From IMG/VR virus record IMGVR_UViG_3300023283_000173, positions 1 through 64,000 of that record: a stretch of 64,000 bases of DNA, one strand, 5' to 3'. Below are positions 1 to 64,000 of the stretch, piece by piece. Within the stretch, counting starts at the first letter, position 1. Every line of letters starts with the position of its first letter. A program made the position numbers and the translations under genes. Origin of the DNA: a virus (lineage: Duplodnaviria; Caudoviricetes). The notes under the pieces were generated by a model. It saw only the letters and a list, made by a program, of their open reading frames with translations. It did no database searches and was not told where the DNA came from.

Positions 1-296
1 CCGACATTCTCCGACGTCAGGTCCGGCACGGACACGGTCTTGTCCAATCGTGCAATCGGAAACAGGCCGCCCTCGGTGAACGGATCGACGGCCCACCCCG
101 ACGACGAGGGCTCTGGCGTTGGCTCTGGCTCGGGGGTGGGTTCTGGCGCGGGCTCCTCCGCACTGATCAACTCGTCCACGCCGGCGCGCGTGACACCCAG
201 GTGGTCGAGCGTCGCCCGCGCCTCGTCGACCTGGTTCTCGGTCCGCGCTATGGCCCAGTCGAGCCGCTGCCTGATCTGTTTGAGAGAGAGGGTCAT
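1..296 (-). CDS. Hypothetical protein, 5' part only (runs off window); Pro/Glu/Thr linker
   Basis: Own translation: ATG at 296 after an AGGAG RBS, MTLSLKQIRQRLDWAIAR...EEPAPEPTPEPEPTPEPSS..., open to base 1. Confidence 0.65.
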   Translation of the reverse strand, partial: MTLSLKQIRQRLDWAIARTENQVDEARATLDHLGVTRAGVDELISAEEPAPEPTPEPEPTPEPSSSGWAVDPFTEGGLFPIARLDKTVSVPDLTSENV

Positions 297-334
297 GGTC
301 TATCTCCTGGTCGGTCCTACGTGACGAGTCGACC

Positions 335-634
335 TCACGTGAGTAACACCCACGCGACCGTAACGGCCGCAGGCACAGCCCACTCCACATGCTTGTTCAG
401 CTCCCCGGCTAGGAACCAACCCCTCAAGAACGACCAGCCCCGTGCCTTCTGGATCTGCGTCACCTCGCGCAGGTACAGCCCGAACACCACGGCTACTATG
501 ATAGCCAAGTCGACGGACAGTGCGACGAGACCGGTCAGTATCTCCAACAGGGCGATTGCGGCCAGCGTGTGGAGTAATATGTCGCGGACCTGTTCCGGTA
601 TGGCGGTCCACAGTCTGTCTAGGCGTCCCAACAT
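335..634 (-). CDS. Small multi-TM membrane protein
   Basis: 99 aa with 2-3 hydrophobic segments; RBS upstream. Confidence 0.65.
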   Translation of the reverse strand: MLGRLDRLWTAIPEQVRDILLHTLAAIALLEILTGLVALSVDLAIIVAVVFGLYLREVTQIQKARGWSFLRGWFLAGELNKHVEWAVPAAVTVAWVLLT

Positions 635-706
635 GTCGTCCTCCTTCTGCGTCCTCTCAATACAACCCTATCACACCCGCGCAGACTACGCACTCATAGA
701 GAGACC

Positions 707-1240
707 TTATGAGTCTCTCGTGTACCGAGGCAGACTCTCGGAGTAGAACCTCGAGGGCGAGGTCTCTCTCGGGACCGCCCGCGGGAACCTCGGACTCCCG
801 TCACCATTCTGGCCTATACACCACAGTCGTACCCCGTGTCTCTCTGCCGTCTCGGCCACGGACCTGGCCCTACCTGGCCTGATCCTCTCGGCGTTCTTCC
901 CCCAGGCCACCAGTACGTCGTCGACGCGGGAGAACATGTAGCTCAGGGCGACGTCGTTACCCGATCCGACCGGATCGTCAAGCCCGACCAGTCCGTCTGG
1001 GTAGGTGCCCCTGTAGGCAAACAGATTACAGGGCCACCACCCACCGTAACCCCACCTGTCCGCGAAGCCCATCATGACCCGCGTCGTGGGGTCGTCCCTC
1101 ACGGCATCCGCCGTACTCGGGTTCAGGAGTATACCACCGAGAACGGGGCGGTCCCACGACCAGCGCCGGTACAGATGGTACCTGTACAGCCCGCAGTCCG
1201 AGAAGGTAGCCCTGCGCACGACGTATGCAGTCAACTGCAC
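707..1240 (-). CDS. DUF1643-family protein
   Basis: YRYxLxRxW, LNPSTAD..DDPT and NLFAYR motifs. Confidence 0.85.
   Translation of the reverse strand: MQLTAYVVRRATFSDCGLYRYHLYRRWSWDRPVLGGILLNPSTADAVRDDPTTRVMMGFADRWGYGGWWPCNLFAYRGTYPDGLVGLDDPVGSGNDVALSYMFSRVDDVLVAWGKNAERIRPGRARSVAETAERHGVRLWCIGQNGDGSPRFPRAVPRETSPSRFYSESLPRYTRDS
1226..1239. repeat. Dispersed 14-bp near-palindrome TGCAGTCAACTGCA, copy 1
   Basis: Exact copy overlapping the DUF1643 start. Confidence 0.9.
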
Positions 1241-1243
1241 CGC

Positions 1244-1462
1244 CTACGCCCTGTAGAGACCCTCAAGGGTCCCATCACTACTCTCCTGGTCGCCTAGATA
1301 GTGTCTGTACAACGGCCCCTCGTCGCACGGTACGAACAACTCTCCCCTCTCATCCTTCTAAACCGTCTTCGGACCTGCCTCCATGCATGCGAAGCCCATG
1401 TCGGCCACCAGCACATCACCCTCTCGTACGTCCTCTAACCTCACGACAGACCCGTTGACCAC
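1244..1462 (-). pseudogene. 72-codon small gene interrupted by an in-frame TAG at 1358-1360
   Basis: GTG after an RBS; MVNGSVVRLEDVREGDVLVADMGFACMEAGPKTV*KDERGELFVPCDEG...GLYRA*; fills the gap between two genes. Confidence 0.55.
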
Positions 1463-1473
1463 GATCTCTCTCC

Positions 1474-2181
1474 TCAGTGTCTCAGGAAGGTCACCTCGTC
1501 AGTCGAGTTCCAGCAGAACCCACAGGTCGCGCAGCACTCGGTTCCGCCCGTCTGCGCGGGACACACGACACCCCCGGCCTCCTGGACCGTATCCACCACA
1601 GTAGCCCCGTACGCTCCCTGGACGCCAGAGAAGCGTAGAACGCAGCGACCTTCATGCAGGGTGTTAAGCTTGACCACCTCGCGCCCTATCGGACTCCCGG
1701 GCTCCCACGCGGTGTACCCGAACACCCTCAGACCCGGATTCATGTCGAGGAGTAGGCCCCAGTGCACGACGTACTCCGGCGCGTAGAAGTCTCCCAGGAC
1801 GTGAAGCCTCACGACGACCCCTCCGTACCGACCGCACAGCTCAGACACCTCGTACTCGAGTTGCTCCTCTAGGTCTGGGCCGTGTCGATAGCGATGTGCC
1901 CAATGCATCTTGTTGCCGTAGCAGTCGAGCCACAGAGCACAACTACGCGGACAGGTCGCGCGTTCCTCGAGCGTCAGCGTGTATATCCTGAGTCCCTTCC
2001 AGGGTCCCTTCCGAACGACCGATCCAATCTTCTTGGAGTTGAAGCCTCTTTTAAGTACTCGTCCGTCGGGTTCCCGCACAGTGGCCGGGTAGCGCGTCGT
2101 ACCCGCAACCGCCGCAGGATGACACGGAGACAGAGACCAGGTCGCGCTGTCGAGCGTCTCCTCGTGACGGCGCAGGCGCAC
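1474..2181 (-). CDS. Gp88-like Cys-rich phage protein (possible Fe-S)
   Basis: TLEERATCPRSCALWLDCYG, RLHVLGDFY and terminal CPAQ...CCATCGFCW. Confidence 0.65.
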   Translation of the reverse strand: MRLRRHEETLDSATWSLSPCHPAAVAGTTRYPATVREPDGRVLKRGFNSKKIGSVVRKGPWKGLRIYTLTLEERATCPRSCALWLDCYGNKMHWAHRYRHGPDLEEQLEYEVSELCGRYGGVVVRLHVLGDFYAPEYVVHWGLLLDMNPGLRVFGYTAWEPGSPIGREVVKLNTLHEGRCVLRFSGVQGAYGATVVDTVQEAGGVVCPAQTGGTECCATCGFCWNSTDEVTFLRH

Positions 2182-2510
2182 TACAGCCCCCTCACACGCG
2201 CCGTGATATATTTACGAGCATAGTACTCGACCACCTCGCTCACGGCCTTCATGAGGCGACCCAGACCGTCCCTCCTCCGGAATACCAACTGACCGTCACC
2301 CGCGTAGACCACGGCCACGCACAGCACCTCGTTGAACATGACCGACACCCTCTGCCTCTCGTGTCTGATCTCCGAGGCATCGTTGGAAATCGACCACCTC
2401 CAGGGTCGCGCCGACATAGACGCCACCAGGTAGTCGAGGCACTCGTCCTTCGAGAGCAGTTGCTCGTCCATCACACGAACATTATCCTCATTGAAGGTAC
2501 CTGTCCACAC
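2181..2510 (-). CDS. Hypothetical protein
   Basis: 109-aa ORF abutting both neighbours. Confidence 0.6.
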   Translation of the reverse strand: MWTGTFNEDNVRVMDEQLLSKDECLDYLVASMSARPWRWSISNDASEIRHERQRVSVMFNEVLCVAVVYAGDGQLVFRRRDGLGRLMKAVSEVVEYYARKYITARVRGL

Positions 2511-2526
2511 TCCTCAACACAGTGGA

Positions 2527-2913
2527 CTACCTGACGAGCTCAACACCGAGTCGTACGGCTGCCAGGTCCAGCGCCCTGTCCGCGGTGGTGACTGCACCCA
2601 GTGCCCGCGCCGCCTCTGCGTACACGCTCAGGGGGTAATGGGCCTCGAAGTAGAGGTCGCGCTCGACGCCGAGACCCATAGCGCCCCTGCCGCCCGCCAG
2701 CTCGATGAGAGACACGCTACCCATCTCCGGGAAGCCGAAACCCAGGTCGCACAAACCGAAGGCTACGCTCGTGTCCCTCGGGTCTACCATCGAGAGCAGC
2801 CAGGTCGCGCCCGACCCAGGCATGAACAACTTCACCACGGGCGAGTGGTCGACGTCGGGGCGACGCCCGTTCTCGACTAACCGATCTCTCTGGGAGTCCG
2901 TCATCAGTCTCAT
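2527..2913 (-). CDS. DUF2958-family protein
   Basis: PVVKLFxP..ATWLL, AFGLCDLGxGxPExGxVSL, VERDLYF. Confidence 0.85.
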   Translation of the reverse strand: MRLMTDSQRDRLVENGRRPDVDHSPVVKLFMPGSGATWLLSMVDPRDTSVAFGLCDLGFGFPEMGSVSLIELAGGRGAMGLGVERDLYFEAHYPLSVYAEAARALGAVTTADRALDLAAVRLGVELVR

Positions 2914-3296
2914 GTCTGTCCCTCCTCGTAGGAATACGTCCGGTGCGGTAGAGCTTGCACTTCGGTCTTCAGGTCGGTCACATGTCCGAGCGTCACGAGC
3001 AGGACCGCGAACTCCTCCTCGCTGTAGTCAGGCTCGTCCTTCACGACCGTACGCAGAGCCTCCTTCCAGGCGTCCCTCGGGCCGTCCGCCCAGACCCAGG
3101 CCAGATACGTCTTCAGCTCCGTCGGGTCGGGATACATCAACAGTACGCTGTAGGGTCTCACAGGTCGCTCTCCTCTCTCGATCTTCTCCTCGTCGGGTCT
3201 CTCGTCGAGGTCGACCAGCTTCGTCGCGACCTCGCTCCCGCAGTTCGAACACCTGTACACGAAGTTGGTGCGCACCTCTCCCGGACCCGCGTTCAT
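2910..3296 (-). CDS. Hypothetical protein with N-terminal CxxC
   Basis: Start placed at the ATG overlapping the upstream stop (ATGA). Confidence 0.6.
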   Translation of the reverse strand: MNAGPGEVRTNFVYRCSNCGSEVATKLVDLDERPDEEKIERGERPVRPYSVLLMYPDPTELKTYLAWVWADGPRDAWKEALRTVVKDEPDYSEEEFAVLLVTLGHVTDLKTEVQALPHRTYSYEEGQT

Positions 3297-3598
3297 GCCC
3301 CTCCTCCGCGTCTCACGATTCGTCGCTCGTACCCGAGACCTCGCAGGACGAAGTCGAGCGTCACATTCTGGGGCCGTCGCGTCGCGCCGTTTATCCATCG
3401 TCTCAGCGTCGTCGTCGACACCCCTCCAGACTTCCTCGAGATGGCCTCTAGAGACATGCCGGACTCCTCGATCAAGGCCACAACCTCGTCACGTACCGGG
3501 TCGTGCTCCAGCCACCTGTAGGCCGACACGCTCTTCAGGTCGGCCCGTTCGTAGCGACCCCCACCGAGTGCGGTCGGCCTCTGCGTCTTCGTTCTCAT
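3293..3598 (-). CDS. XRE/Cro-CI-type helix-turn-helix regulator
   Basis: MSLEAISRKSGGVSTTTLRRWINGATRRP HTH pattern; CCAAGGAGGG leader. Confidence 0.8.
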   Translation of the reverse strand: MRTKTQRPTALGGGRYERADLKSVSAYRWLEHDPVRDEVVALIEESGMSLEAISRKSGGVSTTTLRRWINGATRRPQNVTLDFVLRGLGYERRIVRRGGGA

Positions 3599-3694
3599 GT
3601 CTCACCCTCCTTGGTGACGTGTAATGGTAGGTCCGTGTGTCGTATCGTAGTCCAGTCCTTCGGGTTAATGTTGTAGACGTACTAGACGGAGACC

Positions 3695-3708
3695 TGCAGT
3701 CAACTGCA
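3695..3708. repeat. 14-bp near-palindrome, copy 2
   Basis: Exact copy, intergenic upstream of the XRE gene. Confidence 0.9.
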
Positions 3709-3725
3709 CGCCTCCGTCGACACCT

Positions 3726-4061
3726 CTACTCCTTCCCGATCTCGAGACAGGCCATGTATACGCTGGCGGAGAAGTTCTCCACCTCGCGCGCCTTGTTTCT
3801 CTCCGTCGCGTAGCGAGGGCGATTATAGGCGTCCTGAACGATGGCGATACTCATCCTCGTTAATGCGTCGTTCGCGTCTGCCGACCTGAACACCTCGACG
3901 AGCTTGGACGGCGACGCGCCGTTCTGCCGCGCCCGCATGATATCCGCAGCCAGCTTCTCGTAGGAGGCACAGGCGAGTTGCTTCTCCTCGTCGTCCTGCG
4001 CCGATACCGACGACCCCATCGCCAGAACCGCGGCGACGATTACCAGTGTCACGTACCTCAT
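3726..4061 (-). CDS. Exported protein with signal peptide
   Basis: MRYVTLVIVAAVLAMGSSVSA-Q signal peptide; RBS. Confidence 0.7.
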   Translation of the reverse strand: MRYVTLVIVAAVLAMGSSVSAQDDEEKQLACASYEKLAADIMRARQNGASPSKLVEVFRSADANDALTRMSIAIVQDAYNRPRYATERNKAREVENFSASVYMACLEIGKE

Positions 4062-4065
4062 GTCG

Positions 4066-4446
4066 TCACTCCTCACATGTGACGAGGCCTGCCCGCTCAG
4101 CCTCGTCGTTGTAGACAGCTCCCTCGAAGTCGCAGGCCGGGAGCGCGAGTCCCTCGGAGACCAACGCGGCCCCGAGGTCAGTCGTCTCGACGACGTCGCA
4201 CCGCGCCACCACGCGGCCCCACGACGCGCCCTTCACGTCACACCGTACAGTCTTCTCGAGGACCAGGTCTTCCGTCGCCCTGGTCGCCTCGTCGAAGCCG
4301 CGACTACCTCTCTCCGGCGTGTTGACGGCCCACAGACGCACCCGTACCTCGTCCCCGGCGGGGGTGATCACGTCGAGTGTGTCTCCGTCGACCACGTTCG
4401 TCACCGTGCCGATCAGGCAGCACGCTGCCAGTACCTCACCGATCAT
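4066..4446 (-). CDS. Thermonuclease (staphylococcal nuclease-like)
   Basis: VVDGDTL, RVRLxAVNTPE and WGRVVA motifs. Confidence 0.85.
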   Translation of the reverse strand: MIGEVLAACCLIGTVTNVVDGDTLDVITPAGDEVRVRLWAVNTPERGSRGFDEATRATEDLVLEKTVRCDVKGASWGRVVARCDVVETTDLGAALVSEGLALPACDFEGAVYNDEAERAGLVTCEE

Positions 4447-4774
4447 CGCTCATCCTCCTCGAGAGTGCGGCACGGACCATAACTCGTACCGACTCCGCCA
4501 GTTGCCGCAGGGACAGGTCGACCTGGAATTCTCCGGCGTACCGCTCGATGTCACACAGACTCCTGCGGAGGGTCCGCACCTCCTCCCTCAGACCGTCTAC
4601 GAGGTCCTCGCGCACGTACTTGACGTCGCTGTCAAAGATGCGGTGCCAGCACCACGTGACCTCGCTCGCTACGACGTCTACGGGCCGGTCGTCCAGGCCG
4701 GGGTCGTCTTCGCCGTATAATTGCAGCCACACTTCGTCCGGTGCACCTCTCTCGTCGGTCTCGATCTCGTCCAC
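4436..4774 (-). CDS. Hypothetical acidic protein
   Basis: 112-aa ORF, GTG after GGAGGG. Confidence 0.6.
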   Translation of the reverse strand: MDEIETDERGAPDEVWLQLYGEDDPGLDDRPVDVVASEVTWCWHRIFDSDVKYVREDLVDGLREEVRTLRRSLCDIERYAGEFQVDLSLRQLAESVRVMVRAALSRRMSDDR

Positions 4775-4802
4775 GGTAACACCCTCCTATACGATCTAAA
4801 CA

Positions 4803-4928
4803 CTCTAGACGAATACACTCGCATATTACGGTACTCTCTGGATTGTCGGTTCGTTCAAAACCAACGGTACTCTCTTATCTTTCGACTCGCTTCCGGCTTA
4901 CGGTACCCTCATGGAGCGTGGCTCACTC
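4803..4928 (-). ncRNA. TIGR-like dual-repeat guide array (about 3.5 units of 36 nt)
   Basis: Minus strand: GAGTGAGCCA cgctccat GAGGGTACCG taagccgg AAGCGAGTCG aaagataa GAGAGTACCG ttggtttt GAACGAACCG acaatcca GAGAGTACCG taatatgc GAGTGTATTC gtctagag; directly after a Nop/IS110-like gene. Confidence 0.8.
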
Positions 4929-5747
4929 CGGCGGCGCGATGTAGTGCGCGTGACCGAGTAACTCGACCGCGAACGGCTTCGGAGGCTCCTTGCCGAGGTA
5001 CTCCCTGTACATCACCTCGTGTAGGTGAGACAGGTAGATCTTCGTCGCCCAGCGCATCGCCCGCAGGTCCAGTCTGCCCGGTGGTAGTCTCCCGGCCTCG
5101 TAGCACCTGCGCGTAGCAACGTCTCTGATATCGCGCGTCTCAAGGGTCTCCCTGGCCGTCGCGGCGTTACCCCCGGACTCATCACGCTCCACCTCGTACC
5201 GCTTCCGCTCCACGTACAGTCGACCGTAGAAGCAGCCGTCCCTGTTGTGGTTCTTCTTGAAGCTGTCACCGATCTTCCAGCAGACTACCTTGAGGTCAGC
5301 GTTCCACGGCCTCCTCTTACCCCTACCCCACACGGATGTCGGGTCGAGTCCCGCGAACCTCCACACGGCCCCGGCCGTGGCAGCACGGTTCACGTCTATG
5401 TGCGCGAGCGTACCCGCGGCGAGTACAGGTCCGATCCCGACCTGCCGGAGCTGCCACCTGCCGACGGGGTCGTCGGCCACCCAGGCATGCAGGAAGTGCC
5501 TTATGGACCGCTCGACGACCCCAGCCTGCTCAACCATGTACTCGGCCAGTGGGTTGCCCCCCTCGCTGCTGCGGGCCTGGTTCGCGGCCATCTTCCGTAT
5601 GTCCTGTAGCTGGTAGTATTGCTTGACCGCGGCCCTCACGTCGCCGTGGTTCAGCTCCATCGACTCCATCAGTGCCCTCGCAGCCCTCGGCGTCAGGCGT
5701 CTCACGTCCTCGAGCGCGTCGTCAGGCTCTACGCGTGTCTTATTCAT
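4923..5747 (-). CDS. tasA: TasA-like Nop/IS110-type RNA-binding protein, no nuclease domain
   Basis: Helical N-terminus, then GIGPVLAAG..HIDV..ATAGAVWRFAGLDP (Transposase_20/Nop-like) and RAMRWATKIYLSHL; no DEDD RuvC or HNH; adjacent 36-nt array. Confidence 0.75.
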   Translation of the reverse strand: MNKTRVEPDDALEDVRRLTPRAARALMESMELNHGDVRAAVKQYYQLQDIRKMAANQARSSEGGNPLAEYMVEQAGVVERSIRHFLHAWVADDPVGRWQLRQVGIGPVLAAGTLAHIDVNRAATAGAVWRFAGLDPTSVWGRGKRRPWNADLKVVCWKIGDSFKKNHNRDGCFYGRLYVERKRYEVERDESGGNAATARETLETRDIRDVATRRCYEAGRLPPGRLDLRAMRWATKIYLSHLHEVMYREYLGKEPPKPFAVELLGHAHYIAPPE

Positions 5748-5971
5748 ACGTCGTCCTCCCTCTCGAAGTCGGACAGTCTACCGACGTAGTCGCAGGCCTC
5801 GCTGCTACAGATCGCCGCGGCGTCCGTACGTAGCTGGTCAGCGTTCTCCACGCCGTACGTCTCATCCACGGGCTCGAGCCGGCCGTCCGAGGTGAGCCTC
5901 ATAACGACCGGCACCTCGCACCGCATGTCCGTGTCGCCGCATCGGGGGCACTCATACCTGATCCCTTCCAT
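5744..5971 (-). CDS. Small putative Zn-binding protein
   Basis: CPRC ... CSSEAC; stop overlaps the Tas start. Confidence 0.6.
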   Translation of the reverse strand: MEGIRYECPRCGDTDMRCEVPVVMRLTSDGRLEPVDETYGVENADQLRTDAAAICSSEACDYVGRLSDFEREDDV

Positions 5972-5980
5972 CTCGACCTC

Positions 5981-6151
5981 CTAGATCTTGGACCTCAGTT
6001 CCTGCAGGTCGGACACCATGTCGTCGACGTACGTGCGGACCTTGAATGACCTGACGGGGTCGTTAGATGTGGTCACCAGAAGTCCCTTAAGACGCGTAGA
6101 GGTCTCGTTGGAGACCTGTTCCAGAGTGTTTATGAGTGTAGGTAGTTCCAT
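5981..6151 (-). CDS. 56-aa hypothetical protein
   Basis: Own translation MELPTLINTLEQ...LRSKI*; CCAAGGAGGG leader. Confidence 0.6.
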   Translation of the reverse strand: MELPTLINTLEQVSNETSTRLKGLLVTTSNDPVRSFKVRTYVDDMVSDLQELRSKI

Positions 6152-6181
6152 GTGACCCTCCTTGGTCTTTTGACTGTATCT

Positions 6182-6210
6182 AATCTAGCACTAGATACGG
6201 CCAGAGACAA
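6182..6210 (-). promoter_or_regulatory. Sigma70-like promoter for the Tas operon
   Basis: TTGTCT-17-TAGATT in an AT-rich gap. Confidence 0.55.
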
Positions 6211-6228
6211 TATTTATTGTCTTGTACC

Positions 6229-6609
6229 TCACGCCCTCTGATACGCCTCGATCGCCGCTTCGACGACGAGTTGATTCGTGTACACCCTCTTACCCTCGCG
6301 TCCGGAGTTCGGGTCCCACGACCTCTCGCCGTCCCAGTACACCGCGTGCGTAGCCGGACGCTCGCCACAGGCGTTCAGACTCGGCACAGTGACTACGGCC
6401 GGCCTGTCCCAGTCTATCCGCGATCCGTCCACGAACTCGACGTCAACCCTGTAAAGCGAGGCTATCGCCCGCTCTCGATCGTTTGTCAGCCCGGCCCACA
6501 CGAGCTCGTAACCGGCACAGTGCTTGGCAACGTCCTCGTACTCCAGACCCAGGAACATGGCCAGGCAGCACACCGCGCAGTCCGCGTCGAACCTCTGTCG
6601 CATCAGCAT
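6229..6609 (-). CDS. Peptidase C39-like (papain-fold) protein
   Basis: QRFDADCAVCCLAM ... HAVYWDG..WDP (Q/C/H/D). Confidence 0.65.
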   Translation of the reverse strand: MLMRQRFDADCAVCCLAMFLGLEYEDVAKHCAGYELVWAGLTNDRERAIASLYRVDVEFVDGSRIDWDRPAVVTVPSLNACGERPATHAVYWDGERSWDPNSGREGKRVYTNQLVVEAAIEAYQRA

Positions 6610-6611
6610 GA

Positions 6612-6848
6612 TCACCTCGCCCTCCTGTACCGTCTCGGCTCTCCGTCCTTCGGGAGCGCCAGGCGCGAGCCGTCCGCGAGTGCCACCCCCAACACAGACC
6701 GCGTCACCGAGCACACCGTGGCCGGTACCCACACCCTCCGGGTCTCCACGAGTGCGTCGCCGCGGGCGTGTTTGCTGCGGGTCGGGAACGCATGCTCAAT
6801 GCGCAGTACATCGACAGGGTCACCCATCCTCAACTTTTCGTCGGTCAT
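6612..6848 (-). CDS. Hypothetical protein
   Basis: ORF in gene series. Confidence 0.5.
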   Translation of the reverse strand: MTDEKLRMGDPVDVLRIEHAFPTRSKHARGDALVETRRVWVPATVCSVTRSVLGVALADGSRLALPKDGEPRRYRRAR

Positions 6849-6853
6849 CGACC

Positions 6854-7132
6854 TCATTCCTCTCTGTCAGTGCAGTCAACTGCACGCCTCCGCCTCGAGC
6901 TCAGCACCGCGTTTATCGCCTCCCAGCCCCCCACACCGACCACGAGGACCCAGAACAACGCTGATAGCATGGCGAGAAGCCCCACACTGGTCATCAGGTA
7001 CGCTAGCGCCGTCATGACGCCCCACATACCGGCAGATAACCCGAGGACCCACGCGAGAGCCCTGCGGACAGGCAGCTCCCTAGCCTCCTGTACGTGAGGT
7101 GTGTCGTCGGACACGATCCTGTGTCTGGTCAT
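6854..7132 (-). CDS. Two-TM membrane protein
   Basis: Hydrophobic hairpin; start MTRHRIV. Confidence 0.55.
   Translation of the reverse strand: MTRHRIVSDDTPHVQEARELPVRRALAWVLGLSAGMWGVMTALAYLMTSVGLLAMLSALFWVLVVGVGGWEAINAVLSSRRRRAVDCTDREE
6871..6884. repeat. 14-bp near-palindrome, copy 3
   Basis: Exact copy at a gene 3' end. Confidence 0.9.
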
Positions 7133-7454
7133 CTTCCTTCTTCTCGTCTGTCGAGAGCGGGAACAGGCCCTCAGCAGTAGGCGCAGACCCACGGTTCAAG
7201 CGAACGACGTCGTCGACGGTACCAGCGTTCGCTCCAGGCTCGGCACCTACCCCTTTCCTAGCTCTCGCCTTCGTACTCGGGTTAGCGGTCCAAACGGTGT
7301 CTCATCACCTCCCGCGGCCGCCGTCGACGCCCTACACTTCCCGCCCGCTCTCGGGTGGACTGTACAGGTCGCCATCGCTTCCACTGTCTAAAGGCCCAGC
7401 TACTTCACGACGCATGTTAGTTTAATCGCCTATACAGCCCACCGGAAAGCGGCA

Positions 7455-7892
7455 CTAGATCCCCGCTCCACGCAGGTCTTCGAGCAGCGCATACATCTTG
7501 GTCCACCAAGCGTCTCGATTTTTGCGGTAATCAACCACCGATCTATCGAGATACTGATATTCGTCATCAACCAAATACAAGCACCGCGCCGCTCGTAGTA
7601 CATTGCCAGTACGCAACGAATCGAGGGCCTTCACTTTAGAAAAGTCAGATCTATCGACTGCGTCAAGCCTACGTTTGCCCAAGCCAACGGCCACTACCGC
7701 GCCGCCTACGCAGACGGTACAGGTATCGCCACGCTGTCTGAGATACCATGACATATCTACATCGAAACCAGGTGTCTCTTCCACGAAACGCAGGTCGAGC
7801 AAGGCGACTTCTAAGAGTTCGTGAAGACTGTCCGGAAGCTGATCGAGATGGCCCGGGAAGATTTTGGGCTCAGTTTGGGGGTCAAAAGGCAT
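7455..7892 (-). CDS. Hypothetical protein, DM..CxxC family (paralog of 13744..14253)
   Basis: GFDVDMSWY...TCTVCVGGA. Confidence 0.65.
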   Translation of the reverse strand: MPFDPQTEPKIFPGHLDQLPDSLHELLEVALLDLRFVEETPGFDVDMSWYLRQRGDTCTVCVGGAVVAVGLGKRRLDAVDRSDFSKVKALDSLRTGNVLRAARCLYLVDDEYQYLDRSVVDYRKNRDAWWTKMYALLEDLRGAGI

Positions 7893-7902
7893 CGGTCATC
7901 TC

Positions 7903-8400
7903 CTACGTTGCCAGCGCCGTTACCCGCTCACTCAGCGGGCTTTCCTTGCCTGCGAGGATGTCCTGCCAAGTGACTCGCCCGGAACGGCGGAAGTGTCCGT
8001 GCCACGGTCGGCTATTTAACTGCTCCGCTTCGAGAGGATGATACGGCTCGCCTCCATCAAGCAACCATGCAATTCTATCCGCGGCCTGTTCAGGCGACGG
8101 TTCGGTATACGCCCATCCTGCCGCGAATAAAAACGCGTATTCATCCGTCTTGCGATAAATACCAAACACACGTCCTGAGTAAATAGACCAGGGTTCGCGC
8201 CGCTTTCCTGGTATTCCTGTTGCGTCCGGCCCATGTCCGAGTGCACAACCGACTGTTCCACACTCTGCTTCGACAGGGTCGAACACTTCATAAAGCGCCA
8301 TACAGGTTACCTGCATATCGAACTGCATTCGTGTTTTCCCCGCAGCTAGGTATGCTGCGAGCAGCTCAAGATTTTCTCGTTGGTGTTCTGTAGGCGCCAT
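7903..8400 (-). CDS. Hypothetical protein (FDM...CGTxxCAxG)
   Basis: 165-aa ORF with RBS. Confidence 0.65.
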   Translation of the reverse strand: MAPTEHQRENLELLAAYLAAGKTRMQFDMQVTCMALYEVFDPVEAECGTVGCALGHGPDATGIPGKRREPWSIYSGRVFGIYRKTDEYAFLFAAGWAYTEPSPEQAADRIAWLLDGGEPYHPLEAEQLNSRPWHGHFRRSGRVTWQDILAGKESPLSERVTALAT

Positions 8401-8412
8401 AACTCTCTCCTT

Positions 8413-8604
8413 TCAGGTTAGCAGAATTGCGCCGACCACCGCTAAGACTGCCAGCGCGATAAAGACCAGCGCAAGCCAGCCTGTTTCGATGCGGTCGCGC
8501 TCTCGATCGAGGGGTAAGGGCGGCCGATCTTCACGCCGGCGTACGATCCGCCGCGGATCGTATGTGCGGTCGAAATGCGGATCATAAGGATCATAGCCGG
8601 TCAT
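8413..8604 (-). CDS. Small membrane protein
   Basis: C-terminal TM helix. Confidence 0.55.
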   Translation of the reverse strand: MTGYDPYDPHFDRTYDPRRIVRRREDRPPLPLDRERDRIETGWLALVFIALAVLAVVGAILLT

Positions 8605-8783
8605 CAGACGACTCCTTTCCCATTGCAGCGAACATACTTACGCAGCCGCAAGCTGACCGTAACAGTACCTGTTCCCCAACAACTTGGGCACACATCATCG
8701 GTTTCCAGCAATAACGGCGCCAATGCAGCGGCCAGGAAGCCTACGCCGACGATGCCGACTACGATCCAGCCTATGATGATCAT
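8604..8783 (-). CDS. 59-aa TM protein with DnaJ-like CxxCxGxG
   Basis: Own translation MIIIGWIVVGIVG...CPSCWGTG...CNGKGVV*. Confidence 0.55.
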   Translation of the reverse strand: MIIIGWIVVGIVGVGFLAAALAPLLLETDDVCPSCWGTGTVTVSLRLRKYVRCNGKGVV

Positions 8784-8811
8784 GGTCCCACCCTCGTATC
8801 TTCGCTCGACA

Positions 8812-9060
8812 TCATGTAGGCACCGTCATTACACGGTACCCCTTCGTCGGATGATACCACAGCTCACGCACCGAGTGCTCCGTTCGCTTCCCCTCGAGCA
8901 GCGTCACGGTGTTCCGCCAAGGCGTACCCTTGGGTCCACGCACGCGCCTCCTCCGCGATCGTTCCAGGGTACTCTCTACCAGCGCCGCAGCACGTCTCTC
9001 GTCGTTCTTCTTCTCCCTGCGCACCGCGGGGTGACTCGGATCCCTGTCGTACACGCTCAC
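8812..9060 (-). CDS. Hypothetical basic protein
   Basis: ORF in series; ends WYHPTKGYR. Confidence 0.55.
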   Translation of the reverse strand: MSVYDRDPSHPAVRREKKNDERRAAALVESTLERSRRRRVRGPKGTPWRNTVTLLEGKRTEHSVRELWYHPTKGYRVMTVPT

Positions 9061-9383
9061 CTCTCGTCTCCTCTCAGCGTCTCACGCACCTCGCGCCGGA
9101 AGGCCTCGACGACCTCTCCGTGGTGCCGCTCGACCCGGTCGTGCCCTCGCCACTCGGCATCCGTCTGGAGGTGCGCCGAGTTCACGGCAGTCAAAGCCTC
9201 ACGCAGTAGACGTCGGAGCCTCACGTTCTCCCCCTCTATCCTCCGTATGTGCGCAGCGGCCTCTATCTGGATCGGCGGCACGAAATCCGACGAGGCGAAG
9301 CTCCTCTCTCCGAACGGACCCAAGGAGTACGTCCCCTCGAGACGGTCGACTATGCGGTCGTCACGGTCGTCGCCCATCACCAC
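9057..9383 (-). CDS. Hypothetical protein
   Basis: Overlapping start/stop with neighbours. Confidence 0.55.
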   Translation of the reverse strand: MVMGDDRDDRIVDRLEGTYSLGPFGERSFASSDFVPPIQIEAAAHIRRIEGENVRLRRLLREALTAVNSAHLQTDAEWRGHDRVERHHGEVVEAFRREVRETLRGDER

Positions 9384-9660
9384 ACACCCAGGACCAGCAG
9401 TACAACTACCGTCAGGGCGAAGCCGACGGCGACGCCACGCAGTACGTCGCGTGCGTACTCAGGGTCGTCTCTCATCTTCGACCACATATTCCTCACATTC
9501 ATATCTACCCTCTCTGCCTCACACGCTCCAGCTCGGCGATGTACTCCCTGAGCTGACCTACGTGTCCCTCGAACGTGTACGGCACGTCGGGCTCGCCGTT
9601 CTTCTTGATGTACCACACCCTCCGCAAGACCGGTCCTCTTACGTCCTCTCCAGAACCGCA

Positions 9661-9840
9661 TCAGAGTACCCCCGTCAGCTTCAGGCACGCGACCAGGACG
9701 CCGGCGAGGACACACCCCGCCAGGAACCCGACGATCCTCGCCTCGAGCCTCCTGCGCTCGGAGTAGGTGAACGTCTCGAAGTCGGCGATGTCCGACGCCA
9801 CGCCCGAGTTCTCCAGTGTTATCAGGTCTCGCGCAGTCAT
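9661..9840 (-). CDS. 59-aa membrane protein
   Basis: Own translation MTARDLITLEN...IVGFLAGCVLAGVLVACL; CCAAGGAGGG leader. Confidence 0.55.
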   Translation of the reverse strand: MTARDLITLENSGVASDIADFETFTYSERRRLEARIVGFLAGCVLAGVLVACLKLTGVL

Positions 9841-9881
9841 GTCCGTAACCCTCCTTGGTTTTAGACCTCGATCATGTCGTT

Positions 9882-9910
9882 AGTCTACACCGTAATATTC
9901 ACGTTGTAAA
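9882..9910 (-). promoter_or_regulatory. Sigma70-like promoter
   Basis: TTTACA-17-TAGACT. Confidence 0.6.
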
Positions 9911-9924
9911 GTAGTTTACGCGCT

Positions 9925-10281
9925 CTAAAACCACGCAGCAGCACGTCGCGTAGCACCCAACGTCTCCTCGACGATCTCCATCGCGTAACGCGTCGTGACG
10001 CCTTCCTGTCCGAAACTACGCTCGAGCTCCCTCGCTCGGTCACGCATTTCTGTACGGTACCCGTCACCATACATGTCCCAGTCTCGTCCACCGAACGTGC
10101 CACACGCCCGCACGATACCTGCGAGCTCTTCCGCCTCGCGAATCACCTTGTCGTCCGGGTGCTCGCAGGCGTAGTCAACGGCCGCGCGAAGCAAACTCCG
10201 TCCTTCTGCCGTCAGCTCAGAGGAATCACCACCGAACACAACCATCTCCAGAATCTCGTTAGCTGCCGACGTCGCGTTCAT
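9925..10281 (-). CDS. Hypothetical protein
   Basis: Start MNATSAA after a GA-rich RBS. Confidence 0.55.
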   Translation of the reverse strand: MNATSAANEILEMVVFGGDSSELTAEGRSLLRAAVDYACEHPDDKVIREAEELAGIVRACGTFGGRDWDMYGDGYRTEMRDRARELERSFGQEGVTTRYAMEIVEETLGATRRAAAWF

Positions 10282-10485
10282 CGTCTCTCTCCAGCCCCTG
10301 GTCTGCGTCGAAGCGCCCGCTGGTAGCCGATCCCACCGTGACGCCCCGACGCCGATCACATTGCCCGCAGGCCGGAGGCGTTGCCATAGCGGATACCATC
10401 GCGCGCATGCGTCGCATCTCGGCACGCTCGATATCGGCCAGCGCTTGCTCGCGGGTCCTGGCGGTGCGATTGAGATAAGGACTGG

Positions 10486-11202
10486 TCATTGCTCGTCTCC
10501 CTCTACATTTATCAACCGCTCCAGCAGGCCACACGGATCAAATAGCTCCCATGTGGCGGCCTTTGCAGCGTCCCTGGCGGCCCATTCGGCGGCTCGTGCG
10601 GCCCATTCGGCGGCGGCCCCGGCGGCATCCCTGTCGGCGGGCCTTGCGACGGCCCATTCGGCGGTCCATTCGGCCTCTGCGGCGGCCCTGGCGGTGTCAC
10701 TGGCGGCGACCACTGTGGCCCCGGCGGTCCATTCGGCGGCCCCGGCGGCGTTTGCGGCCCTGGCGGCGTTTGCGGCCCTGGCGGCGGTCTCTGCGGCGGC
10801 CTCTGTACGCTGAATACACATCTCCCGCCACGCGTCGCCGAACCCGTATCGATCCGCTATCGGCTGGACACTCGGCAAAACCACGGACCACATCCAATCA
10901 AGGATAATGTCGAGCCGTTGCCGTTCGTGGTCACAGCCGGTGCCGGCGGCGAGCGGCAGGAGGGATTTCCAGCGGTCACTGTTGCGCATGCCGTCCGGCA
11001 TGGCGTCCTGGACTACGATGATCCACTGGCCGATCACCTCGGACATGCACTCCGGGATATCGTCCGTAAGCTCGCCGGTCAGAGCGAGATTAATGGCAGC
11101 GATCGAGCACGCCTCCTCCTCGGTGTCCATACCAGCAGAGATGTGGTGGTCTTTGAAGTAGGCCGCTATGGCGTCATGCTGAGCTTGTGTGATGGTGGTC
11201 AT
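10486..11202 (-). CDS. Phage protein with Ala/Trp-rich repeats
   Basis: CSIAAINLAL..TDDIPECMS N-terminus; AAEWxA repeats. Confidence 0.7.
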   Translation of the reverse strand: MTTITQAQHDAIAAYFKDHHISAGMDTEEEACSIAAINLALTGELTDDIPECMSEVIGQWIIVVQDAMPDGMRNSDRWKSLLPLAAGTGCDHERQRLDIILDWMWSVVLPSVQPIADRYGFGDAWREMCIQRTEAAAETAARAANAARAANAAGAAEWTAGATVVAASDTARAAAEAEWTAEWAVARPADRDAAGAAAEWAARAAEWAARDAAKAATWELFDPCGLLERLINVEGDEQ

Positions 11203-11258
11203 GATTTTCTCTCCTGCTTGAGTGACGCCCCGACCAGAGCCTGGGCGCTGCGCTGGGA

Positions 11259-11546
11259 TCAGTCAGTCAGCAGCCACTCAGGAAATGTGGCCCGAGCTGC
11301 TGCAAATCCAGAGATCAAATCGGCGCGGCGCACAGGTTCGTTGCCCGTGTCGGGCGCGTCGGGATCGGCTGGCGAAAACCACTCGCGCATCGTCTCGTCC
11401 GCCAGTTCTCCATCAGAGTTATCGGCCAATATCGTGCGGATTTCATCGCGGCTATTGAGCCCACCAGCGCTCAGAAACTCCTGTGCAATCGCCTCGGCGC
11501 GATCTTTGTGTGTGCGGAACAGCGTTGCGTTAAATTCGACGGTCAT
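11259..11546 (-). CDS. Hypothetical protein
   Basis: MTVEFNAT after RBS; in-frame upstream ATG at 11594. Confidence 0.65.
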   Translation of the reverse strand: MTVEFNATLFRTHKDRAEAIAQEFLSAGGLNSRDEIRTILADNSDGELADETMREWFSPADPDAPDTGNEPVRRADLISGFAAARATFPEWLLTD

Positions 11547-11600
11547 CGTCTCTCTCCTACCCTCCTTGGCTCTGGGATGTGTGTTTGTGTTCATAGTCTT

Positions 11601-11629
11601 AACATAGGAGGTAGGATGTAGTTTGTCAA
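11601..11629 (-). promoter_or_regulatory. Strong sigma70-like promoter (76-bp cassette also at 49262..49337)
   Basis: TTGACA-17-TATGTT. Confidence 0.75.
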
Positions 11630-11743
11630 GTAGGTTCGTGCAGTTTATCACAGAGGTCTGACCCTGTAGGCCGCCTACAGGGTCTTGTGCCATCCCCCGA
11701 CGAGCCTCGACTGACTGAACACCGCTACCACCGAGTCACCGCC

Positions 11744-11968
11744 TCAGTCTTCGGCCTCGCCGTTGCCCTCGCGCTCCCTCAGGTGCTCGACCAGCACGTC
11801 GTCGTAGTCCGCCTCGTAGTCGTCGACCAGGGTGTTCAGGCGGTCGAACAGGTCCGCCCTCACGGTGACGACCTCGTCCGACTGGGCGGGCGTCTTCCTG
11901 ACGGCCCTGCCGACGGCCACCACCAAGTCCCTCAGGTGCCTCACCTCGCGTACGCTAAACTCCGTCAT
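11744..11968 (-). CDS. Hypothetical protein
   Basis: 74-aa ORF with RBS. Confidence 0.55.
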   Translation of the reverse strand: MTEFSVREVRHLRDLVVAVGRAVRKTPAQSDEVVTVRADLFDRLNTLVDDYEADYDDVLVEHLREREGNGEAED

Positions 11969-12216
11969 GACAGTACCTCCTGGTCCCCTCGTCGACTTCG
12001 CTCATCCCTGTTACCGTACCGGATCTCCGTAGTACTCCCCTGGGCGTTCTCGACGATCACCTTGTGGTAGCCGGAGGGATACAGGGTCACTGTCTCGACC
12101 TCACCCGCAGCCGCTGGCCGCATGAAGCTCACCTCTCTCCCGTTGACGTCGACGGGAGGTGTCGCCTCCTCGAGCTGTACCCGCGTGTCTGTGAGGTACA
12201 CCTTGATCGTGAACAT
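11965..12216 (-). CDS. Hypothetical protein
   Basis: MFTIKVYL after GGAGAG. Confidence 0.5.
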   Translation of the reverse strand: MFTIKVYLTDTRVQLEEATPPVDVNGREVSFMRPAAAGEVETVTLYPSGYHKVIVENAQGSTTEIRYGNRDERSRRGDQEVLS

Positions 12217-12248
12217 GCTGTCTCTCCTTCTTCTGCTCGGGCCAAAAC

Positions 12249-12488
12249 TCACACCAGTCCCTTCTCGATCGCCAGCCACTCCGGCATGACGAACACACCG
12301 TCACTCTCATCATGCTCCACCATACTCTTGGGAAGCCACACGGGGTCCCCCGTACCCGCGTCCACCAGGTAAGCCCTCTCCGTCTCGTGGCGGAGTATCC
12401 CGGCGACTTCGATCAGGTCGCTCTTCCCAGAGACCACGTCCTCGTCCTCCGTCCTGGAAATGTTCCAGAGACGTGCAGTCAACTGCAC
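12249..12488 (-). CDS. Conserved small phage protein
   Basis: HETERAYLV..VWLPKS..MPEWLA.EKGL; start uncertain. Confidence 0.65.
   Translation of the reverse strand: MQLTARLWNISRTEDEDVVSGKSDLIEVAGILRHETERAYLVDAGTGDPVWLPKSMVEHDESDGVFVMPEWLAIEKGLV
12474..12487. repeat. 14-bp near-palindrome, copy 4
   Basis: Exact copy at a gene junction. Confidence 0.9.
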
Positions 12489-12793
12489 GGATCGGCTCTC
12501 CTCAGTCGTGTGGGTAGACCCCTCCGCTGCACCGCCTGCACCACCGCCGACGGCGACACGCCATACCTCTCAGCAATGTCCTTCACCTTCTCGCCGCGCA
12601 CGTACGCCTCGACGTACTGCTCGGTCCTGGCCCGGCGCAGCGCGCCCCTGTCGACCCCGCCCATGCGCCTGGCCACCAGGTACACCCCGGCGCGCGACAG
12701 ACCGTGGTCCGCAGCGATGTTCGACGGACTGTCCCCTCGGTTCCATCTCCGCAGGACCTCCCTGTCCCTGTCTGTGGTGTCATCCGCACTCAC
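12479..12793 (-). CDS. Tandem helix-turn-helix DNA-binding protein
   Basis: GDSPSNIAADHGLSRAGVY and GEKVKDIAERYGVSPSAV. Confidence 0.7.
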   Translation of the reverse strand: MSADDTTDRDREVLRRWNRGDSPSNIAADHGLSRAGVYLVARRMGGVDRGALRRARTEQYVEAYVRGEKVKDIAERYGVSPSAVVQAVQRRGLPTRLRRADPCS

Positions 12794-12804
12794 GTCGGAC
12801 TCCT

Positions 12805-13281
12805 CTACCTGGCCCGCACGGGAGCGGGCCCCTGATCCTGATACTTCCCGTCGTACGGCGACTCCGTGGGTTCGTCCAGGCGCACGAACACGAGGTGCGC
12901 TATCGGCATGCCCCTGAGCAACTCGACGCCGTCGCTCGAGTGATTCGTGATCTCGAGCGTGAGGTACCCGCGGAAACCGGGGTCGGCCGTACTGTTCTGT
13001 ACGGCCACACCCCGGCGTACCCACGTGCTCTTGTCGCACACCATGACCAGTAGGTCATCCGGTACAGTCAACCTCTCCAGAGACGAACCCAAGACGAAAC
13101 AACCCTTCGGTCGACTGGCGTGTCCCACCCCCTCCAGTCTCAGGTCCTGGGCGAGCCTCACGTCGTATCCCGCAGGGCCGAGGCCGTAGGTCAGGCCGAA
13201 GGCCTCCGACCGCTCCGAGAACGGCGATATCAGCTCGTGTTCCCCCTGCCTCCTTCGGATCGTCTGCGCAGACAGTATCAC
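12805..13281 (-). CDS. dcd: dCTP deaminase / trimeric dUTPase family
   Basis: GPAGYDVRL, DKSTWVRRG, DPGFRGYLTLE, YDGKYQ. Confidence 0.85.
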   Translation of the reverse strand: MILSAQTIRRRQGEHELISPFSERSEAFGLTYGLGPAGYDVRLAQDLRLEGVGHASRPKGCFVLGSSLERLTVPDDLLVMVCDKSTWVRRGVAVQNSTADPGFRGYLTLEITNHSSDGVELLRGMPIAHLVFVRLDEPTESPYDGKYQDQGPAPVRAR

Positions 13282-13290
13282 CCGACTCTC

Positions 13291-13587
13291 CTACGCCAGT
13301 ACCCTCTTCCTCTCGGACTCGGGCACCGTGTCGTAGACGACCTCCCGGTCCACCTCCTCGACGGTGACGCGGAACACGCGCCCCGCGGCCTCGTAGAAGA
13401 CCTGGTTGTTCTCGTCTCCCGCGACAAACACGCCGTACGACGGGGAGCTCTCGTAGCGACTCGGCTGCCGGCCGCGCTCCTCCCTACCCATCTCGAGCTC
13501 GGCCAACGGGTTGTGGTTTCGGCACTTCCGGCCGATCCACTGCGTAAACATCTCCAGGTCGTTCGCTCCGTTCCTCAGCTTGGGCAT
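13291..13587 (-). CDS. Hypothetical protein
   Basis: 98-aa ORF with RBS. Confidence 0.55.
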   Translation of the reverse strand: MPKLRNGANDLEMFTQWIGRKCRNHNPLAELEMGREERGRQPSRYESSPSYGVFVAGDENNQVFYEAAGRVFRVTVEEVDREVVYDTVPESERKRVLA

Positions 13588-13743
13588 CTCGCCTCTCCTC
13601 TCCTACACACTCGATGAGACTTGTAGACTAGCCGCCGGTCACCGGGCCGCGTCGCCTACTTCGGCGGAGTGTACGTCGTATGTACGATCCGTACACCTGT
13701 ACGCGTACACATACATACACATCTGTACACATACGTACGACCC

Positions 13744-14253
13744 CTAGAGACCCGCGCCCTCCAGCAGGGTAACCGTGTGTCGCAGAGCGGCCTTGAAGGC
13801 CCTCGGGTCGTTACTGTAGGCGGGTACACGGGGGAACACGGACACGTCAGGGACCCTGTCCACGAAGTCCGGGGCCTCTTCCAGAAGGTAGTCTACCAGC
13901 TCTTCCCGCGCGTCTCCTCGGTCCCTACGCATACCGTTCAGCAGCTCACTGGCCCTGTCGAGAAACTCGTCCTCGATCCACCAGCAGTGGTCGTCGGGTC
14001 CGAGACGGACCCTCCGCACCAGCGTGGCCCCGGCCAGGCACACGGAGCAGGTCCCGTCTGCGTGGAACCGGAACCACTCGCCCATGTCGACGCGGTATCC
14101 GTCGAGTCGCTCGATACTCTCCAGGTCGTCCAGGGCCTCCCCGAGCATGGTACTGGGCCTGCGGCTGAGACCTCTGTGTCGTCCGGTGAGCGCGTCGTCC
14201 CCGCAGTCGACGAGGTCCGTCTCGTCAGGTACTGCTCCGTCTTCCTGTAACAT
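13744..14253 (-). CDS. Hypothetical protein, DM..CxxC family (paralog of 7455..7892)
   Basis: GYRVDMGEWF...TCSVCLAGA; AAGGAGG RBS before ATG 14253. Confidence 0.65.
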   Translation of the reverse strand: MLQEDGAVPDETDLVDCGDDALTGRHRGLSRRPSTMLGEALDDLESIERLDGYRVDMGEWFRFHADGTCSVCLAGATLVRRVRLGPDDHCWWIEDEFLDRASELLNGMRRDRGDAREELVDYLLEEAPDFVDRVPDVSVFPRVPAYSNDPRAFKAALRHTVTLLEGAGL

Positions 14254-14291
14254 GATGGCCACCTCCTTGTGCTCCGACACTCCTCCTCGGG

Positions 14292-15305
14292 TCACGGCAA
14301 CTTCACGCGCACCTCCACGTCCGGCCAGATCTCCTCGAACGTCTTGAGTACCTCGTCCATGCCGGCCGACTCCATCGTCTCCCTGACGCCCTGCGCCGGG
14401 GACTTTTTCGTCCCCTTGCCGAGATACTCGAGACAGATGTACTCGAGAGCCACCGACGCGACGTCCGTGTTACCGTCCTTCTTGGCCTTCTCGAGGGCTC
14501 CGTCGACCGTCTCGAGCTGATCCGGGTGCAGCTTGAAGGTCTTGGTCTTCACCTCGACCTGCTGGGCCAGGTCCTGCGGCTGACCGTCCTTCTCGACGTT
14601 CTTCACCGCCTCCTGGATCTGGTGCACGGTGTGGTCCTCGGCGAACTCGATCCAGCCCTGGTAGTTGTCGCCGTCCAGCACCGAAAGCATCACGCTGATC
14701 TTCGTCCAACCGAGCACCTCCACCGCGTCCCACGGGATGTTCGTCTCGACCAGGTGGTCGTAGATCTCGACCCAGTACGAGGCCGTACGGTACTTGATCC
14801 CGTGCTCCTGCTCGACGTAGCTGCGAAAACTATCGTACGGCTCGTACCAGTGGTTCTGGCGAATGACCGAGAACACGCCGCCCAGCTTGAACCAGGTCAG
14901 GCCGGTCTCCTCGCACAGTCCCCTGGCCAGTGTCAGGGCGTCGTCCCTACCGAGTTTCGACACCTGCTGGACGACGTCCGACAGCTTGTCCGCCGCGAGT
15001 ACCTGCCCGCTCTTGGGGAGCTCCGCAGGTAGTTTCGCGGAGTCGTCCTCCGAGTCATCGAAGACGTGACTCTCCGTGGTCGCGTCCTCGACGTCGGCGA
15101 GGTCGGTCTCAGTGTCCGATCCGTCGTCCACGCCGAACTGCTCGAGTAGCCACTGACGCTTGTCGGCCACCTTCATCGTACTCCAACCCTTCGGGACCTC
15201 GATCTGGTTGTCCTTCACAAGCCGGTCGATCTGCTTGCCGGACATGTCCTCCACGGCGATCGTCTCGTCGCCGGACACGTCTCCTGTGTGCTGTTCGCTG
15301 TTCAT
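14292..15305 (-). CDS. Acidic helical protein, possibly DNA-binding
   Basis: 337-aa ORF with its own promoter and leader. Confidence 0.7.
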   Translation of the reverse strand: MNSEQHTGDVSGDETIAVEDMSGKQIDRLVKDNQIEVPKGWSTMKVADKRQWLLEQFGVDDGSDTETDLADVEDATTESHVFDDSEDDSAKLPAELPKSGQVLAADKLSDVVQQVSKLGRDDALTLARGLCEETGLTWFKLGGVFSVIRQNHWYEPYDSFRSYVEQEHGIKYRTASYWVEIYDHLVETNIPWDAVEVLGWTKISVMLSVLDGDNYQGWIEFAEDHTVHQIQEAVKNVEKDGQPQDLAQQVEVKTKTFKLHPDQLETVDGALEKAKKDGNTDVASVALEYICLEYLGKGTKKSPAQGVRETMESAGMDEVLKTFEEIWPDVEVRVKLP

Positions 15306-15330
15306 GTAGCCCTCCTTGGTCTGTACCTGT

Positions 15331-15358
15331 AGTTTAACACAGTATAGTTCCCTGTCAA
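15331..15358 (-). promoter_or_regulatory. Sigma70-like promoter
   Basis: TTGACA-16-TAAACT. Confidence 0.65.
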
Positions 15359-15894
15359 AGCAGTTTTCTCGGTGGGCCGACAGCGTCGACCACCTCCCTC
15401 ATGGGCCTCGTGAGCCCCTCGCACCTCACGATCGCGGCTGCGGCTACCGCGGCGCAGACGAAGGCCTCCGCCTCGTGAGTAGTGGCGAACATGTGTCCCC
15501 ACCTCTGGTACACGGAGGCGAGTACGACCTCCTTCGGCGCGTTTCCCCTGCCCGCGGCGAACTTCTTCACCTGACTCGGACTGACCAGGCAGACCGGCAT
15601 ACCCGCGGCCCTCAGACCAAGACGCACAGTGGTACCGACCTCCACCAGGGTCACCAGCGTGTTCTTGTTGGCGTAGGCGTATCCCTCAAGTCCGACGACC
15701 TGTACCCAGTGCCGAGTCAACGTTCGCCCCACGGCCTGACTGATGGCCTCGGCCCGTTCCAGACCTGTCATGGCCGGGTACCGCAGCACCCTCGAGTACG
15801 TACACTCCACCCTGCCGGAGGTACAGGTGACGACCGCGACACCCGTCGCCGTGGCCGAAACGTCGAGCCCACACACCCTCACCTCGTCGGTCAC
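15355..15894 (-). CDS. ruvC: RuvC-like Holliday junction resolvase
   Basis: CGLDVSATATG, LEGYAY, PSQVKKFAAGRGNAPK, HEAEA. Confidence 0.8.
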   Translation of the reverse strand: MTDEVRVCGLDVSATATGVAVVTCTSGRVECTYSRVLRYPAMTGLERAEAISQAVGRTLTRHWVQVVGLEGYAYANKNTLVTLVEVGTTVRLGLRAAGMPVCLVSPSQVKKFAAGRGNAPKEVVLASVYQRWGHMFATTHEAEAFVCAAVAAAAIVRCEGLTRPMREVVDAVGPPRKLL

Positions 15895-16790
15895 GACTCG
15901 TCTCCTTGCCAGTGTACCTCCGCGGGGTACAGGTCTCCGAAGCACTCCTTGGCCACGGGACACCCCTGCGCGCGCCTCTCGAACAGCGTCTTGCAAACGC
16001 CGGAGGGCATGCCCTCCCCCCTCGAGTGACCGACCGCCGCACGCGCTTTGGTCAGGTATGCCCGTACCACCTCGTCATCCCTCGTCACGACGTACTCCTT
16101 GAAGGGACTGTACCTCTCCCTGACTCCCTCCCGCCTCATCCAATCCTGAGCGCAACCGTAACCACCCTTCGACACATAGAGTACGGTCGCCCTCGACGTG
16201 TCGACCCCTCCGACACGCGGGTCCCCGCTCTCCCTGAGGACCTGCAGGTACAGTATCGTCCTCAACCTGTGCTCTGCGAGAGGTGCCGCCAGTTTCTTGA
16301 ACTGGTCCTTGTCTATCGTCTTGACCTCTACCGGACGCAGCTTGGGTACGTCTCCGCGGAAGAACAGGTCTATACCTGCGGTTATACCCGCGGCCTCCCA
16401 TACGAATCTCGCCTCGGTCGCCACGAAGTGGTCCCTGCGACACCTCTCACATCGTACAGGCCGTCTCTGGAACGGGTGCAGTTGACTGCACGCCGAGCAC
16501 GTCCAATCGGTCACGACCCTGTCGACGTCGGCCAGCCACTGGATGACCGAGTTCTGCAGTACACGACCCAGATGATACGTCACGGCCTCCGAGGTCGACA
16601 CAGCCCTCGGCGGAACCTCTCGGCCCAGCTCCTTTACCAGCGCGACCTCTCGAGGACAGAACGAACCTCTCGTGAGGTCGGAAGCGTGTACCCGGTCGTA
16701 CCCCCTGTGCCGGTCCGCATACGGAAGACTCCCGTGCAGTAACTTCGATATACAGCGATCGTCGTCCTTGAACCTGTCAAAGCTCCTCAT
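15891..16790 (-). CDS. Cas4-like PD-(D/E)XK exonuclease
   Basis: ASDL..FCPR, AGIDLFF..VEVKT, C-terminal Cys cluster; no CRISPR context. Confidence 0.75.
   Translation of the reverse strand: MRSFDRFKDDDRCISKLLHGSLPYADRHRGYDRVHASDLTRGSFCPREVALVKELGREVPPRAVSTSEAVTYHLGRVLQNSVIQWLADVDRVVTDWTCSACSQLHPFQRRPVRCERCRRDHFVATEARFVWEAAGITAGIDLFFRGDVPKLRPVEVKTIDKDQFKKLAAPLAEHRLRTILYLQVLRESGDPRVGGVDTSRATVLYVSKGGYGCAQDWMRREGVRERYSPFKEYVVTRDDEVVRAYLTKARAAVGHSRGEGMPSGVCKTLFERRAQGCPVAKECFGDLYPAEVHWQGDES
16477..16490. repeat. 14-bp near-palindrome, copy 5 (only inverted copy)
   Basis: TGCAGTTGACTGCA inside the CDS. Confidence 0.85.
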
Positions 16791-17131
16791 GCCTGCTCAA
16801 CCTCCCTGAGCCACCACGCCGGCACGAGTGCCCACTCCCCCCTGCGACGTGGACTGCCGTCCCCGTCGGCGAACACCACCGAGAAGACGGGCGTGAGGCC
16901 TTTCAGCTCAGCCTCGTGCGCTATCTTGGCGAGCTGACGGTACTTCACCGAGAAGGACAGCTTCTCGGTCGTTTTGACCTCGATCAGCAGCGTGTCGGAC
17001 CTGACATCTCCCTCCGCTCCGACTACGGAGCCCGAGCCGGGCGTCCTGCGACCCTTGACGCGCCGGGCCACGGTCTCCTCCCCACACTTGCCGAGCTCGC
17101 TGGCCCTGGCCCTACCCGGTAGGAGTCTCAT
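16787..17131 (-). CDS. Small PD-(D/E)XK resolvase-like endonuclease
   Basis: GSG...GDV..LIEVKT. Confidence 0.7.
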   Translation of the reverse strand: MRLLPGRARASELGKCGEETVARRVKGRRTPGSGSVVGAEGDVRSDTLLIEVKTTEKLSFSVKYRQLAKIAHEAELKGLTPVFSVVFADGDGSPRRRGEWALVPAWWLREVEQA

Positions 17132-18164
17132 CGCTTACCTCCGTCACCCGTCTGACGATCTCTCTCTTAATCCTCTCCTCGAGGTCCCGGTCGGAGAGGA
17201 CCGCGTCCCTGCAGTCGGACAGACGCGGGTACTCCTCGCCGAGCATCTTCCACCTCTTGTTCGACTTCTCGATCATGCCGAGCTCCCTCATGTAACTCAG
17301 CACAGTCTCCCAGTCATCCGACCTCCCGACGCCGACCCCGTCCGGCGCATAGGTGACTATCTTGCACTTTCCGGAGACGGAGTAGATCGGGACCTTCCAC
17401 TTCTTGATCACGAAGGTGACGGCCTTCTTGACCGGTATCACCTTGCTCACACTCTCATCGACCTCGTTCTTGCCGTAGACCCTGAGAGTCAGGTGCGAGT
17501 GGAACAGTTGGGCGTTGCCTCCGGGCAGCACCTCGGGACTACCGAACATCACTCCTACCTTCATCCTGACCTGGTTGATGTAGCAGACCGTCAGGTGCCT
17601 ATCGTCCTTCCACGCCTGCTGCAGAGCCTGCGCCGCCTTTCTGCACAACTTGCCGACGACGATCGAGGCCCCACCCGGCTGCGCCTTATCGGCGCTGCTC
17701 TCGAGCTCCTGAGCGGTCACCATGGCCGCCAGGCTGTCCACCCCCACGAACCCCACGTCGTCGGCGTACATGAAGCTCTCTATCATGTCGACGGCCTGCT
17801 CGGCATACCCCGGACGCACGACCACGAGCCTGTCCACGTCCACTCCCATTTTCCGCGCCCAGTCAGGGTCGAACGCATGCTCCAGGTCGACGAACACGCA
17901 CACCTCGTGCGGCCAGATACGCTGGTGCGAGGCCATGGCCTTCAGCATGATACTCGTCTTCGCCGAAGACTCCGGTCCGAATATGATAGACGGACGACCC
18001 TTCGGGAAGCCTCCCCCGAGGGCGAGGTCGAGCTCGAACAGGCCGGTCGGTATGCGCTCAGTATCCTCGTGCTCCGCTCCCACACTCACGACCCTCTCAC
18101 CCAACTTCGCCTGATAGACGTCGACCAGCCCCTGGGCCGTGGTCGTGTCCCTCGACTTAGTCAT
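17112..18164 (-). CDS. recA: RecA/UvsX-like recombinase
   Basis: PTGLFELDLALGGG, GPESSAKT, VDSLAAM, INQVRMKVGVMFGSPE. Confidence 0.9.
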   Translation of the reverse strand: MTKSRDTTTAQGLVDVYQAKLGERVVSVGAEHEDTERIPTGLFELDLALGGGFPKGRPSIIFGPESSAKTSIMLKAMASHQRIWPHEVCVFVDLEHAFDPDWARKMGVDVDRLVVVRPGYAEQAVDMIESFMYADDVGFVGVDSLAAMVTAQELESSADKAQPGGASIVVGKLCRKAAQALQQAWKDDRHLTVCYINQVRMKVGVMFGSPEVLPGGNAQLFHSHLTLRVYGKNEVDESVSKVIPVKKAVTFVIKKWKVPIYSVSGKCKIVTYAPDGVGVGRSDDWETVLSYMRELGMIEKSNKRWKMLGEEYPRLSDCRDAVLSDRDLEERIKREIVRRVTEVSDETPTG

Positions 18165-18480
18165 CGTCGGCCACCAGCCTGTTGAGCTTCTCGTCCACCC
18201 ACTTCTCGCAGAACTCAAACACCTCGTCGAGTTCCTGGAAGCTCGACGGAGCCGTCAGGCTCACCCCGACCTTGATCGAGTTGTAGTTGCCCTGGTTGAT
18301 CGTCATGTGCGCCGACACGTTCACCCTGTACGGCGCGTGGGTCACCTTGTCCGGCCCCTCCTCGGCGACCTTACCTGTCGAGAGAGGTACCTTCTCGTCG
18401 TAGTCCTTGATCTCGCCGGTCTTCGTGTCCTCCACGGAGCTGTGTGCGTGGCCCTGCTTCTTCTCGATCTTGATCGGCAT
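18157..18480 (-). CDS. Conserved hypothetical phage protein
   Basis: TINQGNYNSIKVGV motif; RBS. Confidence 0.65.
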   Translation of the reverse strand: MPIKIEKKQGHAHSSVEDTKTGEIKDYDEKVPLSTGKVAEEGPDKVTHAPYRVNVSAHMTINQGNYNSIKVGVSLTAPSSFQELDEVFEFCEKWVDEKLNRLVADDD

Positions 18481-18489
18481 CTGACTCTC

Positions 18490-19836
18490 CTAGTTCATGT
18501 CTACTACGTCTGCGTCGATAGACCTGTACCACCGCAGCCTCTTGAGGGAATAGGCCTGATACACGGGACTGTCCGAGTCCACCAGGTCTACCCACACCGG
18601 ACTCTGCTTACCCTCGAACTCCCTCCTGATGCGTCCACACACCTGCTCGACCTGCGCCCTCGGCATGGCGAGTACGCCCGCGTCCAGCCACGGCACGTCA
18701 GTACCCTCCGACATCATCCCGAAAGTCGTCGTGATGATCGGTCGCAACAGTACTCTCTCGCGCCTCTCGGACTCTCTCACGTTGGACACTGGTCCGTAGC
18801 GTCCGATCTCACGCCGCGACACACCTCTCTGCACGACAGCTCTCTCGATCGAGTCCAAGTGAGACAGCAAGCTCGAGAAGACGACCGTATGCCTCCCCTT
18901 CCTGTACAGAGTCACGACGAGGTCGGCAATCATCGCCGTGCGCTCCGGGTCGGCGGCGAGGGCCCTGTCTACGTGCGCACTCTTTCCAGGCTCGTGAGGC
19001 ATACGCACGATCTTACGCTCGCCCTTGATCTTCCGCGGTACCCTCGGGCACGTCCACCCCGTCTTATACCTCAATACCTTGGGCACCAGCGGCTGCAGGC
19101 CGACCTCCAGGGCCACCTCACCGATATGTGCGGCGACGAGCAGGTCCTTGCCGTCGTACCGTCGCGGCGTCGCCGACATACCTATCCTGACACGCGCCGG
19201 AAACATGTCGGCCACGACCGAGAACTGGTCGGCCGGGACCCTATGCGTCTCGTCGTACACCACCGTACCGAACTGCGCGCGGTCGAGGTCGGGATACCTG
19301 TCCGGCTTCGAGAGCGAGTGTATCATCGCGACGCACACGGCCCTGCCGTCGGTCTCGCACCTGTCCTGCTGTATGACACCCACTCTGTACGCGGGTAGCC
19401 CCAGCATCTCTCGTGCCGACTCGACCCACTGCTCCAGCAAGTCCTGTTTGGTCACGACCACGAGCGCCTTCCTTCCCCGCGCCGCGACCGCCCGCAGCGC
19501 CCACGCGGTCTTACCCCACCCTGTTCCGGCGACGGCTACGAACGACCGCCCGTCGAGCACCATCGACTCGATCTCTGAAAACGCCTCAACCTGGTAGTCG
19601 CGCGGCTCCGGTCTGGCGGGGAACTGCACCTCCTCGCCGTCGGAGGTCTCGTCGGGCTCCCGCGGGCAAAGTGCCCGGGCTACGAGCAGGTGGTCACCGA
19701 CTCTCCTGGCCAGGTGTACCTCGTCTCCCAGTCGAGACCGGAACCTCAGGCGCCTGTCGAGCTTCCTCGAGTAGGGGTAGTAGGCCGCCTCGGCCACCCT
19801 CAGGGGGGTGTCAATTACCCGGTACCGAGAGAGCAC
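18490..19836 (-). CDS. SF2 (UvsW-like) helicase
   Basis: GTGWGKT, YDETH, SAT, QVCGRIRR. Confidence 0.88.
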   Translation of the reverse strand: MLSRYRVIDTPLRVAEAAYYPYSRKLDRRLRFRSRLGDEVHLARRVGDHLLVARALCPREPDETSDGEEVQFPARPEPRDYQVEAFSEIESMVLDGRSFVAVAGTGWGKTAWALRAVAARGRKALVVVTKQDLLEQWVESAREMLGLPAYRVGVIQQDRCETDGRAVCVAMIHSLSKPDRYPDLDRAQFGTVVYDETHRVPADQFSVVADMFPARVRIGMSATPRRYDGKDLLVAAHIGEVALEVGLQPLVPKVLRYKTGWTCPRVPRKIKGERKIVRMPHEPGKSAHVDRALAADPERTAMIADLVVTLYRKGRHTVVFSSLLSHLDSIERAVVQRGVSRREIGRYGPVSNVRESERRERVLLRPIITTTFGMMSEGTDVPWLDAGVLAMPRAQVEQVCGRIRREFEGKQSPVWVDLVDSDSPVYQAYSLKRLRWYRSIDADVVDMN

Positions 19837-19837
19837 C

Positions 19838-20680
19838 TCAGAGCTCGTTCTCTAGGCTCTCCTGGTCCACCTTCTGGTCGATCCCGGGACCGCGCACCGG
19901 ACTGCCCGCGCCGAGGCGTACCAGCTCGTCCGCGGTGAAGTAGTGGATCTCCTCCGAGTAGTCGGCGGGCACTACGTCCTCGGCGGAGAGGCCGTACTTC
20001 TGGGCTACCTGCTCGAGGGTGTCGTGCTTCTCCTCGAAGTCGAACTGAGACCCGACGCCGGGACTCCGGTCGTCCGCCCGAGACACCTCGAAAGTACAGC
20101 CCGTCAGTCCACCTCGCTTGTTGGCGATCTTGGTCAGTGTCTGGAGCGTCGTCTGCTTCGCGACGAACAACTTCCTCTGGTTCCTGACCTCCTTACCTGC
20201 GTTCTGACCGCGCTTGATCTTGTGCGGCGTGTGGTCGATGATCGTCATGACGCCGACCAGCGCGGCCTTCTCGTCGGCCTGACATATCGGACACGGCTCC
20301 TGGTCACCGACACAGACGTAATTCTTGATCCTGCCGGCCACGCGAACCGTGTGCTCGTAGTACATCGGTACGTCGAGCATCCCGTCCTCGTCGAGCTCGC
20401 CATCCAGAAACGTAATCCGTCGGTCCTGCTCGGGCGACATCCAGAACCGGAACAGCCCTCCGCGCTCCGCCTCCTGCGCCTCGCGCCTCGCTCTCTCCTG
20501 CTCTAGCGCCTGCTTGGCTTGGTCACCGCGCTTAAGGAAGCTCGGACTCTGCTTCTCCGACGAGTCTCCCGACGCGGGCTGATCTGAGAACCCACCCCCG
20601 GTCTCCTGCGTCGACTCGGTCTTCGACTGCGGTGCGGTGTTCTTGGACGAGGGAAACTTCTGTCCGAAGTGGATAGGCAT
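19838..20680 (-). CDS. Single-stranded DNA-binding protein (putative)
   Basis: CxxC-containing core, OB-like YEVSR, acidic C-terminus, replication context. Confidence 0.65.
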   Translation of the reverse strand: MPIHFGQKFPSSKNTAPQSKTESTQETGGGFSDQPASGDSSEKQSPSFLKRGDQAKQALEQERARREAQEAERGGLFRFWMSPEQDRRITFLDGELDEDGMLDVPMYYEHTVRVAGRIKNYVCVGDQEPCPICQADEKAALVGVMTIIDHTPHKIKRGQNAGKEVRNQRKLFVAKQTTLQTLTKIANKRGGLTGCTFEVSRADDRSPGVGSQFDFEEKHDTLEQVAQKYGLSAEDVVPADYSEEIHYFTADELVRLGAGSPVRGPGIDQKVDQESLENEL

Positions 20681-20768
20681 CGTGCATCTCCTAGGTCTGT
20701 TGATAGACGCCTTGGTCTCTACGAGACCCGTGTATTCTGCCCTCTCGGGCAATCGCAGGCAAGAAGTT

Positions 20769-21746
20769 TTACAGCGCGTAGCTCGCCTCCAGCATGTTCC
20801 TCACGAGGCTCTCTACCTCGTCTTTCGTCATCTCTCCGGGGTCCTTCCTGTGGTCCGGGACGTACGCATGGACGACGTCTACGCCGTAGCGCCCCAGCAC
20901 TCTCTCGACGCGCGCCCTGCCCGCGTCCCCGGCATCACCGCGGTCGAGCATCGTGATCACCGAGCTACAGTGACGTAGCCTCCGGTACTTTTCCCTCGTC
21001 GCGTAGCTCGACAGCATCGCCACCACGTTGGGGTACACCCTGTCGACGGACGCGTAGTCGAAGGCGCCCTCGACCACGACCAGTGGCGCGTCGGAGTTCA
21101 TGACGTGCTCCCCGAGCCACACGTCCGCGCAGCTCATGTCCCTGTACTTGTAGACCCGGTAGCGAGGCTCCGCTCCGTCTACGGACCGTCCCTGCATGCC
21201 TCGGACGCGGCCGGATACGTCGCGCACGGGGAAACACACCCTCCTCTCGACCGGGTCGGCCCTCAGGTCGAACCTCACCACCTGCTCATCGGTCACCCCG
21301 CGGTCGACGAGGTAGTTCACCGCCCATCCGTACTCCCGGACGTCCGGGAAACTCTCCAGCCACCAGTCTGGCCACTCATGCTCGTCGTCCAGTCTCGCCT
21401 CGAGCACCTCGCCGACGTCCGGGGCCTCGGCATGCTCCACCTCCTTATCTGAGTCACAGAGGGTCAGGGCCTCGCCGTACCTGCAGCCATCGACGAGCCG
21501 ATCTATGCTGTTCAGACGCCTATGCTCGAAGACCAAAGTCGACATCCGACCGCTCCACCCGCACGAGAAGCAGTGCGTTCTGGCGTCGCCTGGCTCGTGG
21601 CGTATCCCGAAGGACGGGTTCCTGTCCTCGCCTCCGTGACGCCACGGGCCGAGGGGACAGTGAGCCACGAGCCAGCCCGCCCTCGACTGGTCCGCCGCGG
21701 GACGTGCCTGCAGTAGCTCCAGGTACCCTGTCAGCCGCTCACTCAA
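20769..21746 (-). CDS. dnaG: DNA primase (Zn finger + TOPRIM)
   Basis: CPL..H..DRNPSF...HCFSCG; VVVEGAFD; MLDRGDAG; TTG start after GGGAGGG. Confidence 0.85.
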   Translation of the reverse strand: MSERLTGYLELLQARPAADQSRAGWLVAHCPLGPWRHGGEDRNPSFGIRHEPGDARTHCFSCGWSGRMSTLVFEHRRLNSIDRLVDGCRYGEALTLCDSDKEVEHAEAPDVGEVLEARLDDEHEWPDWWLESFPDVREYGWAVNYLVDRGVTDEQVVRFDLRADPVERRVCFPVRDVSGRVRGMQGRSVDGAEPRYRVYKYRDMSCADVWLGEHVMNSDAPLVVVEGAFDYASVDRVYPNVVAMLSSYATREKYRRLRHCSSVITMLDRGDAGDAGRARVERVLGRYGVDVVHAYVPDHRKDPGEMTKDEVESLVRNMLEASYAL

Positions 21747-21824
21747 GATTGACCCTCCCCGACAGGACGCGGCGCAGGAACGCACCCACCTGCCTCCGCG
21801 CGGAAACGTCGTTGTACGCCATGT

Positions 21825-21863
21825 TGAAGCGTAGCATTCCGGAAAACGCGGTCCAACCGCAAC
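21825..21863 (-). promoter_or_regulatory. 39-bp repeated element, copy A (probable promoter)
   Basis: 38/39 identical to 29412..29450; TTGGAC-17-TACGCT with extended TG. Confidence 0.6.
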
Positions 21864-21918
21864 GCGGGGGGTCGAACACCGGGAGCGGCCCGATGGCCGG
21901 GAAGTCGTACACGGCCAC

Positions 21919-22359
21919 CTACCTCTTCGTGATCTTGATGCCGCGTGGTCCGCGCAGCTCCTCGAGCACATTCGACCTCTCCTCCGGGGTCAGGTAGTCG
22001 TCGACCGCCTTGAGGGGAACCGAGATCACGTCGTAGAAGGTGTCGTCCCCGAGAATCGCGTGCACCTCACGCGGGTCCCTCACGCGACGACTGCGGCCCA
22101 TCGGCCGGACCTCGAGACGGTACCTGCGACCCTCGACGCGCACGACTTCGTCCGGGTCTCGGTCCGAGAACACCGCGTTGACCGCGTCCTGCAGCCTGTC
22201 GACCGCGACCCTGTGCTCGCGCTGCTGCTCCTGTAATCGCTTGATCTTCGCCTTGATCTTCTCGATCTCGTACTCGGCGTCACCGGCACTGTCGACGAGG
22301 TCTGGGATGGACGTCTCGTCCACCTCCGCCTGCTGTTTCTGGTCGAACTGTGTAGCCAC
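21919..22359 (-). CDS. Coiled-coil hypothetical protein
   Basis: 146 aa; CCAAGGAGGG leader. Confidence 0.65.
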   Translation of the reverse strand: MATQFDQKQQAEVDETSIPDLVDSAGDAEYEIEKIKAKIKRLQEQQREHRVAVDRLQDAVNAVFSDRDPDEVVRVEGRRYRLEVRPMGRSRRVRDPREVHAILGDDTFYDVISVPLKAVDDYLTPEERSNVLEELRGPRGIKITKR

Positions 22360-22406
22360 CTGACCCTCCTTGGTCGATTAGAGTGATGTTGTCTAGTTAC
22401 GGGTTA

Positions 22407-22435
22407 ACTATCGCACATTTAAGTTAGGATGTAAA
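22407..22435 (-). promoter_or_regulatory. Possible sigma70-like promoter
   Basis: TTTACA-17-GATAGT in an AT-rich gap. Confidence 0.45.
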
Positions 22436-22441
22436 GTGTTA

Positions 22442-23692
22442 TCAGATACTGTCCAACTCCTCCAGGTCGTCCTCGGACGTCTCCGAGAAGTCTGCGTTCT
22501 CGAAGTCCCACTTTACGAAGAACTTACCGACCTCCCCGGACCTACCCTTCATGATCTCTACCCGTCTCCTCTGCATGGTCTCGACCGACTCCTCCTCGAA
22601 CATCCCGAGTACGACGCTCGACACCTGGGCTATACTGTCCGCGTAACCTATGTCCTCGAGCCCCACCTCGTCGCCCTTCTTCTTCTTTTTGAGCTTCCGG
22701 GCCGCCTCCCGCGAGAACTGCCAGCTCGCGACGACGGGAGCCTCCGCCGACAGCTTCTGCTTTATCAGGTCGGAGTTCTCCGCAACCCTCTTGTACCTGT
22801 CTCTCTCTGTCGGGTGTTTCAGTAGGTATGCTCCGTCGATGTAGACCACGTCGGGCTTCATACTGCGCATCAAGGTCCACACGTCGTCGACCGTGGCGGC
22901 CATGTTGCCGTCGACGACCCAGAACGCGTTAGGGGCGTCCCTGACCTTGGTCAGACCCTCCTTGAGTCTCTCCCTGTGCGCCTTCGACAGCCCGGCCCTT
23001 TTGAGGCGGTACGGGGGCACGCCGACCTCCATCGCGGCCAGACGCTGCTCCACCAGCAGGTGACTCATCTCCATGGTGACCAGCATCACGTCTCGACCCT
23101 GATGTTTCCAGGCGTGGTGTGCGTTGTAGAAGACCAACCAGGACTTTCCCGCGCCCGTCCTCCCGACCATGGACAGCACGTCTCCGGTCACGAGGCCGTT
23201 GGTCATGTCGTCCAACGTGGGCCACCCGAGCGTCACGCCGGCGACACTCTCCGAGGTCCAGGTCTGTAGGTAGTCCTGGAACACCAGGTCGTAAGCCTGC
23301 CGAAAGTCGTGCACGAGAGTGCTGTTCCTGCGCGACACCGTGTCCATCACACTCCTCGACAGCACGTCCAAGGCCTTCTCCGGGTCCTTTCCGTCCACGC
23401 CAAGGTACTGCTGGGCCTCCTTTACGGCCCCGCGGAGCGACAGCTCCACCCACCTCTGCTGCAGAACGTCGCGGTAGTAGGAGGGGGGGTCCTCCGCCTT
23501 CGGCAGCACCTCTCCCGTATGCGCCTCGAGGGTCTCCCTGGTAGGCAGCGCCCCGTACTCCCGCACAAAGTCGCGCACGAACTCGTACACGGGTAGCTCG
23601 GACTCCTTGAACAGGTGCTCATAGTCTGACGTGAGGGCCGACAGGTCGTCTGCGACCATGACGGACGCTATGTACCTGAGACCCAGTGACAT
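22442..23692 (-). CDS. dnaB: DnaB-like replicative helicase
   Basis: GRTGAGKS, LVTMEMS, YIDGAYL, QFSR, KGRSG. Confidence 0.9.
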   Translation of the reverse strand: MSLGLRYIASVMVADDLSALTSDYEHLFKESELPVYEFVRDFVREYGALPTRETLEAHTGEVLPKAEDPPSYYRDVLQQRWVELSLRGAVKEAQQYLGVDGKDPEKALDVLSRSVMDTVSRRNSTLVHDFRQAYDLVFQDYLQTWTSESVAGVTLGWPTLDDMTNGLVTGDVLSMVGRTGAGKSWLVFYNAHHAWKHQGRDVMLVTMEMSHLLVEQRLAAMEVGVPPYRLKRAGLSKAHRERLKEGLTKVRDAPNAFWVVDGNMAATVDDVWTLMRSMKPDVVYIDGAYLLKHPTERDRYKRVAENSDLIKQKLSAEAPVVASWQFSREAARKLKKKKKGDEVGLEDIGYADSIAQVSSVVLGMFEEESVETMQRRRVEIMKGRSGEVGKFFVKWDFENADFSETSEDDLEELDSI

Positions 23693-23696
23693 GCGC

Positions 23697-24242
23697 CTAC
23701 AGTCCCCTCACCACGTCGCCCATCGCCGACAGCACCTCGGGACCGTACGCGTCGAGCACGCGCCGCTCGCTCGACGCGGTGAACATCGTCTGCATGCGAC
23801 CGCGACGACGCGCGCCGAGTACGTCGAATATGGTCTGCGTCACGAGGGCACGCTGGTACTCACTCCCGACGGACTGCGGAGCGCATCTGGGTACGACCAC
23901 GCAGGTCGCGTCGAGTGCCTCGCCCTCTCGGTACGCCGTGACCAGCTCGTGCAGGGTCATGACGCGCACCCGGATGAAGTTGCGGAGCAGTGCTCCGGCG
24001 ACCGCCCCGCACACGTCGTCCGCCGCCTCGTCCGGACACGTCACCAGTACCGAGTGTCTCCGCTCTCCGGGATGGAACTTGAACCGACGTACCCACCGGA
24101 CCAGGCTCTCTCGACACACCTGTCCCATCGGGATCGCGACCCAACTCTTATCGATCCCCGCGTCCTCGGCGACGTGGTCCAGGTCCTGGAGTAGGCGCCG
24201 GTGAACGTCCTTGTCCAGAACACCTGTCGCGTGCTGTTCCAT
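23697..24242 (-). CDS. Degenerate DnaC/IstB-like helicase loader
   Basis: Between initiator and DnaB; IFDVLxxR...TMFT pattern but no intact Walker A. Confidence 0.55.
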   Translation of the reverse strand: MEQHATGVLDKDVHRRLLQDLDHVAEDAGIDKSWVAIPMGQVCRESLVRWVRRFKFHPGERRHSVLVTCPDEAADDVCGAVAGALLRNFIRVRVMTLHELVTAYREGEALDATCVVVPRCAPQSVGSEYQRALVTQTIFDVLGARRRGRMQTMFTASSERRVLDAYGPEVLSAMGDVVRGL

Positions 24243-24315
24243 CGTCTAGCATCGCTTTCTTCAGGGCGTCGAGCGTAACATTCCGAAAAACACAGTCTGA
24301 GCGCAACAGCGCAAC

Positions 24316-25188
24316 TCAGTCTAGCATCGCCTTCTTCAGCGCGTCGACGTCCACGTACGGCACCTTAGACTTCACCTCGTCCGAGGACGTATAGTCTATC
24401 TCCGGCTCGAAAGCCACAGCGGAGCGTGCATATTTCAACAGGAAGCCCGTCTTCGGCGTGGCGGGTACGTTGAACGCTCCCTCGTTCGACCTGGCGAACC
24501 GCGCGAAGGACGACCAGTCTTCGAGTACCTTCCGGAGGACTCCCACGGCCTCTCCGTCGGGGCACTTCTCGGCGAACCTCTTCAGTTGACCCCTCTCCTG
24601 CCCCGTCAGTGGGGGGACGAACTGCCCGGTCGCCTCGTGCACGCCGCACTTCCACTCCGCCTCGAGACTCCGACGGGAGTCACTCCTACCTCCAACTACG
24701 TCTCTCGCCTTCATGCTGTTCATGTCCTCTCCTGGAGGGGTGTCGTCGTGACGGGAGTCACGACAAGAAACTAGTGATGAAACTAGTGTATAAGAGATGG
24801 TGCCAGTTTTGGTATGAGGGTGGTGCCAGTTTTGGTATGAGGGTGGTGCCAGTTTTGGTATGAGGGGTCGGTCTCGTCCAGGTCTCTGTTCGGACCCCGA
24901 GACGACCCTCTCACCGTCTGCGGAGAGACGCGTCAGCAGACGTCTCTGATCGCGGAACATCGACGTCTCCGTCTCTACCAGACCCCTCTCCCGCAACTCG
25001 GTCATGGCGCGCATGCAGGCCCTCTCCGACAGACCCGTCTCCTCCGCCCACTCGCGATAGCCCTTGGCAACCCACGTGCGCCCTCTCAGCTCCACGCGAG
25101 CCCTGGGGTGCCAGTAGGCAACGCGGAACAGCAGTAGACCGTTTCGCGCGCCGCCGGCAGCCTCTACACACCGCGCTATCGTGTTCAT
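24316..25188 (-). CDS. Replication initiator (wHTH, lambda O-like)
   Basis: WAEETGLSERACMRAMTELRERGLV HTH; internal iterons; precedes loader and helicase. Confidence 0.75.
   Translation of the reverse strand: MNTIARCVEAAGGARNGLLLFRVAYWHPRARVELRGRTWVAKGYREWAEETGLSERACMRAMTELRERGLVETETSMFRDQRRLLTRLSADGERVVSGSEQRPGRDRPLIPKLAPPSYQNWHHPHTKTGTISYTLVSSLVSCRDSRHDDTPPGEDMNSMKARDVVGGRSDSRRSLEAEWKCGVHEATGQFVPPLTGQERGQLKRFAEKCPDGEAVGVLRKVLEDWSSFARFARSNEGAFNVPATPKTGFLLKYARSAVAFEPEIDYTSSDEVKSKVPYVDVDALKKAMLD
24798..24866. repeat. 3 x 23-bp perfect tandem repeat (iterons, putative origin)
   Basis: TGGTGCCAGTTTTGGTATGAGGG x3 inside the initiator gene, beside AT-rich AAACTAGTG x2. Confidence 0.8.
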
Positions 25189-25808
25189 TGATCCGAGTGC
25201 CCGCTCGCGTCAGACACCAGACCCTCGAGTGCCTTGACCAACTCCTCCGAGTAGTTGGTCACCTGCCCCGACGCGCTTTCCTTCATCTTCGCCGTGATCT
25301 CCCTCTGCTTGATCATGACGTCTATGGCTCGCCTGTTGGTCCGGTAGACGCGCGACCTGAGGGTCTCCGCGAGACGCGGGATCTCGTCCACCGGGGCGAC
25401 TCCGGCCAATTGCACCACATGCTCCACAGCCCTCACGAAGGGGTCGTTCTCGTCGGACCCCCTCTTCAGTACCTCGGCCACACCCTCGACGTCGTCGTCC
25501 ACCTCGAACGAGACCTCGAACACCGTCGACGCACGCCGCTCGTCGACCTTGGAAAACTCGACGTCCGGCCACCCCTCGGTCAGTGACTTCTGGGGTAGCG
25601 ACACAACGTTTCCCGTGTCCTTCTTCTCGTGTACCCACACCGACCGCAGCTTGCACGCCAGCATGTACATGTTGTCTCTCACGCGGACGATACCTGTCAC
25701 CTTCAGACCCAGGGCAACCCCCGGCTTCTCGACGACCACCAGGTAGTCCCTCTTCCCGGAGTTACCAGGTACCCACTCCTCATGCCTCTCGCTGCTCACG
25801 TCAGTCAT
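25185..25808 (-). CDS. Hypothetical protein
   Basis: 207-aa ORF coupled to neighbours. Confidence 0.65.
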   Translation of the reverse strand: MTDVSSERHEEWVPGNSGKRDYLVVVEKPGVALGLKVTGIVRVRDNMYMLACKLRSVWVHEKKDTGNVVSLPQKSLTEGWPDVEFSKVDERRASTVFEVSFEVDDDVEGVAEVLKRGSDENDPFVRAVEHVVQLAGVAPVDEIPRLAETLRSRVYRTNRRAIDVMIKQREITAKMKESASGQVTNYSEELVKALEGLVSDASGHSDQ

Positions 25809-26991
25809 CCGTGTTCTCCTCTGTAAGTTTTCGCTTCACCAGACATGTCGCCGCCTTGACGACCGAGGCATGAGACATCTCGCCTCCCTCGCTATACGGT
25901 AGCTGACCGATCGCACCCAGCAATTCGTCCTCACCGACGTGCACGCCGTACTCGTCGAACGTCGAGAGGAACACACCTGCGAACTCCATGGCAGCCTCGA
26001 GGTCGAGACCCGCGAGTACCATTGTGTCGTCGACCCTACCCTCCCTGTACAGCTCGGGCGGAATCTTCCTGCGGTCATTGGTCGTCATGACCGTGAGTAC
26101 GCGGCTCTCATGCTCGGCCAGCCACCACAGCAGTTGCGACATCATGGTCGACGTCGTTCCGCTCGAGTCGCTCATGCTCGACGCGAACACCTTCTCTACT
26201 TCATCCAGCAGCACCACACAGGGCTGCTCGTCGTCGAGCTGTGCCAGAGCTGTCGACAGTCGTCTCTCCGACTCGCCGACGTACTTGTTCTTCGCGGAGC
26301 CCACGTCCAGCCTGTAGAGAGGTACGCCTAGCGTTCTGGCCAGGTACTTGGCTCCCTCGGTCTTCCCCACACCAGGCATCCCGTCGAACAGCAGTCCGCG
26401 AGGTATCATCCGAGGGTCCTGAGAGTAGAGGAAGAACTCACCCTCCCTCTCGACCCAGTCCACTAGGTCGGGCGTCGGTATGTAGAAACTTCCGTCCAGG
26501 GTGACCTGGTACAGACCGTTCGAGTCCTGGAACAGATCCCTTCGCGAATGCAGCGTCCCGCTGGTCGTTACCTCTCCATCCCGCGCCAGGGTGAGCTGGA
26601 GGACGTCGCTGGTCTCCTTCAGGGTCAGTCCCCCGAGAGACCTCATGATCTGCTCTGTGCGGCCCTCGTCGACGACCCTGGAGACCACGGACCGCTTCAG
26701 AACCTGCGGTACAGGCAACTCGCCGACGTGCGTCACGTAGTCGGCCGTAGACTTCGGGTTCACCATGACGAGAGTCGATCCGACGGACAGCAACTTCGAG
26801 CAGGCCGGTCTCGCCGGAGGCTTGTCAGGCTCTATCTGCACGTATAGCGCCTTCGGTACAGGGGTCGCCACCGACCCCTGCTTGCACGTCTTCTTGTCGA
26901 CGACGTACTCGATCACCGTGTTGGCGTTGATCGTGTCGCGCGTAGACACCGACACGACCGGTATCATTGCCTTTACTGCAAGATCTAGCAT
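25801..26991 (-). CDS. AAA+ ATPase
   Basis: GMPGVGKT, VLLDEVEK, TTN..PPELxRxGRVD. Confidence 0.9.
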   Translation of the reverse strand: MLDLAVKAMIPVVSVSTRDTINANTVIEYVVDKKTCKQGSVATPVPKALYVQIEPDKPPARPACSKLLSVGSTLVMVNPKSTADYVTHVGELPVPQVLKRSVVSRVVDEGRTEQIMRSLGGLTLKETSDVLQLTLARDGEVTTSGTLHSRRDLFQDSNGLYQVTLDGSFYIPTPDLVDWVEREGEFFLYSQDPRMIPRGLLFDGMPGVGKTEGAKYLARTLGVPLYRLDVGSAKNKYVGESERRLSTALAQLDDEQPCVVLLDEVEKVFASSMSDSSGTTSTMMSQLLWWLAEHESRVLTVMTTNDRRKIPPELYREGRVDDTMVLAGLDLEAAMEFAGVFLSTFDEYGVHVGEDELLGAIGQLPYSEGGEMSHASVVKAATCLVKRKLTEENTDD

Positions 26992-27026
26992 CCACCCTCC
27001 TTGGTGTAGATGTTGGTTACTTACCT

Positions 27027-27055
27027 ATACTATACTCTATAGCGCGGACAGGCAA
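27027..27055 (-). promoter_or_regulatory. Sigma70-like promoter for the replication operon
   Basis: TTGCCT-17-TAGTAT. Confidence 0.55.
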
Positions 27056-27064
27056 GAGAAAAGT

Positions 27065-27373
27065 CTACGCGACCGTGACCGTCACGCCCCCGCCGGACAC
27101 ACTCACGAGCTCGGCCTTGAAGAACGGCATCCGCACCGTGAGGTTGGTCACGCCGACGGCACTGATCGCCCCGCCGACGTCGTTCCAGCTCACCCCGTCG
27201 ATCGACTGCCGAGGCTGAATCGAGAAGGTCGGCGTACCGCTCGTCGTCCGCACCTCCAGCGTTGCCTCGTCGAAGCGGAGCGTCGCGTGCTTGTACTCCG
27301 GGTTGTTTACGACCACCCCGTCGCCCGGTGCCGTGGCGTCGTCATGGAGTACCCTCGGACTCTTCACCACCAT
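27065..27373 (-). CDS. Beta-rich hypothetical protein (possibly virion)
   Basis: 102-aa ORF with RBS. Confidence 0.6.
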   Translation of the reverse strand: MVVKSPRVLHDDATAPGDGVVVNNPEYKHATLRFDEATLEVRTTSGTPTFSIQPRQSIDGVSWNDVGGAISAVGVTNLTVRMPFFKAELVSVSGGGVTVTVA

Positions 27374-27387
27374 CGTCCTGTCCTCTC

Positions 27388-28134
27388 CTACTGCGCTCCG
27401 TCGACGACCTCTTCGAACGTCCTACGGTACTCCTCGTACAACTCTCTGTGCAAGTCCCTATCCCCCTCTGCGGACCTGCGGAGTAGCAGGGCGTAGGTCT
27501 GCACGCTCTTCATCCACGCCAGCAGGTCGAACAGACCGCGGCGCGTGAACCCCGTGATCTCCCAGTGACACGCGTCGTCCTCGCTCAGGTTAGGATACTG
27601 CTCCTCTACCTCCTCCCGCGTGTACCCCCGTCCGATCATGTCATAGGCGTCGCAGACCTCCCGGAGGAACTCGGCGTAGTCCGCGGTGACGGTAACGGCC
27701 ATGGAGACTTCGGGGTCTCCGGCAGCGGCTGCACGCTCGGCACAGGCGGCAACGGAATCACGATCGGCGCCTGCCTCGACCTCGCACATGACGCGCTGAA
27801 CGTCACGATACACACGATCGCCGACAGCCGCAGGGTTCTCTCGAGCACGTCTCTCATACTGCTGCTCCAGGTCTCTCAGCCGCCTCTGCATCTCGGCCTC
27901 GGCCTCGAGGGCCGTTCTGCGACTCTCCAGGTGGGCCTCGGCACGCTCCTCTCGCAGGGTCCTGAGTTTCTCCTCGTACTCGGCCTCCTGCCTCGACAGC
28001 TCCGCCCTAATACGGTTCTCCGCACTCTCCCTGACCAGGTTGTTATATCCTACGACGAGCTCCCTAAGGCCGAGGAACAGGGCGGGTACCGCCACGAGCC
28101 CGGCGACGGCGGCGAATATCGCACGGGCGGTCAT
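27388..28134 (-). CDS. Putative i-spanin (Rz-like)
   Basis: N-terminal TM plus long coiled coil, after endolysin and holin. Confidence 0.6.
   Translation of the reverse strand: MTARAIFAAVAGLVAVPALFLGLRELVVGYNNLVRESAENRIRAELSRQEAEYEEKLRTLREERAEAHLESRRTALEAEAEMQRRLRDLEQQYERRARENPAAVGDRVYRDVQRVMCEVEAGADRDSVAACAERAAAAGDPEVSMAVTVTADYAEFLREVCDAYDMIGRGYTREEVEEQYPNLSEDDACHWEITGFTRRGLFDLLAWMKSVQTYALLLRRSAEGDRDLHRELYEEYRRTFEEVVDGAQ
27636..27857 (-). CDS. Putative embedded o-spanin (Rz1-like lipoprotein)
   Basis: Nested in another frame; signal with FSAS-C lipobox-like site, Pro-rich mature part. Confidence 0.45.
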   Translation of the reverse strand: MRDVLERTLRLSAIVCIVTFSASCARSRQAPIVIPLPPVPSVQPLPETPKSPWPLPSPRTTPSSSGRSATPMT

Positions 28135-28397
28135 CTGATCTTGTCCAGTATGTTCTTGTCGTCGATCACGGCCCCGAACACGTACACGCAGACGATCACG
28201 ATCAACGTCAGATACGACATCGTCATGGCGGTCTCCGCGGGCTCCGTGTCGACTCCTGTAGCCAGTATGTAGCATACCGTGGCCATGCAGAACAGGCCTA
28301 TCACGAACATCACGAGGCGCCGCATCTTCCAGCTACCGTGGTGCTGTAGATTGATCGTCTCTCTCGCGTCTGCAGTCAACTGCACGTCCTCAGTCAT
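28131..28397 (-). CDS. Putative holin (2 TM)
   Basis: Two TM helices, adjacent to endolysin. Confidence 0.6.
   Translation of the reverse strand: MTEDVQLTADARETINLQHHGSWKMRRLVMFVIGLFCMATVCYILATGVDTEPAETAMTMSYLTLIVIVCVYVFGAVIDDKNILDKIR
28371..28384. repeat. 14-bp near-palindrome, copy 6
   Basis: Exact copy near the holin start. Confidence 0.9.
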
Positions 28398-28944
28398 AGG
28401 CTCGTCTCAACCACCCCCGCAAGAACTTCTCCATGCTCGGACGCCTCGTCGCCAGCACGCGGTAGAAGCCGGCCATCTCCGACCTGAAGGAGGCCACCAC
28501 ACAGGCCGGTGCTCCGACAGCCCACAAGGCACTCTCGGTCTTCGGACCGACTATACCGTCGTCGTCCAGGTCGCCCCCTCCGGCGGCTCTTATCGCCCTC
28601 TGGAGGAGGCGATGCGCAGTGCGAGGCCCCATGTTCACGCACGCGTCGAACACCTTCTCGCCGACCCCGACCGGCATCTTCTCGTAGTCGTACCTATCCC
28701 AGAACTCTGTCCTGTACAGCTCGACCGCCTGCTCCCTCGTAAGCCCGCGCACGTCGTCCGCATCGACGTCCCCGTCGCCGTCCGCGTCCAGGTCGATCCC
28801 CGCGACGTTCGTACCGGATAGGCGCGCCCGCAGGAACCTCAACGACACGCCCCAGTTCGTCGCCCCACCGGGATCGTCAGGATCGTCCACGAAGCCGCCC
28901 TCGTGATCCAATACCCTCCGAACCGCCTCGTCGAACCTGTTCAT
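28390..28944 (-). CDS. Endolysin, glycoside hydrolase family 108 with PG-binding domain
   Basis: HEGGFVDDPDDPGGATNWGVS; FDACVNMG; DDDGIVGPKT. Confidence 0.9.
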   Translation of the reverse strand: MNRFDEAVRRVLDHEGGFVDDPDDPGGATNWGVSLRFLRARLSGTNVAGIDLDADGDGDVDADDVRGLTREQAVELYRTEFWDRYDYEKMPVGVGEKVFDACVNMGPRTAHRLLQRAIRAAGGGDLDDDGIVGPKTESALWAVGAPACVVASFRSEMAGFYRVLATRRPSMEKFLRGWLRRAYD

Positions 28945-29399
28945 CGCATCCTCTCGCACTCTGGCGGCGTCCAGACGTTGCCCGTCAGCAGCAGGTACTC
29001 GTGGCGCATCTCCTCGATCTGGTCGAACAGCAGTGAGGCGGCTGCGCGGGCACTCGGGTCGTCCTTTACGTCGCAGTACTGACGCTGGTAGTTGATCAGG
29101 TTCAGCCGCATGTCGCGCTCCTCCATGCGGTCCCAGCGCGCCATGAGTCGGGTAAACTTCGCGTCGAGCTCGTCGAACTGACTGTTCACCTCCTGCGCCT
29201 GCGCGTAACCGGACAGATACGGTACGAGACCCTTGCTGGCAGCTACGTGTCCGACGACGCCCAGCAGCAGGACCAGGTTGAGTACCAGTAGCACCTTAAT
29301 GGCGTTGACCAGTCGCATCTCGAAGTCCTCCTCGCCGGGACGCCTCGGCCACAGCGATCTGAAGTACACCCTGATCATGTCTGCGACTCCGCGTATCAT
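28941..29399 (-). CDS. Membrane-anchored coiled-coil protein (lysis-associated?)
   Basis: One TM segment then a helical domain. Confidence 0.6.
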   Translation of the reverse strand: MIRGVADMIRVYFRSLWPRRPGEEDFEMRLVNAIKVLLVLNLVLLLGVVGHVAASKGLVPYLSGYAQAQEVNSQFDELDAKFTRLMARWDRMEERDMRLNLINYQRQYCDVKDDPSARAAASLLFDQIEEMRHEYLLLTGNVWTPPECERMR

Positions 29400-29411
29400 C
29401 CGAACACCCCG

Positions 29412-29450
29412 TGAAGCGTAGCATTCCGGAAAACTCGGTCCAACCGCAAC
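29412..29450 (-). promoter_or_regulatory. 39-bp repeated element, copy B (upstream of lysis genes)
   Basis: 38/39 identical to 21825..21863. Confidence 0.6.
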
Positions 29451-29533
29451 TCTCCGTCGCGACCGAGCATAGCACAACCTGTAGGTCGAGACCAAAGAGC
29501 CAGAAACACACTGGCCGGTATCCGGACCAGGTA

Positions 29534-29905
29534 CTACACTCTATCACCCTCCGTCCTCTGACCCTGCGCCAGCGCATGCCACCGCTCTCGCGTCATCACC
29601 GCGCCGTTGATCTCGCGGCCTTCACGCACCCATTGGACCCAGCAACAGTCGCCGACGAATGTATATCCGGGCAGCCGGCCGCGCACGTCAGTCAGGCAGA
29701 CGTCCGGCCTCGCCGCTCCGCAGCACGGACACATCACCCGCGTCTGTAGCCCGACTTGTTTCCGAGGCAGCGCGAGAGGCTCCAGCTCGTCGGGCAGAGT
29801 ACGCGTCTGCCGCTTGAGGCGGACCGACACAGTCTCGACGATCTCCGCCCGCTCGCGGTCGGTCCGCCCCTCCCAGACATCCCGATAGCTCCGCGTCGCC
29901 ATCAT
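29534..29905 (-). CDS. Cys-containing hypothetical protein after the tail tip gene
   Basis: CPCC...CCW; coupled to the J stop. Confidence 0.55.
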   Translation of the reverse strand: MMATRSYRDVWEGRTDRERAEIVETVSVRLKRQTRTLPDELEPLALPRKQVGLQTRVMCPCCGAARPDVCLTDVRGRLPGYTFVGDCCWVQWVREGREINGAVMTRERWHALAQGQRTEGDRV

Positions 29906-32900
29906 CCGATCTCCGATTCGAATGTCATGTCCGGCGTGCCCGTAGGCGTCGCGGTCTCCTCCGTCGGGCTACTGTCGTCCTCCTCCCAGGTCACGTTCGT
30001 CAGGCTGTCGAGTCCGCCTGGCGCGCCGCTCTGGTCGATCAGTTCGATCGCGAACTCGCGGCCCGAGTGGGCCGTCACGTCGTTGCCGACCGTTTTCGTC
30101 GTGGAAACGGATGTGTTGGCACCGGCGCTAATCTGAGCCGTCCCGACCGAGACCCAGCCGCCGCCCTCGTTGATGAAAAACTCAAACGTCAGGTTGGTGA
30201 ACTGGTCCGGAAACCCGTCGCCGTCGGTGTCCTCGCTGGTAGCCTGGATATCATAGTTCCACGTCGCCTTGCCGTCGTTCGGCGCCGCGGTCGTACTGAT
30301 GCCCGCCTCCCACCTGATCCCGCTGATTAACACGCCGGCGCCCGACTGCTTGGTCGTCGTGCCCGTGCTCTGGCCGACGATCTTGAGCGACGCGGTAAAC
30401 CCCGTCACACTGAGATTCTCGGGCACAAACTTGGGCGAAAAACCGTCTTTCTGGATGCCGCCCGAGAACGCAACCTTCGGTGGGGCGAGGTAGGGATTCG
30501 CAAACGCGACTACGTCGCCGTCGCGCAGGGTGGCAGATTCGAGGCCGAACCGTCCCGGCCGCGCCACTTCCGAACCCTGGTTCATCAGGATGCCGGCGAC
30601 GAGCTGGGCTTGCTGCGTGAGCGAGCCGAGGCTGCGGATCGCCGCGTCGCTCAGGCCGCCGGTGACGGGCTGGGGCGAGAGGACCACGTCGTCGGCCGTC
30701 TCGCGCTGGCTGCGGAACGGCGGCTCCTCGAAGGGCAGGGCCTTGGGGCCGCGGTTGAGCATCAACGCTCTACTGAATGCGGTCTCAGTCGTGTCACGAT
30801 TCTGCTCAAATACCGCAACAAATGCGGTGCCAGCCGGTATCTCAACCCCTTCAATTGTCGCATCTTGTGGTATATCGCTATTTATATCAGCGCTCGTCGG
30901 CTGCGAAATATTTACGGAATTGCTATCGCGGAATCGCAAAAATAACCGAACGCGATCAGCACCCGTGGCAGACCACAGCTTAGCTCGTGCTGACAGGAGC
31001 TCTCCGATCTCGAGCTCCAAAACATCAAGCGGAATATCTATATTGCCGTCGCGTAAATTGAATGTCGTCGTCCATGAATTCTCGGGTCCCGTGTTGGGCC
31101 CGAGCAGGTTCTGGCCCCTGCTCTTGCTGTCCGCCTCCACATCTTCCGCCGGGGTGTTAACCACCATATCCCCGGCCAGCAACCCGTCCTGGAAACTGAG
31201 CCTACCGCTCTCGTTGATCAGTTTCGGGGCGCTGTCGGGCAGGAACGCTTGAGCGAACAACTGCGCCTCATCAATCTGTTCCGAGCTCGAGACACAGCCG
31301 ATGCCGACAATGATGGTGTCGGCGTCTGGCGTCCAATCGGCGATGGTGGAGGCGTTGAGCGCCTTCCACTGGCCCGATTTGTCGCGCCAGACGAAGGCCC
31401 AGTTCCCCTCATCGGCAGCCGGCAAGATTGGGAACACCGTGCCGCGCCGCGCCTTGTCATAGGCGACCCACATCACGCCGTTCCCGGTAGCTCCGGGGTT
31501 CAGGATGTTCGTGGTCGCAGTACTCCCGTCGTTGACGAAATCGACGACCTCGCCGTTGAACACGATCCGCGCCGGGGTAGTGACTGAACGGTTCCCAGCC
31601 GCGTCGATCCCCTGCAGCGTCACCTCGCCGGGGCTGTCTCCGGGGTCTTGGCCAATCCCGACCCACGAGTTGGGGACCAACATGCCCGTGTTCGACCTGT
31701 TGTCGGCCAGTAACTCCGACGGCGTGACGCTCTGCTCGGCGGCCATCGTCACCTGCTCGTCGTCGAATGCGTCGAAGGAACCGACCCTCACGAAGCGCTG
31801 CGCGGTGTCCCCGACCTGCACCTCTGGCCGCCTCTCGGGTCCCTTGTGTACCAGAGTGGTCGCGTCCGGGGTAAAGCCGGACGTGTCGGAGACGTGTACC
31901 TCGAACCCTGCCAGGTCGTCGTCCCCGGGCGGGACTATGCTCACCTTGAGAGCCTGCGGGAGCGCGGTCAGACTGAACGCCGGAGCCGCCGGCTGCGGGT
32001 TACTCACGACCAGGCTCTGTCCGGGGCTCACCCTCTCGAACTTATCGCGGTAGAACACACGGACCTCAAATGAGCGCACCGGTCCGGACCCATCGACCTT
32101 CCTGTTGTCGAGCTGGTTCTTCTTCATCGAGTAGACGTACTCGGTGGCGACCACGCTCTCCTGCCGCAGGATCGTCCCGTCGGTCCGCCTGACCTCGACG
32201 AGCACGTCCTTCATCATAGGGTCGACCACGCCCTTGCCCGAGTCCTGCGTCCCGGCGACGACGTCGAGCAGGTCTCCGGCCGGCGTCCTGACGTCCCACT
32301 CGAAGTGCGCGTCTGTACCGTCGAACTGCGTCCCACCGTCCTCGAGGGTCAGGTTTTCGATCGAGCCCCCGGCCAGCTCCTCGGTAGTCGGCACGATCGG
32401 CACGTCGACCGAGACCTCGACCCGGTCGGAACGCGTGCCCAGCGCGTTTATCTGCTGTACGGTGATCTCGTAGGTGCCGAACTTCACCTCCGGTATCACC
32501 GCGGACGACGTCGCCACCGTCGGCAGGGTCGTCCAGTTGTCGTCGTTCCTGCGAAACCGGACGAGGTACACGTCGGTGCCCGGGTCTGGACGCGGTTCCA
32601 CGCTGTTCGGGTCCAGCGGGAAGTCCCAGTCGACCTTGATGCGCCGGTCTACCCTGTCGGCCTGCACGATGCTGATCGGAACTGCCGTCACGTTGCGGAC
32701 TGGAGGTGCCTTCGTCGGATCCGGGAGCGTCATGCGCTCCTCCCGGTCCACGTCCATGCCGCGGTCGATCACGTCGTGCTTGGTCTCGTCGTAGACCTTG
32801 GCGATCACCTCGACCCAGACCTCGTCGACCGGCTCAACCGAGATCACCACGAACTCCTCCGGCACGAAGCCCTGCTCTATCAGCAGGTACACCTCTCCCG

Positions 32901-34917
32901 GCACGACGGCGGTCGCGGGGGTCTCCGCAAGCGTCACCTGGTCGCCGGACCAGGACGCCGACAGCTCCTCTATAGTCCCGTCCATGTGCTCCACGTGGAA
33001 CGTACCGCTCCCGTCGGCCTCGACCGAGCGGTCCAGGGTGACGACGTCGACACCGTCGAAGTCGACGACGCGACCTGCAGCCACCGCGTTCCCGCGCGCC
33101 TCGTCGGCGATCAGTATGTGATCTCCAGGCGCTACTCCCGTCGCCCCGTCCTCGCCTCCGCGCTCCAGGTAGTCATGGTCCCACGCCGCCTGATACGACA
33201 CGACCTCGTCCTCGACCTCCTGACTGCGCAGGAAGTGCAGTCCCTGCCTCCTGGCCTGCGTCCGAGAAGCTATGCCGATCGACCCGAGCTCTTTCACGCG
33301 AAAACCGAACTTGCGTCGCAGGTCGTTGTCCTCGACCGTCTCCACCGCCTTCTTGAACAGGTTGTCCGGGTCCGCGTACGACACCTCGACGACCGAGTAG
33401 CGCTGTCTCTCGCTCTCGCCGCTGTAGTTGAAGTCCCCGTCGCGCACGTTGCTGTTGGTGACCAGCTTCACGGGCGACCTGGGCTGATCGGGTACGGCCC
33501 ACGCCTTGGCGTCGACCCAGTACAACATGCCCCGGAAGGTCGACACGAGTTCGGAGAGCAGGTGGAACGCCTCTCCGCGGTTGCGGATCGCTGCGTTCAT
33601 CGCGAAGCGCGGCTCCACCTCGTCCGCAGTAGGACTCGTCCCCGTCGGGTCCTGTCCCGGATCGGAGCCCAGGTCGAGCACGAAAGTCGTGTCGTCCGTC
33701 ACACTGTCTACGAAGAAGTGGTCGTTGTAGAACGCCTGGTCGAACCCGTCGAGCATCACGTACTGCCAGCGACCGTCCCGGCTCAGGCGGTGACCGGTCG
33801 CCGTGCTAACGGTCAGTCTGTCTCCGTTCCTGACCGTCGTCGAGACGTCTCGTACACCCTTGCCCCTGCTGATCATCTCGTCCGACCACTTGCCGAGCTT
33901 GAACAGGGTCGGGTCGTCTATCAGGCTCTCATCGACCCAGTTACCGAGTCCGAAGCGAGGGTGCAGCAGCATGAGTCGGAGGCAGAAAGAGGGGTTGTTC
34001 GAGTACACGAGGTCCGGGTCCGGCACACCACCCTCGTCCACTAGTTGTCCCGGCGTCCAGGTCCCATCCCAGGCGCCCGAGAACTTGCGCTGCCGAGGAT
34101 CATAGTTCGACGGCACCTGCATGAGCGACCCGAACAGGTGGTACTGCCTGTTCGGCAGGCGGTTGCCGAACTGCTTGGCGTCGAACTCGGTACCTACGAC
34201 GGCCCGGTCCTCGTAGTTCACCTTCAGCTCCAGTACCTTGGTGTACCTGGCGAACTTGATATCGTTCGTGGTCTTCACACTGGTGGCCTCGGGCGTGGTC
34301 CGGGTCACCCTTATCTCGATCATGCCCGGATCTGAGATCGGCACCCGGAAGTCGCGCTCGAAGAACTTACTCTGCTTACCGCGAATCGTGGCCTCTCCGA
34401 CCTCCTCGAAGGCACTGCTGTTCTGAGCTCTCTCGATTTTGAACGTGACGGACGTCCCGACTACATCACCGTCCTCCTCGACCTTGAGGAAGGAGTCGGT
34501 ACTGATCGTCACGATTACGGCGGTCGTCTCGACGTCGTTGAAGGAGATTGTGACGGGCGTGTCCGCCGGCAGGTCCTGGGCGACCTGGACCGTGGTGCGC
34601 ACGTCGTCGAACCCCGGCAGCGCCGGCTGGTCTCCGGTGCCGTTGTTCATGAACACGACCACGCCCTCGAAGTTGGCGACGCCGTCCAGAGACCGCATCC
34701 TCGTCTGATTCAGAAATATCGAGCTGTCATCCTTGACGAGACCGCCGATAGGACCCTCGGCCACCAGGTCCACCACGCGACCCGTGATATTGCTCTTGAG
34801 ACTGTCGGGGGCCTCCTCAGGCGACCCTCCACCCTTACCGCCGCCGGCACCGGACGGTCGGAAGACGACCTCTACCCCCTCATCTACGCGAGCTTGACTA
34901 GAATATGAATCGGCCAT
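29902..34917 (-). CDS. Tail tip / host specificity protein (lambda J-like)
   Basis: SLKS..VVDLVAEGPI, YSNNPSFC, FN3 repeats, large C-terminal extension. Confidence 0.9.
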   Translation of the reverse strand: MADSYSSQARVDEGVEVVFRPSGAGGGKGGGSPEEAPDSLKSNITGRVVDLVAEGPIGGLVKDDSSIFLNQTRMRSLDGVANFEGVVVFMNNGTGDQPALPGFDDVRTTVQVAQDLPADTPVTISFNDVETTAVIVTISTDSFLKVEEDGDVVGTSVTFKIERAQNSSAFEEVGEATIRGKQSKFFERDFRVPISDPGMIEIRVTRTTPEATSVKTTNDIKFARYTKVLELKVNYEDRAVVGTEFDAKQFGNRLPNRQYHLFGSLMQVPSNYDPRQRKFSGAWDGTWTPGQLVDEGGVPDPDLVYSNNPSFCLRLMLLHPRFGLGNWVDESLIDDPTLFKLGKWSDEMISRGKGVRDVSTTVRNGDRLTVSTATGHRLSRDGRWQYVMLDGFDQAFYNDHFFVDSVTDDTTFVLDLGSDPGQDPTGTSPTADEVEPRFAMNAAIRNRGEAFHLLSELVSTFRGMLYWVDAKAWAVPDQPRSPVKLVTNSNVRDGDFNYSGESERQRYSVVEVSYADPDNLFKKAVETVEDNDLRRKFGFRVKELGSIGIASRTQARRQGLHFLRSQEVEDEVVSYQAAWDHDYLERGGEDGATGVAPGDHILIADEARGNAVAAGRVVDFDGVDVVTLDRSVEADGSGTFHVEHMDGTIEELSASWSGDQVTLAETPATAVVPGEVYLLIEQGFVPEEFVVISVEPVDEVWVEVIAKVYDETKHDVIDRGMDVDREERMTLPDPTKAPPVRNVTAVPISIVQADRVDRRIKVDWDFPLDPNSVEPRPDPGTDVYLVRFRRNDDNWTTLPTVATSSAVIPEVKFGTYEITVQQINALGTRSDRVEVSVDVPIVPTTEELAGGSIENLTLEDGGTQFDGTDAHFEWDVRTPAGDLLDVVAGTQDSGKGVVDPMMKDVLVEVRRTDGTILRQESVVATEYVYSMKKNQLDNRKVDGSGPVRSFEVRVFYRDKFERVSPGQSLVVSNPQPAAPAFSLTALPQALKVSIVPPGDDDLAGFEVHVSDTSGFTPDATTLVHKGPERRPEVQVGDTAQRFVRVGSFDAFDDEQVTMAAEQSVTPSELLADNRSNTGMLVPNSWVGIGQDPGDSPGEVTLQGIDAAGNRSVTTPARIVFNGEVVDFVNDGSTATTNILNPGATGNGVMWVAYDKARRGTVFPILPAADEGNWAFVWRDKSGQWKALNASTIADWTPDADTIIVGIGCVSSSEQIDEAQLFAQAFLPDSAPKLINESGRLSFQDGLLAGDMVVNTPAEDVEADSKSRGQNLLGPNTGPENSWTTTFNLRDGNIDIPLDVLELEIGELLSARAKLWSATGADRVRLFLRFRDSNSVNISQPTSADINSDIPQDATIEGVEIPAGTAFVAVFEQNRDTTETAFSRALMLNRGPKALPFEEPPFRSQRETADDVVLSPQPVTGGLSDAAIRSLGSLTQQAQLVAGILMNQGSEVARPGRFGLESATLRDGDVVAFANPYLAPPKVAFSGGIQKDGFSPKFVPENLSVTGFTASLKIVGQSTGTTTKQSGAGVLISGIRWEAGISTTAAPNDGKATWNYDIQATSEDTDGDGFPDQFTNLTFEFFINEGGGWVSVGTAQISAGANTSVSTTKTVGNDVTAHSGREFAIELIDQSGAPGGLDSLTNVTWEEDDSSPTEETATPTGTPDMTFESEIG

Positions 34918-35665
34918 GGAAGAACGCCCCTCCTCCGAACCTGTTGAACCCTGTCGTCGGCGGAGACACCGCGCCGGTCGACGAGGACTCCAGCGCAGAC
35001 GAGACGACGACACCTCCCGTCACGACCTCACCCAGCAGTACCGGTATCGTCGCGCCCTCCCTGTTCACAGCAATCGGCGCCCCGAAAGTGAAGCTCGACG
35101 GCGAGTCCTCGTCGGCGCCGGACGAGGGCTGCTTAGCGACCAGGTTCGACAGGCCCCCGAGGGCGAAGGCGGCCCCGAGGACCGTGAGCGTCCCGAACGT
35201 GACGGTAGTCCCCAACGCGGTGAACGCGGTAGCCCCGAATCCGGCCTGGATACCGGCGGCTGCGGGAGAGACGCCGAGCGCGGCCGCCGCAGAGGCCTGC
35301 GCGCCGGTGGTCGTACCGGCTGCAGAGGTAGCCAGCGCGCCGCCTATGCCCGTGGCGAGCAGTGCCCCCCCGATCGCTATCTGGAAGATCGCCTTACCGG
35401 TGCGACTCTTACCTCCGACCATGGCCGGCACGAAGTGGAAGTCTCCGGCTTCTCGCGGGATCGTGACCTCTGCCGGCATGATCTCCCTGCTCGGAGCCGG
35501 CTCGTCTCCGACCGCCACGTGCCACCACCCACGGCGTACGTCGAGCTCGAACTCAGGGTAGTTACAGGTCATCACCTGTACCGCGTCCTTCGGGGACCAG
35601 GCGGCCAGTCTGTGCTCGTGACCGTACTTGTCCGCCAGCGGACCGTACAGGAACACGCCGCGCAT
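34898..35665 (-). CDS. Tail assembly protein (lambda I-like)
   Basis: LYGPLADKYG, SFTFG..REGATIPVLLGE. Confidence 0.85.
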   Translation of the reverse strand: MRGVFLYGPLADKYGHEHRLAAWSPKDAVQVMTCNYPEFELDVRRGWWHVAVGDEPAPSREIMPAEVTIPREAGDFHFVPAMVGGKSRTGKAIFQIAIGGALLATGIGGALATSAAGTTTGAQASAAAALGVSPAAAGIQAGFGATAFTALGTTVTFGTLTVLGAAFALGGLSNLVAKQPSSGADEDSPSSFTFGAPIAVNREGATIPVLLGEVVTGGVVVSSALESSSTGAVSPPTTGFNRFGGGAFFHGRFIF

Positions 35666-35684
35666 CGGCGGGTTGTGGTCTCTC

Positions 35685-36431
35685 CTACGCACTCTCTCTC
35701 CTCCTGAACACCGCCTCGACCCTGTGCCAGTGGTGCGCCACGCTGTCCTCTCTGGACAGACCTCGAGGCATGTGATGCAGCATCGTGTCGCCCTGCACGA
35801 ACACGGCACAGTGAGACGGTACCGACGTGCCGAGTAGCCGGGCGACCAGCATGTCTCCCGGCAGCAGGTCTCCCCGCGACAATCTCCCGAGGTTCTCCAG
35901 ACCACACCTCTCGCAGCTCTCCATGAACGGACTTTGCCCCCTGTCCACAAAGTCCGGGTCGTAGCCGAAATTGGGCGGGGTCCAGCCCCTCATACGCCAC
36001 CAGTCTCTGTATAGGCTGTAGCACCAGTAAACACCCCACACGAATCGACGTCGAAGTAGAGGGGCCACAGGGAGTGAGTCACCCCACCAGACGATCCTCT
36101 GGGCAGCTCCATCACGCACCGGGATCACGCCGTAAGTCGTCCCGACCAGGTACTGCTGCTCTATGTCCCGCGCCGTCGGATGAGGCGGACCGTCTGGGTG
36201 CGAGTGCACCACCGCGGCGACCAGACCGGCCCTCCACATGCGGTCCACCTCGGGGTCGTCGACGGCGAACTCCTGCTCGGGGTCCCTCGCCGCGTTCCTG
36301 CACGGCAGGTAGGTCCCGTCGGACAGTACCACCCCGCAGGACTCACGCGGATACTCCGTCACCGCGTGCCTGCGCGCGACTTCGGCGGCCTCGGGCCAGG
36401 GGTCGTCGGGGACGTCTACGTAGGCGCTCAC
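35685..36431 (-). CDS. Tail assembly protein (lambda K-like; JAB + NlpC/P60)
   Basis: YPRESCG, VHSHPDG..PTARD, HCAVF..MLHH. Confidence 0.88.
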   Translation of the reverse strand: MSAYVDVPDDPWPEAAEVARRHAVTEYPRESCGVVLSDGTYLPCRNAARDPEQEFAVDDPEVDRMWRAGLVAAVVHSHPDGPPHPTARDIEQQYLVGTTYGVIPVRDGAAQRIVWWGDSLPVAPLLRRRFVWGVYWCYSLYRDWWRMRGWTPPNFGYDPDFVDRGQSPFMESCERCGLENLGRLSRGDLLPGDMLVARLLGTSVPSHCAVFVQGDTMLHHMPRGLSREDSVAHHWHRVEAVFRRRESA

Positions 36432-37186
36432 TGGGCCTCTCCGACGCGTCCTATACCGGGGAAGAACGCCCCAGGTAGAGACACCTCCTTGCCGAATCGC
36501 AACTCGCACCCCCTAGGCGTCTTACTACACATATCCTGCGTCGGGTCAGCGGTGGACTGGTCGTCCACCGTGAAGAACGCGGACCCGGCGTACGGGCAGG
36601 GGAAGTTTCGGCCGGTCGTCGTGAACGTCCCGTCGTCGTTGCTAAATCTGTAATCCCGATCGCAGTACCTCTTGAGGGCTACCCGCCTCGGTAACTGCAC
36701 TCCCTGGACGTCGAAAGGTGAAGTCAACTGCATCTCGAGTACCCTCTTGTTGACACCCAACTTCCGGTCTACGATGAATTGATCCAGGCCGAACACGGCC
36801 GCCGCGTCCGCGTCCGGGTTCGCCTCGACACCCCCCTGTCCGTCGGGTCTCAGGTCTAGGAACTTGGCCAGTGTAAAGAACCTGCGGACCACGGCCCCGC
36901 GGAAGTCGTCGAACTGGGCGACCAGCGCCGCCACGTTGCTACCAGACGTCGCTATGCGAAACGTCGGCTGAGCGGGCTTGCCGTCTCCGGAGGTGGCGGG
37001 AGCGTCCATCTCGACCGGCAGCCAACTGTAGTCGACACCCCCGAACCTGATCAGGACCCTCTCCTCGAATATGGTGCTCGTGTAGTAACGCACCTGGTCG
37101 TCACCGAGCGCCGTGGCGTCAACCTCGAACAGCTCAACGACCTCTCCCACCGAGAAACTACGTAACTCTTCCTTCAACTCGGGCAC
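36428..37186 (-). CDS. Minor tail protein (lambda L-like)
   Basis: VELFEVD, C-terminal Cys cluster CxY...CSK...CxLRF..FPG. Confidence 0.88.
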   Translation of the reverse strand: MPELKEELRSFSVGEVVELFEVDATALGDDQVRYYTSTIFEERVLIRFGGVDYSWLPVEMDAPATSGDGKPAQPTFRIATSGSNVAALVAQFDDFRGAVVRRFFTLAKFLDLRPDGQGGVEANPDADAAAVFGLDQFIVDRKLGVNKRVLEMQLTSPFDVQGVQLPRRVALKRYCDRDYRFSNDDGTFTTTGRNFPCPYAGSAFFTVDDQSTADPTQDMCSKTPRGCELRFGKEVSLPGAFFPGIGRVGEAQ

Positions 37187-37194
37187 GATACCTC

Positions 37195-37542
37195 CTACGG
37201 GTCGAACACCTCTCTGAACGTCGCCGAGAGCGCAAACACCCCTGCGTCTACCAGGTCGAAACTCCAGCTCGGGCAGACCCACCGCCTCGACGAACTCTCC
37301 GTCGGCATCTGCCAGTCGAATGCCTCGTAGCCACCGCGGGCCACGAGGAACGCGTCGATCTCGTCCTTCTCACTTTCCGTCAGGTTGGTCCAGCTCAGTC
37401 TCAGCGTCAGCGGGTCGCTGTTGATACCGTCTCGAGCTCTCTGAGCGAAGCCGTCACCGAAGTCGGCCTGCAGCACCCTAGGCTCGTGACCCGTGGTGAG
37501 GCCGAAGTCCGGTCCTCTCTGCGGCGCGAACAGCTCTGCCAT
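37195..37542 (-). CDS. Distal tail protein (lambda M-like)
   Basis: FGDGFAQR..DGIN, FL..RGG.EAF.W. Confidence 0.88.
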   Translation of the reverse strand: MAELFAPQRGPDFGLTTGHEPRVLQADFGDGFAQRARDGINSDPLTLRLSWTNLTESEKDEIDAFLVARGGYEAFDWQMPTESSSRRWVCPSWSFDLVDAGVFALSATFREVFDP

Positions 37543-40500
37543 CAGAACCTCCTGCCAGCCCGGGCCTGCTGCGGGTCTAGGATGCCCCCTGGACGCGCCT
37601 CGTCGACAAGGACCTTCTTCACCTTGACACCTATCTCATCCTCCAGCAGGCGACTGAGCTGCCGGGCCTGCCTGTCGGTTATCCGAGTACCTACCTGGAC
37701 ATTACCTCCCTGCCTCTCGCCGTTCACCACCACAGGAGCGGTCACGCTCACGGCTATACCGCCTCCTCCCCCGCTCTGCAGCGCCTGCGTCTCGTCTCGA
37801 GACAGTACCCTCTCGCCCCTGTGTAGGATCGCTGGAAACTCATCCTTACCTACGAGACCCGTCCCCGACTGAAAGCGCGGTGCACCGGCGAACAGGGCGG
37901 CGGGCACCATACGCCGCTGGTCCGGCGACTCCGCGCGCCCGCCCCCGTGAAACAACCCCGCGAACAGACTGCTGCCTCCCAGGGCGTTTCCGATGAACTG
38001 CTCGAACGGCTGAAACAGCGTGATCTGCAGGATCAGCTCAGACAATCTCCGCGCCAGGTTACCGAAGGCGTCACCTATACTGTCAGACTGGAACACGATC
38101 TCCGACGCCGACCGCGTGAACTCCCGGGCGATGTCCCTGGCGGCCTCCTCGGCTCGCCGCTGCTGCTCGGCGGCCTGACGTAGTGCCTCCTGGTTCTCGT
38201 TCAGACTCTGCGTCGCGGCGAGTCTGGCGTCTACGAGCTCGCGGGCCGCGTCCGCCGCCACACCCCTCGCCTTCGCCTCTTCTATCAACTTGCGACGCGT
38301 CTCCTCGATGGCCTGGTTCTCCTCCACGCGCCGAAGCGCGTCCTCGCCCTGAGCGGCCGCCCTGGCTCTCTCCATGAGCTGCTCGGTTTCGAGGCGAGTC
38401 TGCTCTAGGAAGTCCTGCCTCTCGAGGCGCGCCGCGTCCTCGTCTCGCACGCGCAGAGCCAACTGCAGCATCTGCGCCATCCTCTCGGTCTCGTCGGCAG
38501 TGAATCCGGCCTCCTCGGCCAACTTCCTAAACGCATCTACCTCGCCGAGCCTAGACTGCCTCTCCTCAAACTGCCGGAGCGCCGCCGCACCCTCCCTACG
38601 AGCCTGGGTCTCGGCGAATATAAGTTCTATACGCTCCCTGGTAGAGGCTCGTAGGTCCGCGGCCTCGTCCGTCTCCTCCTGCTGTCTACCCCCCCTAACG
38701 TCTACGTCGGACACGGACGACACCAGATCGTCGAAGAACTCCCTCGTCGTCGACGCGCCGCTCCTGAGTCTGGCGAGAGCCTGCTGCACGTTGTCCAGTC
38801 GTTCCTCGGCGTCGACGAACTCCCTGGTCTCGGGAAGAAGGTTGATGACCTCGGCCTCCCGTCCGGTCTCCCTGGCCGCCTCCCGGAGACGCTCAAACGC
38901 CTCCGCCTGCCCTATAGCGCCGCTAACGAACTCAGCCTGTATCTCGCGTACGCGTCGCAGGAACGGGACCCTCGGGTCGTCCGCGGGCGCGATTATCGCG
39001 GTCTGATCCCTGAAGAACTCGCGCAGCTCCTCGGCAGACTCGGCCGCGTCTTGGTTGAGGCGCTCCCTGGCCAGTACCAGGTCGATCTCTATAGTCCGCA
39101 ACTGCTCTCGGTTGAGCTCGTCCAGGCCGTCCAGGGCCTCCCCGGCCTGTCCCTGGAGTCTAGCCAGCGCCTCTCCCTGCGCCCTGGCGGCCTCCGCAGC
39201 CTCTCGGTGACGTCCGATCACCGTGGTCAGGGTGACAGCCAGAGTACCTATCACCGCGATGGCGGCCGTCACGGGGTTCACAAGGAGGGCGGTGAGGTTG
39301 AGGAAGCGAAAGGCCAGCGCGAGGGTACGGACGGCCGCGGCGGCTGCGAGTAGGGCTGGTCCGAGCGTGACCATCAAGGCCAGCAGGCGCTGCGTCTCCT
39401 CCGGCAGGTCTCTGAAACTCGCTGTCAGTCCTCCTATCGCCTCGGACGCGGCGTCTATGGTGTCCTTCACGTCCAGGGCCTTGCCGAGTGCTGTCGCAAA
39501 CTGATTCATGTTGTCCTGCAGCACGATCAGCCTGGAGTTGACCCCGCTGGCGAAGATCTCGAACTCCTCGTCGAGGGCCGACACGTTGGACGCCTCGTCG
39601 AAGGCAAGGTCCATGGATCTCGTGAGTTTGTCGAAGTTCTGCGCCAGGGGGACGATCGTCTTGTTGATCTCCTCCTGCTGTAGGTTCAACGACTCCAGTA
39701 ACCGTGCACCGCGGGTCGAGGTAGGCCCGAGCTCGTTCAGCGTCTGCAGCAGCGCCAGGAAGGCCCTCTCCGGCGACTCCCTTACGAGATCCTGGAGGGC
39801 GTCCTGCGTGACGCCGGTCACGCGGGCGATCTCCTCGACGGCCTCTCCGCCCTCGCGGGCCGCCTCGTTGATGGCCCTGAATGTCCGACCCACCGACGTA
39901 CCGGCGATCTCCGCCCTGAGGCCGAGGGAGGCCATCGCCGCGGCTATGCCGGCGGCGGCTGTCGTACCGGTCTCGAAGGCCGCCGTCGCGAGACTGATCT
40001 CCGTGGCCATCCGCGCGATCTCCTGCTCGGAGGCGGCGGAGTTGTTGCCGAGCCTGACGAGGACAGACGCCAATCTACGGGCCTCCTCGGTACCCTCGCC
40101 CATCACGTTGAGCATGCGGGCGATCGACGTAGCCCCCTCCTCCCCGGCCAGGTTCGAAGCGGTACCGAGGCGGGCTATCACGTCGGTGAACTCGAGGATG
40201 TTCTCTCGGCCCTGGATGCCGAGCTGACCGGCCACCTGTGCGATGGCCTGCATGTCGGCGGTCGCGACGGGTAGCGTCAGCGACAGTTCCGCGAACTCTC
40301 GCGAGAACAGCTCCAGCTCGCGTCCGGCCAGGCCCGTGGTCTTGGCGACGCCGAGCACGCCCGCCTCGAAGTCCCCGAATGCGCCGACCGTGCCCCTTAA
40401 AAGACGCGTCGAGGCCACGATACCGGCCATCGCAGCCGCGGCGTCCCGTATGGCCCTGCCTGCCCCCTCGAAGTCGCGCGTGGCGCTCTTGGCCGCGCTG

Positions 40501-40595
40501 CCGGCCTGCCTGAAACCCCTGCCCTGCCTGTTGAGGACGCGCGTCGCCTCGTCGCGCATCCGCATGATGAACAGTAGCTCTTCCTGCTCAGCCAC
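37542..40595 (-). CDS. Tape measure protein
   Basis: 1017-aa helical Ala/Glu-rich ORF after the chaperones. Confidence 0.9.
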   Translation of the reverse strand: MAEQEELLFIMRMRDEATRVLNRQGRGFRQAGSAAKSATRDFEGAGRAIRDAAAAMAGIVASTRLLRGTVGAFGDFEAGVLGVAKTTGLAGRELELFSREFAELSLTLPVATADMQAIAQVAGQLGIQGRENILEFTDVIARLGTASNLAGEEGATSIARMLNVMGEGTEEARRLASVLVRLGNNSAASEQEIARMATEISLATAAFETGTTAAAGIAAAMASLGLRAEIAGTSVGRTFRAINEAAREGGEAVEEIARVTGVTQDALQDLVRESPERAFLALLQTLNELGPTSTRGARLLESLNLQQEEINKTIVPLAQNFDKLTRSMDLAFDEASNVSALDEEFEIFASGVNSRLIVLQDNMNQFATALGKALDVKDTIDAASEAIGGLTASFRDLPEETQRLLALMVTLGPALLAAAAAVRTLALAFRFLNLTALLVNPVTAAIAVIGTLAVTLTTVIGRHREAAEAARAQGEALARLQGQAGEALDGLDELNREQLRTIEIDLVLARERLNQDAAESAEELREFFRDQTAIIAPADDPRVPFLRRVREIQAEFVSGAIGQAEAFERLREAARETGREAEVINLLPETREFVDAEERLDNVQQALARLRSGASTTREFFDDLVSSVSDVDVRGGRQQEETDEAADLRASTRERIELIFAETQARREGAAALRQFEERQSRLGEVDAFRKLAEEAGFTADETERMAQMLQLALRVRDEDAARLERQDFLEQTRLETEQLMERARAAAQGEDALRRVEENQAIEETRRKLIEEAKARGVAADAARELVDARLAATQSLNENQEALRQAAEQQRRAEEAARDIAREFTRSASEIVFQSDSIGDAFGNLARRLSELILQITLFQPFEQFIGNALGGSSLFAGLFHGGGRAESPDQRRMVPAALFAGAPRFQSGTGLVGKDEFPAILHRGERVLSRDETQALQSGGGGGIAVSVTAPVVVNGERQGGNVQVGTRITDRQARQLSRLLEDEIGVKVKKVLVDEARPGGILDPQQARAGRRF

Positions 40596-40998
40596 GTCTC
40601 TTGCCCCTGCTCCGCCGCGCCGCGTCGAGCTCGCGCTCGCGCTGGTCGCACCCGGCCCTGGCGGCCTCCGCGGACTGCATCAGTCTCAGGCCCCTGTTCG
40701 ACTGCGCAGTGACCGGTCCGTCGTCCGGTAACCTGCCATTTCGGTACTCCCCGTAGTAGAACAACAGATCTCTCCAGTAGGACGGGTCGTCCAGAACAGG
40801 CCTGCGCGGACACTGCCACTGCAGCTCGTCGTCCACCTCCACCGGCGTCACCGCCGGGTCGCGCCACACGACCTCCCCGTCCTCGTCTCGCACGACCTCG
40901 TTGGTGTCGAGGTCTCTCTCCGGCTCGGCGTAGCAGCCCCACTCGACCTGTCTGGTACACCGAGAGCAGTCGCGCTCGGGCAGCAAGCGGATGGCCAC
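40588..40998 (-). CDS. Tail chaperone, frameshift extension (GT-like)
   Basis: In the -1 frame from the upstream slippery site. Confidence 0.65.
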   Translation of the reverse strand: MAIRLLPERDCSRCTRQVEWGCYAEPERDLDTNEVVRDEDGEVVWRDPAVTPVEVDDELQWQCPRRPVLDDPSYWRDLLFYYGEYRNGRLPDDGPVTAQSNRGLRLMQSAEAARAGCDQRERELDAARRSRGKRRG

Positions 40999-41495
40999 TA
41001 CGCCGCGTCGTAGTTTTTTTCCTCGTCCTTCGACACCTCGCTGATTTTCTTGATCTCCCCTGCGAGCTCGGAGATCAACTGTATACCCAGCCTAGAGATA
41101 CACTCGTCGGAGGCCACCTGGTACTTGCGTCCGTTCGTGTACACGCGCTTCGTATCGAACTCGATCTCGTTGCCGTCCTCGTCCAGGAAATGTCTCCAGC
41201 CGGCCAAGCCGTAGCGCACGGCGTCGATGTTCGTACTGTTGATGTGTGTCTCGACAGACACGGACCCGTCCTCGCGGTTCCCGACCGTCTGCGCCCTATC
41301 GTAGATGCGACCCATGAGGAACACGTCGAGCGGACGCAGGAGGAACACCGTCGCACCCTCCTGTATCTCGACCTCGGTTCTCTTACCCTTCTTGGGGTCC
41401 TTCGGGTCTACGGGGACCTGCCGCGTGACCTTGGCGGGGTCCGTGTTCGACACGTACTCGATCTCGTCGAGGCGGGTGATGCCCCTCAGTGCCAT
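40998..41495 (-). CDS. Tail assembly chaperone (G-like)
   Basis: Between tube and TMP; ends GAA AAA AAC. Confidence 0.75.
   Translation of the reverse strand: MALRGITRLDEIEYVSNTDPAKVTRQVPVDPKDPKKGKRTEVEIQEGATVFLLRPLDVFLMGRIYDRAQTVGNREDGSVSVETHINSTNIDAVRYGLAGWRHFLDEDGNEIEFDTKRVYTNGRKYQVASDECISRLGIQLISELAGEIKKISEVSKDEEKNYDAA
41013..41019 (-). other. -1 programmed frameshift slippery heptamer A AAA AAC
   Basis: X XXY YYZ; the -1 frame reads KKLRRGVVAIRLL into the next ORF. Confidence 0.75.
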
Positions 41496-41695
41496 GATTG
41501 CCTCCTCGGCTGCCTGGCCCGTTCATGTCTGTGGTCTTGTCCGCGACCACGAGGTCCACCTTACACGGTGCGTGCTCCTTAGCAAGAGCCTGCGCCGCGG
41601 CACGAGTCAGTTTCGCACCTACGATCTCGGGAACGTCCACTCCGGCCCTCGAGACGACGTAGACCTTGATGCGGGTCTCGCTCACGAACTCGTCC

Positions 41696-41709
41696 TGCAG
41701 TCAACTGCA
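41696..41709. repeat. 14-bp near-palindrome, copy 7
   Basis: Exact copy just after the tail tube stop. Confidence 0.9.
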
Positions 41710-41714
41710 GAGCA

Positions 41715-42953
41715 TCATATAAAGCAGACGATAAACTCATCGTCACCGTCGAACTGAGGAAACTTCAGACCCGCGTCGAAGGTACGGAAGCCGTTCCGAT
41801 CCTGGTAAGTCAGTCCCGTGTATTGTATACCCGGGGCCAAGATCCACACGGTGTTACCGCGCTCCGTGCCGACCCGCATCTGGAACGGTATCGCGTCGGC
41901 CGCGGAGAACTGCTTCCAGAAATCGTTGTCGGCCACCAGGGCCGCCTCGGGGTCGAGACCACCCTCCGGACTCCGACCGACGATTCGCACGCCGTCGAAG
42001 GCGTCGCTCCTGTTGGCATCGAGCCTGGGCTGGATGTCGTTGTTCACGTTCAGACTAAACGTCTCGACGACCGCCGAGAACTCCTGCAGCCTCATCCGGG
42101 CCAGCTCAACCTGCCGAGGCTTGGTCTTCTCGAACGTCGCGGACGGGAGGGGTGTGTCGACGGGATCGAAGTACTGCCCCTGGAAGTCGAACTGCACGTT
42201 CGCGAACTGACCGCCCTGGGCGTTGATCGTGAACGTCCCCATGGAGCCCGTCATCTTGTGCTCGAGACCGTCGAAGAACATCTTCGATGTGACGCTCTCG
42301 AAGTTGTCCGACACGGGGTCCATCCGGAACCCGGTCGGGAGAGCCCAGATCACCCACCGCTGACCGACTGCGAGGTCGCCGGAGAACGTGGGCGTGGCCG
42401 TGAGTCCGCTGGCGCCGATCGTGAAGGACGAACCGCTCGTCACGACCGCGGCGGCATTCCCCTCCCCGGTCGTGTCCGACGTGACAGTGATCTGCGCCGT
42501 CGCCGACGGCCCGCCCGTGGTGACCTCGAGGTAGTAGGCGATCACGTCCTCCGTCGCGAGGGTCGAATCGTCCGGCACCCACGACACGACGTTGGCGTGC
42601 TCCCCCACGTCGAACATCTTGGTCGCCTCGGGGGCACCCATCGCCGTGAGCGACAGGCCGCAGCCTCTGAACAGGCGCGTGATGATGGGCTCGTCTCCGA
42701 GTACCCCCGAGCTCTGCTTGCCGTTGCCGCGCAGCTCGGTTTGGAAGGTCATCTGCGCGATCTTCCGCCCGATGACGTGTCGCTGCACGGACAGACTGGC
42801 CTGCGTGAAGTTACGCTCCAGGACGCTCTCGTCGACCTGGTAGTCCTGGTCGGCGGCGAGGATCGCGTCCGCGGAGGCGTCGAGAATCTCCTCCTGGTTG
42901 AACACGGCCTCGTTCTTAGCGAGTAGCAGGGCCTTACGGCTAAGGAGACTCAT
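41715..42953 (-). CDS. Major tail tube protein
   Basis: LLAKNE.., ELRGNG..LFRGCG, position before chaperones. Confidence 0.8.
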   Translation of the reverse strand: MSLLSRKALLLAKNEAVFNQEEILDASADAILAADQDYQVDESVLERNFTQASLSVQRHVIGRKIAQMTFQTELRGNGKQSSGVLGDEPIITRLFRGCGLSLTAMGAPEATKMFDVGEHANVVSWVPDDSTLATEDVIAYYLEVTTGGPSATAQITVTSDTTGEGNAAAVVTSGSSFTIGASGLTATPTFSGDLAVGQRWVIWALPTGFRMDPVSDNFESVTSKMFFDGLEHKMTGSMGTFTINAQGGQFANVQFDFQGQYFDPVDTPLPSATFEKTKPRQVELARMRLQEFSAVVETFSLNVNNDIQPRLDANRSDAFDGVRIVGRSPEGGLDPEAALVADNDFWKQFSAADAIPFQMRVGTERGNTVWILAPGIQYTGLTYQDRNGFRTFDAGLKFPQFDGDDEFIVCFI

Positions 42954-42966
42954 CCTGTCCCTCCTG

Positions 42967-42980
42967 TGCAGTCAACTGCA
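42967..42980. repeat. 14-bp near-palindrome, copy 8
   Basis: Exact copy just before the tail tube RBS. Confidence 0.9.
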
Positions 42981-42987
42981 GATACAG

Positions 42988-43194
42988 TCACGCCTTCAGA
43001 GCGGCGATGAGCTCGTTGACCTTGGTCGCCACATCCTCGGTCGTGGCGGTCGCCGGGTCGACGATAGCGTCGACAGCAACCAGCTCGGCCTTATCGTTAC
43101 CGACCTTCGTGTTCAGCACGGAAGCCAGGTCGTCGGTCTGGGCACCGGTCAGGTTGGCTCCGCCGGCGAAGTGGTCGTTGCTTACCAGAGGCAT
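42988..43194 (-). CDS. Head fiber / decoration-like small protein
   Basis: ATATTEDVATKVNELIAALKA C-terminus. Confidence 0.55.
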   Translation of the reverse strand: MPLVSNDHFAGGANLTGAQTDDLASVLNTKVGNDKAELVAVDAIVDPATATTEDVATKVNELIAALKA

Positions 43195-43204
43195 CTTCGT
43201 TCTC

Positions 43205-43420
43205 CTACGTCGTGTCGGGCTTCACCCTGCTACCGCGTCCGCGAGAGACGTACACCCCCCCTCGTCCGTACGGCACGTATTCCTCGACTCGTCTCTTCCT
43301 ACTCCCCGTCTTGGCGCGCATCTTCCCGCTCCTCTTGGTCGAGGCGCCGGACGGTGTCTCCTCGTCCGCGACACCAGTATCGTCCGTACCTGTGTGGCCG
43401 GTCAACGTCTCGTCAGCCAT
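43205..43420 (-). CDS. Hypothetical protein
   Basis: 71-aa ORF with RBS. Confidence 0.55.
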   Translation of the reverse strand: MADETLTGHTGTDDTGVADEETPSGASTKRSGKMRAKTGSRKRRVEEYVPYGRGGVYVSRGRGSRVKPDTT

Positions 43421-43438
43421 GCCTTCCTCCTCGGGTCG

Positions 43439-43909
43439 CTACTGGTCCTCGCGCGGATCGTCGACCGACCGTCTGTAGATCACGTTTACCTCCAGGAACC
43501 CCTCGACCGTGCGGTCGGCCACGAAGTCGAGGGTCACCTCACTGGCCACCTCTACCATGTCCTGGGCCAGGCCGTCGAGGGGCGGATTCTCCCTGAGTCT
43601 CCTCTGGACCACCCCGAGGACCTCCTCGCCCTGCTCCTCACTCGACCCGCTCCCGCTCTGCACAACCCTTCGGAACTCGACGACTACCGGCAGCGTCGCC
43701 TGGACGAACGGATATAGAGTGACGGTGGTCTCTCTTCCGGGGACCACACCCCCGACGAGCTCCTTCCGCATGTCGGGATCACCTATAGGCCCCAGCCCTA
43801 TCGACGAGAAGTCTATCGGATACGGGTCGTCCGGCGGCTGACCCCTCTCTACCGAGGCCAGCAGTGCCGTGAGCGCCCTCAGGACGCGTACCCTCACCGT
43901 GTCGGTCAC
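43439..43909 (-). CDS. Tail terminator-like protein
   Basis: Size and position. Confidence 0.6.
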   Translation of the reverse strand: MTDTVRVRVLRALTALLASVERGQPPDDPYPIDFSSIGLGPIGDPDMRKELVGGVVPGRETTVTLYPFVQATLPVVVEFRRVVQSGSGSSEEQGEEVLGVVQRRLRENPPLDGLAQDMVEVASEVTLDFVADRTVEGFLEVNVIYRRSVDDPREDQ

Positions 43910-44550
43910 GCGAGCAGCTCCTTGAGCATCTTGTCGAACGCCCTGTCTACGAAGCCCGGGACGACGATATCGAGCGTGTCTTCTAGACCCAGTCTCGGTG
44001 GTATCGTAACCTCCCTCTTCAACGCGTAGAGCGGTACGACGCGACTACCCCTCCGCTGAAAGATCAACAGGTTGCCGTTCTTCGACCTGGCCACAAACGT
44101 GTTTCGCCACTGCCTGGCTGATTGCTTCACGGGCGTACCGTCGCTGTTCAGTGCCGCCCTCAAAGGTATCGTCAGGTACTGCGCCTTCCTAGGCCTGATC
44201 TTACCTCCGGTCTCGTGTATACGCAGGTAAAACACCCCGCGCATCTCCCCTCGTACGGACTCCAGCGTAGTCCCGGTCACCCGGACGCCGTCCTTGAGGG
44301 ACTGCATGGCCCTGCCCGACCTTCGCGAAAGCGTGTTCTTCGTCGTACCTCCCGGCCACGGCTGTCCGTGTGCCCGGGCCATGGCCTCGGCCACGCTGTC
44401 GAGGAACACCTTGAGCTCCCTGTTCATGACGGCACCGACACCCTTCCAGTTCTTTCCCAGCCGGTTCTGAAACGCGACGAGACCCCTCTCGGCGTCGCGA
44501 AACCTCCTGTTACGGAACTGGAACTCTAGGGTGATCGGTTCTCGGGCCAC
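43906..44550 (-). CDS. Neck / tail completion protein
   Basis: YLRIHETGGKIRP..YLTIP; position. Confidence 0.65.
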   Translation of the reverse strand: MAREPITLEFQFRNRRFRDAERGLVAFQNRLGKNWKGVGAVMNRELKVFLDSVAEAMARAHGQPWPGGTTKNTLSRRSGRAMQSLKDGVRVTGTTLESVRGEMRGVFYLRIHETGGKIRPRKAQYLTIPLRAALNSDGTPVKQSARQWRNTFVARSKNGNLLIFQRRGSRVVPLYALKREVTIPPRLGLEDTLDIVVPGFVDRAFDKMLKELLA

Positions 44551-44556
44551 CTCCGT

Positions 44557-45213
44557 CTACTCCGATAGGAGGGCCGTCGGCGCGTACCGCGTCTTGGGCA
44601 CCACCACGGCCTCGACCTGCTGCCAGAGCGACTTGCTGTCGAGCCCGGCGTCGGCGTTGGCGAACACAGGGTTGTCAGACAGCGTGGCCAGCGTGGCCAG
44701 GCGCGCCGCCTCCTGTAGCCAGGACGGTACCTGCGACAGGTCGTAGCTCTGCGGGTCGTCCACATCAGTCTCGAAGCCGGCGTCGTAGGTCACCTGTACC
44801 CACGCGGCTCGGAAGTCGTGGCGTAGAGACACCAACTCACCGGCAGACTCATTCAGTCTTACCTCTGCGGTTATGTCCGTCGGGGAGTCCTCCGGGTCGA
44901 AGCCGTCCACATGACTCGACACCAGCACCTCCACACTACCCGGTGCGACGAAGCCACGCGAAAGCAACATCTCCGTGCGTACCCCACCCGCGGTCCTGAG
45001 ATTCACGGCCGGCACATGCGCCGCGTGCCTGACCTGCGGCCGCTCGACGAAGAAGAGGTCTACCTGTCCGTCCACCCGTCCGAACTCGGTCCGGAGCATA
45101 GCCGACAGCCGCGGCTCGACGCCGTCCATAGCCTTACGGACGGCCGACACGACGTCAGGCATGTCGTCGAACCCTATACTCTCTCTGACGTCGGCTACGG
45201 ACGCGAGCAGCAC
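44557..45213 (-). CDS. Head-tail adaptor
   Basis: VTYDAGF..VPSWLQEAA. Confidence 0.7.
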   Translation of the reverse strand: MLLASVADVRESIGFDDMPDVVSAVRKAMDGVEPRLSAMLRTEFGRVDGQVDLFFVERPQVRHAAHVPAVNLRTAGGVRTEMLLSRGFVAPGSVEVLVSSHVDGFDPEDSPTDITAEVRLNESAGELVSLRHDFRAAWVQVTYDAGFETDVDDPQSYDLSQVPSWLQEAARLATLATLSDNPVFANADAGLDSKSLWQQVEAVVVPKTRYAPTALLSE

Positions 45214-45214
45214 C

Positions 45215-45652
45215 TCATACCTCCACGGCCTCCTCGTCATCACCGGAGTCAGAGGACGAGCCGCGCTCGATCCTCACGCCACCCTTACGCAGTCTCGCGG
45301 AGGTGGCCCGGTCTCGGTCCTCCGAAGTGATACGGAACCCGAGCACACTCGAGAGAGCGTCTACCTGAGGCTTCCCGGACTTCGTGAAGTGATCCTCATT
45401 GTCGGGATCGAGCTCCAGCGTCGCCTTGCGGATACGCTCGTCCTTCTCGTCCTGAGGCATGTCCAGGAACTCGCTCTCCATGCGCTCTCGCTCGCGCTGC
45501 TCCTCATCGACGTCCCTGTAGTCGAAGTACTGTCGTCGAGACCGTACGATATCCTCCAGAGAACGCGGGACGGGTACCTCTACACCGCGGCGAAAGACGT
45601 ACCCCTCGACGCTGTAGGTTCGTGGTCCCTTCAGAGTAGCGTACAAAGCCAT
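45215..45652 (-). CDS. Hypothetical virion protein
   Basis: FTKSGKPQVDALS motif; after capsid. Confidence 0.65.
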   Translation of the reverse strand: MALYATLKGPRTYSVEGYVFRRGVEVPVPRSLEDIVRSRRQYFDYRDVDEEQRERERMESEFLDMPQDEKDERIRKATLELDPDNEDHFTKSGKPQVDALSSVLGFRITSEDRDRATSARLRKGGVRIERGSSSDSGDDEEAVEV

Positions 45653-45679
45653 GACCTTACCTCCTGTAAGTCAGCCGAT

Positions 45680-45709
45680 AAAAATGAGGGGACGGTGTGA
45701 CCCGCCCCC
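45680..45709 (-). terminator. Intrinsic terminator after major capsid
   Basis: GGGGCGG/CCGTCCC stem then TCATTTTT. Confidence 0.6.
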
Positions 45710-45766
45710 TACGTCGTTATACGCCTCGGGTCCACGGCGTAGTCGTCAGACTACACCGCCAGATCC

Positions 45767-46720
45767 TCACTGCGCAATGTTGTTGTACACCACCATCGCA
45801 TCGGGCTCCTCGACCTTGAAGTCGATGCGGAGGGTCAGGACGATGATGTACACGCGAGCTGAGATGTCCTTGTCGAACTCCATGCTCACGTCGCGCTGGA
45901 TGCCGAAGATGAGGTTGTTGGGGTTGGTGAAAATACCCTTCGTGTTCGGCATGAGGCTTGCCGCACGCACCGGGGTCCCGAACGCAAACGCGTCGCTCAG
46001 GCCCGTGGTCATACTGTCGCCGAGTCCGGTGCCGCGACTCGCCAGGCTGTCCCGGTACTCCGTCTCCTGGTCCTGCGAAACGTAGTGACGCATGGCGCCC
46101 CGATTCCGGAGGAACTGGTCGGGCATGGTCTTGATGCCCTGCTTGAACACGGCCTTCGAGATCGCGGCCCCCGCCACGTCGGCTACGTTACCGTCGGTCT
46201 CCCCGATCTTGAGCCAGCCGTCCAACTGGGCCAGGAACGTGTCCCCGGAACCGGTGTCCGCCGTGATAGCGAGCTCCTCGAGGTCCGTAGACGACCGCTC
46301 GGCGATCAAGTCGATCAGAGTCTGACGGAGACCTCCGGGACCTGTGTTCGAGGGCTCGTTGTTCGCCGCCGTGGCACGCTCAACGTTGTCCTCGAGCACG
46401 TCGTACGGCAGACGGACCTCTGCGATCTGCTCCTTCGTATCGAGCTGGATCTGCTCAGTCACCGGCTTCGCTCGGTCGGCCTCCGACAGGGCCGTGGCGC
46501 TCGTAGCCTTGCGGAGGATACGACTCGTGAAGCCGATCTTGTTGATGTTGCGCTTCGGAGCCCGCATCTCGACGACGCGGGCGTCGTTGATGGTCGTAGG
46601 TTGCTTGATCAACTTACGGATAAACCGCGCGCCCTCCTCCGGCTGGAGTGCCCCGCCGTTCGCCTCGAGATCAGCGATCGTGAGGTCTGCCTTGTTCAGC
46701 AGTTCCTGGGTGCTCGTCAT
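45767..46720 (-). CDS. Major capsid protein (HK97 fold)
   Basis: GGALQPEE..FI, LPYDVLEDN, NPNNLIFGIQR, after scaffold. Confidence 0.88.
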   Translation of the reverse strand: MTSTQELLNKADLTIADLEANGGALQPEEGARFIRKLIKQPTTINDARVVEMRAPKRNINKIGFTSRILRKATSATALSEADRAKPVTEQIQLDTKEQIAEVRLPYDVLEDNVERATAANNEPSNTGPGGLRQTLIDLIAERSSTDLEELAITADTGSGDTFLAQLDGWLKIGETDGNVADVAGAAISKAVFKQGIKTMPDQFLRNRGAMRHYVSQDQETEYRDSLASRGTGLGDSMTTGLSDAFAFGTPVRAASLMPNTKGIFTNPNNLIFGIQRDVSMEFDKDISARVYIIVLTLRIDFKVEEPDAMVVYNNIAQ

Positions 46721-46760
46721 GTCCCCTCTCTCCTCAGTAGACTCGTCCCGACGGGACCGG

Positions 46761-47843
46761 TCACTCTGCCTTCATGTATGCGGTGTCCAGGTACGGAGGC
46801 TCACCCGACCGCGTCGAGTTGCTCTTCGCCACACGGATCTCCTCCTGCGGCGCCTCCGCGTTCGTGGTGCCCTTCAGCACCTTCTCCGTGTCGGAGACAC
46901 GCGAGCTCAGACCCTCCACGCTCTTGGAGATCTTGTCGACCGTCTCGGTGAGTTCGCCGAGTGTCTTCTCCATCGAAGTCGCGGTGTCCTGTACCTGCTT
47001 CTGCAGGTCGTCTCGGAGCGACTTGACCACCTCGTGGAGGCCGCTCGCCTCCGTCCCTTCAGACTGACTCTGATCCTCCTGAGAGGGCTCTTCCTGAGCG
47101 TCGGTCTCACCGTCGGTGCCGGAGGCGGAGCCCTCGGACGTCGAGGTGGCGGACGCCTCGGACTCCGCCCCGGCCGCCTCCCCCTCCGTGACCTCGGGCT
47201 TCTTGGTCTCGACCGGCGTAGACTTGTCGAGCTTGAACGCCTCGACGGGGATGTTCGACACCAGCACGCCGACCCACCGCTTAAACTCGTCGACGGCCTT
47301 CTCGATCTCACCCTGGGCCTCGTCCGGCGTGTCGACTTTCTGCATGATGTTGCCGATGGTGTTGTTCAGCATGTCGCTCCCGAGCCGCAGCGACGGGAAA
47401 AACGACTCCTGACTGAACACCTCGTTGAACGAGGTCGACTCGAAATTCAGGTCACTGAACGCCTTCTCGATGTGGCTGATGATCAGACCGAGGTCATCGT
47501 CGATCTTCAGCACGCCGATCTCCTCGGCGGGCACCCCCGGCTGGACGAAGTAGACATCGCCGTCCTTCGTCTCCTGCTGCTCGATGCTCAGCCCGGCCTT
47601 CTGGAGTCGGTCGCGCACGAGGTCAAGGTCCGCTCCCTTCCGCACCACCGCGGCGACGACGGCCGGGCCGACGCTCTCCTCCTTACCGAACATGCGTCGA
47701 CCGAGGGCGTACAGGTCGAGTCCCATCTCGTTCTCTCCCTTCGTGAATCGGAACGGCACGCGATTCGCTCCCTTTGTTACCAGAGAAAGGAAGTCTACGT
47801 CAGCCCCCTCCAGTTGGTTGGCACTAATCTGGACCTTTGGCAT
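46761..47843 (-). CDS. Capsid scaffold-like protein
   Basis: VDFLSLVTKGAN N-terminus, acidic linker, coiled coil. Confidence 0.7.
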   Translation of the reverse strand: MPKVQISANQLEGADVDFLSLVTKGANRVPFRFTKGENEMGLDLYALGRRMFGKEESVGPAVVAAVVRKGADLDLVRDRLQKAGLSIEQQETKDGDVYFVQPGVPAEEIGVLKIDDDLGLIISHIEKAFSDLNFESTSFNEVFSQESFFPSLRLGSDMLNNTIGNIMQKVDTPDEAQGEIEKAVDEFKRWVGVLVSNIPVEAFKLDKSTPVETKKPEVTEGEAAGAESEASATSTSEGSASGTDGETDAQEEPSQEDQSQSEGTEASGLHEVVKSLRDDLQKQVQDTATSMEKTLGELTETVDKISKSVEGLSSRVSDTEKVLKGTTNAEAPQEEIRVAKSNSTRSGEPPYLDTAYMKAE

Positions 47844-48570
47844 TTAGGATACCCTCCACAAAACTGAACCGGTGCTTGTGCCCCTGCGCCTCTTTCGTAA
47901 ACGTCCCGTGCACGATCTGGTGCGTATGCCCGTCCGGTCCGGGTCCCGTAGAGCCCCCCAGAAACTCACCGCTGTCCGAGAACCTGACCTGGAAGTCGTG
48001 CGAGTGTCCGGCCACCTCGTCGGTCTCTCCCTTCAGCACCTCTGGGAGCTCGACCTCGATCGTCGTCGGCTTCTTGAACCCACGCCCCCCTATCGAGAAC
48101 CCGTTCAACTCACCCTTCTTGATCTTGTCCCAGAGGTCCTGGTCCTCGACCTTCACCGCGGCGACCCACGCACCCGCGATGAAGTCGGGGTCCCCCTCTC
48201 TAGCGACGAAGCTCTCAACGATATAGCTCCCCGACTCCTTGCCGTCGTGCTGCACGTCCACCTTGTTCACGCCGCCCTTGGCCATGAACGCGTAGGCCAT
48301 GTCGCGGACGCCCTCCGCCGTCATGAAGTCACCGTCGCTGTCCGGGAACCCCGGGACGTACACCTCGCCCCAGACGATCTGCAGCTCCTCATCGACCTTC
48401 TTCAGCTCGGAGACTTCCATGACGTCGCTCTTGTTCGCCTCCTGACTGGCCAGGATCGCGGCCGCCTGCTTCAGCGCCTTCTCCTTGCCGTCAGGTCCGG
48501 TGAAGCACGTCCCGCCACGGCCCCACTTCCAGCCGGGTTCGTTGTCCTTCTGGCAGCGCATGAGCGGCAC
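47824..48570 (-). CDS. XkdF-like prohead serine protease
   Basis: VYVPG..DSDGDF, DVQHD, WDKIKKGELNGFSIGG. Confidence 0.85.
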   Translation of the reverse strand: MPLMRCQKDNEPGWKWGRGGTCFTGPDGKEKALKQAAAILASQEANKSDVMEVSELKKVDEELQIVWGEVYVPGFPDSDGDFMTAEGVRDMAYAFMAKGGVNKVDVQHDGKESGSYIVESFVAREGDPDFIAGAWVAAVKVEDQDLWDKIKKGELNGFSIGGRGFKKPTTIEVELPEVLKGETDEVAGHSHDFQVRFSDSGEFLGGSTGPGPDGHTHQIVHGTFTKEAQGHKHRFSFVEGILNAKGPD

Positions 48571-48622
48571 GGATACACCTCGTACACCACATATCGTGTC
48601 TACCTTTACCCTCGGACAAGAG

Positions 48623-48636
48623 TGCAGTCAACTGCA
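48623..48636. repeat. 14-bp near-palindrome, copy 9
   Basis: Exact intergenic copy before the protease. Confidence 0.9.
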
Positions 48637-48664
48637 GGCCCGAATGCGCCCCGCGTGTGATCTG

Positions 48665-48693
48665 AATAAAAAAAAAGCCGACGCTAGGCCGGC
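48665..48693 (-). terminator. Intrinsic terminator
   Basis: GCCGGC-CTAGC-GTCGGC then a long T run. Confidence 0.8.
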
Positions 48694-48742
48694 CTCAGTC
48701 GGGAAGGTATAGGTTTCGGTTAGTCGATGCGGTTTCCGTTCA

Positions 48743-48973
48743 TCACGTCCTCGACACCAATCTCTTTACGACATCCATATCGATCAACATCGACTCGATC
48801 TCATCGAGGAGGTCGTCGTCGCTCGGGTCCTCCGCGACCCACTGCTGCCGCGGGATGACTACCTTGAGGTCTGAACGCCGACGGACCTCCCCGAAGACGT
48901 TACCGAAGTCTGAGACCTCCCACCTGAACTCATAGGCGTCGTCGAAGATCGGTGTGGAACCATATGCCTGCAT
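48743..48973 (-). CDS. Moron gene, hypothetical
   Basis: 76 aa; CCAAGGAGGG leader. Confidence 0.6.
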   Translation of the reverse strand: MQAYGSTPIFDDAYEFRWEVSDFGNVFGEVRRRSDLKVVIPRQQWVAEDPSDDDLLDEIESMLIDMDVVKRLVSRT

Positions 48974-48997
48974 CTCTTCTACCCTCCTTGGTCTGAT

Positions 48998-49297
48998 TTA
49001 TCGAACGAAGCACTTCCCGTTGTGAGGTCCGACTCCCCTCCAGACCTGAGTCCCGCTCCTCAAGGTCCGAGAGAAGACGAACTTCATCTCGAGGTCGAGA
49101 GTGTTGCTCTCGTCGTTGACGTCGTGGACTGTCCCCTTCGCCCAGAAGGACTTCTGGTTAACCACCGTGACCTCGAGTGTTCCCGAGAAACCGAAGAACT
49201 TGACACCGCCGGAAGACCAGGTGTTACTAAACTCAACCATCTGACCTTGCTCAACCATCTTACCCTCCTTGGTCTTGGGATTTGTGTTTGTATTCAT
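48998..49297 (-). CDS. Moron gene, hypothetical (alternative start MVEQ)
   Basis: Directly after the duplicated promoter. Confidence 0.6.
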   Translation of the reverse strand: MNTNTNPKTKEGKMVEQGQMVEFSNTWSSGGVKFFGFSGTLEVTVVNQKSFWAKGTVHDVNDESNTLDLEMKFVFSRTLRSGTQVWRGVGPHNGKCFVR

Positions 49298-49303
49298 ACT
49301 CTT

Positions 49304-49332
49304 AACTTAGGAGGTAGGATGTAGTTTGTCAA
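49304..49332 (-). promoter_or_regulatory. Strong sigma70-like promoter (duplicate of 11601..11629)
   Basis: TTGACA-17-TAAGTT. Confidence 0.75.
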
Positions 49333-49359
49333 GTAGGCAGGTAAAGATTTTTACGTTTT

Positions 49360-49524
49360 TTACCTGTTCGTTTTCGTGGGATCGACCTCGATCTCGAGAC
49401 CCTCCGCAGAGGCCCACACCCACTTCAGGCGACGTGCCTCCACAGGTACGTCCTCGGGAGACACCTCCGTCGCGACCGCGGCCTCCTCGTCAGTAAGCTC
49501 CTGCTTCTCTACCTTATCACTCAC
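49360..49524 (-). CDS. 54-aa acidic protein coupled to MuF-ART
   Basis: Own translation MSDKVEKQELTDEE...PTKTNR*; GTGA overlap. Confidence 0.55.
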   Translation of the reverse strand: MSDKVEKQELTDEEAAVATEVSPEDVPVEARRLKWVWASAEGLEIEVDPTKTNR

Positions 49525-51050
49525 TCTATCAACTCCGCTTCTACGACCCTCACTCCGTTTATGGTCTCCTGCGTGACCTTAGTCAGGCGTAACTTGGTAC
49601 GCCTCGCTAGTAACAACTCTGACTCGAAGGAACTGCCTCCGACCTCTGACTTACCTATAGGTATAGCTCTCGTACCTCTTTTCAACTTGATACGAAGGAC
49701 CACGTCTTCTAGAGGATTCTCGACGAAACTCTTCATTACATCTCTGTCCGTTGTAACCGACATAAACCCTGGATCTCTTACAGCAGATCCCTCCAAGAAA
49801 GACAGGTCGTCTACACCAAATGTATCTTTAGCCTTTCTCACACCCCTGTACACGACCACATCTCTCTGGATCGCAGACACCCTGACTACTGAGTCAAGTG
49901 AGTCGACAACACGCTCGAAACCAAGAAAGTCGAGCCTGTCCTCAGAGACCTCGGCTATTATAGTAGGAGGTAGTGTCTGACCTCTCAACCTAGCATTCAA
50001 CGCCAAGTACCCATCACCCTGATAGAACTCTACCATGTTTCTCTCGGTTGAAGTGAGGTCTCGCGCTATGGTGGCCTTCTCAACAAACTCTTTGTACCCC
50101 TTAGTCCCTACGAACTCCTTGAAATCAGCCTGCTCGACAACCGGGGCCTCCACCTGCTGCGTATCCGGTGCCTGCTGCACGGGCACCACCTCGGTGACCG
50201 ACCCCGCCTCGACCAATACGCCCCGGCAATTCGGATGGTACGGTGGACTTCCCAGGTTCTCGTCCTGAAGCTGCTGCGGCGTTTTCGAGCGGAGGACCGC
50301 CACCGCTTCCGGCTTCTGACTGGGCCACGGCGCTACGCTCCTGAGCTCCTGCGGATCCTGCGTGCGTAGTGCTCCGTCTATCCTCGAGAATTCCTTGCTT
50401 ACCTCGAACGTCTTGCCATGCATCGTCTCGCAGACGGGACATATCCGGTCGTCGAGTATCTCGCTGACCTGATAAGTCGTGATCTGGAGCTGCTGCGCCT
50501 CGGCGAGGAACCCAAAAGTCACGAGGCGGCTAGTGAACAGGTTCGCCCCGATCTCGGTGACACTGCGACCGCCCCCGAGCACCACCCTGTTGATCTTCTC
50601 GACCAACACCTCGTCTGCCTGCTTCTGCAGTACCTCCCCGTCGTCGTCCTTGCTCAGGCGCTGCTCCTCAGCGTCAAGTAGTCGGTCCAGGCGGTCCCGC
50701 AGTCCGTCAGACAGGTCCTCGAGCAGCTCGTCGAACTGCCTCACCGCGTTGTCGACCACCTCGCTGACCGACACGCCGCCCTGCACGATCGCCGTCTGCT
50801 CTACCTCGGTGAGTCTGGCCCCGCCCAACAGCATCGCCGACACAGCCAGCTCCTCCAGCCTGTTCCGTATCGCGTCGACCACCCCTCGCGTGGAGATCGA
50901 GTCCGCAGCGTCGGACGCCTGCTTGAACTTCCCCTCCGCGAGTAGGTCGGCAACCTGTCGTGCCTTCTCCTCGGCCTCCGCCCGCCACGCCTCGAAGACC
51001 GCGTCGGCCACGGTGGACTCCAGCGACAGGAAGGCCTCAACCTTGACCAC
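49521..51050 (-). CDS. MuF/SPP1 gp7-like head protein fused to an ADP-ribosyltransferase
   Basis: DDRICPVC..PPYHPNCR (MuF), then VYRG / FMSVT / FESELLL (R-S-E ART). Confidence 0.85.
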   Translation of the reverse strand: MVKVEAFLSLESTVADAVFEAWRAEAEEKARQVADLLAEGKFKQASDAADSISTRGVVDAIRNRLEELAVSAMLLGGARLTEVEQTAIVQGGVSVSEVVDNAVRQFDELLEDLSDGLRDRLDRLLDAEEQRLSKDDDGEVLQKQADEVLVEKINRVVLGGGRSVTEIGANLFTSRLVTFGFLAEAQQLQITTYQVSEILDDRICPVCETMHGKTFEVSKEFSRIDGALRTQDPQELRSVAPWPSQKPEAVAVLRSKTPQQLQDENLGSPPYHPNCRGVLVEAGSVTEVVPVQQAPDTQQVEAPVVEQADFKEFVGTKGYKEFVEKATIARDLTSTERNMVEFYQGDGYLALNARLRGQTLPPTIIAEVSEDRLDFLGFERVVDSLDSVVRVSAIQRDVVVYRGVRKAKDTFGVDDLSFLEGSAVRDPGFMSVTTDRDVMKSFVENPLEDVVLRIKLKRGTRAIPIGKSEVGGSSFESELLLARRTKLRLTKVTQETINGVRVVEAELIE

Positions 51051-51051
51051 C

Positions 51052-52821
51052 TCAGCCCCCGGTCATAGAGGCCATGACAGACAGCGTGCACGCAGACAGT
51101 CTGGCCAGACCCTCGGGGTCGTTCTCCACGTCGTTGTACTGGAGCGCGGCCAGGGCCTGCCGGAACTTCGCGTACCCGTCCTGGTCGAGGGTACTGGTGG
51201 CCAGGGCTACGTTCTTCTCGACCTCCACGAAGTCCCTCTTCCGCATGGCAAGCAAGACCTCGACGGCGAGCGCAGACGCTCTGGCGTCGCTCTTATCGAA
51301 CGCGAGGACCTCAGCCGGCTGACTGTCCGGAGGTCCATCCTGTGGCTGCGACGTCTCGTCGGACGACGGGTCGACCGACTGCTGCTCGACCTCGTCTACT
51401 CCCGACTGCTCCGACACCTTGATGTTCAGCCCCGTGCACTCGTTCACCACCGAGACCACCTCGTCGGAGTCTACGTCTCCGGTGGCCGCCGCCATCTGCA
51501 GCCCCTCGAGCTTACTGCTGATGTCGGCGATCACGATAGGCAGCGATCGCATCCTCACGTCGTCATACCCAAGAGCAGGCAGTAGCTGAGTAGTGACGAT
51601 CTCATCGAACTCCTGGCGCTCAGGAGCGAACACCTGCTCCTCACCCACCCTGTACGACGTCCAGGCGGTCGCAAAGCTGTAGTCCTCAGCCTTGCCGATG
51701 AAGATGGGGGGTACGCGGAAGCCGACGCGCGTGTGTTCCGACGTGCGCTCGTCGTATTTCAGGAACATCGCGTCGCTCTGCCTCTCTCCCCCGAACCTCT
51801 CAACGCTCACACGGGAGTTACCAGGACTGTCGATGGTCCCTCCCGACGGCTGTACTTCGAACACCAGGACCTTGTTCTTCTGACTCGGTCCCATGCTCAT
51901 CATCTGCTGCAGCGATCTGCGAGCCCTCTCCGTCAGTACGCCTCCCTGCAGGAAGATCATCGCGGGCGGTACGCCCCCGCTGTTGAAGAAGTTGAGGTTC
52001 AGCTCCTCGGCCTTGCGGGACCCGAGGACAGACGGCACCTGCGATATCCACCGCGGCAGACCGTACGGGGAGTTGCCGTCCGGTATCAGACGGAAGCAGA
52101 GCACCTCGGTAGCCCTCCTGTCGAGGGGTACATCCTGCTGATCCCCCCACTCGCCCGTCGTCTTGTCGAGTTCACGTCGAACACCGAAGTCCTTGAAGAA
52201 CCGCAATTTGTTGTTCGTGGATAACTGGGCGTACCGTCGCTGACGCATCTCTACCTTGAGCGTCTCCTCCTGTCCCCTGCGTTTGACCGTGACATCGACC
52301 GGCACCGGCCTGTCCAAGCGGACCAGACGCATCGAGACCGAGCGCATCTGCCTCAGCAACACGATCTCGCCGCCAGCGTTCCTGATCACCTCGAGGTAAG
52401 CCATCCCGGTCTGCTCCAGGTCCCGACGCAACTCCTTCCGCATCGTGACGAACGACTTGCCCGGCCACGGCTCCTCGAAGAACTCCTCTAGGTCCCTGAT
52501 CTTCCTTTCGTCGTCGTCGGTCGGATCGTCACCGCTCTTCATCTCGAAGACGAACCCAGTACCGTCGACGTTCGTGACCATGGCCTCCACGCAGGGGGCG
52601 AGCGTGTTGTTCTCCTCCTGGGCCAGGCGCTGCAACAAACGCAGGTTGAAGGGGGGCTGTATCAGGCCCTTGTCTCTGTCCTCCCCGATATAGAACGGCC
52701 TGAACTCGTCGTCTACCTCGATTGCGTTCGAGATCAGCACCCCGTCCGCGTTCTCCTGCTTGTCGAGCTCGTGCACGTCGTAAACGGCGTAGTTCTCGTC
52801 CGAGGTCTGGTCGTCGGGCAC
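51052..52821 (-). CDS. Portal protein
   Basis: GMAYLEVIRN, SPYGLPRW, FFNSGGVP, FRVPPIFIG. Confidence 0.9.
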   Translation of the reverse strand: MPDDQTSDENYAVYDVHELDKQENADGVLISNAIEVDDEFRPFYIGEDRDKGLIQPPFNLRLLQRLAQEENNTLAPCVEAMVTNVDGTGFVFEMKSGDDPTDDDERKIRDLEEFFEEPWPGKSFVTMRKELRRDLEQTGMAYLEVIRNAGGEIVLLRQMRSVSMRLVRLDRPVPVDVTVKRRGQEETLKVEMRQRRYAQLSTNNKLRFFKDFGVRRELDKTTGEWGDQQDVPLDRRATEVLCFRLIPDGNSPYGLPRWISQVPSVLGSRKAEELNLNFFNSGGVPPAMIFLQGGVLTERARRSLQQMMSMGPSQKNKVLVFEVQPSGGTIDSPGNSRVSVERFGGERQSDAMFLKYDERTSEHTRVGFRVPPIFIGKAEDYSFATAWTSYRVGEEQVFAPERQEFDEIVTTQLLPALGYDDVRMRSLPIVIADISSKLEGLQMAAATGDVDSDEVVSVVNECTGLNIKVSEQSGVDEVEQQSVDPSSDETSQPQDGPPDSQPAEVLAFDKSDARASALAVEVLLAMRKRDFVEVEKNVALATSTLDQDGYAKFRQALAALQYNDVENDPEGLARLSACTLSVMASMTGG

Positions 52822-52849
52822 GTTGGCGCTCCTTCCTGGTACCACCCCG

Positions 52850-55216
52850 TCAGGTCGCGGGTACGGGGTGTGCAGTCAACTGCAACTCCTCCACGTCTCC
52901 CATGTTATAGCCCAACTGTGCGTCGACAGGGAAGGGCACAGTCGGACGCCATCCGACTCGCTCCAGCGGGAGGTTCTCCATGATCTCCGCCTGTTGTCTA
53001 GCGAGTTCCTCGGCCCTCGACTCGGACACGTAGCTCACCGAGTTGTCGTGTACCATACCGCAGACCACCAGGTCGTCCTCGTCGAAAGAGGCCTCGATCT
53101 CGGAGACCGCGTAGACCATCATGTCGGTAAGCGTAGACTGGATAGGTGAGTTGATGGCCTGCCTTTCAGCACGCGACTGCACGACCCAGTCCCTGCTCGC
53201 TATGTGGGGTAGGTGCCTTATCCGACCCAGCGGACTCCTGACCATCTTGTACTTGTGCGCAGTCCTGATCATCCGATCGTGGTACGTGAGCAGACCCGGG
53301 TAGAGCTCGAAGAACGCGTCTATCATCTGCTGCGCCTCTTCGAGCGTCAGACTGATACCGTAGTTGGCCCAGGCGTAGTCCACGAACCCGGCGGCCCTCA
53401 TACCGAACAGTAGACCGAAGTTTCCCGCCTTGGCCCGCGTGCGCACCGACTTGAACATGTCGGAGTCACTGTCCTTGAGTCTCAGAAACTCGGCCAGCGC
53501 GTAACCCGCTAGCTTCGCGCCGGTGATCGAGTGAGGGTCCTGACCCTCCAGGAACGCCCTCGCCAGGGTCGGCTCCGGCGCCACCTCGGCCGCCACACGC
53601 AGCTCTCCCTGTGCGTAGTCCTCTATCAGGATCTTCATCCCGGGCGGGGCCACAAAGCAGCGTCGTATCTCCTTCGCCCACTTCGTCTTGTTCGGTAGCG
53701 TCTGGTACGGAGGGTCCTTGCAGGCGAGCCTGCCGGACACGGTACCCGACTCCTCACGGTCCATGTAGTCCCCGTGGAACAGCATGTAGCTCGGATGCAG
53801 CAACCCGTCGTCCCTCACGTCGTCCAGAAACCCGTCTACGAAGGACGACTTCGTCTTCTCCGCCCCGTTCAGCTCCTTCAGCACGTCGCACATCGCAGCC
53901 GCATCGGGGTGGTCGCGAAACATCTCGAGGTGTGCCCTCGTCGTCGACGGCTCACCGGTCTTCTCCGTCCTCATCTTCGGTCGTAGTCTGAGGCCCCTTT
54001 TCCCGAAGAAATACTCCTTGACGAGCGCGGGAACCAGCGGCGACTTTCCCCTCCGCGCTTGGTCTTCAATTTTGTCAGAGTACTCCCTGCGCAGGCCCGG
54101 TGTCAGCAGACTCACTGCCCTCTTGCGTTGCTCTACTATCTCCGACTCCAAACGTGACTGGAGCCTCGCGTAGCGGTCCTTGTCTATCCAGACCCCACAG
54201 CGCTCCACCCTCTCGAATGCGCGGGCACCGGGGTGGAGTATGTTGACGTAGAACCGCGCCAGGACCCCGTCCCCCAGCAGCTCGTCACGCTCTTCCTCCG
54301 CCACCCTGTAGGTCGCATCGCAGTCTCCTCCCTGGTATTCCAGCAGGTCGTTCGGCGGTACGAGGTCCATCCTGCCCTTGTCGTACTTGGCGTCGAACTC
54401 GGCCTCGTAGCCGCCGATGTCAGTGTAGGTCTTCGCGTGCAGACTGAGGCTGTTCCGTCGGTTCTCATTGAGCAGGGACCCCACGAGAGTCGTATCCAGG
54501 CGGAAGTTCGTACACTCGACGCCCCACTTCAACCACAGCCAGTGCAGGTCGAACTTGAAGTTCGCGCCCCTCATGGATACGAAGTCCGCCTGTAGTAGCC
54601 ACCTGACGTTCTCCAGCAACCTACTCGACAACTGCACAGGGTGCGTCCTCGGACCTACGTACGCGCAGTCGGCCCTGCCGGCCGCGTCTGAGAATCCGAT
54701 CGAGACGATGTTCTTCGACCTGGCCCACGGGTCCAGGCCCTCGGTCTCGAGGTCGCAGGCTACGGCTACCCGCTCACCCGTATCCTCGTGTCTCTTCTTC
54801 ACGCGTCGTATCAGGTCCTCGAAGTCGGCCACCCACCTGTACGTCCCGGTCGAGGGTAGCATCGACCCCGTGCGAGACACCCTCGCGGCCAGCCTACAGT
54901 CCCACTCCAGGTACGGCTCCTTACCCGGGTCGTTGTCCACGACGCCGGGGTCGTAGGTCACGAACAGGGGCACCTCAGAAGACCTGAACTGCCTCTCCCT
55001 GAGCGAGTCGATCGTGCGGTTACGAGGCAGTACTCCCGCCCCCTGCAACTCCTTCACTGCTGCCGACCCGCAGACGAGGACGGGATGATTCTGTACGACG
55101 GCGTCTCGTACCCCTTCCGGCTCGACGCACCTCACCTGGTCTCTCGAGAGGCCGCCCCTGACGAGTGCGTCTAGGACCCTGCGCCGCGGCTCTCCCCTGC
55201 GGACCACGACTATCAT
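52850..55216 (-). CDS. polA: Family A DNA polymerase with 3'-5' exonuclease and UDG-like N-terminal remnant
   Basis: DLETE, NFKFD, YxxxD; DYAQGELR, KAGNFGLLFG, VHD. Confidence 0.92.
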   Translation of the reverse strand: MIVVVRRGEPRRRVLDALVRGGLSRDQVRCVEPEGVRDAVVQNHPVLVCGSAAVKELQGAGVLPRNRTIDSLRERQFRSSEVPLFVTYDPGVVDNDPGKEPYLEWDCRLAARVSRTGSMLPSTGTYRWVADFEDLIRRVKKRHEDTGERVAVACDLETEGLDPWARSKNIVSIGFSDAAGRADCAYVGPRTHPVQLSSRLLENVRWLLQADFVSMRGANFKFDLHWLWLKWGVECTNFRLDTTLVGSLLNENRRNSLSLHAKTYTDIGGYEAEFDAKYDKGRMDLVPPNDLLEYQGGDCDATYRVAEEERDELLGDGVLARFYVNILHPGARAFERVERCGVWIDKDRYARLQSRLESEIVEQRKRAVSLLTPGLRREYSDKIEDQARRGKSPLVPALVKEYFFGKRGLRLRPKMRTEKTGEPSTTRAHLEMFRDHPDAAAMCDVLKELNGAEKTKSSFVDGFLDDVRDDGLLHPSYMLFHGDYMDREESGTVSGRLACKDPPYQTLPNKTKWAKEIRRCFVAPPGMKILIEDYAQGELRVAAEVAPEPTLARAFLEGQDPHSITGAKLAGYALAEFLRLKDSDSDMFKSVRTRAKAGNFGLLFGMRAAGFVDYAWANYGISLTLEEAQQMIDAFFELYPGLLTYHDRMIRTAHKYKMVRSPLGRIRHLPHIASRDWVVQSRAERQAINSPIQSTLTDMMVYAVSEIEASFDEDDLVVCGMVHDNSVSYVSESRAEELARQQAEIMENLPLERVGWRPTVPFPVDAQLGYNMGDVEELQLTAHPVPAT
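52871..52884. repeat. 14-bp near-palindrome, copy 10
   Basis: Exact copy at the polymerase 3' end, before portal. Confidence 0.9.
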
Positions 55217-55542
55217 CTGACACGCTCCCACCCGTCCTCCTGCCTCCACTTGGCCTTACACTTACCATCGTCCCTCAGCTCCAGGAACACGGTCACGTAG
55301 GGCGGCCGCGCACGATACATGACGAACTCTACGCCCTCCCGTACGCACACGACGAACTCCTCACGGCCCCTCACCTTCCTCGATCCTACGAACATCAGCG
55401 TCAGACGGAGTGGGTTATCGTCAGGACCAGGTACCGGTATCGGGACTTCCGAGGCCCCGTAGTTCTCTCCGAACGAAGACGAACGCCACACAGTCATCTC
55501 GAAGGTATCGGCAACGTTCGCCAGCCTCACTCCTCCATCCAC
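55213..55542 (-). CDS. Hypothetical protein
   Basis: Coupled to the polymerase start. Confidence 0.55.
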   Translation of the reverse strand: MDGGVRLANVADTFEMTVWRSSSFGENYGASEVPIPVPGPDDNPLRLTLMFVGSRKVRGREEFVVCVREGVEFVMYRARPPYVTVFLELRDDGKCKAKWRQEDGWERVR

Positions 55543-55739
55543 TGCCAGCCTCCTCCTACACTCGCCGTCGCGCGTCCCAGCCCGCAGCCCAGGTACGACA
55601 CCTCTACCTCGATCGAGTCTGCGGACACGGACAGTACGACCATGTCGACTCCCTCCTCTGCCAGACCGGGGAACAAGGGGTCCTCGGTCGACACCAGGTC
55701 GCCCCCCTGCACCTGCCCTATCATCTCCGCCAGTCTCAC
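55527..55739 (-). CDS. Hypothetical protein
   Basis: 70-aa ORF in series. Confidence 0.5.
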   Translation of the reverse strand: MRLAEMIGQVQGGDLVSTEDPLFPGLAEEGVDMVVLSVSADSIEVEVSYLGCGLGRATASVGGGWQWMEE

Positions 55740-55740
55740 G

Positions 55741-56472
55741 TCACTTCCCCTGTATCTTCTTGATCACCGGCACCGGCGTCGAGACGTTCCCGACCGCCGC
55801 GAGTATGGCGCCCACGGTACGCGCAGCATTGTCCGGTACAATTACGTCTAAGTGTGCGGACATGTGTCCGTCCTGGTGATACGCCATACACACCTTCTGT
55901 AGCTGCACTCTGTCTTCCTCGTCGACGTTCTCGGCCCTCACACTCAGCGCCGTGCCAGACACTCTCGCCGCTATCTTGGTCCCCCTGTCCGTCCAACCCA
56001 CCACGAAGTAGCGACTGCCTGGACTCGATCCCTTGACTGGCTGGTAGAGCCTGGTCGCGTCCTTCAGCAGGACGGGGGTCATCGACGTCATCTCGTTCTC
56101 CGAAACCTCGCCGTGGTGCTCGACGCCATCGGGTACGGAGACGTCCGTTCCGGGGGTGATCTCTACGTCGACAACTGTCTTGGCCTGTTTCTGCTTCTTT
56201 AACCCGAACAAAGCATCGGCGACGATGTCCCTGAGTTTGTTGACCGTAGCGAGATTGCACGTCTTTAGTGCCCCCTTGGAGGCCCCGTCCTGCGTATTGT
56301 GCACCTCGAAGAACGCACCCTTCGGCACCTCCTTCGTCACAACGGCGGCGCCGGCCTCGAACACGAGCTTCTCGCCCGAGACGTCTCGCCAGACCGTCAG
56401 GTCCTCGGACTCATAGGTGAGCTTTAACAACGAGAGTAACACCTTCTCGTCAACCTGTATCATCGCAGCCAT
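55741..56472 (-). CDS. Hypothetical protein
   Basis: 243 aa; CCAAGGAGGG leader. Confidence 0.65.
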   Translation of the reverse strand: MAAMIQVDEKVLLSLLKLTYESEDLTVWRDVSGEKLVFEAGAAVVTKEVPKGAFFEVHNTQDGASKGALKTCNLATVNKLRDIVADALFGLKKQKQAKTVVDVEITPGTDVSVPDGVEHHGEVSENEMTSMTPVLLKDATRLYQPVKGSSPGSRYFVVGWTDRGTKIAARVSGTALSVRAENVDEEDRVQLQKVCMAYHQDGHMSAHLDVIVPDNAARTVGAILAAVGNVSTPVPVIKKIQGK

Positions 56473-56490
56473 ACGACCCTCCTTGGTCTC

Positions 56491-57135
56491 CTAGACGTCG
56501 TGTACCTCGGATCCGACATCATCGTCGTCTACCCTACCGAAGATCGACCACCTCGTACCCTCGAGGTGCATCACCCGTCTCCCGCTCCCGGTATCGAACG
56601 ACGTGTAACTGCACGAATCCCCCCACTTCTTCTCCCTCGCCTCTACCCTCGTCACACCGTAGTACTCTACCAGGAAGTCTACCTGCTCCTTCGACTCAAC
56701 AGCCTTCTCACAGTAGTGCTCACGCACATACCCTATCGCGTCGATAGTACCACAGAGAGAGACCATGGCTGCCAGCACCGTACCCGTACGTCCGTGCCCC
56801 CCTATACACCCTACATGTACCTTCTTCCCGTCGAACACCTGCTCGACCAACCACTCAACCATGTCGCGGAAATCAGAGGGATTATCAGGCGCACATCTGT
56901 CACTGACGGGGAACAGGAACTCAGTACCGTTCCTCCACGGCCACGCCCGTCTACTCACCCGCATCGAGCAGTCCAGTCCAACGTAGACGTCAGCGTCAGT
57001 CACGACCGGGCTCGAGCACGAACCCCCGTAGACTACTGGTCCGTCGTCCCACAGAGCTATAGGTTGATGACCAGTGTAACACCTCTTGACCTTACCAATC
57101 ATGTCTGGTCCGTTCTTATGTCTCTTATACGACAT
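56491..57135 (-). CDS. PTP/dual-specificity-type phosphatase
   Basis: HVGCIGGHGRTG (CX5R); AVESKEQ. Confidence 0.85.
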   Translation of the reverse strand: MSYKRHKNGPDMIGKVKRCYTGHQPIALWDDGPVVYGGSCSSPVVTDADVYVGLDCSMRVSRRAWPWRNGTEFLFPVSDRCAPDNPSDFRDMVEWLVEQVFDGKKVHVGCIGGHGRTGTVLAAMVSLCGTIDAIGYVREHYCEKAVESKEQVDFLVEYYGVTRVEAREKKWGDSCSYTSFDTGSGRRVMHLEGTRWSIFGRVDDDDVGSEVHDV

Positions 57136-58075
57136 CTCGCTCGACCTTCTTCACTACCAGATCAGGCATGACCCAGAACGCGCTCTCGTCTTTGGTCGCC
57201 AACTGGTTAGCCTTATATGTGTCGTATGACATCAATGAACCAGCCTCCTCTACGAGAGACCAGTCTACGTAGTCTCCGACCAGATCTCGTACATAGTCTT
57301 TCATAAAGTATGCAAGAGTACTTGTCTCTTTAGTCAAGAAGTGTACCCAACGACCCTCTACTATACCCTCGATCACCTGACCTGACCTCTGTACATCCAG
57401 TAACTCTATCAAATAGTTCGAGTACATATCGTAATGCATACCTTTATTGAATATAGGTCCGTTGTTGTGACACAGACTCCACACCGTATCCAAGAACATC
57501 TCCGGCGTGTAGCTCCCGTCCACGTAGCGAACGACGTTCCTCGCCACCTGTGCCCACGGCTCTCCACCGAACTGCTTACCGAACATACCCTCGCGAAACG
57601 CCAGGTCCACCGCTCTGAACGCGTCACCTACGGGTACGTACGCACAGGATAGGATGCCGTCTGGAGCTCCGCCGCCGGCCATCATGAACCTGACGAAAGA
57701 CGCCGCATCCAGAGAGGTCTCGTCTACTAGACGCTTCTCCAACTCTGGATCATCCTTACTGCCACAGTGACGCATCTCTCGCGTACAGATCACGATGGAG
57801 TAGAGGAGAGCCCGTCCTACCGCCTTAGCTGTACGCCCCCTCCATGCAAGCAGGTGTCGGTACAGGTCGTCACGAACGACCTCGTGTTCGTGATGCACCC
57901 TGTGCATGAGACCCAACGCCTGAACACCCACATAGAAGTCCAGCATGTCGGTCTCAGGTCTAGTCGAGTCACATAGTGACATGGTTAATCTGTTGTATAT
58001 CTGATTTACAGACACGTGAGATACGTCTCGTGGAGAGAATAACGGAGACTTTCGTATCTCAGCTATGCAAGTCAA
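57125..58075 (-). CDS. Conserved hypothetical phage protein
   Basis: CTREMRH, FGGEPWAQVA, LCHNNGPIFNK; TTG start after the leader. Confidence 0.7.
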   Translation of the reverse strand: MTCIAEIRKSPLFSPRDVSHVSVNQIYNRLTMSLCDSTRPETDMLDFYVGVQALGLMHRVHHEHEVVRDDLYRHLLAWRGRTAKAVGRALLYSIVICTREMRHCGSKDDPELEKRLVDETSLDAASFVRFMMAGGGAPDGILSCAYVPVGDAFRAVDLAFREGMFGKQFGGEPWAQVARNVVRYVDGSYTPEMFLDTVWSLCHNNGPIFNKGMHYDMYSNYLIELLDVQRSGQVIEGIVEGRWVHFLTKETSTLAYFMKDYVRDLVGDYVDWSLVEEAGSLMSYDTYKANQLATKDESAFWVMPDLVVKKVERDVV

Positions 58076-58101
58076 GTGTACCCTCCTTGGTCTCACCTAG
58101 T

Positions 58102-58130
58102 ATACTAGTCCTATACACACTATCAGTCAA
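58102..58130 (-). promoter_or_regulatory. Sigma70-like promoter
   Basis: TTGACT-17-TAGTAT; CTAGTATACTAG palindrome over the -10. Confidence 0.7.
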
Positions 58131-58133
58131 TAT

Positions 58134-58649
58134 TTAATGCCTAGTCCACTCTCCGATAGTCATACCTACACGTCTAGCCAGTACCAACAACCACGTCGGA
58201 CACCTACGCACCAACTCCTCCTGCTCGGTCGTCTCGACGGCGCCCTCATAATACGCGGACCGAAGCACCTTTACTACGTCACCTCTAACCCCGCTCGCCT
58301 TCAGGACGAGAGCCATGATCGTACCCGTCCGCCCCTGTCCGAAGTGACAGCCAACACCCACCGTACCAGCCCTCACTCCCTCTGCGTAGACAAATACGAC
58401 CGACCTCAGTACCTGCCATAGCGTGGGTACACCGAAGTCTCGGACACCCACGTACAGGTCTCCGGACGCGACGAAGCCCTCTCGCAGGCACAGTGTGCGT
58501 ACGAGTGGGTACTGAATACATACCTTGTCGTACGCACCTCCGACCATGACGAACAGGCCGGACCTGCCGTGAGATACTAAGACACCCACCGGGTCCAGGC
58601 CCACGGTACGGTGTGTCGACGTGTCGCGTGAGAGATCAACGGCGGTCAT
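58134..58649 (-). CDS. Second PTP/dual-specificity-type phosphatase
   Basis: VGCHFGQGRTG (CX5R); AVETTEQ. Confidence 0.8.
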   Translation of the reverse strand: MTAVDLSRDTSTHRTVGLDPVGVLVSHGRSGLFVMVGGAYDKVCIQYPLVRTLCLREGFVASGDLYVGVRDFGVPTLWQVLRSVVFVYAEGVRAGTVGVGCHFGQGRTGTIMALVLKASGVRGDVVKVLRSAYYEGAVETTEQEELVRRCPTWLLVLARRVGMTIGEWTRH

Positions 58650-58871
58650 CTACGTCTCCATCTTGAACACAGACAATACCCTGCCGTCCTCGACCCACAT
58701 CAGGAAGTCCTCGAACCTACGGTTGGCGAACTCGTGTGTGACCGGTGCCGAACGTCTAGCCATACGTCTTATGCGTGCCGCCACATCACCCCCCATACCG
58801 AGGGCGCGAGCGTCCTGAACGGCCCCTCTCGTAGGCTCGTACTTACGAAAATCCTCGTGACTACTCTCCAC
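58650..58871 (-). CDS. Hypothetical protein
   Basis: 73-aa ORF in series. Confidence 0.55.
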   Translation of the reverse strand: MESSHEDFRKYEPTRGAVQDARALGMGGDVAARIRRMARRSAPVTHEFANRRFEDFLMWVEDGRVLSVFKMET

Positions 58872-59133
58872 GCGCCCTGTCTCCTCGTATGATCTCCAAC
58901 GACCGCGGCGCGTCGATGACCAGCCTCACGTAAGCCGGTGAGCTACGACTCCCCACGGACAGAAACACGTCCGGAAGGACTTCGGTAGCCAGGTCCTCGG
59001 TGATCTCGAACCTCTCGCCGTCCTCCCTAACCACGATGCACCCCGCCGGTTTACTGACTATATCGCATACTACCAACACGGCGTCGCCGACATACAGGTC
59101 TTCTCCCTCGTGCATCGTAAGGACTAGTGCCAC
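58861..59133 (-). CDS. CsrA-like protein with central insertion
   Basis: LVLT..EGE.LYVGD ... VRLVIDAPRSLEIIR. Confidence 0.6.
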   Translation of the reverse strand: MALVLTMHEGEDLYVGDAVLVVCDIVSKPAGCIVVREDGERFEITEDLATEVLPDVFLSVGSRSSPAYVRLVIDAPRSLEIIRGDRARGE

Positions 59134-61223
59134 TCCGTCTCTCCTGCCTCTAGGTACCCCAGCAGCAACTGGCCTGGGACGAACAGCTCACCGACCGGAC
59201 ACACAGACAAGGACTGCTCCTCTGCCTTACTCAGTACGACGTCCATGATCTCTCTACCCCCGAACAGTTCGTCCGCAACGTCGTCTCGTACCATGAACGG
59301 AACACCCGATAGCACCTCCCTCAGGTTCTTCGCCTCTCTCAGGTTCTTGAACCCAGCATACTGACTGGTAGTATGCGCCACCAGCCTGTGCTGATACCCG
59401 GATAAGTCGTGCTGCATCATCCGCGACAAGACGTCCTCACACCAGTCCTGAAACGACGACTCCGTATACGGCTCCACAAGGTACGTCATCTCTCCCGGCA
59501 GCACGTACCGCTCTCGAGAGCAGTCTACGACCAATACAGACGGACCGCACTCTACCATAGCACCAACTACCATCTCCACGACCTCGTCAGGTGTCGTACC
59601 GAGTCCGTACAGTAACTCCATCTTCACCCAGTAGGGACACCCCGACACCGGTTCGTCGAACCCGGCACCCACGACACGCCGTGCAGTCAACTGCAGTGCT
59701 GTGTCGAGACCCGGCGGGTCACCGTCCTCCACAGGTACGTCCTCATCAACCCACACCGAGCCGCTCTCGCCGCACACCGTCAGTATGGTGTCTGCCGTCA
59801 GCGGTACCCCATTCAGGTACACAGCTCCTGCCTCATTGAAGCTCAGGTCGTTACACCCTACCACGCAGGGGACCCCCATCGCCCGCGTCACCACGGCGGC
59901 GTGGCTCGTCGACCCTCCGTTACGAGTCACCACCGCGGCCGCCTTGCGAATTGCCTCGACGTCCTCCGGCGAGGTGTCGTGTACGACCAGCACCTTGTCC
60001 TCCGTATCCTCGTCTCGAGAGTAGGCGGCCCTTCCCGACCCCACGCCCGGTGTCACTGCGATACCCTTGCCCGTCGGCTCGACGTCGTACCCCTCGCGCA
60101 CTCTCGGTCGAGTAGCGGTCTTGTAGTGCTCCGGCCTGACCATCCTGACCAGGTCGTCGCCGCCCACCATACCCCCGTCTACCATATCGGAGAAGATGCG
60201 GAACGCCGCCTTACCGGTCCTCTTGCCGGGACGAGCCTGTAGGACGTAGAGCACGCCCTCCTCGACGGTGAACTCCACGTCCACCATGTCGCGGTACTCG
60301 TCCTCGAGGACCGCCGAGACGGTCGTCAGCTCGTCGTAGACCCTCTTCCACACAGGTCCGAAGTCACCGTTCTCCGCCAGTCTCAGGTCGTGGGGGGTCA
60401 CCCTACCGGACACGAGGTCCTCCCCCTGAGCGTCAGGCAGAAACTCTCCGTAGATCCCTCTATCGCCGGTTCGCGGGTCTCGCGTAAACAGCACACCGGT
60501 GCCGCTGTCCGGACCTCGGTTACCGAACACCATCTGTTGCACGACCACGGCCGTGTACATGTCATCAGACAAGCAGTCGGCTCTCCGGTAGGCGACGGCC
60601 CGTTCGGATGACCAGCTCCTGAACACCGCCGTGATAGCCTCGTACAGTTGTTCCTCCACCGTGTCAGGCCACTCCCTGCCCGTGTACTTCTCGAGGGTGT
60701 CCACTAACCTTTGTACACGGTCCAGGTCGTCGAGCAACTCATCGTGCAACAGCACGTCCCACATGTTCGTGAGCGTCGTCTCCGATACACCCCACGCGGA
60801 CGTCGCGAGCGACCACACCAGGTTCCGTAAACACCGAACAGCGGTAGCGTCTCCGACGTCCTCCTCGACGTCCCGGTAGGTCTCGGACGTGACGCCTACG
60901 TTCAACACCGTGTCCATCATGCCCGGCATGGAGACGGGAGCACCTGACCGTACCGACACCAGCTTCCCGTCGAAGCCGCCTGACTCGCACGGAAACATGG
61001 CGGACACTACTTCGCCCACGAGGCTCTTCACGAACTCGTGACGTCCGTCTTCGTCCTCGTAGTACCTGTGACACGCCGAGGTCGGGACGACCACCCCGGG
61101 CGGTATCCTGAGATACTCCTGCTCTATACGAGACATACGGACGAGACCTGCGCCCTTACCCCCCAGCAGCTCAGGGTCGGGCTCGACGCTCGGTACGACG
61201 TCACCAAACCTCACGATGTCCAT
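59124..61223 (-). CDS. PPDK/PEP-synthase-like phosphotransferase lacking the pyruvate-binding barrel
   Basis: GGKGAGL, LVSVRSGA..SMPGMMDTVLN, VQQMVFGN, GGSTSHAAVV. Confidence 0.85.
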   Translation of the reverse strand: MDIVRFGDVVPSVEPDPELLGGKGAGLVRMSRIEQEYLRIPPGVVVPTSACHRYYEDEDGRHEFVKSLVGEVVSAMFPCESGGFDGKLVSVRSGAPVSMPGMMDTVLNVGVTSETYRDVEEDVGDATAVRCLRNLVWSLATSAWGVSETTLTNMWDVLLHDELLDDLDRVQRLVDTLEKYTGREWPDTVEEQLYEAITAVFRSWSSERAVAYRRADCLSDDMYTAVVVQQMVFGNRGPDSGTGVLFTRDPRTGDRGIYGEFLPDAQGEDLVSGRVTPHDLRLAENGDFGPVWKRVYDELTTVSAVLEDEYRDMVDVEFTVEEGVLYVLQARPGKRTGKAAFRIFSDMVDGGMVGGDDLVRMVRPEHYKTATRPRVREGYDVEPTGKGIAVTPGVGSGRAAYSRDEDTEDKVLVVHDTSPEDVEAIRKAAAVVTRNGGSTSHAAVVTRAMGVPCVVGCNDLSFNEAGAVYLNGVPLTADTILTVCGESGSVWVDEDVPVEDGDPPGLDTALQLTARRVVGAGFDEPVSGCPYWVKMELLYGLGTTPDEVVEMVVGAMVECGPSVLVVDCSRERYVLPGEMTYLVEPYTESSFQDWCEDVLSRMMQHDLSGYQHRLVAHTTSQYAGFKNLREAKNLREVLSGVPFMVRDDVADELFGGREIMDVVLSKAEEQSLSVCPVGELFVPGQLLLGYLEAGETEWH
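59682..59695. repeat. 14-bp near-palindrome, copy 11
   Basis: Exact copy inside the PPDK-like gene. Confidence 0.9.
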
Positions 61224-61248
61224 GTAACCCTCCTTGGTCTCACCTAGT

Positions 61249-61277
61249 ATACTAGTCGTTATGTGTCGAAATTACAA
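61249..61277 (-). promoter_or_regulatory. Sigma70-like promoter
   Basis: TTGTAA-17-TAGTAT; 31 bp identical to 58080..58110. Confidence 0.7.
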
Positions 61278-61716
61278 GTATTTTTCGATACAACTCGAGA
61301 CCCTGCAGCAGCCTCACCGCCTCCCCTGATCGCGCCACCACGCGTCTACTGTCTACGTCTCCGTCCTCCCCTGCCTCGTCCCACAGGGCCAGTGACGACA
61401 AAACGGCGGTGCTGTGTACGTCATGCCACAGGCCCTCGTCTACCAGACGCAGGACCAGGTGTGCAACGGTCAGGAGTGTCTCTCGTCCCTCTCCACCCCC
61501 CACACGAGACAAGACGTACTCGACCAGTCTATACACGAGCGATACGACCCTGGCCGAGTCCTTGTGAGAGCGTACACCGCGCACGATCTCCTTCTTCAGG
61601 TTATCTACAAGGTCCTCGCGCAGCACGTAACCGTCTGTACGCGCCAAGTCCGAGGCCCTGAGCACAGCCATGGCCGGGAAGACAGCTTCCACCACGTCTC
61701 GATCAGACACTCTCAC
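61252..61716 (-). CDS. Hypothetical protein
   Basis: 154-aa ORF. Confidence 0.55.
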   Translation of the reverse strand: MRVSDRDVVEAVFPAMAVLRASDLARTDGYVLREDLVDNLKKEIVRGVRSHKDSARVVSLVYRLVEYVLSRVGGGEGRETLLTVAHLVLRLVDEGLWHDVHSTAVLSSLALWDEAGEDGDVDSRRVVARSGEAVRLLQGLELYRKILVISTHND

Positions 61717-61867
61717 CTCCCAGTGACTGAACCTCGTCCTTTACCCTGTCGTCCGTCTCGTCGACCGAAACACCCTCGTCATCGTACTCATAGTCGTAGC
61801 CGTGCCCGTCCAGCCAATCCACGAACTGCGACAACCCAACGTCGGACCCGAAGACGTACCTAGGCAA
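61703..61867 (-). CDS. Small acidic hypothetical protein
   Basis: TTG start after GGAGG, overlapping the terminase stop. Confidence 0.5.
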   Translation of the reverse strand: MPRYVFGSDVGLSQFVDWLDGHGYDYEYDDEGVSVDETDDRVKDEVQSLGGESV

Positions 61868-64000
61868 CTCGGTCCTCCCTCTGTACCTGCTCCAGTATAG
61901 ATGCAGGCATATGCTCGAGCCCGACCTCGTGCCGGAGCCACACCTCGCGCTGACGCACGAGACCGAACGCCACCCCCGCCATAGCATCGGCAACGTCCTT
62001 ACTGAAGTTAGGGGGGTGATCGATCTTGTTCCGCTTGAAGTCCCTCTCCAACGAGACGATCTCCTTCTCGGCCTTGGCGTGAGGCGGAGCCTGCACGCGC
62101 CGGTCATAAAGAGCCTGCTTCAGCACGTCATACGGCTGGGTCGTCGCGTCCACGCTCTGCACCCCCGTCGAGAACCCCTTCTGACTGAGGATCTGGAGTG
62201 AGTCCCTCGACTGCCACGAGTCGTAAGTCACCCACTTCACCGGGCACCCCAGGTCGCACAGCGCGTACAGTAGCTCCCTGATCTTCTCGAACGACACCTC
62301 TCCTCCCCGCGGCGGCCGCACTTCAAGCAACACATCGTACTCGACCACCGGCAGAGTCTCCACCTCCTGACCGCGCCGCACGTGTACGAACCCGGGTACG
62401 TGGCCCACGGCGACCCCGGCCGAGTCAGAGCTCAGGCCCAGGTCCACGTGAGCGAAGCGTGGCTCGGACAGGTGACGCATCCGCTTCGGGTATATCTGGA
62501 CCTTCGTACCTCGGAAGTCACACCACTCCCGACTCAGTATCCTAGGCGATGTCCCAAAGCACGCAGCGACTGACTCCCTGTCCTGGATGAACGGGTGCAC
62601 CGCCAGTGTAGAGACGCCCCCGATATCCCGCAGGGCCGCCATGAGGTCTTCCTCGAAGGCATGCCTGTAGTCCGTCGGTATGCGCTCGCACATGTCCCTG
62701 TCGTCTTCCGCGAGTTCCTCGTACTCGTCGTCCTCGAGTATCCGAGGTCTCCTGGACTCGTCCCCGCGGAACACCCAGAACCACCTCTCGGAGAACGTAC
62801 CCTCCGGCTTCACCTCCCAGAGCTTCTTGTCGAACACGAATATCTTATCGTTGCGCCGGGCCTCCTCGATCTTCTTGTCGGTGAACTCCCCGGGATACTT
62901 CTTCGACGACACCAGGCAGAGCATCCCCGGTACGGTACCTCTCCGCATGAAGCGAGACTCACGACGACGCGAGATCGACCTGTAGAGCGCCAGTGCCTGG
63001 TCGTAGAAGCCATTCTCATCGCCGGCCTTAGACCGCTCGACCACGGCCATGTAGTTGCAGTTGTGCACGACTACGCCGTTGGCGACGTAGGTATGCGTAC
63101 GCCGCGTCTCTATATTGTACACCTGCCTATGACCTAATTTTCTGACGAAAACAACTCGTGCTCGATCAAGACCGTGAACACCCGACTCCCCTCCTCGGCG
63201 AACCTCCTCGCAGCCTCTTAGGCCCCCGGATCTTTCGGTGCCGGCACAATGAACCTCTTGTCCTACTCGTAGGTCTCCCAGACCTACCCAACCCGTGCTC
63301 GTCAGTAACGGGTGACTGGCAGTACCTACGAGACGAGACCCGTTATCGAACTCTACCTCCAATACATCTTTGAGTCCCGTGTATCTACTCGCCTCGACAC
63401 GATCACGAACTACCTGTCCGTCCTCTACGCCGTATACAGCGTCTCCGGCGACCAAGGAATCGATCCTCACCGGTCCCGCGGGGGTGGACACGAGCGAGTC
63501 ACCCACCAGGCACTCGTCCATGACGCCCCCGAACACGTTCTTCCCTATAGCAGCACTAGGGTCGCCACTAAGAGGCTCCACTATGATTCTGCGCGGGAAC
63601 TCCATACGAGACTCTAGACTGCGGTTGTACGGAAAATCCCGGCGGAAGAACGGCGAGTTGTCGATCATCGCCCGAAAACGGTCGTAGTCGACGGACTTGG
63701 ACAGCTCCTTCTTCAGGTTCTGGAACACGAACTCGATCTCCGAGCTCGGCTGCAGGTCAAAGAACCCGTGCGGGTCGTCCATGCAGGCCAGCTCATACAG
63801 CGAGTACGCGGTGGCCAGCAGGGCCAGCGTCGTTTTTCCACTTCCGATACTGCCCGTCAGGACGGCCTCGACGTAATTGCCGAGACACAGCTCCTCCAGA
63901 CTTTCCATGACGACAGGGTAGACCTCCCCCGTCATCGCCATCAGGTCGGTCGACTCGACGAAGGTCCGAGGGTCGACCGGCAACTCCCGATACCTTATGG
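61860..64000 (-). CDS. terL: Terminase large subunit (5' end beyond window), intein-containing
   Basis: GSIGSGKT, Walker B GGVMDE, nuclease HVDLGLSSD..SKDVADA; frame open to the edge. Confidence 0.9.
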   Translation of the reverse strand, partial: IRYRELPVDPRTFVESTDLMAMTGEVYPVVMESLEELCLGNYVEAVLTGSIGSGKTTLALLATAYSLYELACMDDPHGFFDLQPSSEIEFVFQNLKKELSKSVDYDRFRAMIDNSPFFRRDFPYNRSLESRMEFPRRIIVEPLSGDPSAAIGKNVFGGVMDECLVGDSLVSTPAGPVRIDSLVAGDAVYGVEDGQVVRDRVEASRYTGLKDVLEVEFDNGSRLVGTASHPLLTSTGWVGLGDLRVGQEVHCAGTERSGGLRGCEEVRRGGESGVHGLDRARVVFVRKLGHRQVYNIETRRTHTYVANGVVVHNCNYMAVVERSKAGDENGFYDQALALYRSISRRRESRFMRRGTVPGMLCLVSSKKYPGEFTDKKIEEARRNDKIFVFDKKLWEVKPEGTFSERWFWVFRGDESRRPRILEDDEYEELAEDDRDMCERIPTDYRHAFEEDLMAALRDIGGVSTLAVHPFIQDRESVAACFGTSPRILSREWCDFRGTKVQIYPKRMRHLSEPRFAHVDLGLSSDSAGVAVGHVPGFVHVRRGQEVETLPVVEYDVLLEVRPPRGGEVSFEKIRELLYALCDLGCPVKWVTYDSWQSRDSLQILSQKGFSTGVQSVDATTQPYDVLKQALYDRRVQAPPHAKAEKEIVSLERDFKRNKIDHPPNFSKDVADAMAGVAFGLVRQREVWLRHEVGLEHMPASILEQVQREDRVA
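63060..63512 (-). mobile_element. Mini-intein (Hint domain, 151 aa, no homing endonuclease)
   Basis: CLVGDSLV...TASHPLL...VYNIET..HTYVANGVVVHN followed by Cys+1. Confidence 0.9.

Follow-up and report, generated by a model that had tools for sequence, protein, structure and literature searches.

Locus and array organization

The window analyzed here is a 64,000-nt stretch of an 80,494-nt, complete-looking tailed-phage genome (IMG/VR record IMGVR_UViG_3300023283_000173) with a G+C content of 61.7%. On its minus strand lies a 274-aa open reading frame (4923 to 5747), named tasA on the basis of its translation and of comparisons with PHROG 4285, the PDB, AlphaFold and Foldseek, and a short array of repeats and unique spacers begins at its stop codon. 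The array is followed by a 36-nt region (4775 to 4810, minus strand) with the ribosome-binding site GGAGGG, and by a gene for 112 aa that starts with GTG at 4774. A gene for a SNase-like protein (4066 to 4446; PHROG 452, Pfam SNase) lies two genes downstream of tasA in the same operon. The array is embedded in this minus-strand operon and, by analogy, is presumably co-transcribed with tasA. A minus-strand scan for terminators and promoters finds none, and the ribosome-binding site and next gene come directly after the array.

Re-reading of the sequence bears out an earlier note on this DNA, which had described seven alternating repeats of about 10 nt with 8-nt spacers from the stop codon onward and a conserved class spaced 36 nt apart. 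Four edge repeats of the GAGCGAGCCR type and three loop repeats (GAGRGTACCG) alternate on the minus strand, and with six 8-nt spacers they form three 36-nt units. The loop repeats start at exact 36-nt intervals: GAGGGTACCG at 4910 and two copies of GAGAGTACCG at 4874 and 4838. The edge repeats GAGTGAGCCA, AAGCGAGTCG, GAACGAACCG and GAGTGTATTC start at 4928, 4892, 4856 and 4820, respectively, and are labeled E0 to E3. Edge and loop repeats succeed one another at an 18-nt step, with 8 unique nt after each.

E0 (4919 to 4928) contains the tasA stop codon TGA (4925 to 4923). [quoted passage not shown] Predicted tigRNA 1 (4888 to 4923) runs from E0 to E1 and includes A1 (CGCTCCAT, 4918 to 4911), the loop GAGGGTACCG (4910 to 4901) and B1 (TAAGCCGG, 4900 to 4893). 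Predicted tigRNA 2 (4852 to 4887) begins in E1 (4892 to 4883), continues through A2 (AAAGATAA, 4882 to 4875), the first GAGAGTACCG loop (4874 to 4865) and B2 (TTGGTTTT, 4864 to 4857), and ends in E2. Predicted tigRNA 3 (4816 to 4851) begins in E2 (4856 to 4847) and joins A3 (ACAATCCA, 4846 to 4839), the second GAGAGTACCG loop (4838 to 4829) and B3 (TAATATGC, 4828 to 4821) to the 5' half of E3. The terminal repeat E3 (4811 to 4820) is 3'-truncated, retains its 5' half (GAGTG) alone and closes the array. Arrays are reported to end in such a 3'-truncated edge repeat and most commonly comprise 5-15 units (Faure et al., PMC12045711), compared with three here. All loop repeats end in G, as do E1 and E2, and E0 ends in A; at the box D position E1 has A in place of G, like the edge repeats of SpTIGR, the array of Salicola phage CGphi29.

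The arrangement of the repeats is what sets the array apart from chance. The window contains 20 copies of GAGRGTACCG when one mismatch is allowed, versus 16 expected, so the 10-mer itself is near expectation and the non-random feature is the arrangement. A profile of the 46-nt unit (edge-spacer-loop-spacer-edge), built from the arrays of other loci only, is run with nhmmer on both strands of the entire 80,494-nt genome. It recovers the three units, all on the minus strand (4928 to 4883, E 2.7e-5; 4892 to 4847, E 6.5e-5; 4856 to 4815, E 5e-4), and nothing beyond them, the next-best match in that search having an E-value of 2.3. Folding of the array RNA is no more stable than that of shuffled sequences (z -1.18), which fits a dual-repeat array and speaks against a stem-loop type. 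An Rfam search of the array gives no family match; TIGR arrays are absent from Rfam.

The TasA protein

Sequence and predicted fold both place the 274-aa protein in the Tas family of Nop-domain proteins, as a member without a nuclease. It matches PHROG 4285 (E 4.5e-35), a family annotated as 'transposase'. A phmmer search of the PDB places TasR (9mty, E 8.7e-10) first and also returns TasH (21kl, E 4e-9); the alignments cover residues 78-273 and include the C-terminal GH..YI.PP motif. The AlphaFold model (pLDDT 91.5, pTM 0.88) is all-helical, with an N-terminal coiled coil of two long helices (residues 34-60 and 66-91), the predicted dimerization part, and a C-terminal Nop RNA-binding domain. 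When this model is searched with Foldseek, TasH and TasR chains take all of the first ten places (E 2e-7 to 1.5e-6, prob 1.0), and the IS621 and ISCro4 recombinases rank below them. The comparison with Nop, Tas and IS110 proteins that the earlier note had suggested therefore comes out with TasH and TasR best, followed by IS621.

Two further points of that note hold as well, namely that the protein carries an IS110/Nop-type signature and that it has neither a RuvC DEDD nor an HNH domain. The signature, GIGPVLAAGTLAHIDVNRAATAGAVWRFAGLDP, occupies residues 104-136 of the translation. A Pfam scan finds no HNH and no RuvC domain, PF01548 (DEDD, RuvC-like) included, and reports Transposase_20 alone (residues 104-137, E 0.002, below the gathering score). 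The N-terminus is the coiled coil, and the model contains no extra domain beside the all-helical fold. The protein is assigned as TasA because it is of the Tas type and has no nuclease domain. Among 50,697 phage records it has a single match, the gene for SpTasH in Salicola phage CGphi29.

In SpTasH, Y289 and H296 form the C-terminal dyad that processes pre-tigRNA. The corresponding loop of TasA reads P258-F259...G265-H266, and in the alignment Phe259 takes the place of Y289 while H266 matches H296. The His is invariant in 120 of 120 clade sequences, and the Tyr position is Y in 110, F in 7 and W in 3 of them; H266 is among the invariant clade residues that TasA retains. Phe also stands at the Tyr position in 14 of 80 viral homologues. 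Thirteen of these 14 have arrays of 8-46 repeats, and in the remaining one (L074) the detector finds none and variant repeats are visible by eye. TaTasR has Trp at the residue aligned with the dyad Tyr (phmmer alignment). The RNA-contact residues of SpTasH (K167, K180, H268, R278, R286 and others) were also mapped onto TasA; at 24% identity this mapping is unreliable, and only the C-terminal dyad aligns convincingly.

Homologous loci and repeat family

Homologous loci were collected with a profile search, as a single-protein search gave one weak viral locus only. Same-strand arrays adjoin the homologues in 67 of 80 viral loci, where they share the repeat type of the present array, and in 22 of 48 cellular loci, and no opposite-strand array occurs in either set. 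Of 1924 repeat-to-repeat steps in the clade arrays, 1817 measure 18 nt. Information content is about 1.6 bits within the 10-mer and about 0.35 bits just outside it, which marks a conserved block of 10 nt; this sharp drop sets the repeat/spacer boundary at 10+8 rather than 9+9, a choice that the earlier note had considered impossible to fix by eye. The clade's commonest repeats are GAGCGAGCCR at edges and GAGAG(A/T/C)ACCR at loops, both with 5' GA and 3' CC(A/G), and the SpTIGR repeats AAGCGAGCCA and AAGACAACCA closely resemble them. The suggestion that the repeats of the present array may be divergent is accordingly not upheld: they are of the clade's commonest types and close to those of SpTIGR, so the repeat type is canonical.

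In many homologous arrays the first repeat is likewise an edge repeat that overlaps the gene's stop codon (TGAGCCR, TAGCCR or TAACCA). Loci in which tasA is 96-99.5% identical have only a minority of their spacers in common, 4-24 of 23-85 half-spacers. Constant repeats with variable spacers, which the earlier note had proposed looking for in homologues, are thus observed at the level of the clade; in the lineage of this phage, the closest homologue found is only 55% identical. The homologues lie in prophage-like contexts in a wide range of phyla, Acidobacteriota, Bacillota, Pseudomonadota and Chloroflexota among them, and hold no clue to the host. None of the ten flanking open reading frames is conserved among 81 viral loci (L001-L081); the SNase-like gene and the 112-aa gene each have a single match (L013 and L070, respectively). 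No TasParB-like neighbor is present among the flanking genes.

Compensation between edge repeats

Covariation in the repeat family is evaluated over 70 distinct repeat pairs. Edge positions 3-8 (G-C/A-T/T-A) and 4-7 (C-G/T-A) covary and are pairable in 61 and 58 of the 70, respectively, with G-U included in the covariation. Loop positions 4-7 are mostly A·A, and position 10 of edge and loop is A/A or G/G in 65 of the 70. Within arrays, 69% of variant half-edges (n=255) are Watson-Crick complementary to the half-edge that bounds their own unit on the opposite side, compared with 25.5 +/- 2.3% in a shuffled-partner control.

In the three units of the phage array, all six predicted closing pairs are Watson-Crick. 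Predicted tigRNA 1 closes with G3-C8 and C4-G7 (E1 with E0). In tigRNA 2, A3(E2)-U8(E1) is a compensated double change and is accompanied by C4-G7, and in tigRNA 3, G3(E3)-C8(E2) stands beside a second compensated double change, U4(E3)-A7(E2). The edge repeats are seemingly degenerate but compensated across each unit. One speculative reading of this unit-wise compensation is that arrays may acquire or swap complete 36-nt modules whose borders lie in mid-edge. On the upstream side of shared units, the neighbor's half-edge differs in 6 of 39 and the unit's own half in 1 of 39; on the downstream side there is no asymmetry (5 versus 4 of 35).

Comparison with known systems

The best structural match is SpTIGR-TasH of Salicola phage CGphi29 (PDB 9w03, 9w04, 21kl; PMC12045711, PMC13421893). 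Both systems are phage-borne, with the array close behind the gene and on its strand, and consist of 10-nt repeats, 8-nt spacers and 36-nt units. The SpTIGR edges AAGCGAGCCA and AAGCGAGTCA are nearly the same as GAGTGAGCCA and AAGCGAGTCG, and the SpTIGR loop repeat is AAGACAACCA versus GAGRGTACCG here. The dyad His is conserved between the two proteins, which share 24% identity, and the dyad Tyr is Phe in TasA. SpTasH differs in having an N-terminal HNH nuclease that cuts DNA, which TasA lacks, and the SpTIGR array is the longer of the two and has a terminator at its end, whereas the three-unit array has none.

FpTasA (Flavonifractor plautii) and MbTasA are also Nop-only Tas proteins encoded beside a dual-repeat array (PMC12045711; bioRxiv 10.64898/2026.09.09.750476). 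The likeness to them follows their published descriptions, by which the phage protein would bind 36-nt tigRNAs and act as a non-cutting, RNA-guided DNA binder or repressor. FpTIGR spacers are 9 nt (18 combined) versus 8 nt (16 combined) here, and the operon-embedded phage array is much shorter than arrays of the FpTasA/MbTasA type. TaTIGR-TasR, the best PDB sequence match, shares with TasA the Nop fold and the coiled-coil dimer architecture that is predicted for the latter. Its array follows the same repeat logic, with a 5' box D, a 3' box C (CCA), an extra covarying edge pair and an A-rich loop repeat. The differences are that TasR has an N-terminal RuvC nuclease and that TaTIGR repeats begin with UG rather than GA and alternate with 9-nt spacers.

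The IS110/IS621 bridge-RNA recombinases (PDB 8wt6, 8wt9) share an RNA-binding Nop-like domain with TasA, which accounts for both the GIGP...AGLDP signature and the weak match to Transposase_20. Their DEDD/RuvC catalytic domain, Ser-recombinase-like C-terminal catalytic part and single bridge RNA are all missing here, and IS621 is a weaker, limited structural match (E 4e-3, TM 0.46).

The TIGR-TasA kind is already published and characterized (PMC12045711; bioRxiv 10.64898/2026.09.09.750476), and the locus leaves knowledge of it unchanged. It adds one clean and very compact example, and it identifies this member of the PHROG 4285 'transposase' family as a Tas protein. With three natural guides and every component within 970 bp, the locus is a convenient minimal model for assays of processing and repression, and the protein suits a test of Phe in place of the processing Tyr. 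Trans-compensation of edges within an array is itself a simple sequence test for selection on short or 'degenerate' TIGR units.

Proposed function and alternative explanations

The locus is most probably a dual-repeat TIGR-TasA system of a tailed phage, with a probability of roughly 0.88 and a function proposed by analogy with the characterized FpTasA, MbTasA, SpTasH and TaTasR. Of the programmable TasA-type DNA binder proposed in the earlier note, the TasA assignment stands by sequence and fold, as does the dual-repeat TIGR array, and DNA binding is carried over by analogy. TasA is known to co-purify with 36-nt RNAs, and in vitro processing has been demonstrated, with TasR and TasH, for arrays of one to three units (PMC12045711); RNA-guided transcriptional repression by TasA has also been described (bioRxiv 10.64898/2026.09.09.750476). 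In the mechanism envisaged, the array would be transcribed with tasA within the minus-strand operon, a TasA dimer would bind one edge and one loop repeat at their box D (5' GA) and box C (3' CCR) ends, and the transcript would be cut in mid-edge to yield three 36-nt tigRNAs. In each tigRNA, the 8-nt spacer A would pair with one DNA strand and the 8-nt spacer B with the other, at an adjacent 16-bp site. The complex would most likely block transcription or replication at the guide-bound site; blocking without cutting is proposed because TasA has no nuclease.

An improbable alternative is a decaying relic, in which the gene is still open and the array is what is left of a once longer one, with three units that are no longer processed or used. 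The small number of units would fit such a relic, as would the off-consensus edge repeats AAGCGAGTCG and GAACGAACCG, the half-lost last edge, Phe at the processing-Tyr position, the missing terminator in the minus-strand scan and the lack of a target in the phage genome. However, the departures of the edges are compensated (A3-U8 in unit 2, U4-A7 in unit 3), as in the family at large, and compensated changes are not a product of decay. The three loop repeats are near-perfect, H266 and the other invariant clade residues are retained in TasA, nearly all viral homologues with the Phe variant (13 of 14) carry arrays of 8-46 repeats, and minimal arrays, with one to three units, undergo processing in vitro (PMC12045711).

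Two other explanations assign the parts of the locus to different activities. The sub-threshold Transposase_20 match (E 0.002) and the 'transposase' label of PHROG 4285 would suit a remnant of an IS110-family transposase, with the repeats as protein-binding DNA sites (operators or iterons) in a regulatory intergenic region, and a 36-bp repeat spacing could in principle suit operators. This explanation is largely refuted by the absence of a DEDD/RuvC domain, by the Foldseek ranking (IS621 E 4e-3 versus TasH/TasR E 2e-7), by the strand specificity of the repeats, which lie on the gene's strand in hundreds of copies, by their RNA-type compensatory covariation, G-U included, and by their close likeness to the repeats of SpTIGR, an experimentally processed RNA array. 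Slightly less remote, and still very unlikely, is a split RNA-guided nuclease in which the SNase-like gene product is recruited to, or acts at, the site bound by TasA and its guide. The operon does encode this endonuclease-like protein (PHROG 452, E 9e-14; Pfam SNase, 22.4 bits at a cut-off of 21), and locus L013 also has a SNase homologue directly after its array. Yet L013 is the single one of 81 viral loci (L001-L081) with this pairing, no other neighbor gene is conserved with tasA, phage early regions commonly hold small nucleases, and there is no evidence of contact between TasA and the SNase-like protein.

All three guides are compared with both strands of the 80.5-kb genome as rcA+B, B+rcA and contiguous A+B, and no self-target with two or fewer mismatches is found; the closest sites differ at 3-4 of 16 positions, a similarity expected by chance. 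As the phage genome is without targets, these would be expected to reside in the host or in a competing mobile element. Two guides are strongly AT-rich, with 3 and 5 G+C of 16 nt, and only 0.08% and 1.1% of genome 16-mers are so AT-rich. A more specific and doubtful proposal is that the phage deliberately keeps a minimal, fixed set of three guides in place of a large array that changes quickly. The two AT-rich guides might then be directed at AT-rich, promoter-like sequences in the host or a rival element, and TasA would serve as a hard-wired RNA-guided silencer during infection. If the proposed processing is correct, guide excision from the operon transcript would also part tasA from the downstream genes, the SNase-like nuclease included.

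Protein identification

The tasA open reading frame (4923-5747, minus strand) has 274 codons. A Pfam search with its product returns nothing beyond a Transposase_20 match (residues 104-137) that stays below threshold, and PHROG 4285, labelled 'transposase / integration and excision', matches nearly the full length (E 4.5e-35); judged by sequence, this label has probably been given to phage Tas proteins in error. A PDB sequence search gives two significant matches (E < 1e-8), the RuvC-bearing TaTasR (9mty, E 8.7e-10) and the HNH-bearing SpTasH (E 4e-9), with alignments that start at residue 78 and reach the GH..YI.PP motif near the C-terminus. The single tblastn match in a collection of 50,697 phage records is the SpTasH gene of Salicola phage CGphi29. 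The protein's clade is large, with >2,000 matches, the nearest 55% identical. The AlphaFold model, for which 44 homologues were used, is confident (pLDDT 91.5, pTM 0.88) and consists of helices only, with two long ones at the N-terminus. Its ten best Foldseek matches are without exception chains of TasH or TasR, with E values from 2e-7 to 1.5e-6, and the IS621 and ISCro4 recombinases come next (E 4e-3 to 1e-2). No HNH or RuvC domain was found in the 274-aa protein, which by sequence and modelled fold is a Tas protein of the nuclease-free TasA form as defined by Faure et al. (PMC12045711). The earlier note had proposed a Nop-type, TasA-type protein without a nuclease, and both the sequence matches and the structure prediction that it suggested, which ranks TasH and TasR ahead of IS621, bear this out.

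In SpTasH, pre-tigRNA is processed by the dyad Y289/H296 (PMC13421893), which aligns with F259/H266 of the window's protein. The His is invariant (120/120 homologues), and at the Tyr position 110 homologues have Tyr, 7 have Phe and 3 have Trp (Phe/Trp about 8%). Because viral loci with Phe variants carry arrays of 8-46 repeats and TaTasR has a Trp aligned to the F259 position, F259 probably reflects natural variation and not loss. The Tyr hydroxyl may be dispensable, or such lineages may process their RNA differently.

Array layout and repeat type

The minus strand from 4928 to 4811 splits exactly into 10-nt conserved and 8-nt unique blocks, in which edge repeats (E) and loop repeats (L) alternate and are separated by spacers (A and B). 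The array opens with E0 (GAGTGAGCCA), which holds the tasA stop codon, and continues on the same strand through A1 (CGCTCCAT), L1 (GAGGGTACCG), B1 (TAAGCCGG) and E1 (AAGCGAGTCG), then A2 (AAAGATAA), L2 (GAGAGTACCG), B2 (TTGGTTTT) and E2 (GAACGAACCG), and finally A3 (ACAATCCA), L3 (identical to L2), B3 (TAATATGC) and E3 (GAGTGTATTC). Every sequence detail listed in the earlier note (open reading frame, repeats and positions) is correct. The array has three units only, fewer than a typical locus.

The array was compared with 80 viral and 48 cellular loci, each encoding a tasA homologue. Most share an identical scheme of two alternating 10-mers beginning right at the stop codon; at locus L013, for example, the repeats are GAGAGTACCG / GAGCGAGCCG. 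A simple chain detector, with an array taken as six or more repeats, finds same-strand arrays in 67/80 viral and 22/48 cellular loci and no opposite-strand array in either set. Of 1924 steps from repeat to repeat, 1817 measure 18 nt. Per locus, the ten repeat columns hold 1.3-1.96 bits of information against 0.27-0.42 bits in all flanking columns, which settles the format, left undecided by eye between 10+8 and 9+9, as 10+8. A 46-nt unit profile, built exclusively from other loci, matches the phage genome at the three units only (E 2.7e-5, 6.5e-5 and 5e-4).

GAGCGAGCCA/G and GAGAG(A/C/T)ACCA/G are the repeats seen most often in the clade. Of the window's five distinct intact repeats, three are among the listed commonest variants (GAGTGAGCCA, GAGAGTACCG, and GAACGAACCG as GAACGAACCA), and AAGCGAGTCG and GAGGGTACCG have just one-base neighbours there. 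The repeats are also of the same type as those of SpTIGR from the Salicola phage (AAGCGAGCCA / AAGACAACCA with 8-nt spacers), an array experimentally shown to give 36-nt tigRNAs. They are thus canonical for the branch, not the divergent type that had been considered, and this likeness marks them as a TIGR array typical of the clade. Of the two classes, the GAGCGAGCC repeats are the edge repeats, which stand at both array ends and, in SpTIGR, last before the terminator, and the A-rich repeats are the loop repeats. Spacers vary at clade level, as loci with 96-99.5% identical tasA have only a minority of half-spacers in common (e.g. 7 between loci with 50 and 85, and 9 between loci with 46 and 23), and the invariance that would have spoken against a guide array is not seen at this level.

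Closing pairs

In the TasR structure, the box D and box C ends of each repeat pair, and the edge repeat has one extra pair between both ends of one processed tigRNA. Among 70 distinct repeat pairs of the clade, edge positions 3-8 are G-C, A-T, T-A or G-T in 61 and edge positions 4-7 are C-G, T-A or T-G in 58, and loop positions 4-7 are mostly A·A. Compensation was evaluated within the arrays of the fetched loci (L002-L130) for every half-edge departing from its own array's consensus. Variant half-edges form Watson-Crick pairs with the partner at the other end of their unit in 72% (positions 3-8) and 64% (4-7) of cases, compared with 13-15% in cis within their own repeat and 20-21% with the wrong-direction neighbour; among 255 cells taken from unique units, such pairs make up 69%, versus 25.5 +/- 2.3% with shuffled partners. 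Compensation across the unit, not within the repeat, means that each 36-nt unit acts as its own module bounded mid-edge.

This bears on whether the window's less conserved repeats are those of a decaying relic. Read in cis, E2 appears broken (A3·C8 and C4·A7). Read in trans, and in exact agreement with the clade's pattern, 6/6 closing pairs of the window are Watson-Crick, being G-C and C-G in unit 1, A-U and C-G in unit 2, and G-C and U-A in unit 3, which opposes decay. From this pairing pattern, the looser class of repeats is compensated rather than decayed.

Predicted function and standing

By analogy with FpTasA and MbTasA, a TasA dimer would most likely carry one 36-nt tigRNA, and the complex would most likely bind a 16-bp site, its spacer A pairing with one strand and its spacer B with the opposite one; there it would most likely block transcription or replication but leave the DNA uncut. 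Neither geometry yields a guide target site with <=2 mismatches in the phage genome, so the host or competing elements should hold the targets. Guides 2 and 3 (spacer pairs in 4857-4882 and 4821-4846, minus strand) have 3 and 5 G+C of 16 nt, and 16-mers as AT-rich make up just 0.08% and 1.1% of the 61.7% G+C genome; guide 1 has a G+C content typical for the genome.

TIGR-Tas systems were described in 2025 (PMC12045711), and a 2026 catalogue holds about 20,000 tas loci and 6,685 arrays and shows TasA to be an RNA-guided repressor (bioRxiv 10.64898/2026.09.09.750476). The locus is a TIGR-TasA of this known kind, notable solely in being minimal in size, in having its array embedded in an operon and in the clear trans-compensation of its edge repeats.

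Genomic context

The whole record is an 80,494-nt contig encoding a portal, a tape-measure protein, a 1703-aa tail protein, a DNA polymerase, a primase and helicases, and by this gene content the setting of tasA is a phage; no close relative was found among the 50,697 phage records. The tasA ATG overlaps the stop of an upstream 75-aa Cys-rich ORF (5744-5971, minus strand) as ATGA at 5747-5744, an arrangement that suggests translational coupling. This ORF has zinc-ribbon-like CPRC...C and C..C motifs, has no family match and was not found beside tasA in the other loci. Downstream, 148 nt separate the tasA stop from the GTG (4774) of a same-strand 112-aa ORF, an RBS and this next gene come 36 nt after the array, and a scan found no terminator or promoter-like site on the minus strand. 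The array most likely belongs to an operon transcript, which processing would cut.

The same operon contains, two ORFs further downstream than the array, a gene for a 126-aa SNase-like (staphylococcal nuclease) endonuclease (4066-4446, minus strand; PHROG 452 E 9e-14, Pfam SNase barely over cut-off). An SNase homologue also stands right after the TIGR array in L013 (3755-3991) and in none of the other 79 loci, and comparison of flanking ORFs across related loci found no neighbour gene conserved with tasA. A 509-aa protein (49521-51050, minus strand) has head-morphogenesis or protease-like PHROG matches and, at residues about 150-297, resembles 'ParB-like nuclease domain' proteins of Stenotrophomonas and Vibrio phages; it lies 44 kb from tasA and probably has no bearing on the TasParB association that some TasA loci are reported to show. 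The same early-gene block as tasA also encodes a DUF2958 protein (2527-2913, minus strand; Pfam E 1.2e-37).
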